Origin: Octopus vulgaris
Taxonomy: Eukaryota
Length of the DNA: 64,000 nucleotides
Assembly: GCA_951406725.2 (NCBI GenBank)
Contig: OX597816.1
Coordinates: forward strand, 108,810,001 to 108,874,000
Direction: 5' to 3'
Part shown: one piece after another, positions 1-64,000 of the stretch
Layout: the number at the start of each line of letters is the position of its first letter
How positions within the stretch are numbered: position 1 is the first letter of the stretch
Translations under genes and position numbers: made by a program
The notes under the pieces: generated by a model
Database searches by the model: none
Told to the model about the DNA's origin: nothing
The model's input: only the letters and a program-made list of their open reading frames with translations

Positions 1-36
1 TATACACACACACACACACACACATACACACACACC

Positions 37-114
<78 letters not shown>

Positions 115-139
115 CATATATATTTATATGTTTATATAC

Positions 140-183
<44 letters not shown>

Positions 184-220
184 CATACATATATATAATG
201 TACGTATATATACATACATA

Positions 221-760
221 CATCATCATCATCATCATCATCGTTTAACGTCCGTTTTCCATGCTAGCATGGGTTGGACGGTTCAACCGGGGATCTGGGA
301 AGCCAGAAGGCTGCACCAGGCTCCGGTCTTATCTGGCAACGTTTCTACAGCTGGATGCCCTTCCTAACGCCAACCACTCCGTGAGTGTAGTGAGTGCTTT
401 TTACGTGCCACCTGCACTGGTGCCAGGCGAGGCTGGCATCGGCCACGGTCGGATTGGTGCATTTTATGGAAGCCAGTCGAGGCGGCACTGGCTTCGGCTA
501 CGATTCGGATGGTGCTTTTTACGTGCCACCAACACGGAAGCCAGTCGAGGCAGCTCTGGCATCGGCCACAATTCGGGTAGTGCTTTTTACATACCTCCAG
601 TCCCAGGGCCCTGGCATCTGCCAGGTGCTAGTCATAGGATTGGTTCAATTTCGATTTCACTTGTCCCAACAGGTCTTCGCAAGCAAAGGGGGTTGCCATA
701 GGTGCCTGTCGTCGGATGAGGTTCGATATCGACTTCACTTGCCTCAACAGGTCTTTGCCT
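221..760 (-). mobile_element. RTE-LINE 3' UTR-type element (family A) with internal ~60-67 bp units and (GAT)n tail
   Basis: Shares the GGTTGGCGTTAGGAAGGGCATCCAGC...GGACGTTAAACGATGAT block with many copies in the window. Confidence 0.8.
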
Positions 761-1290
761 TAACATACATATATATATGTATATATATATATATATATAT
801 AGTTATATCCAAACAAGAAAACACAAAAAAACACAACGCAAGGACGTGGAACAAATATAGTATTATTGGACGCTCAGGAAAGGGAAGCTCTTTGTCGGAA
901 AGATCCAGAGAAGGGAAGACAGAGGAAAAAAAATCGCCAACGGTACACACGAGGTCACATTTTGAAAGGACATGTATATATATATGTGTGTGTGTGTGTA
1001 TATATATATATGTATATATATACACACACACACACATACATACATATATATATGTCTACACATACATGTATGCATGTGTGTATACACAACTGCCATGGTG
1101 TCTACTTCATGTCAAAACATTCTGAAGTTAGGGCTGGTGTGTGTGTGCTCCCCCATCCCGCTCCTCACATTCTAAAGTTATTTATATATAAACTGATAAT
1201 TCCAAATACATTGAGTAGAAAATTACTTCTTACTTCCTGAAAGATGAGCTATCAATAGCCTCTCTGTGTATGTATGCATGAGCGTGAGTA

Positions 1291-1335
<45 letters not shown>

Positions 1336-1764
1336 AAGAAAAAGCAAGAGAAAAAAGTGAGAGACCTTGTATCTGTGATAGAGAAGAGAGAGAGAGTGGA
1401 GGAGAGAATGAGAGTGTGTGTGTCTGTGCACATACGTGTGAGTATATGGATACACACAATTAGTCTATATGTGTTTGTACATTTTCATGTATAAGTATAT
1501 TTGTGCATATGTGATAGTGTGCATATGTGAATATATGGACATACACAATCATCTCTTGTGTATGTATGTGTATGCATATGTGCATGTATGTATGTGTGTG
1601 TGTGTGTATACACGCACACACATACACACAAATGGTATACAAACACATATAAATGGAGAAAGAGAGATATAACATACACATGTATACACATTCAATTTTA
1701 TGTCAGCTAAATCATTATAGAATATATATATATATTTATAGATATATGTACATATATATATATA

Positions 1765-1798
<34 letters not shown>

Positions 1799-1877
1799 CT
1801 ACAACAAGAGAAATGTGTGTATAAATAATATATGATGAAATCTCTATAGATTTGGAAATATGAATGTGTGTGATATA

Positions 1878-2094
1878 CAAGGGGGCACTGAAAAGTTCCT
1901 GCCTTTAAGGGTATTGTGAAAGGTCTGGTTGGGGGCCCAACCTTCCAAGTTCTTTTACAGGGCTAAGAAAAACTGAAGGACTGCTGCAATAAGTGTGTGG
2001 ATCTGAGGGGTGGATATGTTGAATAAAATCATCATGAACTGGTCCTTCTGTATTTTCTTTTACCCAAAACCAGGAACTTTTCAGCGCCACCTTG
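1878..2094 (+). mobile_element. Non-autonomous mariner/Tc1 deletion derivative
   Basis: TA-flanked TIR CAAGGGGGCACTGAAAAGTTCCTG and its reverse complement at the right end. Internal remnant resembles a mariner transposase C-terminus (KLKDCCNKCVDLRG..YVE*). Confidence 0.8.
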
Positions 2095-2340
2095 CATACA
2101 CACACACACACACACTCATGTCCATATGTATATCCAGCCCTGGAATATACCTCATTGTCAGATAACATGTGGTAGCCAAATAATGACATAAGATCTCTTA
2201 AATGCACATTAAGAGGTTTTTACCCAAGTTATACTAAATATACATACACATGTGACATATTTACATATATGTATGTAAATATGTATACTATATATACATA
2301 TTTGTATACATATATGTAAATATGTATGTATGTATGTATG

Positions 2341-2375
<35 letters not shown>

Positions 2376-2379
2376 TTCT

Positions 2380-2910
2380 CATTCCCAACCACATGGTTCT
2401 AGGTTCAGTGCATGGCACCTTGGGTAAATGCCTTGGGCCGACCAAAGCTTTGTGAGTGGATTTGGACGACAGAAACTGAAAGAAGACCATCATTTATGTA
2501 TATATATAGTCAACTCTGCTGAGTGGTTGGTGTTAGGAAGGACATCCAGCTGTAAAAATCCTGCCAAAACAGTCACAGAAGTCTGGTGCAGGCTTCGGCC
2601 TGGCTGGCTCTTGTACCATCCCACCCAGGCTAGCATGGAACATGGACGTTAAATGATGATGATATATGTATATATATTTATGTGTATGTGTGTCTTTGTG
2701 TCTGTGTTTGTCCCTCCACTATCACTTGACAACTGATGTTGGTATGTTTATGTCCCATGTAGCTTGGTTTGGCAAAAGAGACTAATGCAATAAATACTAG
2801 GTTTAAAAATACAAGTCCTGGGATCAATTTCTTAAACAAAAACCCTTTAAAATGGTGCTCCAGCATGGCCACAGTCAAATGAGTGAAATGTGTAAAAGAA
2901 TAAAAGAATA
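2380..2910 (+). mobile_element. tRNA-derived SINE (family C) with nested family-A tail
   Basis: Head CCCAACCACATGGTTCT-GGTTCAGT-GGCACCTTGGG; tail GTGCTCCAGCATGGCCACAGTCAAATGA. Also near 11510, 18925, 21900, 37790, 55050 and 62540. Confidence 0.7.
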
Positions 2911-3028
2911 TAGTCACACACGCACATGTATATATACACATACATATATGTGCCTGTATACAAATCACTTTATGAGCGTTTGAATGTTTCAAAATTTTCT
3001 CTGCATATGTATGTGTTTATATAAGCAC

Positions 3029-3073
<45 letters not shown>

Positions 3074-4039
3074 GCATGCATGGGTGTTCATACATACATG
3101 TGTGTGTGTTTGTATTATCTGCAATTTCTGAGAGCATGTGTACTGCATGTTTGTATGTTTTCTACAGTTTCTTTGTATGTATATAATAAGTACACTTGTT
3201 TATGAATCAATGTGTATTTACAGACACAGAGTGCCAAAAGTTTATACAGTTCCGTTTCCGACCATGAGATCCTCGGCTGTGTGGAATGAGTAAAATTACA
3301 TGGCCAGAAACTGTGTGGAAGCTTGTTGGATACCTAATTATACATGTCTGTGGAATACTCAGCCACATCATGACTACTGACAGATCTGGTCATTCATTTG
3401 TATTTATGTATGTGTTTGTGTGTGTATGTGTGTGTATATACATATATATACACATACATGTATATATATGTGTGTGTGTATATACATATATATACATATA
3501 CACATATATATATGTGTGTGTGTGTGTGTGTACATATATATATGCATACACATACGTAGACACACACATATACACAAATATATTACAAATAGAGAAAAAC
3601 AAGCAAAACATGTGGCATTACTTTAGAACATATAATTTATAGTTTAAACATAATGCAGAATAGTTATAGTAAATACACACACACACACTGACACAAACAC
3701 AGGCACACATACACACATGATGGTGGAACCTCCTGTCAAAGACGACATATGATTGATCAGTTTTGCTGAATAATCTGCACAGTGATTTGTTTATATTAAT
3801 GATCAAATGTATGTGTTTGTACATAAGCTCACCCTCTCCATCAAATCGACATTACCTGAACAGGTGCATGGTGTACCACATGTCAGGTGTTGAATTGATC
3901 GCAGAGCAATGCGAGATGAAGTGTTTTGCTCAAGAACACAACACACCACCAGGTCCCAAAATTGAAACCATGATCTCACAATCACGAGTACAACACCTTA
4001 ACCACAAGGCCATGCATGTGCTGTCACACACACACACAC

Positions 4040-4078
<39 letters not shown>

Positions 4079-4213
4079 CTGTTAGTTAATATGTGAATAT
4101 GTATGTTTATGTGCGTGTTGATGTACGATAGTGTTTCCACGTGAATCTGTTATAGATTTGGTATGTTTGTGCATGTGTATATATAAACATGAGTATGTGG
4201 AGTGTTTGTGTAA

Positions 4214-4267
<54 letters not shown>

Positions 4268-4436
4268 ACGAGTTTGTGTGTATTATTTCAGAAGTAGATT
4301 TGTTAAACATGAAGTTTGTGATACAGTATAACAGTCTTACAATAATAAGAAAAATAACAATAATAAGAAATATTGACATCAACAACTGTAAATAATCACT
4401 TTGTTCAACTTGCCCCATTGAAAAAGCCCTTATACA

Positions 4437-4469
<33 letters not shown>

Positions 4470-4579
4470 CAAACATACAGATACATGTACACATGTAAAT
4501 ACATACTTAAATACATACATGCATATGTTATATATATTTATAGATATAAATACATGCATAAAAACATACATACATTACC

Positions 4580-4611
<32 letters not shown>

Positions 4612-5704
4612 TACATAGAGAGATACCTATATATATATATATATACATAGAGAGATACCTATATAAAAACATATTTATATAAATACATACATACCTACAT
4701 ATTACATATATATATATATATATGTATATAAATTACATACATAAATATATATACATATTTGAACACAGATATATATATATATTCATCTAGATGTACATAT
4801 ATTCATACATAGACACATACATTCATACATATATACACAAATACAAACATACATATATACATATGCACATGCATAGATACATACATACATATATACACAC
4901 ACACATACGGATATCCATTCATGCATACATACATAGATACATACACACATACATACCTTTGAGGTGGAAAGTAAACTCACAAATTAAAAAAAAAAATGAC
5001 CAGTCCAAGGTATATATATATATATGGTCAATTGCTGGACCAAAAGAAGAATGGCAGAGCAGTCTGTAAAACCTGAGGAAATACCACAACATGAGGATCA
5101 CACCCACCCACCCATAAACACACACGCACACACACACTCACACACATACACACGCACACGGACATACACCCATGTCTGTCTGCTAAATCAGAAGGCAGCA
5201 GGACTAAGCTAACCTCCTCCTCCTTTTCCTCTCATTCCACTCCACCTTCCTTCTGCTTCTGTTCTCTCCCCTTCCAACTCTTCTTCTTCTTCTATTACTC
5301 TCTAGCACCATCACCACCATCACCACCACCATTACAACCTACAACAGCAACAACAACAATAACCACCCATCAAATAACTGCTCAGACCCTGACTATGTTC
5401 AGAGAGTTTTAATCACAAACACTTTCTCTATACTGCACAAATCATTTCGTAATTTCTCTTTGTAATGTAGTATACACATTAGTCCACATTAGTTGCCCTT
5501 GTGATAATAAAAGAAACTGTCTTTCTCCTCCTCCTCCCCAACCCTCATCATTTCATTATCCTGTCATCATTAGCATTATCCTCATCAGGTTCCTTTAATT
5601 GACTAACTCCTCCTCAAAATGTTCGACCTTGTATTTAAGTTACAAACAATTCTTCTTCTTCTTCTTTCGTTGCTGCTGCTGCTACTGTTGCCACCACCAC
5701 CACC

Positions 5705-5803
5705 AGGGTCAATAAAATAAAGTAATAGTCAAGTACTGGAGGTCAATGTAATTGACTAATCCTTGCCCTAAAAGTGCCGGCCTTGTGCCAAAATTTGAAA
5801 CAA

Positions 5804-5847
<44 letters not shown>

Positions 5848-6305
5848 GCAAGGTTATGAGCTGGCAGAATCCTTAACACACTGGACAAAATGCTTAGCAG
5901 TATTTCGCCTGTTGCTCCATTCTGAGTTCAAATTCTGCTGAGGCCATCTTTACCTTTCATCCTTTTGGAGTCAATAAATTAAGTACTAGTGAAACACTGG
6001 GGGTCAATATAATTGATTAGTCCCTTCCTCCAAATTTCAGGCCTTGTGCCTTGAGTAGAAAGGATTATTATTATCATTATTATTGTTGTTGTTGTTGTTG
6101 TTATTAAGGTGGCAAGCTGGCAGAATGCTGGATGAAATACTTAGTGGTACTTCGCCCATGCTACGATCTGAGTTTAAATTCCGCTGAGGTCAACTTTGCT
6201 TTTCATCCTTTTGGGATCAACAAAATAAGTACCAGTTGAACACTGGGGTCGATGTAATCGATTCATCCACACCTCCCCCAAGCTGCCCTTGTGGCAAAGT
6301 TTGAA
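5705..6305 (+). mobile_element. Three head-to-tail tRNA-SINE (family B) copies separated by (TAT)n
   Basis: GAGCTGGCAGAAT A-box, GAGTTCAAAT B-box and GCCTTTCATCC..GGTCGATAAA..GTACCAG core (recalled as Meta/MESC-like, not verified). Confidence 0.8.
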
Positions 6306-6330
6306 ATAATAATAATAATAATGATAATAA

Positions 6331-6890
6331 ATGCCCTGACGCAGTACAAGACAGTGGCTTTCATGGCTTCTGATCTTAACTGATTGGAAGTGTTATCATG
6401 TACATTGTTTTGTCTTGCTATAAAAGATGGGCTGCAGCAAATATTCTACTCAATACCACAGATTTCCTTGTCAGTTGTTTGACCTTAACCAGCTGAGCAT
6501 GTCCCTTAGTGGTTTACGATATGTGCATCTCTGATCACAAGTAGAAGTAGTGGGGGGGGGGCATCATAGCCATGTGTTGAGAGGGATTCTTTGGGGTTTG
6601 AATAATTCACCTCTGGAAACATGGGTGTTTCATTTAACATCCTTAAACAACCCTTATTCAGGGACCTTTTGAGCAGCTAGGGCTACTTGACCAGAAGAAA
6701 ATTCTAACTGGGCCCCACCTTCAAGGTCATGCGCTGTTTATCTTGATATGAGATCACCATGTTGCGCACATATGGTTGTGATGCATGTGCCTAGTGTACC
6801 CTTATCAGGCGGGTAGTCATGATGGGTATACTGGGCTTTGTATATTTGACCCCAGTGTCACTTTGATGGCATGCGCTGCTCTCTCACTCA
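6331..6890 (+). mobile_element. ~560 bp non-coding retro-element (family D) inserted in (AAT)n
   Basis: Near-identical copies at 35330-35886, 25866-26235 (internally deleted) and 34878-35095 (inverted, truncated), all bordered by AAT repeats. Confidence 0.8.
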
Positions 6891-6920
6891 ATAATAATAA
6901 CAATAATAATAATAATAACA

Positions 6921-6954
<34 letters not shown>

Positions 6955-6955
<1 letters not shown>

Positions 6956-7395
6956 GCACTGGTATGGTCATGTGATGCATATGGACGAGGACAGCTGTGT
7001 TAAGAAGTGTTGATCTCTAACTGTAGAGGGAACCTGTGGAAGGGGTAGATCCAGGAAGTCATGGTACAAGGTGGTGAAGCATGATCTTTGAATGTTGGAC
7101 CTCATGAAGGCAATGATAAATGACCAAGCTCTCTGGTGTTGTGCTGTGCTTGAGAAGACCTATCAAGCCACTTGAAGTCGTAGTCATGGCCAATGCTGGT
7201 GTCACCTAACTGCCACTCATTACACCCATTACACTCTCATAGTGGTTGGCATTAGGAAGGGCATCCAGCTGTAGAAACCATACCAAATCAGATTGGAACC
7301 TGGTGTAGTCCTACAGCTCACCAGTTTCAGTCATACTAATGCATGCCAGCATGTAAAACAGACACTAAATGATGCTAATGATCATGATGATTATG
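6955..7395 (+). mobile_element. RTE LINE 3' end (ORF C-terminus plus 3' UTR)
   Basis: Translates WYGHVMHMDEDSCVKKC*SLTVEGTCGRGRSRKSW (RTE WxGHVxR...GRPxxxW motif) and runs directly into the family-A tail. Confidence 0.8.
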
Positions 7396-7739
7396 ATTAC
7401 CAAGAATGGTAGTGGATTAACAAAACCTTTAGAGTAGGAGAAAAAAATGCCTTGTGGTGTTTGCTCTTGCTCTATATTCTGAGTTCAAATTTCACTGAAG
7501 CCAACTTTGCCTTTCATCCTTCCAATGTAGTGGTGGTGGGGTGGCAATAAAATAAAGTACTAGTCAAGTATCAGGGACAATGGTATTAGCTAACTCCACT
7601 TCCCTTGAAATTGCTGGCCTTATGCCTAAATTAGAAACCATTATGGTGATCTGGCAGAATTGTTAGCATGCCAGGCAAAACGCTTTGTGCTATTTCATCT
7701 GTCTCACACATCTCACACAGAAGATCTCCATATTCTCTT

Positions 7740-8640
7740 ACTTGCATTATTACTTTTTTTGTTAAAAGTCTTTTAAGATTTGATGGTTGTCTTCAGCTGC
7801 TAATAATTTATGACTTCTTAATTATTTTTCTAAGATTTGATGATTGACATATAATTGGAAGGTATCATTTGACCAAATGCATGATGTTATGGTTTTTAGG
7901 ATTATGGGTTACTACAAATGGACTATTTCTGTTTTTGTCTTCCTTCTCATTGTGAGGACTTCTCTGTAAGTCAGATTAGGATTTCTCTGCTTTGATTATG
8001 CTATGATTTATTAAATTTTTCAGGTATATTTGTTTCTGGAGGAATATTTTTAGTTCAACCAGTCATCTTTTACACAAAGTTGAGTCTGTAGCTATTGTAC
8101 ATATTCTTCTTACCATATTTGATGGGATATTTCTTTTAAAATGGGGTGGATGGCAAGATGTGAAATTTAAGTTTTGGTGGGTGTCTGTGTCCTTGTAGTT
8201 GAAATTGGTTGCGATAATCTCATTTTCCTCAACTGCGAAAAAGGTTGAAAAAACACGATCTCTTTTATTCATTTCTAATGCAAACTGGATCGATTCAAAA
8301 GGGCTACTTATAAATTTAAAGAATCTTGCAAGGTCTTCTTTACTTCAGATCCAAAATGTGAAGTATTCATTCAGGAGTATTTTACAGTTGTCTCTTAAGT
8401 ATGATTGGGAATGTTGATCAAAAGTATTCCTAGATCGGAATAGACTTTTTTCTTCTACAAATTCCATCACTATTGTTGCAAACATGGGTGCTACTTTTGT
8501 ACCCATGGCCATCATTTTATTTGAAGGTGATATTGGCTATCAAAGAAGTTGTTATTTTCTAGTACCAATCTTTCTGGAGTCTCTTTATTTATCCAGAATT
8601 CCTTCTGATTCTTACAAGTTTCTAGACTGGAGGACATTAG
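7740..8640 (-). mobile_element. Penelope-like element reverse transcriptase relic
   Basis: Motifs MGTKVAPMFATIVMEFVEEK and YKDTDTHQNLNFTSCHPPHFKRNIP..RRICTI are characteristic of PLE RT; interrupted by stops and frameshifts. Confidence 0.8.
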
Positions 8641-9919
8641 ATAATTCACACATCCTCAGTGCTGGTCTTTACTATTATATGAAGTATAAGTATATTGAGT
8701 TCTAATAACAAATTATTGGTACCACTATGGCTAAGCTGAATCATATATATATAAATATTATATTATGTTATTATTATATATTATGTCATATATATATTAT
8801 ATTAGGTCTTGTCTGCCATCTTATCACCACTATTTTTATTGCTTTTCAGTGTTCCACATGATCAATCTCACCCTCCCTTCAAAAATGTGCATAGTAATGT
8901 AGCTCTTCTACAGCAGGAACTCTGTTCTGCTCCAGTTCTTTTCTTTCATACCGAGTCCTTTTCTCTCTTTACTGCTCATCTTCTAGCATAAAGTTGCCCC
9001 CTCTCCCTGGATTTGTATCCTTGCAAGCTTCATAAGTAACCTCACTAGTGCTGGTGGGAGGGAGAAATCCCCTAGTACATTTTATAAGATGGATGATGTT
9101 AGGAAGGCAGTTTGGCCATAGAAACCATGCTGAAGCAAACACTGGAACATAACACAATTCTTGAACCCATTTGATCCTGTGAAACCATTCTAACCAATGC
9201 TAGAACAGAACATGGACATTAAATGATGATTATGACGATGATAATAATGATGGTGATGATGATGATGACGACTAGGAGGACGATGATGATATATGTATAC
9301 ATATATAAGACTTCATTTTATATTGTATTTTGTCTTTTGCACTATGATTTACCATTTTATAGTTCTAAAAGCTTTGTGTTTGTTGAACCCTTAAGGCATG
9401 GTGGCCAATCATTTGAATCATTAGATTGTTGAAGGTTTTGAATATGCCTTAATGGTCTGAATATGTTGCAAACATATTTGAACTCGTAACAAGTTTATAT
9501 TTATAAATAAATCACTGCTTAACCTTTCTAAACTGTATGTTTTTCTTTTTTTTGAAAGGTTCCCTTCATCTAATACTCCTGCGGCAAAAAGCAAAAATCA
9601 TCATCACCATCTTCATCATCATCATCATGATCTTTATTGTGCCTTCATAACAAACGATAGATTGTTGGTGTTTGTGTGTTTTGTAAAGCAATATAACAAT
9701 ATACAAAAAAATAAAAAAAAGTAAACAGAACAGATGTAAAATATATACAGACTGCAACTAGAAAAAATATTAAAAATAGAACTTTTGTAGGGCTGGGATT
9801 GAAATGGGTTAAGGTACACAATAGTTAGGGTAAGGTTAGGGTACTTGTCTGTGTTTACTGTATGGGTATATGTGTATGTATATGTATAAAAAAAATAAAG
9901 GAGGAAACAGAGATTTCTT

Positions 9920-9975
9920 TAGTTAGCTGTAGTAGTAGTAATGGTAGTAGTAGCATCAGCAGCAGTTAGTTGTAT

Positions 9976-10008
<33 letters not shown>

Positions 10009-10061
10009 AGGTGGTGGTGGCAGTAGCAGTAGTAGTAGTAGTAGTAGTAGTGGTGGAGGTG

Positions 10062-10124
<63 letters not shown>

Positions 10125-10125
10125 T
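9920..10125. repeat. Compound (AGT)n/(GGT)n microsatellite
   Basis: Directly visible; explains the poly-S/G/T/L ORFs. Confidence 0.95.
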
Positions 10126-10519
10126 TCTGTGTTTGGGTGGTGGCATGGGTGAAGAATATTTGGTATGATTGAAAGTTACTTCCTCTTCCTTGAAATGAAA
10201 TCGCAGACAATGTCAGTATCCTGTATGTGTGTATGTATGAATGTGTATTGTGTGTGTGTGTGTGTGTGCGTGTGTGCGTGTGTGTGTGTGTGTGTGTGTG
10301 ATTGCATAAGTGCATGGAGGGATGGAGTTGAGTGTATCACGTGCATGGGGATATGTTTGTGTTTGTAGGTGTGAGTGTGGAAATATTTGTGTGAATGTGA
10401 AATTGAGGAAGAAAAAAAAAACAAATTCTCAAGTTAAATTTATAAAACAAATTGTCATAACATAACCCCTTCCCCACTATTATACAAAGTCCCTCTGAAG
10501 GGGTTTTGGGGTTGGTGTA

Positions 10520-11252
10520 TAGCAGGAGGAGTGGAAAGAAGAGTGAGAGAGAAGTGAAGGGGGGAAAATAAAAGTGAGAGAGAATAAAGGTGGAGGGAAA
10601 GAGGGAGTAAGGGAAATAGAAAAGGGGAAATAAAAGAGAAAGAAAGGGAGACAGTAAAAGAGAATGGAAAGTGAAATAATGAGAAGGGATGGGGATGGAG
10701 AAAGGTGGAGAAAAGGAGAAAGAGAAAGGGGAGGAAAGAAGAGGGGAGAAGGAGGAGATGAGAATAGAAGAAGGAAAGGAAGGGAAGCAGAACAATATGG
10801 AAAATGGATAGGGAGTTAGGGAGGAAAGTTGAAGAGGGCAAGGGTGATGGAATGTATAAAAGCAGGGTTGCTGGGGGATGGAGAAGTAGAAGGGAATATA
10901 GGTAGAAGGGAGGTGAGAAGAAAAAAAGTGAAGGAAAGTGGATGAAAGAAGAAGGAGGGGGCAAAGAAAAGAATGAAAAAGGAAGAGAGAGAGAGAGGGA
11001 GAAAGAGAAAGAGAGAGAGAGTGACATTGGTCAAAGATGTAGAGAGAGGAAGAGGAGACGGAAAGAATAAGACGGAAAGTAAGGCTAAGAGTTGTGGAGA
11101 GAGAGGAAAAGGGAGAGAGAGAGGCCTGAATGAAAGGGAAGAAAGTAAAGAGAGATGAGCAAAACAAGAGAAGAAAACTGAAGCAGCAAATAATGAGAAG
11201 GGAGATGGAGGGGTAGATAGAGACAAAGTGAAATGAAGATTGGAACAGAGAG

Positions 11253-11284
<32 letters not shown>

Positions 11285-11350
11285 CATCATCATAGATAGA
11301 TAGAGAGATAGAGAGAGAAAGAGAGAGAAAGAGAGAAGAAAGATTAAGAG
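10520..11350 (+). repeat. Long polypurine (GA-rich) low-complexity tract
   Basis: About 800 bp strongly A/G-biased on the plus strand; explains the 318 aa S/F/L/P ORF. Confidence 0.9.
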
Positions 11351-11877
11351 AAATGAAGCAAAACATTGGGTATGATTATAATCTGGGGAAATCGTAAGAC
11401 ATGATGATTAAACAGAACCAGCTGTAGCTGAAATAACATGTGAAGGCTACATTTCACACACACACACACACACACATACACTAACACTAACACTAACACA
11501 CATGTATAGGTGTAGGCATGGCTGTATGGTAAAACGCTTGCTTCTCAATCACATGGCTTGGAGTTCAGTCCCAACACATGGCACCTTCAGCAAGTATGTG
11601 TCTTCTACAATAGGTCTGGGCTGACCGAAGCCACATGAATGGATTCCATAGATGGAAACTGAAAGAAGCCCATATTCATATGTATATATGTACATCTGTG
11701 TGTATGACTGTGTTTGTGTTTGCCTCCTCACTCCACTATTTGACAATTGGTGTTGGTTTGTTTATGTCCCTGTAATGTAGCACTTCAGCAAAAGTCATTG
11801 ATATAACAATCTTTAGATCTGGGAGTCTGTTAGTGCATGTATACATGTGTTTGTATGTGCATGAATGTATGTGTGTG

Positions 11878-11954
<77 letters not shown>

Positions 11955-12149
11955 GTCTGTCTGTCTGTCTATCTATATATAGTGAGAATTTACAAAAAAA
12001 ACAAAAGATGAAGACTGATGTGTAAACAACAAACAGATGTACTAGTTTAACGCTCAGGAAGTGAGAAAGTCTTTTACATTTCGAGCTGGCGCACTTTGAC
12101 AGAAAGGAACACAGAAATAAACAGGGAGAGTATATATATATATATATAC

Positions 12150-12380
12150 CGATTGTGACGATGCTGGACCCTCCAGCCCCTGTGCAGGTGGCACGTAAAA
12201 AGCACCCAATCCACTCACGGAGTGGTTGGCGTTAGGAAGGGCATCCAGCCGTAGAAACTCTGCCAGATTCAGACTGGAGCCTGGAGCGGCCCCTGGCTTC
12301 CCAGACCCGGTCAAACCGTCCAACCCGTGCTAGCGCGGAAAGCGGACGTTAAACGATGATGATGATGATAATGATGATGA
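12150..12380 (+). mobile_element. Family A (RTE 3' UTR-type) copy
   Basis: Conserved body and (GAT)n tail, inserted in (TA)n. Confidence 0.85.
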
Positions 12381-12399
12381 TATATATATATATATATCG

Positions 12400-12574
12400 C
12401 TTTATCGTGTGTCCAATAATTTATTTGGTTTCTTCTTGACCACTTCTTCCCCTCTGTCCGTGTTTATGCCTCTGATGACTAATGAGGCTGATTCTTGCAT
12501 GGAAGTGTCTGTTGCAAAGTTCACAAGGGATCCGTGGTGAAGGCTTTGGTTGTTGCAGCCTCCATTTTCTTTCT

Positions 12575-12619
<45 letters not shown>

Positions 12620-12800
12620 GGCTATAAACATCAGTAGCATTGTCCTGTATAGGATGCCACACTTAGTTGGCAAATATATGTTACGGGTCCACCCCACCCC
12701 TACTGCTACTGTTTATATCTCATGGTTTATCTTCAGGTGGGCCACACTACTAGAATAATCCAAGGAAATTTTCCATTTGTGTGCCATTCAGAAAGTCCTG
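12400..12800 (-). mobile_element. RTE-type LINE 3' relic with C2H2-like motif
   Basis: Minus frame PCELCNRHFHARISLISHQRHKH, typical of the RTE C-terminal zinc finger; split by a (TA)n run. Confidence 0.65.
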
Positions 12801-13232
12801 CAGGCTGCAGTTTGCCTATAGCTGTTCAATGTGATGGTTCTGCTTGATGGAAATAACAGCCAAATCCCCTTCAGCTCACACCCTACTGTGTTAAAAGAGG
12901 TTGAGTTGAAGATTATTGCCTGGGTTTCTTGCAAGTAAGAAAAAAATAAAAAGACAGGATGGCCATGGTTGGAATACATTTCATCTAAGTTATGTATAAT
13001 AAATGTTGACTGCAGGCCAGCGATTTTAGGGAGTGGGGTAAGTCGATTACATTGATTCCAGTGTTTAACTGATACTTATTTTTTAAATTCCAAAAGGATG
13101 AAAGGCAAAGTCAATCCTGGTGGAATTTGAACTCAGGACAGATGAAACAATGCTAAGCATTTTGCCTGGTGTGCCAATGGCTCTATCAGCTCTCTGCCTT
13201 TACTGCAGGATAAATAGCAACAACATCAATTC

Positions 13233-13553
13233 TCGTGCCGGTGGCACGTAAAAAGCACCATCCGTTCGTGTCCGCTGCCAGCCTCGCCTGGCCCCCGTGC
13301 CGGTGGCACATAAAAAGCACCATCTGTTCGTGGCCGTTTGACAGCTCTGTCTGGCACCTGTGCGGGTGGCACGTAAAAAGCACCCGCTACACTCACGGAG
13401 TGGTTGGCGTTAGGAAGGGCATCCAGCCGTAGAAACACTGCCAGATCTGACTGGGCCTGATGAAGCCTTCTGGCTTCACAGTCCCCAGTAGAACCGTCCA
13501 ACCCATGCTAGCATGGAAAACGGACGCTAAACGACGATGATGATGATGATGAT
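13233..13553 (+). mobile_element. Family A copy with tandem GTGGCAC-TAAAAAGCACC units
   Basis: Three unit starts, then the conserved body and (GAT)n tail. Confidence 0.85.
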
Positions 13554-13998
13554 CAACTACAACCACAATCAATTTATTGAGTTGAGTTTATGATAGGACC
13601 TCTAAATTTGATCTGATATAGAATTAGCAATGAAATCTCTCAAATCTTGCTTGAATCTGTCTTGAATAACAATAAGAGGATACATTAGATAATCTCTAGA
13701 ATGACAGGTTGGGCATGGTGGGAATACCTTTGATCATAGCTCTATTTTATTAGAGTGCACCTTGGGCTAAATAGCAGCAAACAAAAACGGGCATACAGAA
13801 ACAGACTGGATAATGAAAAAAAAAGTACAATAAGCCCAGACAACTGTACTGCACCATATACAATTAACCAGTGCATGTCAGAATGTGCAGTACTATTTTT
13901 GTTCAGACAGAAGTATGGTATATTCAAAGATTTGGTTCTGTGGATAACATTTTGTTAATTAATTAATGGTAGTCTCTAGAGACCAAGAAAGCTGATTC

Positions 13999-14415
13999 GT
14001 ATTTCTTTATTGCCCACAAGGGGCTAAACATAGAGGGAACCAACACGGACAGACAAAGGGATTAAGTCGATCATATAGACCCCAATGCGTAACTGGTACT
14101 TGATTTATCGACCCCGAAAGGATGAAAGGCAAAGTCAACCTTGGCGGAATTTGAACTCAGAACGTAACGGCAGACAAAATACCTGTTTCTTTATTACCCA
14201 CAAGGGGCTAAACATAGAGGGGACCAACAAGGACAGACAAAGGGATTAAGTCGATTATATCGATATCAGTGCGTAACTGGAACTTATTTAATCGACCCCG
14301 AAAGGATGAAAGCAAAGTCGACCTCGGTGGAATTTGAACTCAGAACGTAGCGGCAGACGGAATACCACCAAGCATTTCGCCCGGCGTGCTAACGATTCTG
14401 CCAGCTCGCCACCTA
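13999..14415 (-). mobile_element. Young family-B SINE with duplicated 3' ~185 bp, 19-bp TSD
   Basis: TSD AGACCAAGAAAG(C/A)TGATTC at 13980-13998 and 14416-14434; CpGs retained. Confidence 0.88.
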
Positions 14416-16386
14416 AGACCAAGAAAGATGATTCTACAATTTTTTGCTGAACACCCTGCTCAAATGATTTGCTTATAGTGATCAAATGTTTGTGTTGCTC
14501 ATTTGCTCACTCCTTTCATCAAGTCAGTCTTATCTGAACAGCTGCATGGTGTGCTGTATGGCAGATATTGAAGTGATGGAAGAGCAATGAGAGATGAAGT
14601 ATTTTGCTCAAGAACACAACACATTGCCAAGTCTGGGAAATGAGCCACAATTTCGAGATTGTGAATGCAGCACTCTAACCACTAGGCCACGTGACTTCAC
14701 ATGTAGTTTATTAATAAAGGGATTGATAATCCACATACCACAGGTCACCTGGCCTGAGGCTGCATAATAGCAACAGTAACAACAATGGCAGTAGTAGCAG
14801 CAGTAGTAACAACAGCAACAATAACAACAACAGCAACTCTTCATGGACATATCAAGCATAAGACTAATTAAATAAACCATCGCTCACCAAGACAATAGTT
14901 TTTAATTATCTGTTGCTCTGTTCCTTTCTCTCTTTTTCCATTGCTATTGAACTATGAAACCCCAGCAAAGATTATTAATTATATATACAATGCAGTCAAT
15001 ATAGTAATTCCATCGACCAAATTCCACTCACAGTGCATTGGTCAACTCAACACCGAGGCTCTGCACTTATCCAAGGTGTCACAGAGGGAGAGTGAATCCA
15101 GAATCAGGCAGTTGTGAAGCAAGCTTTTTAACAACACTTATTCTTATATATATTCTGCAATAGACTCTTTTCTTTTGAATCACTGGATATATAGTTACTT
15201 CATCTGAATGCACCTAGTTACATCCAATTTTTCTCTTCTTTTCAACATTATCACCCCACATACTTTCTTTGCCCGCTAAAACCTCATTCTAAATGCTTTA
15301 CCAGTGTCCTTCTTTTTGCAGAATAAAACAAATCCTGATGTAGTCATGTCCTTCATGCTGAACCAAATAGCTTACAATTATTCAATTGTTTCAAAATTCA
15401 GCACAAGGTAAGTTATTTTGTGGGAGGATAATAGTTGATTACACCATCCTCAGTACTTGTGTGGTTCATTTTATTTTATCAATCCTGGATGGATGAAGGT
15501 AAAATTGGGCCATGGCAGTATTTGAACCTATGATGTAAAGAGTCAGAACTGATGCTGAACATTTTGTCCAGCACAGTAATGATTCTGTTAGCTTTCCACC
15601 TTTTATAATTAGCTTCAAATTTTGGCACAAGGTCAGAAATTTTTAATTTGACCTTGTTAGAATTTGCACTGAGAATGTAAAGATAGACAAAATGCTGCTA
15701 AGAATTTTGCCTGATGTGCTAATGATTCTGTTAGCTCACTGCCTTATTCATATATCTCATAATAATCCAAAGTAAGCATTTACTAATCTCCCTAACTTTA
15801 TTCTAGTTGTTTCTGGTCCTCAGTTTAAGGGAACCTGGGAAAAGCAGACAGTAGCATACATAAATACATACATTTCTTCAGAACAAGAAGATACTAATAA
15901 TTAACCCTTTACAAAACTCAGGTAAGACCCAAAATGGAATATTGCTTTCACATCTGATAACATCTGAAAATTAGTCATCCAATTGACTGGTATGAAGTTA
16001 TTTACCAATATATCCCGATTTCTGGCCCACAGGTGTCATGTCTCCTTTCTTTGATTTTTTCCACATCTACCACAGTGGCTTCTGCTCCTTAGTCTGGTTG
16101 GTTTCATGTCACCTTAACTCAGGCACTCATGATTCCCACATCGCTCTCCTATTCATCAGCCATATTGTGTCCAACAGCCCATCTGAAGCCTAGCACTAAA
16201 ATTTATGCCCAGGTTTTCCTTCAGAGGGTGTTGGCCCTTTTGAATCTCTTCTCATCAATTTACAACCATTCAAGAGGAACATATTCTATGTTGTTCTCAT
16301 TGACCCCAGAGGTTTTGTGAAAGCTATGGATATAGCCCCTTTCCCCAGACCAAACCAATATAAAAAGTATGTACATAGTAAACATC

Positions 16387-16430
<44 letters not shown>

Positions 16431-16771
16431 CACACACTATATCTAGATGCAGTAGCCATCTCACAAAAGTCATGTCACTATCTTTATACATGTTCTATTC
16501 ATGTCGTAATTCAATATCAAATAATGTCAAATAATTGTGAAACTCCACCATCTTTTCAAGCCACACCACTTAACAATGGTGTAATAAATCCTGATTGATT
16601 TCAGGTAGTATTTACCAAACTCTCAGCTTAAGGCTTCCTTGCTAAACAGATTAGTGCACTAACCTGTTTCAGTGAGAGAACAATTGAGAATACTGGCTTG
16701 AATAAATAAATATATGCAGGTATAGAAACTTTGGATATGTGGGCTAGATATGTATGTGTATGTATATGTGT

Positions 16772-16820
<49 letters not shown>

Positions 16821-16961
16821 TGCGCACGTGCATGTGTGTGTGCATGTGTATGTATGTATGTGCTCCAATATAAGAATGTATTGACACAACCTTCATGTGC
16901 TAGTTCTAAAAAAAAGGAACATACACACATATATATTTATATATATAAATACATACATACA

Positions 16962-17001
<40 letters not shown>

Positions 17002-17093
17002 CATACATACATACATATATATATATATATGTTTATATATATATATATATCTTCATATATATATATATATACATACATACATACATACATACA

Positions 17094-17128
<35 letters not shown>

Positions 17129-17814
17129 GTTTATATATATAAGGGAAAATTCACCAAAAGAATGATGACTTGATTGTCAGTTTGAAAGCATTTTTATTTA
17201 TTTATGTTCTTAAATTATTAATCTATGAAAGAAAGTCAGATGCCTTTTGTCCCAAGAGAAATAAGTATTCTTTACTAGATATAAGCACTGTAGTGTATTA
17301 GTAATGTATCTATGTTTTTGTGAGTGGTTAGACCTGTATTTGCAGAAGTTGCAGAAGTTAATAACAGGACTGTATCAATAATTGATGAATAAATTTATCA
17401 GTTGAAATAGCATAAAGCAAGCAAATTCAGCAATTGTTAATCAGGGGACAAAGATTGTAGATAGTTGTTTAAACCCATATCACCCTTGGTAAGGCAAATC
17501 TACGAACCATTTATAACTATCCAATCTTTTCACACAGGGCTTTCCTCACATATTATTCTGTCATTCCCCTTTTGTTTCTTAAAGATGGTAGGGTATGATT
17601 TGAGAGGGATTTGGTTACTATTTCTATCTGATGCAATGACCATGTAAAGGTTTTCTTGTTGGCTAATAGCAGTTGTAGAGTAAATTGGAGTTGTGTAGTC
17701 CACATCTTTTCCAAGCTAAATGGAATAGTTTGAATATGAATTGAAACTGTTTTCTGACTCTCTTCACCAAGACTGTACTTTTTGTTCTATAGTACTCTTT
17801 CAATACTCTTTTCT

Positions 17815-18015
17815 TTAACATTTAAACCAGCCAATTCAGCCCAAATTATTTTACCTGTTTTATGTTCAAACTAACCAGATCCAACCTCTCATACTTATGC
17901 TACAATGTCATTCTAACAATAAATATTCACATAACTGAAATTTCGAAGCTATGAGATAATGCATGATTAATTTCAAAAGACTGTTGACAGAATAGTCTGA
18001 ATACTAAAGGATTAA
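17815..18015. mobile_element. TTAA-flanked piggyBac-type MITE (~200-220 bp)
   Basis: Homologous to 21410-21638 and 58775-58990; ends resemble TTAACCCTTTAGCATT...AATGCTAAAGGGTTAA. Confidence 0.6.
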
Positions 18016-19696
18016 TCAAACTGGGAGAAAAAAGAAGTCTCTAATTTGAAGATGTATTTTGTACTATTTTGTGTACCAGTGCATCAGACAAAATGCTTAA
18101 TATCATTTCTTCAAGCTCTTTACATTCTGAGTTCAAATCTCACAAAGGGTAAACTTTGTCTTTCAACCTATCAAAGTTGATAAAATAAAGTACTGATCAA
18201 GGACTGGTGTTGATGCAATCAGCTTGTTTCTTTCAGTCAAAATTGCTGGCCTTGTGCGAAAATTAGAAAAACTTGTTTTTTACTGTTTTAGTGCTTTCTC
18301 CCAATATTTTCTTTTCATATCACACTGATTAAGAAATGTGTACATTCTTTGATGAATAGGATGATGAAGAACAGTTTGTTGCTCACTTTAGTCAATAACA
18401 ACAAAGCATTAGAAAAATAGGACAAATAGCAAATGAGCAATATAGAAGTTAGTGTCAACATATTTTATGCTGGTAGAATTAAAAAGGCAACAAATCATAA
18501 TTATCTGGTATAAAAAAAAAGCAAAAAAAAGCAAGAACAAACAAGAGAAAATAACATTAGTCAACAACTAAAGGTATTGTAATTATTTCAGTAGGAGATA
18601 ATTCTGAACAAATTTCAGTCTTAATCTGACCTTATCAATGAAGCATAAATTTCATATTATTTGATAAAGAAGTGGTGTGAAAATCACTAAATCAATTTAA
18701 AAGATATCACACTAGTTGGCATAGGGAACAAATAACTCAGGGCTACCATCTGCATCAAAAACACCAGTTCCCTATATAATTATTCCTAATTTAGTTCTTT
18801 TAATGCTCCCTGCATTAAACTTGCTAACATTAATTTAATTATAGCTTTTCATGTAGATAGTTTCTCTCAATTAAATAAAAATTTTACACACAATTTTTTT
18901 TAATGACTAAAAATGTCTTAGGTACAGGTATAGCTCTGAGGTTTAGAAGCTCACTCCACAACCATGTGGTTTTGAGTTCAGTCCCACTTTGTGGAACTTT
19001 GAGCTAGTGCCGTCTATTATAATCTTGATTGATCAGTGAGTGGATTTAGTAGATGGAAACTAAATGGAAGCCTGTTGTACATGAATGTATGTATGTATGT
19101 CTCTTTTATTTTTTAATTATTATAAATCTTTGAGGAAGGAGCCGGTTTCCAACAAAGATACAAAGCTCCATCATTGGGATGTAGTTAACACAGACAAATT
19201 CACATTTGGAACTTAAAAAAGTCTTGCATATTTTTACTCTCCCACTCACAGATTGCGCTTGTAGTGTATGAATTAGCCAGTCAATTTCTCTTCTGAAAAT
19301 CCCAGTTTATCCAGATGTGTGTGTGTGTGTGTGCAGAAAAAGCGCTGTTAGTGTAAGAACATTATTTAAAAAAAAATCATTATGAGGTTGATTTTATTGA
19401 CTAAACTCTTAGGGCCAGGGTGTCAGAAATGATTGCAGTTCAGTGACTGAAGTTGGTACAAGAGAAAAAGAGCAAGTGATCCTTGAGAGTAACTAACATT
19501 CAAATAGACACTCTGAAGTGCTGCATTGCATAAAGACTACAGTAGAACAACAGGCAGACATCATAGAGGCAGCAAGCTAACAACTGAATGGAATTTCCAT
19601 AACAATTAAAACCCACCAACAACCTAAATAAAACGAGAGTTGAGTTCTATTTGCAGTTATTTTATTTGTATCTGGTGTCATAATTGTTCTTTAATT

Positions 19697-19762
19697 TTAC
19701 AGCTTTTTTCCCTTTAATTTCTGGCCTTTATGCTTGCAGAATTCTTTAAATATCACCCCAAT
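19697..19762 (-). CDS. Candidate terminal coding exon (IGVIFKEFCKHKGQKLKGKKL*)
   Basis: CACTTACAG acceptor; phase-0 frame ends in TAA; AATAAA about 30 nt downstream. The polypyrimidine tract is poor, so this is tentative. Confidence 0.3.
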   Translation of the reverse strand: MGVIFKEFCKHKGQKLKGKKL

Positions 19763-20401
19763 CTGTAAGTGCATTGCTAAGTATATGCAGTCACAATTTT
19801 TATGCAATTAACAAATGTCAAGTTATCACCATCGTTATCCATAATTTAATGTCTGTTTTCTTTATGCTGACATGGAGCTAGATGGTTCGACAGGATCTAA
19901 GAAGTTGGCAGACCATGCCAAACACTAATGTGTGATTTGGGGTGATTTCTATTCCTAGATGCCCTTCCTAATTCCAACCACTTTAGGGAGTATACTGGGT
20001 CCTTTTTATTGTGGCACCAGCACTAGTGAGGTCACCCATTAACTTGCAAGACTAAAGTAAATTAAATTAAAAACTCTGTATCTTGCTTGTTGGCTTACTT
20101 CATGCTCTTGCTTGCTGGGACTGAGGTCATCCTAGGCTAGTAGTCCAGAGATGTCATTGTACATATAGCCAACCAAGTCAATCAGTGTTCCCCATCGTTG
20201 GCAGTCCCATGTCTGCCCCTCGGCATTCTCAATCTTATTTTTTTGTTCACAAAATAATTTTGTAAAAAAAAAAAACCCTAACTTTTTTGCAAAAAAAAAC
20301 CTAACCCATATATTGGGGCTGATCTGTGGTTAAACAACAACTACTACTTCTGCGGCTTTACAGAAAAACAAATTTACATAGAACTCTAATATCTGTGAGT
20401 G

Positions 20402-20934
20402 GAATTCTGGCTTAAGTACCCCATATAATCCCTCATAATTTTTATATTTTTTGGAATTTTCAAAAAGATTTTGTGAATTTGTATTCTATACATGAGATCT
20501 CATACTTATGAAAAAACAATTTGTAAAAAAAATTTTATAACCCCACCTCCCTCATAAATCCTAAAAGTTCCACTATTATGAAATTAAAAAAAAATTAGTG
20601 TTTAAAATACAGTTTGAATTTTTTGCTTAAACCACAGCAATGGACCACTTTTTGGGGCATCATCATTCCATTAAATGTGTTCCTTGGGAGAAAAATATTG
20701 AAAAACATCAATACATGTTAGAGTGACAATGAAATGAAGAAGGTATCAGGTGGTCATGAATTGTGTTAGAAATAACAGCTAAATCGCTCTTAAATCACAC
20801 ACACAAAATAATCTTTTTTAATATATATAATTGTATGAGTTCCCATGTAGAATACAAATTCGCAATAATTTTCTGAAAATTCCAAAAAAAAAAAAAATTA
20901 TGAGGCATTATATCGGGTGCTTAATCCAGAATTC
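20402..20934. mobile_element. MITE/foldback-like element with ~103 bp terminal inverted repeats
   Basis: 20402-20505 is the imperfect reverse complement of 20833-20934. Confidence 0.75.
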
Positions 20935-21232
20935 TGTCTTTCTGTGTATTTCATTGTAAGAAAAATTTAGTGGGAGTATAAAAAAACCAAAAAAACATAG
21001 CAATAAATAAATAAAAGAAGGAAAGAAAAGAAAAATCCTTCTTATATAAGCAAATAACAAAACGTTGAATGGTAATTACATTAAAGATTTTGTTGGTTTT
21101 TTTTCTAAGGATTGGAGGGAACAAAAAAATATGCATAAAAATAAAAATAAACTGAAAATAATTCCAAATATTACTTGGTTTTTATTGTAATTATTGTTTT
21201 CAAAATACATGTATATACATATATATATTTAC

Positions 21233-21358
21233 CTTTTTAACAGCTGAGTATTCCTCTTCTAGCTTCCTATAGTCGTTTTTGTAGCTTGAAATAGCTAATT
21301 CCTTTGTATTGGCATCGTATTGTAAAGTGTTTATTTTTTTCTGCAACTGCGTATTTTC
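21233..21358 (-). CDS. Coiled-coil protein gene, exon 9 (ENTQLQKKINTLQ...EEEYSAVKK)
   Basis: TTTATTTATGAAG acceptor; 126 nt, phase 0-0; AAG|GTAAAT donor. Confidence 0.88.
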
Positions 21359-21409
21359 CTTCATAAATAAACAAATAAGCAAATATAAGCACGGTTTATC
21401 AGTTTATGT

Positions 21410-21638
21410 TTAACCCATTAGCATTTAAACCACCCATATCCAGTACAAATATTCTGCCTGTTTTATATTCAGACCAGCTAGATCTGGCCCCTCACACTTG
21501 TTCTACAATGTCATTCTGAAAATAAACTATCTTATCATTGAAATCTTGAAGCTATGAGATAATGCATGATTAGTTAAAAGCGATGTAAACAAATAAGCCT
21601 CACATTCAACAGAGTAATCTGAATGCTTACTGGGTTTA
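21410..21638. mobile_element. TTAA-flanked piggyBac-type MITE
   Basis: Begins TTAACCCATTAGCATT and ends AATGCTTACTGGGTTT; repeated elsewhere in the window. Confidence 0.65.
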
Positions 21639-22344
21639 CTAGAAAAGACAATAAGGTATTGATGAATTGGTAAAGTCTAATAGAGTATCAGGCAAGACTG
21701 CCTTGTGGTTTGGTTTTTATTCTGGTTCTCTGAGTTCTGATATGATTTCAAATTCCATTGAGACCAACTTTGCCTTTCCTCATTTCAAAGTTGACAAATT
21801 AAAAAAAAAAAAAAAAAAATACCAGTCAAATATTGTAGTGGAATTTCCTTCCACCTCTCTTTATCTCTTTTACTTTCTCACAATTGACTACTTGGCTTTG
21901 AAGCAAGAAGTTTGCTTCCCAACCACATGGGTTGGGAAGCAACCCATTGGGTTCAGTCCTGATGCATGGCACCTTGAGTAAGAGCTTTCTAGTATAGTCC
22001 CAGTCTATCCAAGGCTTTATGAGTGGTTTTAGTCGTTGGAAATTGAAAGATGCCTGTTGTATATATGTATACATAAATATATATTGATGTCATTACTATA
22101 TACAGTCATTGAGTCTCATTCATGTACCAAACATAAGTACAAGGTCACAAATCTTGCAGTGAGGGCTTCATTGATTAGATGTTTATAAGTTTACAAACAG
22201 TGACCCTTGGAGTCAGCTTTTGTAAACTTCTAAAAACATCCAATTATTAAAGTGAAAATATTATCAGAAAAGCCATTTCTATTCATTTTTTCAAATATAT
22301 AATACTGTACCAAGGATTTTCTGTTTCTTATTCTGCTATATATA

Positions 22345-23085
22345 TATTTTTTGTAGTTTCAGCTCAGACTGTGGCACCGCCGTTTTGCTACACTGTTATT
22401 ACTGAGAGCCTTCTCTATGTGGCACTTGGTGAAGAATGGAGCTTGACGTCACTACCCTCATTTGCACGTCTTGCCGTGAGGTAGGTTCATCTGGGACTCT
22501 CGACAGGAAGAGGTCCAGTTATGATTTGAAAACACCTACACACACTTTGTGTAGGTTCCTCAGGTGCTTTGGGAGAATATTAAATAGCTGTGGGGCTCTG
22601 AAACCCAGGCTGTTGCAGTAACTGGTCCTGAAGTGTGATGGCATTGCTGGGATCTTTGACACTGTGCAGCATCGACCTGTTCTGGCATTGGTGTAGCTTT
22701 GAAAGCCAAAATTTGGCACAATTCCTTCCAGGATCTTCCAGATGTATATTACTGCATACCTCTCCTGCCTTCGCTCCAGGGAGTAGAGTCTTAGCTGTTT
22801 TAGCCTTTCCCAGAAGCTGAAATGTTGCAATGAGATGATCTTCTTTGTGAAGCTTCGCTGGATTGCTTCAAGGTCCGCTGTTAATTTTACACTATTGGGT
22901 GACCAAAGCTGGGAGCAGTAATCCAGGTGGCTGAGGACAAATGTCCTCCATAGGACCATCATGGTTTCCTTATCTCTGGTTCTGAATGTTTTCAGGATCC
23001 ATCCAGCCAGTCATCTGCAATTTGTCACCATCCTGGTAATGTGCACTTGGAAAGAAGTATCATCACTCATGTCGATACCCAGCTC
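22345..23085 (-). mobile_element. CR1/L2-like LINE 3' fragment
   Basis: ORF 22519..22962 has LWRTFVLSHLDYCSQLWSP...LEAIQRSFTK...LYSLERRQER, the post-RT domain of CR1/L2/jockey-group LINEs; A-rich tail near 22345. Confidence 0.85.
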
Positions 23086-24037
23086 CCTGTGGCATGTAAA
23101 AAGCACTATCCGAATGTGATTGATGCCGGGGCTGCCTGACTGGCTTCTGTGCTGGTGGCATATAAATAGCACCCACTACACTCTTGGAGTGGTTGGTGTT
23201 AGGAAGGGCTTCCAGCTGTAGAAACATTGGAGTCTGGTGCAGCTGTTGGCTTTCCAGACATCAGTCAAACCGTCCAACCTATGCCAGTATTGAAAACAGA
23301 CGTTAAACAATGATGATGGTGATAATGATGATGATACACACACACACACACATATAGATCTACTTCCCTGTAACTTTGCAGTTTTCCCACATCACTGCTT
23401 GACAACCAGTGTTGGTTTGTTTATGTCACCATAACTTAGCAGTTTGGCATAAGTGATTGCTAGAATAAGTACCAGATTTAAAAACATATAAAAACTGGGG
23501 TTGATTCATTTGACTGAAACCTTTCGAAAACCAGCATGGCCACAGTCCAATGACAGAAACAAGTAAAAAGATAATTAAAGATAAAATACCCTGCAAAATG
23601 ATGCCTTGCAAAAACCAAAAAAAAACCAAAAACAAAAAAAAAAAAACCGGATAACGACACACAATCATTGTGCTGAGCTAGGAAATTTCCATGACATGTA
23701 CTAAGTATTTGTCAAAGAACTGACCAGGGATCATCAATTAGAAGACACTATGGACAATAAATACAAGCATGGAATTATGGTTCATTTACTTTGTTGTTGT
23801 TACAAATGTAACGTTTTTTAAAAATCATAATTTTGAATAGATTTTAGCATCAGTTCATTTTGATTTCTTTCCTAGTAGAAAGATTCAAGTACAGTTACTT
23901 GCTCATGTGCCAAACATAAGTACAAGGCCACAAGTCTTGTAGTGAAGGCTTCATTGATTGAATCAAATTTAGTAATTGACTTATAGATATTTCATTTATC
24001 CAAGAAGGACGAAAACCAAAGCCAGTCTCAGTGTGAC

Positions 24038-24268
24038 TTAATTCTTTTGATATCAACCTACTTGAGACTGCCCTTGGTTCTATGATACCAACACTCTGTT
24101 TTGAAATGATCAGAAATTAAAATCTTCCATCAAAATTTCATGTTAATTTATGTTCTGAACACTAACTTAATAAATATCAAAGTTATTTTTTGCTAAATTC
24201 TTGTTATTTTCAAAAGTAACTGAAACAAAGGCAAGGTGTTTCAGAAATATGGTAAGAAAAGAGTTAAA
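24038..24268. mobile_element. Second TTAA-flanked MITE family
   Basis: TTAATTCTTTTGATATC...GGTAAGAAAAGAGTTAA imperfect TIRs. Confidence 0.5.
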
Positions 24269-25865
24269 CTCATAATATAAAGGGATGTAACTCAATTCTT
24301 TTAATATGTTCTAACTGCTGCTCTAATAGCTTAGCTGCTCATTATTCTAAACATAACAGTTTCTGATTTTGATACTAGGCCAGTAATTTTAGAAGGGAGG
24401 GACAAATCTATTACATTGACCTCAGTGTTTGACAGGTGGTTTATTTTATTGCCTTGAAAGCTTGAAAGAATAAAAAGTAAAGTCAACTGCAGTGGAATTT
24501 GAACTTAGATTGTAAAGAACCTGAAGAAATGCTGCTAAGCACTTTTTGTGACGTGCTAAGATTCTGCCAGCTCATCACCTGCCATTAGTCTAAACAAAGC
24601 CTGAAATTTTAGGAGAGGGGCAAAAATGCATTTGCACCAAAAGCCAATATGAGAGTTTCTCTCATGGTATCTGCTACAGTATAGCTTGTTCTAATAGAAC
24701 ATCCACATTTAAGCGGGTATAGATATTTTCTCTCAGCATTTATTAGCGACTTTCTCTGTCGCTAATATATTTTTTGATGTCATTAACGTTTCTCTCAACC
24801 CTTTGTAAGTCAATAACTATAGGAAAGATATGAGCAAAGAGGAAATTCAGAGGAATGATGTTTGGGGAAGGAAGGACTGAGCGTAGTGATTAGTATGGAG
24901 CTCATGGGGTTGGACACAAGAAGGCAGTGAAAGGAAGAGAGACAAGTAAGACAGGAAGGCCTGAGTAAAGGTATGAAACCAGTTAGCTCCAAAGGGCAGA
25001 GGCAGTTATAGTAGCAGTAGAAAAGGCAGAGAAAGGAAACGGCATGTAAATAGGGAAAGGCCTGAAGTATGTTTGTGAGTGACTTTATGCCAATCAATTG
25101 TAAGTCTCTTTTCTGGATGTAGTTTAGGATGTCTGTGTGAGTTGTTGTCATCATTATTATCAGTCATTGATGTCATAGTTATCGTCATCATTGTTGTCGT
25201 TGTTGTCAGCAGCAGCATCTTAGCTGTTAGAGCAATACTCTGTTTCCACTGAGTGTTTCACCTAAGATGTGCACAGTATCAATAATTGTAAAATATCAAT
25301 TGTAAACTCTGAAAAGGTAAAAACCAAAAAGAGTTTGCCATGGTTTCTATTTTAGGTAGAAGACCAGCAGTTTTTGAGGGAAAGGAGTTAGCTTGATACC
25401 ATTAATTCTACTACTTGACTGGTACTTTATTTTATTGACCCTAGACAGATGAAAGGAGGGTCAACCATAGCAGGATTTGAACTTAAAGCATAAAGACTCA
25501 GAAGAAATATCATACAGTATTTTTTCAAATGCTCAGACAAATCTACAGAGTCACTGTCTTAATCGAACAAGATAATAATGGTTTCAAATTTTGGCATAGG
25601 GTCAGCAGTTTATGAAGAGAGGGGGAAATCAATTACATTGACCCCAGTTCTTGACTGGTACTTACTTTGTTAATCTTGAAAGGATGAAAGGTAGAGTTGA
25701 GCTCAATGGCATTTGAATTCAGAATGTAAAACCAAAAGAAATGCCATTAAGCATTTTGTCTGGTGCAGTAATGATTCTGCCAGCTCACTGCCTTAAACAA
25801 GATAATTATTATTATTATTATTATTATTATTATGATGATGATGATGATAACAACGACGACAACGA

Positions 25866-26235
25866 TGATGCAGTACCAGGCAGTGGCTCTCATGGCTTCT
25901 AATCTTAACTGACAGGAAGTGTTATCATGTACTTTGGAGCTTGAATGATTAACCTCTGGAAACATGGGTGTTTCATTCAACATCCTTAAATATCTCTTAT
26001 TCAGAGACATTTTGAGTGGGATGGGCTACTCAACCTGAAGAAAATTCTAACTGGGCACCACCTACAAGGTCATATGCTGTTTATCTTGATATGAAATCAC
26101 CATGTCGCACACATATGGTTGTGATGCATGTGCCTTGTGTTCCCTTTACCAGACGGATAGACATGATGGACATATAGGGCTTTGTATATTTGTACCCCAG
26201 TGTCACTTTGATGGCATTCACTGCTCTCTTGCACA
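25866..26235 (+). mobile_element. Family D element, internally deleted
   Basis: Matches both ends of 6331-6890 with about 200 bp missing. Confidence 0.8.
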
Positions 26236-26261
26236 ATAATAATAACAACAACAACAACAAT

Positions 26262-26745
26262 AATTCAGACAAAGATCATGTCTCCTCATTGATATGGCTG
26301 TCCCAATCGATATAAATGTATCTGTCAAGACCTACCAAAAACTGAGCCAGTATAAAGATCTTGAAATAGAAATTAACAAAATGTGGAACCTGAAGACTAA
26401 AACAATATCTGTTGTCATAGGTGCCCTAGGAATGATAGCAAAGGGGCTGATTGCTACCTTGCTCAGATACCAGGAAACCCCAAAATGGCAGAAATTCAAA
26501 AAATAGTGCTCATGGGAACTGCTCATATCCTATGCAAAATACTTTCTATGTAATCTCAAGTTTTAAAACAAACACATCATTTTCTTATGGTTTCTTAAAC
26601 ATTCACTAGTACAACACTTTGTACAAAACCAAATATATGGCACCCTAGGCATAACACCAACATTAACTTCCAACTTGTTGTCTCTTGAGGTCTCCGGGTG
26701 AGATTTGGAGCCAACTTGTACAAATGTAAAGTAAAAGTCAAACAT
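26262..26745 (+). mobile_element. R4/Dong-like non-LTR retrotransposon 3' end (restriction-like endonuclease remnant)
   Basis: LIDMAVPIDINVSVKTYQKLSQYKDLEIEINKMWNLKTKTISVVIGALG matches the RLE motif (D..P...K..KY..L...IGALG); flanked by AAT/AAC repeats, the known Dong target. Confidence 0.8.
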
Positions 26746-26788
26746 AAAATAACAATAATAATAATAACAACCATAGCAATAAACAAAC

Positions 26789-26956
26789 CTTAATCAATTC
26801 TTCTTTACTGGTATTTATATCGTGAAGCTTTAGCTTCTCTCCATTTAACTCTTCCTGAAACAAATCTTTTTCTGTACGTATGACTGCTAATTGTGATTGT
26901 AAGTCTGACAGAGAATTCTCACAGTGTTTCAACTGTTTTGAAATGAGTTCTTTATC
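26789..26956 (-). CDS. Coiled-coil protein gene, exon 8 (DKELISKQLKHCE...SKEELIK)
   Basis: CTCTATTTAG acceptor; 168 nt, phase 0-0; AAG|GTTTGT donor. Confidence 0.88.
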
Positions 26957-27356
26957 CTAAATAGAGGGAATAACAGAAAATTGAGAGAAAGAACACATAT
27001 GTTCTAATGTTTAGATGTATCTTCCTTACATAAGGGGGACAGATTATACAATAAACAATGCTATTCTTTACTACAGAGTAAAACCATCATAATTTCATGA
27101 AGTTTGGAAAATTGTATGCCTTTTTTTTCACTCTTTATACCCACACTCATTGGAAACACTGTTCTAGGCCATGTTGAAGAGAAAATGATTGTCAAAGACT
27201 GGCACTCTGTTGGTTATGATGACTAGAGTTCCAGTTGATATGATCAACAGAACAGCCTGCTCATGAAATTAAGATGCAAGTGGCTGAGTACTCTACAGAC
27301 GCATGTACTCTTGATGTAGTTCTCAGAGAGAATCAGGGTGACACAGAATGTGACAA

Positions 27357-27586
27357 AGGTGGCAAGCTGGCAGAACGTTAGCATGCCGGGCAAAATGCTT
27401 AGCAGTATTTTGTTTGCCGCTACATTCTGAGTTCAAATTTCGCCGAGGTTGACTTTGCCTTTCATCCTTTTGGGGTCGATAAATTAAGTACCAGTTATGC
27501 ACTGGGGTCGATGTAATCATCTTAATCCCTTTGTCATCCTTGTCTGTCCCCTCTATGTTTAGCCCCTTGTGGGTAACAAAGAAATA
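27357..27586 (+). mobile_element. Young family-B SINE with 12-bp TSD, nested in an older minus-strand SINE
   Basis: TSD AGAATGTGACAA at 27345-27356 and 27587-27598. Confidence 0.88.
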
Positions 27587-28139
27587 AGAATGTGACAAGG
27601 CTGGCCTTTTGAATTACAGATACTCCTCATTTTTGTCAGCTGAGTGGACTGGAACAACATAAAATAGAGTGTCTTGCTTGACGACACAACATATTGCCAG
27701 AAATTGAACTCACAACCTATGATTATAAGCCAAATACTCTTACCACTAAGCCATGTGCCTTCCCTGATTGTCAAAGACTCACTTAGCAACATGTTATTCA
27801 ACTTTTGTCTACAGGTTCACTGCTTTTTTGCCCCTCTATATCTAGTGAAGGCACATAACTCAGTGATTAGAGCATTGGGCTCACAATCATGAAGTAGTAG
27901 GTTTGATTCCCAGGTCAGGTTGTGTGTTGTGTCCTTGAGCAAGACACTTTATTTCACATTGCTCCATTTCGCTCATCTGTAGAAATGAGTTGCGATGTCA
28001 CTGGTACCTTTCTCTTGGATAACATCAGTGGCATGGAAAGAGGAGGCTGGTAAGACTTGTGCCTTAGAGGGAACTTTCATACATAACTGAAGGGGATCTT
28101 TACCATTAACCCCATATCTATTATATTGCTAAAACCTAC

Positions 28140-28430
28140 CAGCATCGCCTTACCGGCACTTGTGCCGGTGTGTAGGTGACATGTAAAAAAAACCAAGATT
28201 TTTTCGAGGCCATTGCCAGTACCACCTGACTGGCCCTTGTGCCGGTGGCACATGAAAGCACCCACTATACTCTCGGAGTGGTTGGCGTTAGGAAGGGCAT
28301 CTAGCTGTAGAAACTCTGCCAGATCAAGACTGGAGCCTGGTGCAGCCATCTGGTGTGCCAGTCCTCGGCCAAATCGTTCAACCCATGCTAGCATGGAAAG
28401 TGGACATTAAACGATGATGATGATGATGGT
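28140..28430 (+). mobile_element. Family A copy
   Basis: Conserved body and (GAT)n tail. Confidence 0.8.
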
Positions 28431-28775
28431 TCACATCTGATCCCCTGAAAAAGGAAATTCTCTACTTCCTTTACCCCAGCCCAACAAACACATCTGTCTC
28501 ACTTTCTCTTGCTCACCTATTATTTATCTACCCACTATTTCTAATCATTTCTCCCTTGAGCAATCAACAATGGAATTCTCTCTTTGCTCTTATCTTTACC
28601 TGTAGGCAGTGACTTACACATGTTCAAGCTGAGCATAAACCACAATCATCTAACTTGTTTTAGACAGTCTGTGAAGCTATAAAAAATTAAACCAGTTATA
28701 TGTATTCAAAAAAGCAAAAACAAAAAAAAAATATAAGAATGCAGACAGTAGAAAAGATGAATTAGATTTACAGAC

Positions 28776-28901
28776 CTCTTCTAAAGATTTATATCCATCA
28801 GCCAAATATTTGTTCTCATCATAATAAAGACGTGCTTGCTCTGTTTCTTTAATCAGCTTCTCTTCTATTTTCTCCGTGTAACTTTTATAAATGAAATACT
28901 C
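28776..28901 (-). CDS. Coiled-coil protein gene, exon 7 (EYFIYKSYTEKIEEK...GYKSLEE)
   Basis: ACACAG acceptor; 126 nt, phase 0-0; weak GAG|GTCTGT donor. Confidence 0.82.
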
Positions 28902-29017
28902 CTGTGTTTTGGAAGACAAAAATAATATATATAAATTAAATATCATATATAAATGTATGTGTTTATAGGTGTGTGTGCGTGCATGCATAGATATAGGTGT
29001 GTGTGTGTATGTGTGTG

Positions 29018-29058
<41 letters not shown>

Positions 29059-29364
29059 TCTATATATGTATATCTATTTATATGTGTGTGTGTATATATA
29101 TATGGAGAGAGAGAGAAAGAGAGAGGGAGAGAGGATGAGCAAAAGATACATATAGCTGGAAGAACAATCATATAAACAATAAGGTGATTGGATTATATAT
29201 AATGATGAACTGGTAGACTGAATGAAACATTCCAAAGATAGTATCATCTATTGAATGAAATTGTAATCAATGAAAATAATAACGAAACAAACTATCTTTC
29301 ACCCTCCTCCCCCTCCTTCTCCTCACCCCTCCCACCACCATTATCGTCATCTTCATCATCATTT

Positions 29365-29804
29365 GATTGGCAGAATTATTAGAATATTGGCCTAAATACC
29401 TTACTGTATTTAGTTATGGGTTTTTACATTCTGAGTTCAACTACTTGCTGTGTCTTTCTTCCTTTTAGATTTGATAAACTAAAGTACCAGTCAGATCCTG
29501 CTATTAATAATATTGACTTAACCTTCCTTTCAAAACTATTGACCTTCTGCTTAAATTAGAAGCAATTATTATTGTTAAATCTCTGAGTGAAAGCTGTGAG
29601 TTTTCAGAATTGTTAGCACACTGGAGGAAAAGCTTAGCAGCATTTCTTCTAGCTCTACATTCCGAATTCAAATTTCTCTGAGGTTGACCTTGCCTTTCAT
29701 CCTTTTGGGACTGATAAAATAAATATCAGTTGAGCCCTGTGGTCGATATAATCAACTAGTGCCAGCCCCACAAAATTTCAGGTTCTGAGCCTATGGTAGA
29801 AAGG

Positions 29805-29836
<32 letters not shown>

Positions 29837-31300
29837 GTTAAAGACAGTGAGCTGGCAGAATCGTTACGCCAGGCAAAATGCTTAGCAGTATTTCATCCGT
29901 CTTCACATTCTGAGTTCAAATTCTGTTGAGGTCGATTTTGCTTTTTATCCTTTTGGAGTTGATAAATTAAGTACCAGTGAAACACTGGGGTCGATGTAAC
30001 AGACTCATCTCCTCCCCCAAAACGGCTGCCTTTTTAGCAAAATTTGAAACCATTTTTTATTATTATGTTAAGGTGGCCAGCTGGTGGAATCATTAACATG
30101 CTGGGAAAAGTGCTTAGCAGCATTTCGACCGTCTTTACATCCTGAGTTCAAATTCTGCTGAGGACAACTTTGCCTTTCATCCTTTTCGGATTGATAAATT
30201 AAATACTAGTGGAACACTGGGGTCAATGTAATTGACTATTCCCCTCCCCACAAATTTCAGGCTTGTGTCTATAGTAGGAAGGATTATTATTATTATGAAG
30301 GTGGATAGCTGGTGAAATTGTTAGCATGCTAGGCAAAATGCTTATTGGCATTTCATCTATCTTTATGATCTGTGTTCAAATATTGTTAAGGTCAATTTTG
30401 CCTTTCAAACTTTTGGGGTCAATAAAATAAGTACCAGTTGAGTACTGGAGCCGATGCAATCAGCTTACCCCTTCCATACAAAATTTCAGGCCTCGTGCCA
30501 ATAATAGAAAGGTTCTTCATCATCATCATCATCATCATTATTATTATTATTATCATCATCATTATTATCATCATTATTATCATTATTATTATCATTATTA
30601 TTATGAGTTTTTCTTCATTCAATTTTGTTTCCATTCTTTGCTGAGTGTCTTCCCAACATCTAGGGCAAAGAAACTTACTGTATACATTGATAGGCCATTA
30701 AAATAAATACTCCAAATTGTTCATTTACAAAATAAAATTTTTAAAAAAAATTACACGGGTGGTAATTATTCTCACTGCGACAATGCTCTACCCAATATGT
30801 GTGATGTACCAGTTAAAACAATTGTTTGTACTTCTTGCAAGGATGATAAGCCTGGAATTTTCAATTCCATTTTTGATCATTTCAAGTGCTTCTACACTCA
30901 CTAGTGCTGTAACTGTTGTAAGACACCACACTTTTTTGATTTCAATCTAAGTGGCAGAATTGTTAGCATGCCAGACAAAATGCTTGGTGGCTGTTTGTCC
31001 ATTCTTAAATTCTGAGTTCAAATTCTGCCAAGAAAGACTTTGTCTTTCATCCTTTCAGGATTGATAAAATAAATAACAGCTGAGCACTAGTGTTGATGTA
31101 ATCGTTTAAACTCCCCACAAAATTTCAGACCTTGTGTCAATAGTAGAAAGGATTATTATTATTATTATTATTGTTATTATTATAAATTATTAGGAAGTTG
31201 GACAAAATGCTTAGTGGCATTACTTTTGGGTTTTTAATTTCTGTATTCAAATACTGCTGAGATCAACTTAGCTTTCATTCTTCTAGGGTCAATTAATGCA
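29365..31300 (+). mobile_element. Cluster of about 7 co-oriented family-B SINEs
   Basis: Copies begin near 29365, 29590, 29840, 30070, 30298, 30950 and 31195, mostly separated by (TAT)n. Confidence 0.8.
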
Positions 31301-32411
31301 TTCAGAACAAGCCAAAATGCTTGTGCAAGGATTCTCAGCTTCTGAAGTTGGTGTAAGCAACTATAATTATACTTTTCTCCTCAAATTTGTGGCCATTTGT
31401 CTAAGAAATTTGGTCATATTCAACAATCTCTCACAGACATTCAAATAATACAAGTGAAATGTGTTGCTTTTGATGAAAAATTGAAACTGGCTCATAGTCA
31501 CAGCCTCTTTTTACAGCTTATTCAGAAGAAGAAGGGCAACATCCATGCCTTTTGAAGGGTTTCTGAAACTGGTAGGAGGAAACAGTGAAAGAAACCATGA
31601 TATAATGGTTATTGCAGTAGGAAGCATCATAGCAAGACATGGTGGCAGTAAATAGGGCAGTAGGTTAGATCTCCCATATAATGAGCTTCTACACAATTTC
31701 AGTCTACCAAACTTCATCTAAAAGCTGCAGTTGAAAACTCTTGCCCAAAGTACAGCTGTAAAATGGGATCAAACTTGGAACCATGTAATTGTGAGGTAAA
31801 CTTCTTAACCATGTAGATGGGTTAAGCTTGCCCTGTGTGTGGTAGATTTAACACCACTACTGGTCCTTGGGTGTTTTAATGGAGAACACTCAATTACAAG
31901 CATTTAAGTTAGGTTTCAGGTTTGAGGGTATTTCTTCCTTTCTTTCCTTCCATCAGTTAGGAGGCTCTGTAAAGAGTCATGAACACTATTCTTTCTTTTG
32001 GTCAAAAAAAAAAAAGCCATACCCACTTGCTCACAACTTATCTATATTCTCATGCAGTATATTTTATACCATAAAATAAAATGATAAAATAAATTATGCT
32101 ATGTTTTTCTTGTATTTTTAATTCCATTAAATTCAACATCCTGCTAAAAACTATAAATAGCTAATTAACTTAAACAGACTGTTTGTTGTGAAACTTAACA
32201 TCTGTCTTTCAGATAAGTGATTGACAAAGATGCTATTAGATATTCAGTGTTTAAATGCATTTAGGGGTGGAAAATTGAATATCATTATTATTATTATTAT
32301 CTGTGGTGAAAGATATTGTCTGGTGGGCATGCTTGGAAAGGCTGAGATATAATATCACGTTTCTAACCAAGTTCTAGTCAATTTATTCAACATAAAAAAA
32401 TCAAACAATGG

Positions 32412-32500
<89 letters not shown>

Positions 32501-32569
32501 TCTCTCTACAAGGAAATTTGATGAACAGTGGATGAAAGTCACAAAGCTGGTACATATGCCTGGTCCCTA

Positions 32570-33500
32570 ATTAAATTATGTAGTCAGATGAGAGCAAGCA
32601 CCAGAGGTACTAGGTGGTTGGAGTTTTGGGGTACTAAACTTCATGAGGTTACTCCTGGCACCTGCCCTCACTATATATGCAGTCAGTTTTGGTTTCATTT
32701 ACAAAGGCTGGATGACTTCAATATATGATGGTATCTGCTCAGTGGCCAAGCTAAATGGTCTCCTATCTGGACTATTCTGAATCTTATGCTTTGTCAGCAA
32801 ACAATATTCTCCCTCATTTCTCCTGTACATTTTGGTTCTTAAGCCACTGCAGCAGAAATTGGAGGTGTTAAGGGGCACCCTGTTTGAATAGGATATGTAC
32901 AAAACCTCAATTTCATGGTGTTGAACACCATAGAAGTTGAGGCAGCTGGTATTGTATTGAAGGAATACAAAATGGTAACAGAAGCTTCTATTAATCAGGA
33001 TAAATTGCTCCAGTTTTCATCTGACTAGGCTGGAACTTCTCTTTAGTTTCTTGTAGAAAGAATGTGTTTTGCAAGATATTCAGTCTCAAAAATTACGCCT
33101 GAAATGTTCTCAGGCAGTCACAGTTCTCTACAAGTGGTCAATAGTATTGATAGTACATCAGCTCTTGCCTTCAATGATGAGTTAGAACTAAGGAAGAGGG
33201 ACATGTTTTCAGACATTCTGGGCACTGATAAAAATCATTTGAACAGCCTTTTCCAGAAGACTTTTAGCTTGGTCATTATGGACAACTTCCAGAAGTCCTA
33301 GGCATTGCAGTGCTACCAGAGGTTGTAGCTGGTTTAAGATAAATGTTACAGGCCCGGCAGTGCTATCTGCCTGGCTTCATTGAGATGCATGCAGGACAAT
33401 GAAACCATTCTGTATTCATTACTCAGTGTTTGAGCATTGCTGAAATGTAATTACATTGAACAGCTGTATTTGCAACTTCCAGCTGAGTCCATTGTGAGAA
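32570..33500 (+). mobile_element. Degenerate L1/Tx1-like LINE 3' relic
   Basis: Coding-like non-repetitive stretch with an RC..DNETIL remnant resembling the zf-RVT CxxC...ETxxH motif; many stops. Confidence 0.35.
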
Positions 33501-34769
33501 TTATCCTACCAATTTCCTTTGGTTGGGAACAAGCAGTTTTTCCTTGTGTGGTGGGTAAGATTGAAAGGACTGAAGACAGATAATTTTGTTTTCTTCAACT
33601 TTTTTAAGTTCCATTTGGAAAGGAAGTTAGGGTGGAGATGGAGACAGTGTTCTCCTGTAAATTTACTGAAAGGTGGGTGAGAACAGCTAGAATTGTTTAT
33701 GTGAATGAGAAAAAAGCCTGTCAAGGTTAACCTTTGCCCTTTCATCTCTCCAGGTCTCAATAAAATAAGGTTCCCATCAAGTACTGGGTTGATCTGAAAT
33801 TCCCATAAAGCATCCCGAACTTGAATGGAATTATAATAGAAAAATAAAGCTCTTTGAGCAGACATGATCAAAATTATTCCAACTATGGTCTTCCTGTTTG
33901 TTTGAGGAATATTTATGACTACACTATCTAATGTCTACTCCTTCAATTTTAAGATGGAAATATTTGATTTTGAGGAAATTTGGTTGCTATTTTTAGCAGG
34001 TTACACAGTCACATAAAAGGTCCCTTATGGCTACCTTTGATTTTGTTGTTGCTGTTATTGATGTCCTTGCTGCTGCTGCTGTTGTTGTTGTTGCTGTTAT
34101 TACCATTCATGTTCTGTTCACTAAATACACACACATGCACGCACACACACACACACACACTCACATACATACATATATATATATATATACATGCACATAA
34201 ATATACACACATATACACACATGCATACATATACATACATGCACATGTACACATACATACATGTACACTTGCATGTGTACATGCATACATATATATATAT
34301 ATATGGACACACATGCACACATACACATTCATGCATGCATACATGCATACATAGTCATACACACTCACACATGCGCACACACACACATGCGCGCGCACAC
34401 ACACACACATTCCAGCAAAATAAACATCAATAGCTCAGTAGTGCTGGATCAATAATGCATGGTTTCCTCTGACAGCATCCTAAATCTTTCATGCAGAGAT
34501 AGCTTCACCTGCTGTTCCACATGATGGCACACCTCATCAATACAACACAACATATATCTTACCACAGCCTTATATAACATAACAACATCAAAGAAGCCAC
34601 TATATGGTCACTAGATCTGTTAAAAATAGCAGCTAAATCTCCTTAAGAATCAGACATTATTATCTTCAAAAATATGTAACAGAGGCAATACAGTTTTATA
34701 TATAAGAGATTAGGGATTATGTACATTATTTACATTTGACAGATATTTGTCCTCATCTTGTTTGTTGTT

Positions 34770-34815
34770 AACACAACATTTCGGCTGATATACCCTCCAA
34801 CCATCATCAGGTGTC
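34770..34815 (-). ncRNA. Penelope-type minimal hammerhead ribozyme motif (probably decayed)
   Basis: GACAC CUGAUGA U GGUUG-gagggtatat-CAGCC GAAA UGUU GUGUU: stem I, intact core boxes and 5-bp stem II; stem III and the cleavage triplet are suboptimal. Confidence 0.6.
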
Positions 34816-35095
34816 TTGGGAAAATTTCGAATCTGGGTTCTCATTCCTAAGGTATTTTTCAATGTTATTATTATTATGTGAGAAAGCAGTGCATGCCATC
34901 AAAGTGACACTGGGGTAAAATATACGAAGCCCAGTATACCCATCATGACTACCCGTCTGATAAGGGTACACCAGGCACATGCATCACAACCATATGTGCA
35001 CGACATGGTGATCTCATATCAAGATAAACAGCACATGACCTTGCAGGTGGGGCCCAGTTAGAATTTTCTTCTGGTCGAGTAACCTATCCTGCTCA

Positions 35096-35135
<40 letters not shown>

Positions 35136-35202
35136 TCACTGCCTGGAATTGACCTTGGAATCTTGGGGTTAGTAGCCCGCACTCTTAACCACTATGCCCA
35201 CA

Positions 35203-35272
35203 GGCATATGGTGTAGTGGTTAAGAGCGTGGGCTACTAACCCTAAGATTCTGAGTTTGATTCCAGGCAGTGA

Positions 35273-35274
<2 letters not shown>
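35203..35274 (+). pseudogene. tRNA-like SINE head (ACT triplet in anticodon position), with inverted partner at 35131-35198
   Basis: A-box TGGTGTAGTGG, GGG-CTACTAA-CCC anticodon arm and B-box GAGTTTGATTC; poor acceptor stem. Confidence 0.65.
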
Positions 35275-35308
<34 letters not shown>

Positions 35309-36904
35309 TAATAATGTACAAGGCAGTGGCTATGCCCTGATGTGGTACCAGGCAGTGGCTCTCATGGCTTCTGATCTTAACTGATTGGAAGTGTCATCAT
35401 GTACATTGTTTTGTCTTGGTATAAAAGATGGGCTACAGCAAATATTCTGCTCAATACCACAGATTTGCTTGTCAGTTGTTTGACTTTAACCAGTTAGCAT
35501 GTCTCTTAGTGGCTGACGATATGTGCATCTCTGATCACGAGCAGAAGTAGTGGGGGAGCATCATAGCCATGTGCTGAGAGGGATTCTTTGGGGTTTGAAT
35601 AATTCACCTCTGGAAAATGGGTGGTTCTTTCAACATCCTTAAACAACCCTTATTCAGGGACCTTTTGAGTGGGATGGGCTACTCAACCTGAAGAAAATTC
35701 TAACTGGGCCCCACCTGCAAGGTCATGCGCTGTTTATCTTGATATGAGATCACCATGTTGCGCACATATGGTTGTGATGCATGTGCCTGGTGTACCCTTA
35801 TCAGACGGGTAGTCATGATGGGTATATTGGGCTTCGTATATTTTACCCCAGTGTCACTTTGATGGCATGAACTGCTCTCTCACTCAATAATGATAATAAT
35901 GATAATAATAATAATAATAACATTGAAAAATACCTTAGGAATGAGAACCTAGGTTCGAAATTTCCCCAAGACAACTAATGAAGTCTAGAGGGTATATCAG
36001 CCGAAATGTTTTAACAACAAACAAGATGAGGACAAATATCTGTCAAATGTAAATAATGTAAATGATGTAACAGAGGCATTCAAAAATTGAGATATACAAA
36101 GAAACAATATGGTTGTAGTAGGGAATGACTTTTACTCAGTCAGGGGTTGACCTATGACTAAACAATAAGAATGCAAGCCAAATGAGGGAGCCTCTATATA
36201 GTTTCTCTGCTTGAAATGACAGCTAAAATCTTTTTCAAATTACACTCTACCATCTATAATAAAATGATATTGGCAAATCTAATTTGACATAGGCAAAAAA
36301 AGACAGAATGATCACAACTGACTTGCCTTTGATCACATGTCTGCTCAATCAAGGTTTGCTTAGGGTTAAAAGATAGCCATATTATGTTCTGTCTCGTCTC
36401 ACCTGCTTTGCAATTTTGCTTAATGTTTCTGTAGCATTTGAAAAGCAGATAAACCACAAATTATGCCCAGGTTATTGACCTTCCATTTTATGTACTTATT
36501 GATTTATTTTGTTATGGTGCTTGCAGGACGTTGTTGATGTTATTTAACCTTAAGTCAACCTTCATCAAAGACATCTCACCAGTAACCAGCCTGTCCTTTT
36601 GTAAGTGGACAATATTATCTTATGTACATTTTCTTTTCTTAAAAGTGATCTGGTATGATTTGAAGATTTGGCAGCTATTATCTCTTGGTCAACCCTGATC
36701 CAAGATGCCTATGACCACATCACCAGCTTTTTTTCATCATTATCATTATCCTCATCATCATAATTTAACATCCATTTTCCATGCTGGCATGGGTTGGATG
36801 GCTTAACAGGAACTTGCAAGGCCAGGGGCTGCACCAGGTTCCATAATCTGTTTTGGCTTGGTTTCTACAGCTGGATGTCCTTCCAAATGCCAATCACTCT
36901 ACAG

Positions 36905-36946
<42 letters not shown>

Positions 36947-36948
<2 letters not shown>

Positions 36949-37341
36949 CTCATTCATGGCTTGGCTTCGCGAACGAAGATCAGGAAGGCCGTCCACATCA
37001 CGTGCATGCACGCTCATGACTGACAAGTCCGAAATGGGAAAGGCAGGTCTGTGAGCAGTGTCCACAGACGAAGGTAACATCCGATGTGGTGTCAGAGGCA
37101 GCTCATGCCTTCCTCCTGCATCTCTTGTCTTTAAGTGCATCTCTTCTTTGTTCCTCAAACTTGCTGACTGCGTTGAAGATCGTGTGGCGCCAGACATCAC
37201 GGTCCACAGCCAGGTCTGACCAGCATTGATGGTTAATATGACATACTGTTAGAGACTTCTCGAGGCAGTCTTTGTAGCGCTTCCTCGGAGCTCCTCTCAC
37301 TTGGTGGGCGGTGGAGAGTTCGCCAAACAGGGCAATCTTAG
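36947..37341 (-). mobile_element. RTE (BovB-like) LINE 3' fragment
   Basis: PKIALFGEL...RGAPRKRYKDCL...W..LAVDRDVWR...CGHCSQTCLSHFGLVSH; flanked by (TA)n. Confidence 0.88.
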
Positions 37342-37974
37342 GATATATATATATATGTATGTATATAACATATATGTATGAGTATATCTATGTATGTGCA
37401 TGTCTTTGTCTTTGTGTTTGTTCCCTACCATCACTGGATAACTGTTGTTGATTTGCTTACATCCCTGTAACTTAGCAGTGCAGCAAGAGAGACCAATAGA
37501 ATAAGTATCAGGCTTAAAAAGAAAATGTACTGGGGTTGATTTGTATTATCAATGGCTAAAACAAGTAAAAAATAAAAGATATGTTAGTCAACACCAACAT
37601 CTATCCCTGGGTACATGGTCTTATGATACACAACATACTAAGGCCCTGGCTTTCTTTCTTCAACAACATTGGTAGTGTAGACAAGGGAGATTTCCATGCA
37701 TGGGCATCTACTGGTCTTCAATAAAAAATTCTGTTCAGATGTGTATCTTGGAGAGGAGCTTTCCAATTGCAGATCCCTATTCTTATGATATAGGCATGGC
37801 TGTGTTGTAAGAAGTTTGATTCCCTATCACATAGTTCTGGGTTCAATCCCTCTGCATGGCATCTTGGTGTCTTCTACTACAGTTCTGGGCCAGCCAAAGC
37901 CTTTTGAGTTGATTTGGTAAACAGAAACTGAAAGAAGCCTGTTGTATATATATGTGTGTGAATGTGTGTGTGTT

Positions 37975-38022
<48 letters not shown>

Positions 38023-38304
38023 TGAGTCTGTGTTTGTCCTCATCACTGCTTGATAACCAGTGTTGGTTTGTTTATTTCCCGGTAACTTAGCAGTTTGTTA
38101 AAAGAGATTGATAGAATAGATACCAAACTTAAAAAAAGTTAGTACTAGGGTCAATAAATTTGCTGAAATGCTTTGAGACAGTACCTCATCAGGGGCTCAG
38201 TCTAATGACAGAAGCTAGTAAATGAGATACAATAAAGTTGACCACAACAACATTAGAACTCACAGTGCAGAATGTTAGAATAAATATAGCCTATCTTATA
38301 TGAA

Positions 38305-38960
38305 AGCACATGGCTCAATGGTTAAAGCAATGTTTATCAAAGTGGGTGGTATTGCCCCCTGGGTGCGGTGAAAAGTTCCAAGGGGGCATTGAAGAAAAGG
38401 GGCGATAATGGGGTAGCAATTCATGTAAAATGTGGGGCAATAATGGGGTAATGATTCATATAAAAACAACAAAATAATGGGTTTATTCAGTTAAGTTTTA
38501 TTTGTGAAATACAATTGCTTTGAATTTGCTTCAGAAAGAGGTCTCTGTTTGTGATGGTTACTTGGGGTGGGGGCATGAGGAATGCAGCCTGGGTGTTAAG
38601 AGGGTGGCAGCCTGAAAAAGTCTGGGAACCACTGGGTTAAAGCATCAGGCTCACAATCATGAAGTAGTGAGTTTGATTCCTAGACTGGGCTATGTGTTGT
38701 GTTCTTGAGCAAGACACTTTATTTCATGTTGCTCCAATTCACTCAGCTTTAGAAATGAGTAGTGACGCGACATCACTGGTGCCAAGCTGTATCAGTCTTT
38801 GCCCTTCCCTTGGATAACATTGTAGGCATGGAGAAGGGAGGCTGGTACTCATGGGTGACTGTTGGTCTTCCATAAACAACCTTGCCTGGACTTGTGCCTC
38901 AGAAGGGAACTTTCTCGGTGCAATTCCATGGTCATTCATGACTGGAGGGGGTTTTACCAT
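38305..38960 (+). mobile_element. tRNA-derived CORE-like SINE (family E), split by the hAT MITE
   Basis: TGGCTCAATGG A-box, GAGTTTGATTC B-box and TGTGTTCTTGAGCAAGACAC core; homologues near 27848 and 49950. Confidence 0.75.
38328..38634. mobile_element. hAT (Charlie-like) MITE with 8-bp TSD
   Basis: TSD GGTTAAAG at 38320-38327 and 38635-38642; termini CAATGTTTATCAAA and (rc) CAGTGGTTCCCAGA. Confidence 0.8.
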
Positions 38961-40623
38961 TTTTCACTCAATTTGATGCTCTTACAACTCTGCCAATTCA
39001 TAATCAACTAATAATTCACTATACCTCTCCATAGTCTTAATTATACTGAAAATTAATTGAAATACTTTGGCAGCCTACTCATTAGAAATACAGTTACAAA
39101 TGAGTTGAGACTGACAACCATATAACTACTTTATTCTCTCATAAACAGATAATAATAGACTTATAGCTATTTGCTAGAAAGTTGCAAAAGTAATGAAAAA
39201 AAAAAAAGATCTGGAAGGGGCAATGATAATGTTTTAAAAACACATAAACCCCTGACCCTACCCTGTGGCAATTATTTGATGTTGTACCTGTAAACAAGAT
39301 GAATTAGATTAGTTTTCACAGGATTACCTGACTGGAAAAAAGGAAACATTCTGCCAATACCCCACTTCATGCTTCAGTGGGTTTGGTTAAGAAGAGCTTT
39401 TGCACAGTATAGAACACACACACATGCACACACACATGCACACACATTCCATTAAAATTTGTGGAATGATTTGCTCTATATGGAAGCCATCCAATATGTA
39501 TATCTGTCAGTCAGTCTGCCTGTCTGTCTGTTTGTCTGTCTGTATCTATGTATGTATGTATCTGTCTATCTATTTACCTCCTATCTATCTATGTGTGTAT
39601 GTTTATATATATATATATACATACACACACACATATGCAATATAAATATACATACACATGAATGTACATTATATGCTACATATGTGTACACACACATCTG
39701 AGTTTGTATATTTTTCTATGTGTGTTTGCATATATGCATGAAAGAGCGTACGTCTGTATGTATGTGGATGTCTATACCTTTATGTGTCTACGATTGAGTT
39801 GCTTATTATCCATGAGTGTGTGTGTATGCAGGTGTGTATATTCGTGTGTTTATGACCAAGTAGAGAAGTGCATTTGTGTGTGCAAATGTGAGTGTTATTT
39901 ATGACTGCATGAGTATGAGTAAGAAATCATATTTTTCTGTGACTAAGAACTTTTAAACTTTCATAAGATGACAATATTTCAAGGATTGTAGGGCACTGAG
40001 CTAGCAATCATTAGCATTCTGGGCAAAATGTTTAGTGGAATTTCATCTGCTTTAACATTCTGAGTTCAAATTTTGCCCAGGTTAATTTTGCCTTTCATCC
40101 TTTTGGGGCCAATAAATTGAGTACCAGTTGAGCACTGGGGTCGATGTAATTGACTTACCTACTTCCACTGAAATTACTGGCCTTGTGCCAAAATTTGAAA
40201 CCAATATTTCAAGGATTATGCTATCACATGGCAGCAAACTGATTTACTGGAAATAACACCCAGATCACACTCAACATACACTAATGACTTTACAAAAAAT
40301 ACGTAAACACTGGGTAATAACAATAGTCTGGGGTACAGTTTACCTGCTTAACAAAAAGATAGTTTGGGGTAATACCATTGATTATACCAATTCACTAAAT
40401 GCTTTGGTCAGCTTGAGTTTATAGCAGAAGACACTTGCAGTGAGGCTGAACCCAGAACCATGTGGTTGAGAAGTGAATTTCTTACCACACAGCCACATCT
40501 GTTAATAGTGAAAATTTGAGTTTGTTCTCAGGAAAAAAAAAAACAAAACAAAAAAAGAGAAAACAGTTTCAAGATGAAAACCAAAATTGAAAGATCTTAT
40601 GGCAAGCTGAGACAAATACTTAC

Positions 40624-40749
40624 TTCCTTCACAGTACTGATGTCTTTTTCAAGAGTTTTGTTTTTCTCTTCTAATAATGTACACTTCAGTTGGAGAGTCC
40701 CCAAAGATTCTTTGTAAATATCACTTTCAGCTTTGATCTTTCCTTTTTC
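40624..40749 (-). CDS. Coiled-coil protein gene, exon 6 (EKGKIKAESD...LEKDISTVKE)
   Basis: TTTTACAG acceptor; 126 nt, phase 0-0; GAA|GTAAGT donor; within ORF 40597..40788. Confidence 0.9.
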
Positions 40750-42390
40750 CTGTAAAATCGAAACCATTTGCAACAATGAGGAATACATAGTAACTCAAAC
40801 TGTTAAAAGTGGCAATCAAATATATTTGAAAATACACCCAACTTTCTTAAAAAATAAAACATGGAAGGACACATTATACAGTTAGTTTCTGATATAAAAA
40901 ATAAAAATCCAGAAATAGGATAGTCATGAGTTGAATGCCTTTGATCTAGGTTTGCTTGATTGAGGCTGACCTGGGACTGAACAACAACAACAACAATGAT
41001 AAGATATTTTCATATCAAAATACTTGTACTGTTGGACTGGATTGGACTACCTGTGTTCAGTTCACTGCAGGAAGAAGGCCTCAACATGTTCCTTTCATCA
41101 ACTGTGGTCTGATGAGGAGGCCATGAATTTTGATCTTGAGATCAAACTGGTTTGATGAGCCTACTCTGCCAAACTGGCTCAAAATGGTTTGGTATGACTT
41201 GAACTATTATTTTATCTAAATGATCGTTGATGCAGCATTGATTCCTGATTTTTACATTCTGAGTTCAAATATAGCCATGGTCAACTTTGCTGGTAATCCT
41301 TCCTTGATTAATGAAATATGGTATCAATTCAAGCACTGAATTTAATTTACTCAAATAAGTGCCCTCCCGACAATTTTCTGGCCTTGGGTCTATATTAGAA
41401 ACAGTTATTATTTTATCCGAAGAATCAGTAGAGAGAGCATCTTACACTATTTGTATCAGTCATTTACATTTTCAGTTCAAATATTAAGGTCAACTTTATC
41501 TTTTTATCCTTCTGGGGATTGATAAAATAAAATACTATTCAAATAGTATGATGTCACCCTTGAAACCTTAAGGTAAGCAGCTCAAGTGTTATTTTTTGAA
41601 TCTAGTAAATTAACTAATAATGAAGACGAAGAGCTTCTAACAATGAAAAAAGGTTAAGTGACCATTATATATTTCAAGCATAAAAGCCCATCATCTAAAG
41701 TGAACAACTTAGAAATGTAAGTTTATTTAGATCCTGTCATGTTGACTGCTGAATGGACAGTGACCCTGCTTTGTCCAGAAAATGTGGTAGCAACAGCAGT
41801 TCCCTCAAAATAGTATACTGGTAGCTGTAGAGGTCATATTAGGAGTGGTAGCGGAAGGGTAGCTGTAGGTTGGTAGCAGTGATGGTGAAGATAAATCTCT
41901 ATATTGGAACTGGTAGCAATGGTGGAAAATGTGATGGTAGTAGATGGTGATCTTCCTTGATATTTTATTGATAAAGACTTACAATAGCACAGGATATAGG
42001 AAAAGATTTCTATTTCATAGTCTATCTCTTTGGAATCAGATGAAACTTTTCTGCAACTTTACTTTTATACTATAAAACTCCATGTATAATATACATTTTT
42101 CATCCAAATCAAAATCAAAATTAAAAGTGTGTATAATATATGGCATTAAACTGCAAATATTTTCTCCCCCCAATTTTAATAAGGCAACACATAATACTAT
42201 ATTTTATTTTAATTTTTATTTTATATCAATATAATAATCATTTTACATCCACTGTCCATGCTTCCATGGGTTGGATGGATCATTATGGACTGGCTCAGTT
42301 CTTATCAGGAGTTACAGCCCTCATAGACTGATCATGGGATCATATCTTGTTCATATAAAATGAAATATTAAAAACTTATATATTGGATTA

Positions 42391-42453
42391 TAGTAGATTA
42401 TCTACTTTTGTAGCAGATTATCTACTTTTGTAGTAGATTAACTACTTTTGTAG
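42391..42453. repeat. 20-bp tandem repeat x3 (TAGTAGATTATCTACTTTTG)
   Basis: Directly visible. Confidence 0.9.
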
Positions 42454-43859
42454 AGCAACACTGTGTAGATGCAGTAGAAGATGTAGTATGGCCAAATGTT
42501 TAAGAAGTTCACTTCAAAACCAAGAGGTCTCAGGTTCAATCCCACTTTGCAGCACCTATAACCTTGGGTTGACTCATATCTTGTGAGTGAAATTGGGTAA
42601 ATGGAAACTGCATAGAATCCCATCAAATGGGTTGTAACTGTAATTAAAAAGGTACAGTCTTATATCTTGTGTTGGACTGATCCTGCCTGCAAATTCCATT
42701 AAATGCACCTGTGTTGTGAAATGCTCACTACTCAGGAGCAGGTAATTCAGGTTGATCAAACAACAGAAGCTTTGTCAGCAAATGACAGAAATCTAACATC
42801 AACACAATAACTTTTTAAGACAATTTAAGCCTTGAGATCAAAATGTGTTATAGATGATGACAGCAGTGCCATCTTGAGGCACAAGCACACTGGACTGTCA
42901 CCCATGGCCCAATTCTGACTTATGCATATCGTGGCTGGCTGTCATTAAATATATACTATAAGGCAAGGTACATTGATTTGCCTAGGGGCCTATAATGCTT
43001 CTAAGTCAGCCTTGGATGTACTATGTATGGACTTTTAAGGTAGTTTAGTTGACTGATAAGTCTTTTTCTTGATAATATAATAATGTAAGCATTCTACAAA
43101 TTTCCATTCTTCTCAAATATGGTATCTTATATCTTATGTTTTGATCCTATAATAAGAGTGTTAGATATTCTGGTTGAGTTCATTGAGCATCAGACTACCA
43201 CTTAAAGGGGCAACTATTTGTATCCTATCATTTGCTTTGCTTTGATGTAATGAATTTTGGCAGAATTCAGTATTCAGTTTGTTCTTTTGTACATGGTGTC
43301 TCCTGTAACATCATAGATACTTTAGCTAATAAGGGAGCCTGTATGTAATTGCTTGATCTTCTAGAAATAGTGACTAAATTTCCCACAAATCATGTCCTAC
43401 TATCTTATAAAATGGGCACATTAAATAATATAATCTTAGATAAACTATCTGATAAAAGCTGAAACAATCGTAGCTGGAACAGCTTTGATTCTAGGTCTGT
43501 TCAACTGTGACTTACCTACAGTTATTTCTCCCTATCATCACCACCACTACTCACTCCAACAACGACAACAACAACAATGACGATACCACCACCACCAACA
43601 ATAACAACATTTATTCATAATTTAGTGAGAGAATGAAAACAACTAGCAGAACTTGTACATTTTCTGCATGTAATTACATATAAAAAAACCCTCTTAAGTA
43701 TCTGTCTGCTTAATCATTTGGTCTTCACAGTATGTTATATATAATTAAAACACAAACATGTGAAAAAAGTCATTAAAGTACCAAACAGGAAAGCGATTTT
43801 ATCTTGTTACTTTAAAATACCATTAATTTTAGGTTTATTAACCAATTTTTAGTCTTTAT

Positions 43860-45300
43860 ATGTCAGTCATAGGAACCATGGTTGATGACTTTAATGGAGA
43901 TGATAGTTTCTCTAATAAACATGGAGGCTATGGATATGGTATTAGGAATAAAGCACGTTCAAGGCTATTTGAGTTTTATGACATAAATGACATAATCATT
44001 TGCAACACTGGCTTCAGGACACCAGCTGTCCATTTGATCATATGCTACTCAAGTGAATGTATATATGCTAGATAGGCTTTTTACTCCTGAAGAAACAGGT
44101 TATAAAGCTGGTTGTGAATTGTAAGTCTTTAGACTTTCACCAGTGAAGGATGTCCTATACAACATAAACTAGTGATTGTTAAATCAGAGTGATAAGTAGA
44201 TGAATCCAGAGACAGAAGACAACTTAGAAAATGAAAGTATGGAATCTAAAAAATCTTTCAGGCATATATCAGTTCAAAGGAATACTAGGTAGTGCCTATA
44301 ACAAGGAGGAGGAGAAGGAAGAGGAGACTTATAACATAAAAAACATAAAAGCCATTGATCAGAAATGTGGATGGAGTAAGTTTTCAGCTGGATGAAAGGC
44401 GAAATCTTGATAGAATGGCACGATAGAGAAAGTGTTATAAAATTTAAGAGCGAGGTCAAGAAATAATTTTGGGGTGGGTGAAAAAAAAGAGGGATATTAT
44501 TAGATTACTAGAAGAGATGGTAGATTTCTGATATACTTAGCAAAGAAAGAAGCTTGTCAATGTTCTACAAGTGGAACAGAGGTATGAAGTGTTGCAGATT
44601 GCAGTAGAATGTGTCAGTCAGAACCAGAATGATGGTGGTGAAAAATATGTGCAGAATTATTGCTGCACATTTGCTTTCACTGGTGTTGAACAAGTAAACA
44701 CAACAGAGTGGCAAGCTATTGACATTGATGTCCTTATGGTTGAGATAGTGATTAAAGATGTGAAAGAAGGGAAAGCAGATGAAACATCAGTAATAGTTGT
44801 TGAGATGCTCTGAAGTAGGACATGGGTTAGCCTTTTGTGTAGTCAATCAGATAGTACAAAGAAGTGTCATCCCCAATGATTGGCCCTGAAGCATCACCAT
44901 CACCAGCTACAAAGACAAAGGAGATGCTATAGAAAGAAGCATGTACAGAGATATTAAATTGTGAGGCCAAATTAGCAAATTTGCAGAAAGAGTTATTACT
45001 ATAGCTAATTAGAAAGATAGATCAGCTTGGACAAGATGCCATTCAGGTTCATGCCAAGATGTGGTACCACCAGTTCCCTTTTCCTAGTGAAACAACATAA
45101 GAAGCTCTTAGCTAAGGGTAAGCCACTATATTTGGTGAAGGTCTTTAAGAGGGTTTCACATTCTGTATCTGGTGATCACTAGGAAAACCAGGAGTAGATA
45201 ATTTGCTAGTAAGAACTGTGAAAGCCATGTACAAAGGCATTGACAGCAAAATGAAAGTTAGCAACAAGTATAGTAAGTATTTTAGCATGTAGGCTGCCAT
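43860..45300 (+). mobile_element. Old RTE LINE relic (APE and RT fragments)
   Basis: DFNG...GGYGYGIRN..RLFEF...ICNTGF (APE) and YKDKGD..E...YRDIKL, FRFMP (RT N-terminal part); heavily disrupted. Confidence 0.75.
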
Positions 45301-45660
45301 CTATAAGGGCTCAATTGTTTGATGCTTGTGTACAAGATGTGATGTATAGTTGTGAAAAATGAACCATGACTGACAGATAAACAGTTAAATACATGTAAAG
45401 AGAAACAGAGGCAGAAGTTGATAGAATGAAGACAAAGAAAGACAAATATAGACAGCTGCAGAGACAAGGATAGACAGATTCAAAAAGGCAGACAGTGATA
45501 GACAGATAGTGAGTGACAGAAATATAAAGATAGTCAGCCAGAGGTAGACACACAGAGACAGATATACATCATAATAGCATAAACAAATGCAACAATTTTC
45601 ATGTGCTCCTGAGAAACCTTAAGTGACAGATCAGTGATTTTATTTAAAATTTCTACTCAC

Positions 45661-45805
45661 CCTGATAAGTTTGTAATTTTCCTCCTCCACCATCTTGATA
45701 GCATCTGTTGATTGTTCCAGAAGCTTCATCCTTTTCTCATTCTCTTTCTGACAAATTTGGTAACGAGACTGCAATGTTTGCAACTGGGTTTGGACATTGT
45801 CAAGT
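45661..45805 (-). CDS. Coiled-coil protein gene, exon 5 (LDNVQTQLQTLQSRY...EEENYKLIR)
   Basis: TTCAG acceptor; 145 nt, phase 2-0, completing the split Arg codon; AGG|GTGAGT donor. Confidence 0.9.
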
Positions 45806-46356
45806 CTGAAGGATATTCAGTTATGAAATTGAATATTGTGTATTCAGACATAAATATATATATTCATACAATGTAAATAGTTCTGATGTTGAGTTTACAT
45901 ATTCATTCAACACAAGAGATATTCATATCAAAACTTTTCTCTAAGTCAAAGACAGAAGGTTTCATAAAAATGAGAAGACCGTTATATAATTGCTTGATCT
46001 GTTGGGAAAAGCAGTCAAATCTCCCTCAAGTAATATTCTATCATGTTAAAAATACAAGTTTATAATGAAGCTCATAGAAAAAATGAGACTGTCAGCTTTA
46101 TACTCACATGGAAGATGGACGTTAAATTATTATGATGATGATGATGATGATATGTACAAGTACAGCACACACATGCACGTGCATGCACGCACGCAAACAC
46201 ACACACACTCTCTCTCTCTCTCTCTCTCATGCACATGCATACACTAGCTAATTCTGATTTCAGTAAACCCTAAGTGTTGCTTTGACCTTGTTAGTTTGTT
46301 TGTTTGTATGTATGTATATATGTATGTGTATATGTGTAAGATGATTATGGTGTTAC

Positions 46357-46454
46357 CTCTGTTGCATTTCTTCAGTCAAACGTTTCTTTTCTATTTTCAG
46401 TTGGCTTCTTTCTGTCTTCATTTTTTCTAATTCCAGAAGTTTCTTCTTGTAGTC
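46357..46454 (-). CDS. Coiled-coil protein gene, exon 4 (DYKKKLLELEKMKTERSQLKIEKKRLTEEMQQ)
   Basis: TTTCAG acceptor; 98 nt, phase 0-2; AG|GTAACA donor; K/E/L-rich heptad pattern. Confidence 0.9.
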
Positions 46455-48335
46455 CTGAAACATAAAATAATAGTCATATTCACTCACCCATGATAACTTC
46501 AAATCAAAGAGATTTGTTCTGGAAGCTGATTATACAACATAAGCATACACATGTATATACATACAAATATTGGCACAAGGATAAGAATTTCAAAGAAAGG
46601 GTTAAGTTGATTACATTGGCCCCAGTGCTGAACTGGTACTTATTTTATTGAGCTTGAAAAGGATGAAAGGCAAAGTCGATCCCAATGGCATTTGAACTCA
46701 GAACATAAAGACAGATAAAATTCTGCTAAGCATTTTGTCCAGCCTGCTAAGGGATATTATATCAGTTTTTGGTGATGAACACTGCAGTTGTTTGATAATT
46801 AGAAATAGTAAGTCGCATGGTGTAGTGGCGAGGGTATTTGGTTTATAATCATAAAGTCATGAATACAATTCCTGGACTGAGCAGCTCATTGTCTCTATGA
46901 GCAAGGCACTATATTTTATACTTCTTCAATCTACTCAGCTGAAAATAAGTATCAGCCCAGCAATGGTACAGCCCACCCTCTCTTCAACTGTCACATTCAG
47001 TATGTTTTGCTTGATCAAGGCTGAAGGGGTCAAGAGGGTGTCAGTGTCAGCTTCTGACTACATGGGAACCCAAGACAATTAGCAAATGCATAGTATATTT
47101 TACCAAGTCATACTTACTTGTAAGGGATGGCTATACATTTTAAAATGGAGGAGTGACTGTGTCGCTTATACACACTTGTACTCTTAACATTACCTTCAGG
47201 CCAAACCAGTATGACACTACATGTGGTAAAGATGTTTATTTTATTTTATTTACATGCACAGTCTATCTTGCATTACAATGTCAGTGGCTAAATATTTCAT
47301 ACATACATGTAAACTTAACATCCTCCTCAAGCAAATTCAGAATAATATTGTGTGTGATGAAGTTGGCTCTTTGAATTACAAGTACAATCTATCCATCCAG
47401 ATTTCGCATTGTCATAAAAATAAAAGTTAATGGATTTTGTAATAGTTTTCACACATGGTTAATATGTTTGCTTTATAATCACATGGTCTAGGGTTTCCTT
47501 CATAGCACTGCCCCTTGAATAAGTATCTTCTGTTATAGATTCTGATCAAAGCAAGATTTTGTGAGTCAAATAAGATGAATGGGAGTTCTACTGATATCCA
47601 TTAGACAGTCTGTATATCTTGAATGATAGATTTAATCCACTACCTGGTCTAACATCACCACCATGAGGTTGGTGGCCTTTGGTAGAATCTACGCTATTTG
47701 CAAGCATTTGGACCTGGGGCCTGCAGTCAGAAAACAAATTGTTGATCTACTTTTTCCTGTAATAGTAATCCATGAGTCTTGTTTTCTATCCTCACATTCC
47801 AAGTCACCAGCACCAGCATCAGAGGCACTGGAAGCTGGTCATCATGGGTGCCACTCTTCCTTCTTTGACTGAGCCTTAAAAAAATTCTAATATCAAATAA
47901 ATTTAAGATGTGGATGTATAGTGTAGCATAGTACACAGTATATTTTGTGTGTACAGTTAGATGAATAACTGTTACTATTGAGTTTGGAGCTGCACAAAGA
48001 ATATCACCATTCCGTCTGCTTTCATTTTAATGGTGTGGTTACTGCTGTACTTAGTACTTAATAGTATTACTGGCTAGGATATACTGGCCAAAAGTTGAAG
48101 AAATTCTGATAAACACAAGTTTATATCATTTGATTCCTACGTATGTTTCACCATTGTGGTTATTTGCTGCTTCTGCATTGGATGTTCCCAGTGCAACCAG
48201 AAGCTGAATCACAACAGATCAATATGGGAAACACTTTATTGAATTGTTATTGAGATCAAATGCCTGAATTTGGACAGATGACAAGATTTTTTATAAAGAC
48301 TATTGAAAGGGATGTAAATAGAGATAAACAGAGAG

Positions 48336-48416
<81 letters not shown>

Positions 48417-48634
48417 AGAAATCAGAGAGAGGGGTGGAAGAGAGAACAAAGCCTGTTGACTTGGGCCAATACTTCTTGACACCAGTGTTGTTAAAGTGCA
48501 AAGAACTGGAACAGATATTACAAAGGCATCTTTTCCAATCCTCCACCATACTCCACCCCCTGAATATTTGTATAAAAATGAATGGTTTTTGAGGTGTAAA
48601 AGTATTCCTTATACTTACTCATTCAGATACTTAC

Positions 48635-48718
48635 CAATTCTTTCTTTTTCAGTTCATTCAGCATTGAGCTGTTACCTTTGGAAGTGATTTCTATCTTGGA
48701 TAGTCTGTCACTTTGACC
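48635..48718 (-). CDS. Coiled-coil protein gene, exon 3 (GQSDRLSKIEITSKGNSSMLNELKKKEL)
   Basis: TTTTTAG acceptor; 84 nt, phase 0-0; TTG|GTAAGT donor. Confidence 0.85.
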
Positions 48719-51700
48719 CTAAAAAGTAACCAATCAGAATAGTACTCTTAAAGACATCCTATTGCAAAACAAGGTAAAAAGTGAATTTTAAGGGACTCTA
48801 ATAATCAATGACTGATCTGATCAATCTCTCATTGGTTTTGATGATGAATGTTCAGTTGTTCACTTGACTGAACTTCCCCCTCGTTAAATTAACATGTAAA
48901 TGGCTGAGTATTCCAGAGACATTTCTATTTTTAATGTAATTCTTAGGCAGAATCAGCATGACAAAACTGGCCCTTTGATTTATGAGTTCAATTCATCTGA
49001 CAAGCTTTCACACAGTTTCTTTCAAGCTAGTTTCACTCAAAAGGCCTGGGTTGAATTGAGGTTGTGTTAAAAGATACTTGTCCAAGTTGCACCATAGCAG
49101 GATTGAAACTGGCACCACATGATAGCAAAGTAAATTTCTTAACCATTAGGCTATGCCTGCATTTGTTACATATTTTTTACAAATAAGTTGATGCATGAAG
49201 GAATGAAGGAATACATTTATAGAGCACTACAAATGTTTGGAGTCATAAATGTTACACAGCCATGCTGTGGACACCCAGTATATTGTCATTGAATAATAAT
49301 TGATGGGATTCATTTATATAATGAATCCACCAAGTTCAGATATATGTGTGATGTTTGAGTAAAGTAAATTGATCTGTTGTTGGTTTTAATGAAAAGTATT
49401 TCAATCACTATTTTAAGGTATTGAATTTGAGTGTTTGTCTTTGGTGTTCTTTTCCTTTGTCTTTTTTTTTTGTGTGTGTTATGACCATTGTAATAAATGT
49501 TCAAAGATGAGGAAATAACCATCAAAACTATTACTATGAAAAATTAATTTCTTTCTCTCTCTCTCTCACACACACACACATCAGCACAAATCTAACAAAA
49601 CAAAAATTAATGTAATTAAATACTCAAGTATAATACCTTTCATTAGTACATCAGATACAGTTGGTAAAAATAATAGTTCCACATTCAGTCCTTAGCCTAA
49701 TTTAGAAATGCCACTGGTAAATTATTAGTGATATTCACCATCATCATTATCGCTGCCGCCACCACCGCCACCACCATTATCATCATTGTCATCATTGTCA
49801 TCTGTTTATGTCTATTCTATGCTGGCATGGACTGGACAGGTTTCAACATTTCACCATTTCTCTCAGTTCTTTGCCTCCTGAGGTCTATTGTCTCATTGTC
49901 TTTGGTAGTCCTTTGCCTCACCATTTGCTGCACTCTACTGTCTCACTGTGAAGGCACATGCTTCACTGGTTAGAGAGTCAGGCTTACAATCATCAATTAT
50001 GAGGCAGTGAGTTCAATTTCTGGAACAGGGTGTGTGCTGTGTTCTTCAGCAAGACACTTTATTTCATGTTTCTCCAGTTCACTCAGACGTAGAAATGTGT
50101 TGTGACATCCCTGGTACCAAGCTGTATCAGCCTTTGTCTTTCCCTTGGATAACATCAGTGGTGTGAAGAGGGGAGGCTGGTATGCATGGGTGACAGCTGG
50201 CCTTCCATAAACAACCTCGTTAGTTTTTCAGCAGTTTTAATAACTAGATGCCCTTCCTTACAGAAATTACAATATAATGAAAAGGTAAAAATTTATCATC
50301 ACTTAAAAACAAAAGTGTTCATCTGCACCACAAAGCCATAAGGGATGTAACACAACATTCACTTTTAAGTCCTCCTCCTCCTCCTCGTCATCGTCACTGT
50401 CATCATTGTCATCATCGTAGCTGTTATCATCATCATCATCGGTCATCATCATACATCCACTTTCTATGCTGGCATGGGTTAGATGGTTTGATAGGAGCAG
50501 GCTAGGCAGAAGACTGCACCAGGCTTCACTGTCTGTTTTGGCATGGTTTTTATGGCTGGATGCCATTCCTAACACCAACTGCCTCGCAGACTGAACTGAG
50601 TGCTTTTTACGTGGCATCAGCACAAGTGAGGTCAGTTTTGGCATGGTTCTTTTTTACAGTTGGATGCCTTTCCAAATGCCAACACTTTACAGTGTGGACT
50701 GGATGCTTTTTAAGTGGTACCAGCACTGACAGGGTCACTAAGTAATTTGCAAGACAAAGATCCTTTGAGAAGAGATGGGGCATTGGAAGAGGTGACCTTG
50801 TGCCAGATTATGAAAGGTTAGAGTATGACAGACAGACAGAAACAGGCATCTTGCTAGAGAGGAGATACATGATTACTCGGACAAAGAGAGAGAGAGAGAG
50901 AGTGATCAAGAATGAGGACAAAATCGGGTGTGTTGCTGTAGAGGAGATACATGGTTGCCTAGTCAGAAGGAGAGAGCAAGAGGAAGAGAGGGAGAGAGAG
51001 AGGGGAGAGAGTGAGAGAAAGAGAGTGCATGAGTGCATGAGAGAACTGGAGAGAGATGGTGACAAAGTGCTAGGGCATACTCATAAGGAACAGAAATCAA
51101 AATATAAATGGGATGGTAGAGTAGAGCAAGACAGAGACAGATGGTGGTGAAGTGCCAGGACACACCCGCAAGGTACGGTGGGGTCAGAATATAAATGGTA
51201 AGGTATTGCCAAAGGTGCATGAGCAGGGAGTAGAGATTTCACATGAAAGCAAAGAGTGTGGTGGTGGGGAATGCACTTTTGTGGGAACAGTGCCAGTGCA
51301 GTTGCCTTGTACTCTCAAGATTAAAATACCCCTTGACTGAATGGAACTATAGAAGAGAGAGAGGCAGCTATATTCTAGGTGTTGAGAGGTTAAAGTATGA
51401 AAGGGCAGGAACAGGTTTTTTGCTGCAAAGGTGATACATCACCACGTTGCATGCTATAAGAGTGAATGAGAGTACTTGGGGTGGAGCTTGAAGGAGAGAT
51501 AAAGATAGTGGTGGTGAGGTATCAGGACGAGACATTAAAATACAATAAAGTGAATAAAAGAGCGAATGAAGTGGAAGAATAGGAAGCAGTGGATGTTGGT
51601 AGAGTTTGTTTGAATATATGGGGAGAGTGAGGGATGGTTACCTCAAAACAGTTTGTCCAATACTTTAGCAATTCAGCCAATCTACAGCCCTGTCCTGGTA

Positions 51701-52742
51701 CTTTATTATATTGACTCTGAAAGGATGAAAAGAGAAAAGTTGACCTTGGCAGGATTTGAATTCAAAATGCAAAGAAGTGGAACAAATACTGCAAAGCATT
51801 TTTGCTTGATGCACCAATAATTCTGCTGTCAACAATCCTAATATATACTTGTGATCATTGTAAATAATACAAAGATATTTCAAAAGTAAATAATCACTTT
51901 AAAGGTCTAAATACCTGAAATGAGTTATTAATAATTTTTCCAAACTTTTAACTAACCCCTCATCTTTAGAAATAAAAATGTTTCCAATATTTACATCCAT
52001 AAATACTGTGGATTGGCATAATTGTTACAGCATTTAATTTCAGCTCATTAATTCAATTCCAAAATTGACCATAGCAGTAATTGCATTTAGAATATTGTTC
52101 TAAATTTTGATAATGCTGTGATCAACTTTGCCATTCATCCTTCAGAACTTATAAAATACAATACTGATCAAGAACAAGGACTGTTATGTCCTATTCCCAA
52201 ATTTTAGTTTTGTGTCTATGTAAGAGATCAATATTTACATCTACTCCATGTTTAGATTGAATTGATTTTCAGATGCCATCAGATACCTTATTTCTTGATG
52301 TACACTTATTAGGAGCCTTTCTTTTTAATAAACTAAGGGTAACAATTATTATCTTAGTTTTAAAACAAAGGTTTCCAGTTTGAATCCAGTCTATTACTAA
52401 GTACACATTCGTGAATAAGACATTTTATATTATGTAGTGTTGTTGTTTATCCAGGAGACCTATGGTCAAATACCTTCCAACCATGACTGACCATCCTGTC
52501 TTTATTTTTACTTTTACAGACATAGTGTATCTGGACTACATTATCCAATATGTCTACTCTTTTAAAAGTAGTAGCATCTGATTTAATGGAGATTTGTTTA
52601 CTGCTTCTTTGCCATGGTTTGAAACATTATGTAGATGCAAATATTAAAAAAATCTTTCATCTCTAAAAATGAGGTTTATAATCTGAGAAATTATAAACTT
52701 ATTGTCTAATTACAAATCATTCAAGACTGATAAATATTTAAC

Positions 52743-53010
52743 CTGTAAAGTTTTCTGTGCTTCTTTCAGCTTCTCAATTAAGTTTGTTCTTCTGTTTTCA
52801 CTGTCTTCCAAACAGTCTCTCAGTTCCTTCAAAATAGGATCATTACTTTCAAAGCTGCAAAAACTTCGGTTCAGCCTTGAATTACTATAGCTATGTCGCA
52901 TTTCTGATGCCCAGTTATTGAGCTGGCTTAGTGAACTGGACCGCGTTAAGGTTGATGGCTGGAATTCATCCAACTTTGAAGCAGAATTGCTTTTTGTTTG
53001 ATAACTTGAA
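52743..53010 (-). CDS. Coiled-coil protein gene, exon 2 (SSYQTKSNS...LEDSENRRTNLIEKLKEAQKTLQ)
   Basis: TTATTTCTAG acceptor; 268 nt open (phase 2 to 0); CAG|GTTAAA donor; overlaps ORF 52710..53042. Confidence 0.9.
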
Positions 53011-54175
53011 CTAGAAATAAATGAAAAAAAAAGGAAAAACACATTGACAAAAAATGCTTGTTTATAAATCGTTTAGATTTTTGTCAGGAATTGACTAGGT
53101 CTGAAAATTTGCAGATGAGATGTCCCAGCAGTAACACCTTGGTCATAGATCTACTCAATTTGTTATGACATGAAGCTAAACAACAACAACAATAATAACA
53201 ATGTTCACAGCTTACTAGAGTACACATTGTGGTTCTCAACCAAGTGTACTAGATCTTTGGGATGGGGTCACCCCTAAAGTTTTGGCAAGTTATTCACATG
53301 ACATCAGGTTTTTTTTAAAAAGAGCTAACTTAAGTTTTATGACAACAATAACAAGCACTTTGGTTGTTTTTTCCCAAGCTATACATTTTATTTTATTATT
53401 TTATTTTATTTTATTTTGAGGCACTGGTGCTGGTGCCATGTAAAAAGCTCTCAGTGCACTCTGTAAAGTGGTTGGTGTTAGAAAGGGCACCCAGCTGTAG
53501 AAACCATGCCAAAACAGACAGTGGAACCTGGCGAGGTTCCTGGCCTTGTCAGTTCCTGTCAAACCATCCAACCCATACCACTATGGAAAAACAGATGTCA
53601 GATGATGATGATGATAATGATGATGCAGCAAACCAGGCAAAATGCTTAGCAGCATTTTATCTATCTTTAAATTCTGAGTTCAAATTCCATCAAGGTTGAC
53701 TTAGCTTTTCATCCTTTCTGTGTTAACGAAATAAGTTAAGCATTGAGGTTAATGCATTCGACTCACTCCCTCCCTTGTGCCTATAATAGAAAAGATAATT
53801 CTATTTTATTTATTGTTGCCATATGTACAAGTAATCATTCTATACCTAGATCCTATTTTAACCCTGAGGTAGCACAGAATAATCTTTTTTTATAAGTAAG
53901 GCTGGAGGAGGATGTAGTACCTATGACCTTGGCAGACTCTTCAAGACTTTGTGAGATTGATACTGTTATTGTTCTGCTTAAACTGTTGTGAGTCAAAGAC
54001 TTGATAAGAGATATGTACAAGAAGAAAATTCCATCAGGATGCTGTCCCGGTGAGAAAGAACTTGGTATAATATTTATATTTAAATTAAAATCTTGCTCAA
54101 AATCTCATAACCTAAATGATTATGAGAGGAGTCAGAGATTAGTGTATAATCACCAGTATAACAAAATATAAAGCA

Positions 54176-54220
<45 letters not shown>

Positions 54221-54223
<3 letters not shown>

Positions 54224-54525
54224 TCATCATCATCATTGTTTAACGTCCTCTTTCTATGTTAGCATGGGTTGGATGGTTTGACTGAAGACTGGAAAGCCAG
54301 GTAGCTGCACCAGGCTCCAGTTTGATTTGGCAAGGTTTCTACAGCTGGATGCTCTTCCTAACACCAACCACCACTCCGAGAGTGTGGTGGGTGCTTTTTA
54401 CATGCCACCAGCATGGAGACCAGTCAGGTGGCACTGGCATTGACTACATTCATGTGATGCTTTTTACATGCCACCAGCACGGGAGCCAGTCTGGTGGGAC
54501 TGGCATCGACTACACTTGAATGGTA
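54221..54525 (-). mobile_element. Family A copy
   Basis: Conserved body; tail abuts (TA)n. Confidence 0.8.
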
Positions 54526-56639
54526 TATACACGCACGCATGCACAAGCACACACACACACATATATATAAAGTTACAGATATTTTAAATCTCTATCCAAA
54601 ATTCTGAAACTCAACTGAAACACATAAGCAGTATACTCAGGAATAACACAAACAATGTCATCTTAGATCAGTGGTTCTTAGATAACAAGTTGCAGAGTTT
54701 TAGAAGTATAATTCAAGGCTTCAGAAAAATCATATTAATGCTGTATATCATGAAAAACATGTTAGGCCTAATTTTGTGAAAGACAAAAGAAAGAGTATTA
54801 AAAAATTGTAAACAATAATATTCTGTATTGTCCTTAATTCTTAATTGTAAAGCAACTTTTTAAAAACTTTCTACCATCGTTTACTTGTTTCATTTATTGG
54901 ACTGCAGTTATACTAGGGCACTATCTTGAAAGGTTTAATTGATCAAAGCAACTCCAGTTGATACTTATTCTATTAGCTTCTTTTGCCAAACCACTATATT
55001 ATGGAGTTGTAAACACAAAAATAGCACATATTAATGTATACATATGATGAGCTGCTTTCAGTTTCCGTTTACCAAATCCACTCATAAGGTATTGGTCAGC
55101 CCAGGGTTGTCATAGAAGACTCTTACCAAAGAGGCTGCACAATGGGACTGAACCTGGAACCATGTGGTTGGGAAGCAAACTCCTTACCACACAATCACAA
55201 ACAACTTTTTAAGCTTTCTGTATGAAGTGCACTAATAATTTTTAGCTCTCTATACAAAATATACCAGCAATTTATTTTTACTTTTGTTTGTGCAATTAAG
55301 TCAAAAAGACAGAAAACCACTATTTTATATATACAAAAAGATAGGATGGTCAAGGAGGAAATTCCTTTGGTTAAATGTCTACTGGATCAGAACTTACCTT
55401 GGGTTATACAAGAACAAGTTTCATAAATATAATCATGAAAGGATTATACAGCATTATCTCAACTGATTTTGTTTTGGGCACTAATATATATATATATATA
55501 TATTGATCATTTTTTTCAATAGTTGATAAAACAATTTTGTTCACTAGCATACAGTTTTATCTGTTAATGTATCACAAAGGGTGCCAAACTGTCTGCTATG
55601 TATCAAGAGAATGCCAAGATGTCTGTAAACACACAAAGGATATCAGTCTATTAACAGATTATAAAGGGTACTATTCTGCCAGCGAGTAAGTTACATCAGG
55701 TACCAATCTATCTACTTCAACAAAATTACAAAGGGTGTTACTGTATCTATTAACATACCACAAAGTATACCATTCTGTTGGTAAGCAAGCTTAGAAAGGG
55801 TGCCATTTTTGTCTGCTTGAAAAAGACACTGCAAATTCCCTCCATACAGAAGAACAACATTAATTATATAAAAGAACTTATTATTATTAAGGTGATGAGC
55901 TGGCAAAATTGTGAGCACGCTGGGTGAAATGCTTAGTGGTATTTCATCTGTCGTTATGTTTTGAGTTCAAATTCTGCTGAGGTTGACTTTGCCTTTATTA
56001 AAATTATTATTGTTGTTTTCTGCTGAGGTCAACTTTGGTTTCCATCCTTTTTCAGCCAATAAAACAAATACTAGTTGAGCCCTGACTATGTTTCAATATT
56101 TGAAACCATTATCGTTATTACTCTTGGCAAGCTGGCAGAATCATTAGCATGCTGGACAAAATGCTTAGTGGCATTTCAACTGTCTTTACATTCTGAGTTC
56201 AAATTACATCGAGGTTGGCTTTGCCTTTCATTCTTTCAGGGTCGATAAAATAAGCACCATATGTGTGTCATGGTTGATGTAATCAACTTATTCCCTCCTC
56301 TGAAATTTCTGGCCTTGTGCCAAAATTTAAAATCAGTATTATTATTATTATTGTTGTTATTGTTGATGATGTTGTTGTTAACTTAAAAGAAGGACTATAT
56401 TATTTTATGTTGCTGTTGCTTATGTTTGTGGTAGTCAAGCAGATCTGTGATCAAAATACTTTCCGGACATGGCCAACCAATCTTTTTTTTTATGCAGGAA
56501 TACATTATCCAATGTCTCGTGTCTTTCTCAGTGAACATTTCGTGATGGCACTCCAATTCTTCCATAGAAAATGCCAATGAAATAACAGAGCAGAATCATT
56601 ATCTAAACTGGCATGGTTGCAGCCGCCGCTGCTGCCGAT

Positions 56640-56673
56640 GATGATGATGATGACAATGATGATGATGACAACA

Positions 56674-56705
<32 letters not shown>

Positions 56706-57900
56706 ATGCGTGTTCATGTGTGTGTGTTTGTACTTCTACACACACATACTCATGAGTTTAAATCTATCTCTTTTTCCCAAGTATCTACAGTTAACATCAA
56801 TGCACTGTTGTTAACAATAAATCTATAAACTAACATGCAAAATAATTGATTTTAATAATTCTCAAGTAGATAAAAACATGTTTAAATCCAGATTCTTCAT
56901 TTCAAAATGTGAATTTGTCTCTTTTTACAGTTTATTTATTTTTATATATTACTCATACCTTTTATTTTAGTAATTCTCAAATACATATTTGCCTCTGCCA
57001 CCACTGTCACTGCCACAGCCACCTCCACCACCACTGCTGCTGCTGTCACTGCCACAGCCACCACCACCACCACCTATGCCACTGCCTCTGCCACCGCTGC
57101 TGCTGCCACCACTGCCAATGCTGCTGTTGCCACCACCACCACCAGCATCATCATCATGATCATCTAATGTCCATTTTCCATGCTGGTATAGGTTGGATGG
57201 TTTGACAGGATCCAGTGCCACACAAGGCTGTGCTGAAACTCTAGTGATAATTTTGGCATGTCTTCTACTGCTGGATACCTTTCCTAATGCCAACCACCTT
57301 ATAGGGTGTACTAGGTGCTCTTTTTTTTTTATATGCTCCCTGTCCACTAGTAAGGTCACCAATTAAATTGCAAGTCGCAAAAGAACACGAAAGAGAAAAA
57401 ACTTCAGTTCATGAATGACACAATAACTGAATTGAAAACATTAAATTTGAACATATTTAAGAAAGATTGAAGTATAAGTTGCACACATTTTGTCGAAACA
57501 GCAAAATGTTGTTTTGCATTGACAATAGACAGTTACAAAATTCAGTGAGTTGAGTATTAATTTCAACATTTCTGAAAACATGCTAGCTGGTTAAAGAACA
57601 AGTTAATATGTATTTGAAAATTACTAAAATAAAAGGAATGAGTAATATATAAAAATAAATAAACTGTAAAAAGAGACAAATTCACATTTTGAAATGAAGA
57701 ATCTGGATTTAAACATGTTTTTATCTACTCGAGAATTATTTAAACCAATTATTTTGCACGTTAGTTTATAGACTTATTGTTAACATCAGTGCATTGATGT
57801 TAACTGTAGATACTTGGGAAAAAGAGATAGATTTAAACTTATGTATATGTGTGTATAGATGTACAAACACACACACATTATCGTTGTCGTCATCATCATA
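56640..57900. repeat. ~300 bp inverted repeat pair (56640-56989 / 57605-57900)
   Basis: Base-by-base reverse-complement match with few mismatches; ~615 bp spacer. Confidence 0.9.
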
Positions 57901-59086
57901 ATAATCACCATCAGCATTCTTCAGAGTTTTGCATGCAATTTTCCAAGCAGGTTGGATGATTTATCTGAGGCATAATATTCTAAACCATGCAAGCACTATA
58001 TAATGGAAGTAAGCTCCTAGTAATGTGAATTGGCATATTGGCATTGCTGGTTCAAATTTACAGTTGAGTCATATCCCTTCTGTTGCTCCTTATATCTGCA
58101 ACTTCCAATAACAATCAATAGATCTGAAGAGGAATTAACTCTATTAGACTATCATGCCTTTGATACATTACATTAAGATGAAGAAAAAGCGGAAAACTTT
58201 GATTGTGACTCACCAACCTCCTAAGAATTATATGAGATATTCATAAAATTTTTCATAAGTTTTCATAGAAAAGGATCTACAACTTACTTATCTATTATCT
58301 TACCCTTATAAAAATTGGCCCTGTAATCATAACTTATCAATTAAGAAAAAGACATTAATGCACTGAGTATAATTGCTAATTTCTCAATTGTCACTTTCTT
58401 TTACCTGCTCATTCTTCCTGTCATTCCTCCATTCATTGCTCCTGTTGCGTTCACAAGTGCCTTAACTCATACCTATATTAACTTCTCTTGGCTTAACGTC
58501 CCCTGCTTTTTTCCAACACTACACTTTATTCTCCCCTTTCACCTTCCTAAGTTCTACAAACAATGTTATACCCTGTTGTCTCTCTCTGTACTAGAAAAAA
58601 AAGACCCAAACATTATTTAAAGTTAGTAAATGAAAATTTCTTTTGACAAAAAATAAGCCTTATTTTATTTTATAAAGAAGAAAACCTGACTGAATAAACT
58701 AACCACAGTTTTTAACATCTGGGAGGTTGAAAGGCAAAAGTCAGAAGGCATGATGAACTGAAACTGAAGCCTTTATGAGCATTTAAACCAGTCATATCTA
58801 GCCCAAATATTCTACCTGTTTTATGTTCAAGCTAGCCAGATCCAGCCTTTCATACCTACCTTGCAATTCCATTTTAAAAATAAGTAATCACAGCATTAAA
58901 TTCTTAATGCTAAGAGTTAATGCATGATTAATTGAAAACAATGTGAATAAATACATGTTACATCTGACAGAAAAATCTGAATATTAAAGAAATAATGTAC
59001 CAAACTAATTTAAATCTTCATCTCAAACTAATTAAATATTCATCTCTGTTTAACCTGCTTCAATAAAGAATGACCTTGGTTCTTAC

Positions 59087-59232
59087 CTGAACCCACTGTC
59101 TGATTCTGTATATGGGATGTAACCCAAGCTGTGACTGGCTTTCATAGGAGCAAGCCTCTGTGCAAACCTTGAAGATCTGATGAAATTTCCTGTAGACTTG
59201 CATTGTTTCCATGGTTCTGTCTGACTGGACAT
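59087..59232 (-). CDS. Coiled-coil protein gene, first identified coding exon (MSSQTEPWKQ...YTESDSGF)
   Basis: Open frame from ATG at 59232, preceded by a polypyrimidine/CAG acceptor (59236-59237), so an upstream exon probably exists. Ends AG|GTAAGA (phase 2), which joins the next exon in frame. Confidence 0.75.
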
Positions 59233-59528
59233 TTTCTGTGAAAAATTAAACCTATAAAAGAGTTAATTGAAAGGAATTAGTATCCGATACTGTATCAGTC
59301 AGTAGAACATGAAGTTAAATTCTATACAGTATTTAAATGTGTCTCTATATCATGAGTTCAAATACTATTTAGGTTGAACTTGCTATTATTTCCTTCAGGA
59401 AGTAAGATTATATATCATCATCATCATCTTCGTTTAGCGTCCGCTTTCCATGCTAGCATGGGGTTATATATATATATATATATACATAAACATAACGATA
59501 ACTCTTATCAACGTAAACATAACGATGT

Positions 59529-59568
59529 AAGAAATTTGAAAAGCTGAACGCGAAACCGGTCATTTCTT
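59529..59568 (+). ncRNA. Type I minimal hammerhead ribozyme motif, U3-A8 variant
   Basis: AAGAAAU UUGAAAA GC-UGAAC-GC GAAA CCGG UC AUUUCUU: 7-bp stem I, 2-bp stem II, palindromic ACCGGU stem III and GUC triplet. Confidence 0.55.
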
Positions 59569-59686
59569 CTAAACTTTGTCATTGTGAGAAAAAAATTTAT
59601 AACATTCTTCAGACATATTGACTCAAATATATATTTTTTAACCTTTTAAAACAAGCCTTCTGTAGTTTTTTCACTTTTTACTATTT

Positions 59687-59728
<42 letters not shown>

Positions 59729-59819
59729 ATAAGGGTGGCTTGTTAGCAATTTTTCAACTGAAAGGCAAAAATAAATATGCCATTAAAGTGACTGAGCACA
59801 CTATTCAGCACCACTATTA

Positions 59820-60700
59820 CTGAAGGTTGGCAATGAGTATAGTGAAGAATTCTGGGTAGGAGTAGGGTTCCACCAAGGATCAGTCCTCAGTGCCCGCAGT
59901 AAGACTTCCACCTGTCCACCTCCAAAAACCACCTTTTTTACAATTTTTTTTTTGACACAAACCCCCCTTTTCGGCTATGGAGAATATGAATCTGCAAAAA
60001 AGTGGCAAAAATCGACATTTCTAAATTAACCCCCCCCCCTCCCATTTCCTTCATTTTTAACTTTCTTCACAATTTTTCAAAATATGTGGAAAAATACGGA
60101 GATTATGATTCTGAAAAAAAATTTCCAAAATTCTTTGTAAAATTTTTTTTAAAGAATTTTTTTCTTCTAAATATGCGGAAAAATACGGACATCATGATTT
60201 GGATAAAAATTTCAATACATTTCTGTACTTACGATTACGGTTTTAGGGTTAGGGTTAAGATTAGGGTGTTAGGGTTAGGGTTTTAGGGTTAGGGTTATGG
60301 TTAGGGTTTTAGGATTAGGGTTAGTGTTGGAGAAAAAAGTCAAAATTGAAGAAGTTGTGGGGAAAGTGGGGTGGGAAATTTCACAATGCTAATTTTTGTC
60401 CATTTTCCGGAACCTCTGTATCTGAAAACGGGGATTTTTGGCAAAAAAAAAATTACAAAAATAAACAAATTTAGGAGAAAATGGGAGTGGGGGATGGGCA
60501 GAAGTCTTTCCGCGACCTCTTATTCATCATAGTCCTTCAGGCAATAACAGAGGAATTCAAGACAGGATGCATCTGGGAGCTTCTCTATACTGATGACCTT
60601 GCTCTAATAGCTGAGTTACTATCAGAACTAGAGGAGAAGTTTCAGGTGCAGAAGTAAGGTCTAGAATCAATGGGACTTAGAGTTAATCTAGCAAAAACCA
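59820..60700 (+). mobile_element. RTE RT fragment interrupted by a foldback element
   Basis: VGVGFHQGSVLS | LLFIIVLQAITEEFKTGCIWELLYTDDLALIAE (QG and YxDD RT motifs) is continuous across the insert. Confidence 0.85.
59895..60514. mobile_element. ~620 bp foldback/MITE with long imperfect TIRs and internal (TTAGGG)n
   Basis: Ends CGCAGTAAGACTTC and (rc) CGCGGAAAGACTTC; inverted similarity extends ~180 bp; telomere-type repeats at 60242-60325. Confidence 0.75.
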
Positions 60701-61660
60701 AATCAAATACCACAAGACTTCTGGGTCAATGATCGATCAATTCCACCAACCCATCACTGTAGCCTGATTCTGTATTTATTGACTTTAAAAGAATGAAAGG
60801 CAATGTTAATTCCTGTGGAAAGCTGAAGTACCACCATTTCAGCTTTCAATGTGAAAGGATCAGTAGAATGAAAAAAATATCCGCCTTAGGAAACAGGTAA
60901 AGAGTGATAACAAAAAGAGCATTCAGACCTAGAAAATCTGCCTCAACAAGTTTCATTTAAACCATGCCAAAATGATAAAATGGACATTTAAGTGAGTAAA
61001 TGAAGAAACAAATGAAAACTGCATTCATTTTGTAAATTCAAGTTCTTATGTACTTGCATTCACTTTTGGCACTAAATAACACTAAAATAACAATAACAAC
61101 CTATTTTGTTATACTGGTGGCAGTTGCTTTTCTTCATAATGAAGGATGTTCCAGAGGTTTCTGAAACCCTGAAGCCATTCATGAATGAGTTTAATTTGGG
61201 TAGTGAAAGAGTTGTGAGTTGAATCTTCAAAGTATTTGAGAATGAGAAAACTTCTGTGCCCATGGTACAGCTGTATTAAAATGCTGAGACGCCTGTTCAG
61301 TTACAGAAATTGTAGGTACCACAATCTAATCATAATTTGCTGTAATGTTGTCTCTCAGTCTGTGATGGGCAATGGCATGACCATCAATGGAACTTGAATC
61401 CCTTGGGAGTATATAAGTTCAGAACACTTGGAGCCAAATCAAATACTACAAGACTTCTGGTTTAATGATGGATCAATTCCACCACCCCATCACTGTAGCC
61501 TGATTCTGTATTTATTGACTTTAAAAGAATGAAAGGCAATGTTGATTCCTGTGGAATTTGAGTTCAAACACCAGAGGACCACAACAAATACTACAAATCA
61601 TTCTATCCAATGCTTTGATAATGATTCTGCCAATTATATATAGTGTATGTATATATATAT

Positions 61661-62365
61661 CATAAAGCACCATCTGAACGTGGCCGATGCCAGTGCTGCC
61701 CCGACTGGCTTCTGTGCCGGTGGCACATAAAAAGCACCATCTGAACGTGGCCGATGCCAGCCAGCACTGCCCCGACTGGCTTCTGTGCTGGTGGCACATA
61801 AAAAACACCATCCGAACGTGGCTGATGCCAGTGCCGCCCCGACTGGCTCCTGTGCCAGTGGCACATAAAAAGAACCATCCGAACGTGGCCGATGCCAGCG
61901 CTGCGCCGACTGGCTTCTGTGCTGGTGGCACATAAAAAGCACCATCCGAACGTGGCCGAGGCCAGCCAGCGCCGCCCCAACTGGCTTCTGTGCCGGTGGC
62001 ACATAAAAAGCACCATCCGAATGTGGCTGATGCCAGCGCTGCCCCAACTGGCTTCTGTGCTGATGGCACATAAATGATGACGTTGATAGCGCCGCCTCAG
62101 CTGGCTTCCGTGCCAGTGGCACGTTAAAAGCTCCAACCGATCGTGGCCAATGCCAGACCCCCCCTGGCACCTGTGCAGGTGGCACGTAAAAAGCACCCAC
62201 TACACTTGCGGAGTGGTTGGCGTTAAGAAGGGTATCCAGCTGTAGAAACTCTGCCAGATCAGACTGGAGCCTGGTGCAGCCCCTGGCTTCCCAGACCCCG
62301 GTCGAACCGTCCAACCCGTGCTAGCGCGGAAAACTGATGTTAAACGATGATGATGATGATGATGA
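61661..62365 (+). mobile_element. Family A copy with expanded 67-bp minisatellite (~8 units)
   Basis: Units start near 61661, 61726, 61797, 61864, 61931, 62002, 62069 and 62122, followed by the standard body and (GAT)n tail. Confidence 0.9.
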
Positions 62366-62671
62366 TATATCATATGTACTATATGCATATATTTATATAT
62401 ATATATTATATATAAATTTAAAAGAAGATGTATTATTACCATTATTAATGATATTAATAAGGTAATAATAAATTGGCTAGTAAATTCACACCGTTAAAGG
62501 CACAGATTCTGTAGGGTATATAATACCACTTTATATATATACAAGGCTTTGGTCAGCCTAAGGCTATAGTAGAAGACACTTGCTCAAGGTACCAGACAGT
62601 GGGAGTGGACTGGAACCATGTGGTTAGGAAGCAAGCTTCTTACCACACAGCCACTATATATATATATATAT

Positions 62672-62782
62672 ATCACGGCTATATCGCATTGAATGCACTG
62701 GTTCTAATCCAATCACTGAAGTTAAGCAATGTCAAGCCTAGTCAGATGTGTGACTTCTTGGGAATCCTAGATGCTGTAAGCA
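62672..62782 (+). pseudogene. 5S rRNA-derived sequence
   Basis: ACGGCTATATCGCATTGAATGCACTGGTTCTAATCCAATCACTGAAGTTAAGCAA...TGGGAATCCTAGATGCTGTAAGC aligns by eye with metazoan 5S rRNA; CpG decay and a ~9 nt internal deletion. Confidence 0.85.
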
Positions 62783-62856
62783 TCTCACACTTTTCAAGGT
62801 GGTGCTCCAGCATGGATCCAGTCAAATGACTGAAACAAGTAAAAGAGAAAAAGAAT

Positions 62857-62903
<47 letters not shown>

Positions 62904-62950
62904 TATATATATATGTATGTATGTATGTATGTATATACACACACACACAC

Positions 62951-62981
<31 letters not shown>

Positions 62982-63236
62982 TATATATAGGTAAAACTTG
63001 GAAAAGGATGTGAAATGTGGAGTAGATAAAACAGGGGACAACTGATGAAGGGATTGTTCTTTATGTTGCCTGTCTCATTCCTCTGTTTCTTTCATTGACC
63101 CCAAAAAGTTCGTTTTCCAAGTTTTTATTTTTTATGTTCTCGTTTTCCATTTTATTCAAGTTTTTTTGACGTCCTGTACCCATATATGCATGTATATATA
63201 CATATATATGTAGGTATGTACATATATGTATGTATG

Positions 63237-63324
<88 letters not shown>

Positions 63325-64000
63325 TACACATATACATACATACTATGTATGTATATGTAATACCCTTCCACAACAACACTTAGAAAAAGTGGATATAACA
63401 GAATTGTTAAATAAATAGCTAGCATAACTTTTCAACAATGTATCTATTTGTAATATATTTTCTCTTCCTGTTTTAGTTGTTTCTTACCAGGACTACCCTA
63501 TAAGGCTACAAGCAAAACTGTTTGCCTAATCATTACTTTGCACTACAGTTAGAAACATCTTTTTTATTACAAAAAGACCACCACCGACACTTCTTACCTC
63601 ATCACCACCACCACCATAAAAACCACCACCGCTCACACCACCACCACCACCACCACCACCACCATAATCAAAATCACAGTTGTCATCATTTCCCATCTTT
63701 TCACCATCATCTGTTTTTTCCTTCCTCAGTTTTATAGCTTCCATAGCTAATCTCAGCTGCTTCCATCACCTGCTCCTAATTCATTGAGCCATCTATTTAA
63801 TATATCATCTCTCTCTCTCTCTTTCTCTCCATCCATCTCCCTTTCTTTCTCTCACTCTTTCTCTTTCTCTCCATTCATTTCTCTCTCTTCCTTTCTCTTT
63901 CCACACGCACATACATACACACACATACATACACACACATACATACATATCCTTTGCTTCATTTTGCTACTCTACCTGTCTATCTATCTATCTATCTGGT

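Follow-up and report, generated by a model that had tools for sequence, protein, structure and literature searches.

A head-to-head pair of short Penelope/Poseidon pLTR copies with a tRNA-derived head in the genome of Octopus vulgaris

The locus at positions 34674–36078 was analysed within a window of 64,000 nucleotides of the Octopus vulgaris genome, which is 2.8 Gb in size and rich in microsatellites; all coordinates refer to this window, and family positions are counted from the G at 35203, taken as +1. The locus is bracketed by an exact 14-bp direct repeat, which has no third occurrence in the 64-kb window and had been correctly recognized as a TSD in the first-pass annotation; the first 5 bases of its right copy also match the short 3' end of the element. 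Two opposed arms with an inverted identity of 86–95% lie between the repeats, and the arms follow the order head, (AAT)n, insert X, (AAT)n and hammerhead region (Table 1). The mirror layout of ~1.4 kb described earlier holds for the opposed arms, but the description omitted ~790 bp of repeat X within the (AAT)n tracts. Similarly, the left tail, reported as ~40 bp longer than the right, is indeed extended on the left arm only, but by 34 bp.

Together with this extension, the left arm matches amino acids 1–53 of the ORF of a Penelope-like element (PLE) at 85%; the right arm matches amino acids 1–42 at 79%. Base 35196 of the right-arm leader corresponds to family position -7, at which the 5' ends of the family cluster, and bases 35195–35198 are assignable to either arm (microhomology). 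Three derived changes, all at CpG sites, are common to both arms, and this sequence comparison suggests a single source for the two. The locus is a decayed, ordinary copy, namely a head-to-head pair of short Penelope/Poseidon pLTR copies, and not a separate SINE.

Table 1. Features of the locus in window coordinates
Feature	Position	Strand
TSD, left copy (14 bp)	34674..34687	+
PLE 'tail' extension, 34 bp, left arm only; ORF nt ~124–157	34688..34721	-
Left arm: pLTR end and PLE ORF start, ATG 34844–34842	34722..34864	-
Minimal type-I hammerhead, intact core, left arm	34768..34818	-
(AAT)n tract, 3' part, left arm	34865..34877	-
Repeat X piece, 219 bp, 5'-truncated, later insertion	34878..35096	-
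(AAT)12 tract, left arm	35096..35131	-
Left head, cut off within the A box; family positions +12 to +74	35132..35194	-
Native leader, right arm	35195..35202	+
tRNA-derived head; A box 35209–35219, B box 35254–35263	35202..35276	+
(AAT)13 tract, right arm	35277..35315	+
Repeat X, full copy, later insertion	35316..35885	+
(AAT)n tract, 3' part, right arm	35886..35920	+
Right arm: pLTR end and PLE ORF start, ATG 35941	35921..36064	+
Decayed hammerhead, right arm	35968..36012	+
TSD, right copy	36065..36078	+

Repeat X, which accounts for ~790 of the 1,400 bp of the locus, is a young, non-coding element of ~555 bp with a fixed 5' end, which sits in (AAT)n tracts and is also found elsewhere in the genome; further copies in the window occupy 6305–6922 and 25866–26264. 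The two copies at the locus differ at polymorphic family sites and have no derived change in common in 221 columns, and were therefore inserted separately and later; the presence of X in the source RNA of the locus was ruled out on the same grounds. Copies of X deviate from their majority by 3.4% and heads from theirs by 8.1%, in samples that were selected differently. One copy elsewhere (L134) carries long arrays of 29-bp tandem units at its 5' end, which are sometimes seen in the family. LINEs of the Dong/R4 type target TAA repeats and are a candidate partner of X. Other repeats of the window include an interstitial degenerate TTAGGG array (60229–60328) and tandem units of 62–67 bp within an abundant interspersed repeat (61664–62074 and 13234–13384).

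Genome-wide, the head was found within an autonomous element, the unit of which has the order ORF, stop, 30 nt, tRNA-like head, (AAT)n, ATG, hammerhead, ORF. Coding sequence for the RT thumb and the GIY-YIG domain lies upstream of the head. The ORF runs into the head in 26 of 30 loci selected by DNA, and the same holds for all 30 loci inspected among the 150 matches of a foreign GIY-YIG protein query; these 30 all represent the same family, and no head-less Poseidon family that could serve as a control was present among them. The majority ORF, built in-script, is an open frame of 835 aa, the ATG of which is located inside the 'tail'. It contains the motifs DKG, YVDD and GIY-YIG and has no CxxC linker of the Neptune/Nematis type; its identity is 37% to an 836-aa Anolis protein and 57% to P0010. 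The domain RVT_1 was found in 799 homologues and GIY-YIG in homologue P0062, and a Pfam search of one decayed copy gave a weak match (E 1e-4). The predicted motifs and the pLTR organization assign the element to the EN+ PLEs, Penelope/Poseidon.

Comparison of the tail with PLEs, which the first-pass annotation had proposed, revealed the homology expected there: the tail represents the first 123–155 nt of the PLE ORF, which continues into the rest of the ORF in near-full-length copies, and copies end either 123 or 155 nt into it. The pLTR is present in partial tandem and contains both the ORF start and the hammerhead. Since P0010, from another source, begins with an N-terminal peptide similar to that of the 835-aa ORF, the hammerhead region is coding. 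Downstream of one near-full-length copy (L146, reverse-strand 6657–8501), a direct duplication of ~925 bp comprises the 3' end of the element and flanking sequence.

A decayed PLE ORF at 7740–8640 of the window (minus strand), which the first-pass annotation had listed as a PLE RT relic, is only 27% identical to the 835-aa ORF over 175 aligned positions and for this reason is not the partner. It represents another PLE lineage, with motifs that we take to be Neptune-like, and carries 7 T4 runs in 901 nt.

The state of the two hammerhead cores agrees with the earlier description: the left core is intact (CUGAUGA at 34804–34810, minus strand), while the right one is broken (CUAAUGA at 35975). In the left hammerhead, the predicted cut triplet is located at 34777–34775, and a C-to-T change is present in the palindromic helix III. 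Being on opposite strands, the two cores cannot pair in one transcript. A search of Rfam yielded no hammerhead or tRNA match at the locus or in 4 better copies, only low-complexity matches of the miRNA type; the family motif, in turn, has the core boxes, helix II and loopless palindromic helix III of a minimal type-I hammerhead, as described in the available part of the source (PMC4209133). On the model given in the same portion of that paper, the family hammerhead likely works as a dimer only and would be mostly uncut in the template. The predicted cut site lies at ORF nt 70, away from the ends at 123 and 155 nt, and a pile-up of 5' ends at the cut was absent, one of the 61 starts inside the tail lying at most 5 nt away. 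The ribozyme cut was consequently rejected as the copy boundary, and with it the claim that the element is ribozyme-terminated.

An exact 38-mer across the hammerhead has 1,620 matches in the genome, and its reversed control has none; at a divergence of 5–8%, an estimated 10,000–40,000 arms, roughly, are implied. Among 100 loci, which were the first matches on one contig with the exact 38-mer required and were classified by automatic BLAST parsing, an inverted head-to-head partner was found in 71 and single copies in 29. In most loci the head occurs linked to the tail. Flanks sharing a word of at least 9 bp were found for 27 of 60 inverted pairs, compared with 13 of the 708 mismatched controls, and TSDs are thus a trait of the family. 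Of 63 pairs scorable for the ~33-bp extension, 56 carry it on a single arm, 4 on both arms and 3 on neither. The combination of inverted pair, TSD and one-sided extension is the insertion footprint of PLEs, according to the accessible text of two sources (PMC8557442, PMC3846280). The expectations of the first-pass annotation that inverted pairs are common, that head and hammerhead are linked throughout the genome and that Penelope machinery moves the element were thus borne out. A DNA foldback element or MITE, with the fixed terminal inverted repeats expected of it, was rejected in view of the asymmetric ends, an inversion point that differs from locus to locus and the 29 single copies. Head-to-tail non-coding arrays bounded by hammerheads, by which non-LTR retrozymes are defined, were not what was found: inverted pairs dominate, and the ends lie off the cut site.

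The tRNA-like nature of the head, with A and B boxes, was confirmed. Its 73-nt family sequence is closest to tRNA-Arg(TCG), with 49 identities (z 8.1 versus shuffles), among 27 distinct tRNAs, Ser and Asn isotypes being among those outside this sample. The cloverleaf of the family head is degenerate; in the window ARAGORN detected no tRNA, and it recognized the family majority as one only after the threshold had been relaxed. The native leader (-15 to +9; in part window 35195–35211) is an imperfect inverted copy of the first bases of the head and may be a remnant of an inversion by which the element acquired its tRNA head.

The 5' ends of the family have a sharp boundary at the head. Of the longest arms reaching +15, 53 of 63 stop between -20 and +15, where ~3 stops are expected from the upstream rate, none stops between -21 and -99, and the remaining 10 extend to -110 or beyond. 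At junctions without a full mirror arm, 36 of 39 starts are at -9 or downstream, and the native hairpin, which spans -15 to +9, makes the other 3 (-15, -15 and -20) ambiguous; a second cluster of starts (6/39) lies at -1, the predicted 5' base of the mature tRNA. Genome counts for 26 fixed bases are 3135 in the head (+12), 533 at about -110 and 367 at about -400, a 5.9-fold fall across the 5' boundary of the head, and the 28-mers number 1,664 inside the boundary versus 214 across it. Among pLTRs located upstream in tandem and reaching the head, 4 of 8 run past it into ORF sequence, so longer templates exist; stops at the head are less frequent here than in the longest arms (4/8 versus 53/63, P = 0.04), a smaller sample having given 1/5 and P = 0.005 before more loci were added.

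All 47 exact genome matches of the tail-ORF junction motif were taken for the analysis of direct jumps from an ORF fragment to the pLTR. Such a jump, into the head or the bases immediately preceding it, is present in 11 arms and reaches -7 in 5 of them (4 of 10 loci), extra A-rich bases being present in 4 of these. The chimeric copies in question (L316, L322/L323, L330 and L345) consist of a 5' ORF fragment of 58–709 nt that continues into the pLTR at -7, in most cases through added A-rich bases, and are template-jump footprints. The R2 RT is known to add bases when it jumps from end to end, and the extra bases at -7 point to a genuine RNA end. The base at -7 is a purine and lies 13 nt upstream of the A box, as is usual for a Pol III start. 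No T4 runs are present on the sense strand of the 2,732-nt unit (P 0.003–0.027 under three nulls), a signal that is weakened by the absence of G4 runs from the same unit. Bulk RNA-seq, namely three raw runs and one contig set examined on one copy, showed near-equal depth in both directions and no clustered molecule starts; family RNA in these data contains many A>G and T>C differences, for which divergence among copies and editing are not separable. As the first-pass annotation had proposed, the 5' ends are best read as the product of Pol III initiation at the head.

The explanation that we consider probable is that the locus consists of head-to-head short copies of a Penelope/Poseidon pLTR, hit later, on two occasions, by the unrelated repeat X, and that the short copies stem from Pol III RNAs started at a tRNA-derived promoter in the pLTR. 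In the mechanism proposed, pLTR-ORF tandems would be transcribed by Pol III from ~13 nt before the A box into the ORF; the element protein would nick both target strands ~10–14 bp apart; reverse transcription would be primed internally at two sites, as in vitro for Anolis PAc; each cDNA would reach the 5' end of the RNA or stop early; and the two cDNAs would join head to head, giving the inverted pair, the TSD and the one-sided extension. For PAc, the accessible sections of the source (PMC11167929) report that reverse transcription starts internally 111–118 nt into the ORF, that the tail lies between two such start sites, that both target strands are nicked and extended, that the RNA requires the first 172 nt of the ORF and that hammerhead cleavage is dispensable in vitro. 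By analogy, solo short copies are likely dead ends rather than self-renewing SINEs, because the part of the ORF that PAc requires further downstream on its RNA is missing from them.

The same short copies could arise by ordinary PLE truncation; the head would then be an inert tRNA-SINE relic within the 3' UTR, and RT stalling or fold-back priming would be due to the hairpin at -15 to +9. The hairpin is indeed predicted at the boundary, short and long copies form one sequence pool, and for Adineta PLEs the part of the source at hand describes palindromes at pLTR 5' ends and proposes self-priming (PMC3846280). However, stalling would be expected to leave ends at the base of the stem on its 3' side (+9), and fold-back priming to produce symmetric centres. 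The ends seen extend to -7 to -9, where the edge is sharp, and this holds for single copies and for direct jumps with extra bases as well; the upstream pLTRs, moreover, stop at this boundary less often than the longest arms, and truncation is therefore judged unlikely. Far less probable still is that the 5' end results from an RNase P-type cut made in a long transcript where it adopts the tRNA-like fold: the cluster at -1 agrees with such a cut, but the cloverleaf is degenerate and many ends lie 6–8 nt upstream of that base, which leaves this origin very improbable.

The first-pass annotation had instead seen an independent non-autonomous tRNA-SINE/retrozyme, which would amplify from its own short masters with Penelope enzymes. 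Such an element would fit the fixed 5' end, the A and B boxes, the TSDs, the excess of short copies over ORF-linked ones (~6:1 by genome motif counts) and the slightly lower divergence of short heads (6.6% versus 8.9%, in samples selected differently). Against it, the head sits inside the pLTR of an autonomous element, the extension and the jump partners are ORF sequence absent from solo copies, and the copies end away from the ribozyme cut. In addition, no substitution in head or tail separates 96 short from 41 ORF-linked arms, except one at the variable 3' edge, and thus a SINE-specific subfamily was not found among them; this argues against an independent SINE and is silent on Pol III. As an origin it is improbable and largely refuted, and Pol III RNAs started in the pLTR remain the preferred source.

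In the accessible parts of the relevant papers, Poseidon_Ac of Anolis (PMC11167929) and Pen2a_Av of Adineta (PMC3846280) resemble the octopus element in the single ORF of ~835 aa with RT and C-terminal GIY-YIG, the pLTR with ORF start and hammerhead, the inverted 5'-truncated copy, the TSD, the optional one-sided tail of 30–40 bp and a copy end ~110–155 nt into the ORF. Unlike both, as far as these parts describe them, the octopus pLTR holds a tRNA-derived A/B-box module and (AAT)n, and most copies begin there; Pen2a_Av has a putative TATA/Inr promoter, and the word 'tRNA' is absent from the available main text of the Adineta paper (PMC3846280). The hammerhead SINE-like elements of Schistosoma, in the portion of the source available (PMC6765202), likewise combine a Pol III promoter, which is predicted in the octopus, and a following hammerhead in one short repeat. 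They are described as non-coding, often tandem and ribozyme-released, in contrast to the octopus unit, which is part of a coding PLE and forms dispersed inverted pairs for which the cut is not the boundary. Animal non-LTR retrozymes also possess a type-I hammerhead and derive from PLE pLTRs, according to the accessible text on them (bioRxiv 10.64898/2026.07.22.740005; PMC7761336). As described there, they form head-to-tail tandem arrays, whereas the octopus units carry a tRNA head and stand head to head in pairs flanked by TSDs.

Retroposons derived from tRNA, with families related to tRNA-Arg, were reportedly described in octopus by Ohshima and Okada in 1994. The likeness lies in the tRNA-derived short repeat and in a head nearest tRNA-Arg among the 27 tRNAs sampled, and the short form may already have been catalogued as a SINE without its link to a PLE; a literature search on octopus SINE names found nothing. 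A tRNA-type promoter in the pLTR of an autonomous PLE was not found in the literature searched, most subscription papers being outside its reach, and is absent from the available portions of an octopus repeat annotation (PMC13282606) and of PMC8967140. The insertion pattern is already known; the novelty lies in the sharply defined 5' edge, which coincides with a tRNA-derived, putative promoter within the pLTR of a PLE.

Neither the promoters of PLEs nor the way in which their inverted pairs arise is well understood. In this family, many copies map the 5' terminus of the template RNA to a few bases beside the A box, and both internal priming sites are mapped to the ORF start, which provides an independent genomic match to the in vitro result in Anolis. 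For annotation, these data are a warning that an apparent tRNA-SINE can be a PLE pLTR. Should the Pol III reading be true, the element would be a retrotransposon that codes for protein and possesses a Pol III promoter, for which the literature searched gave no precedent. It is conceivable, although rather improbable, that an autonomous Penelope captured a tRNA promoter from which, the whole 2.7-kb unit being free of Pol III terminators, Pol III could make the protein-coding RNA and also, via internal priming, many SINE-like copies; such an element would be its own SINE and would represent a new route of SINE origin.
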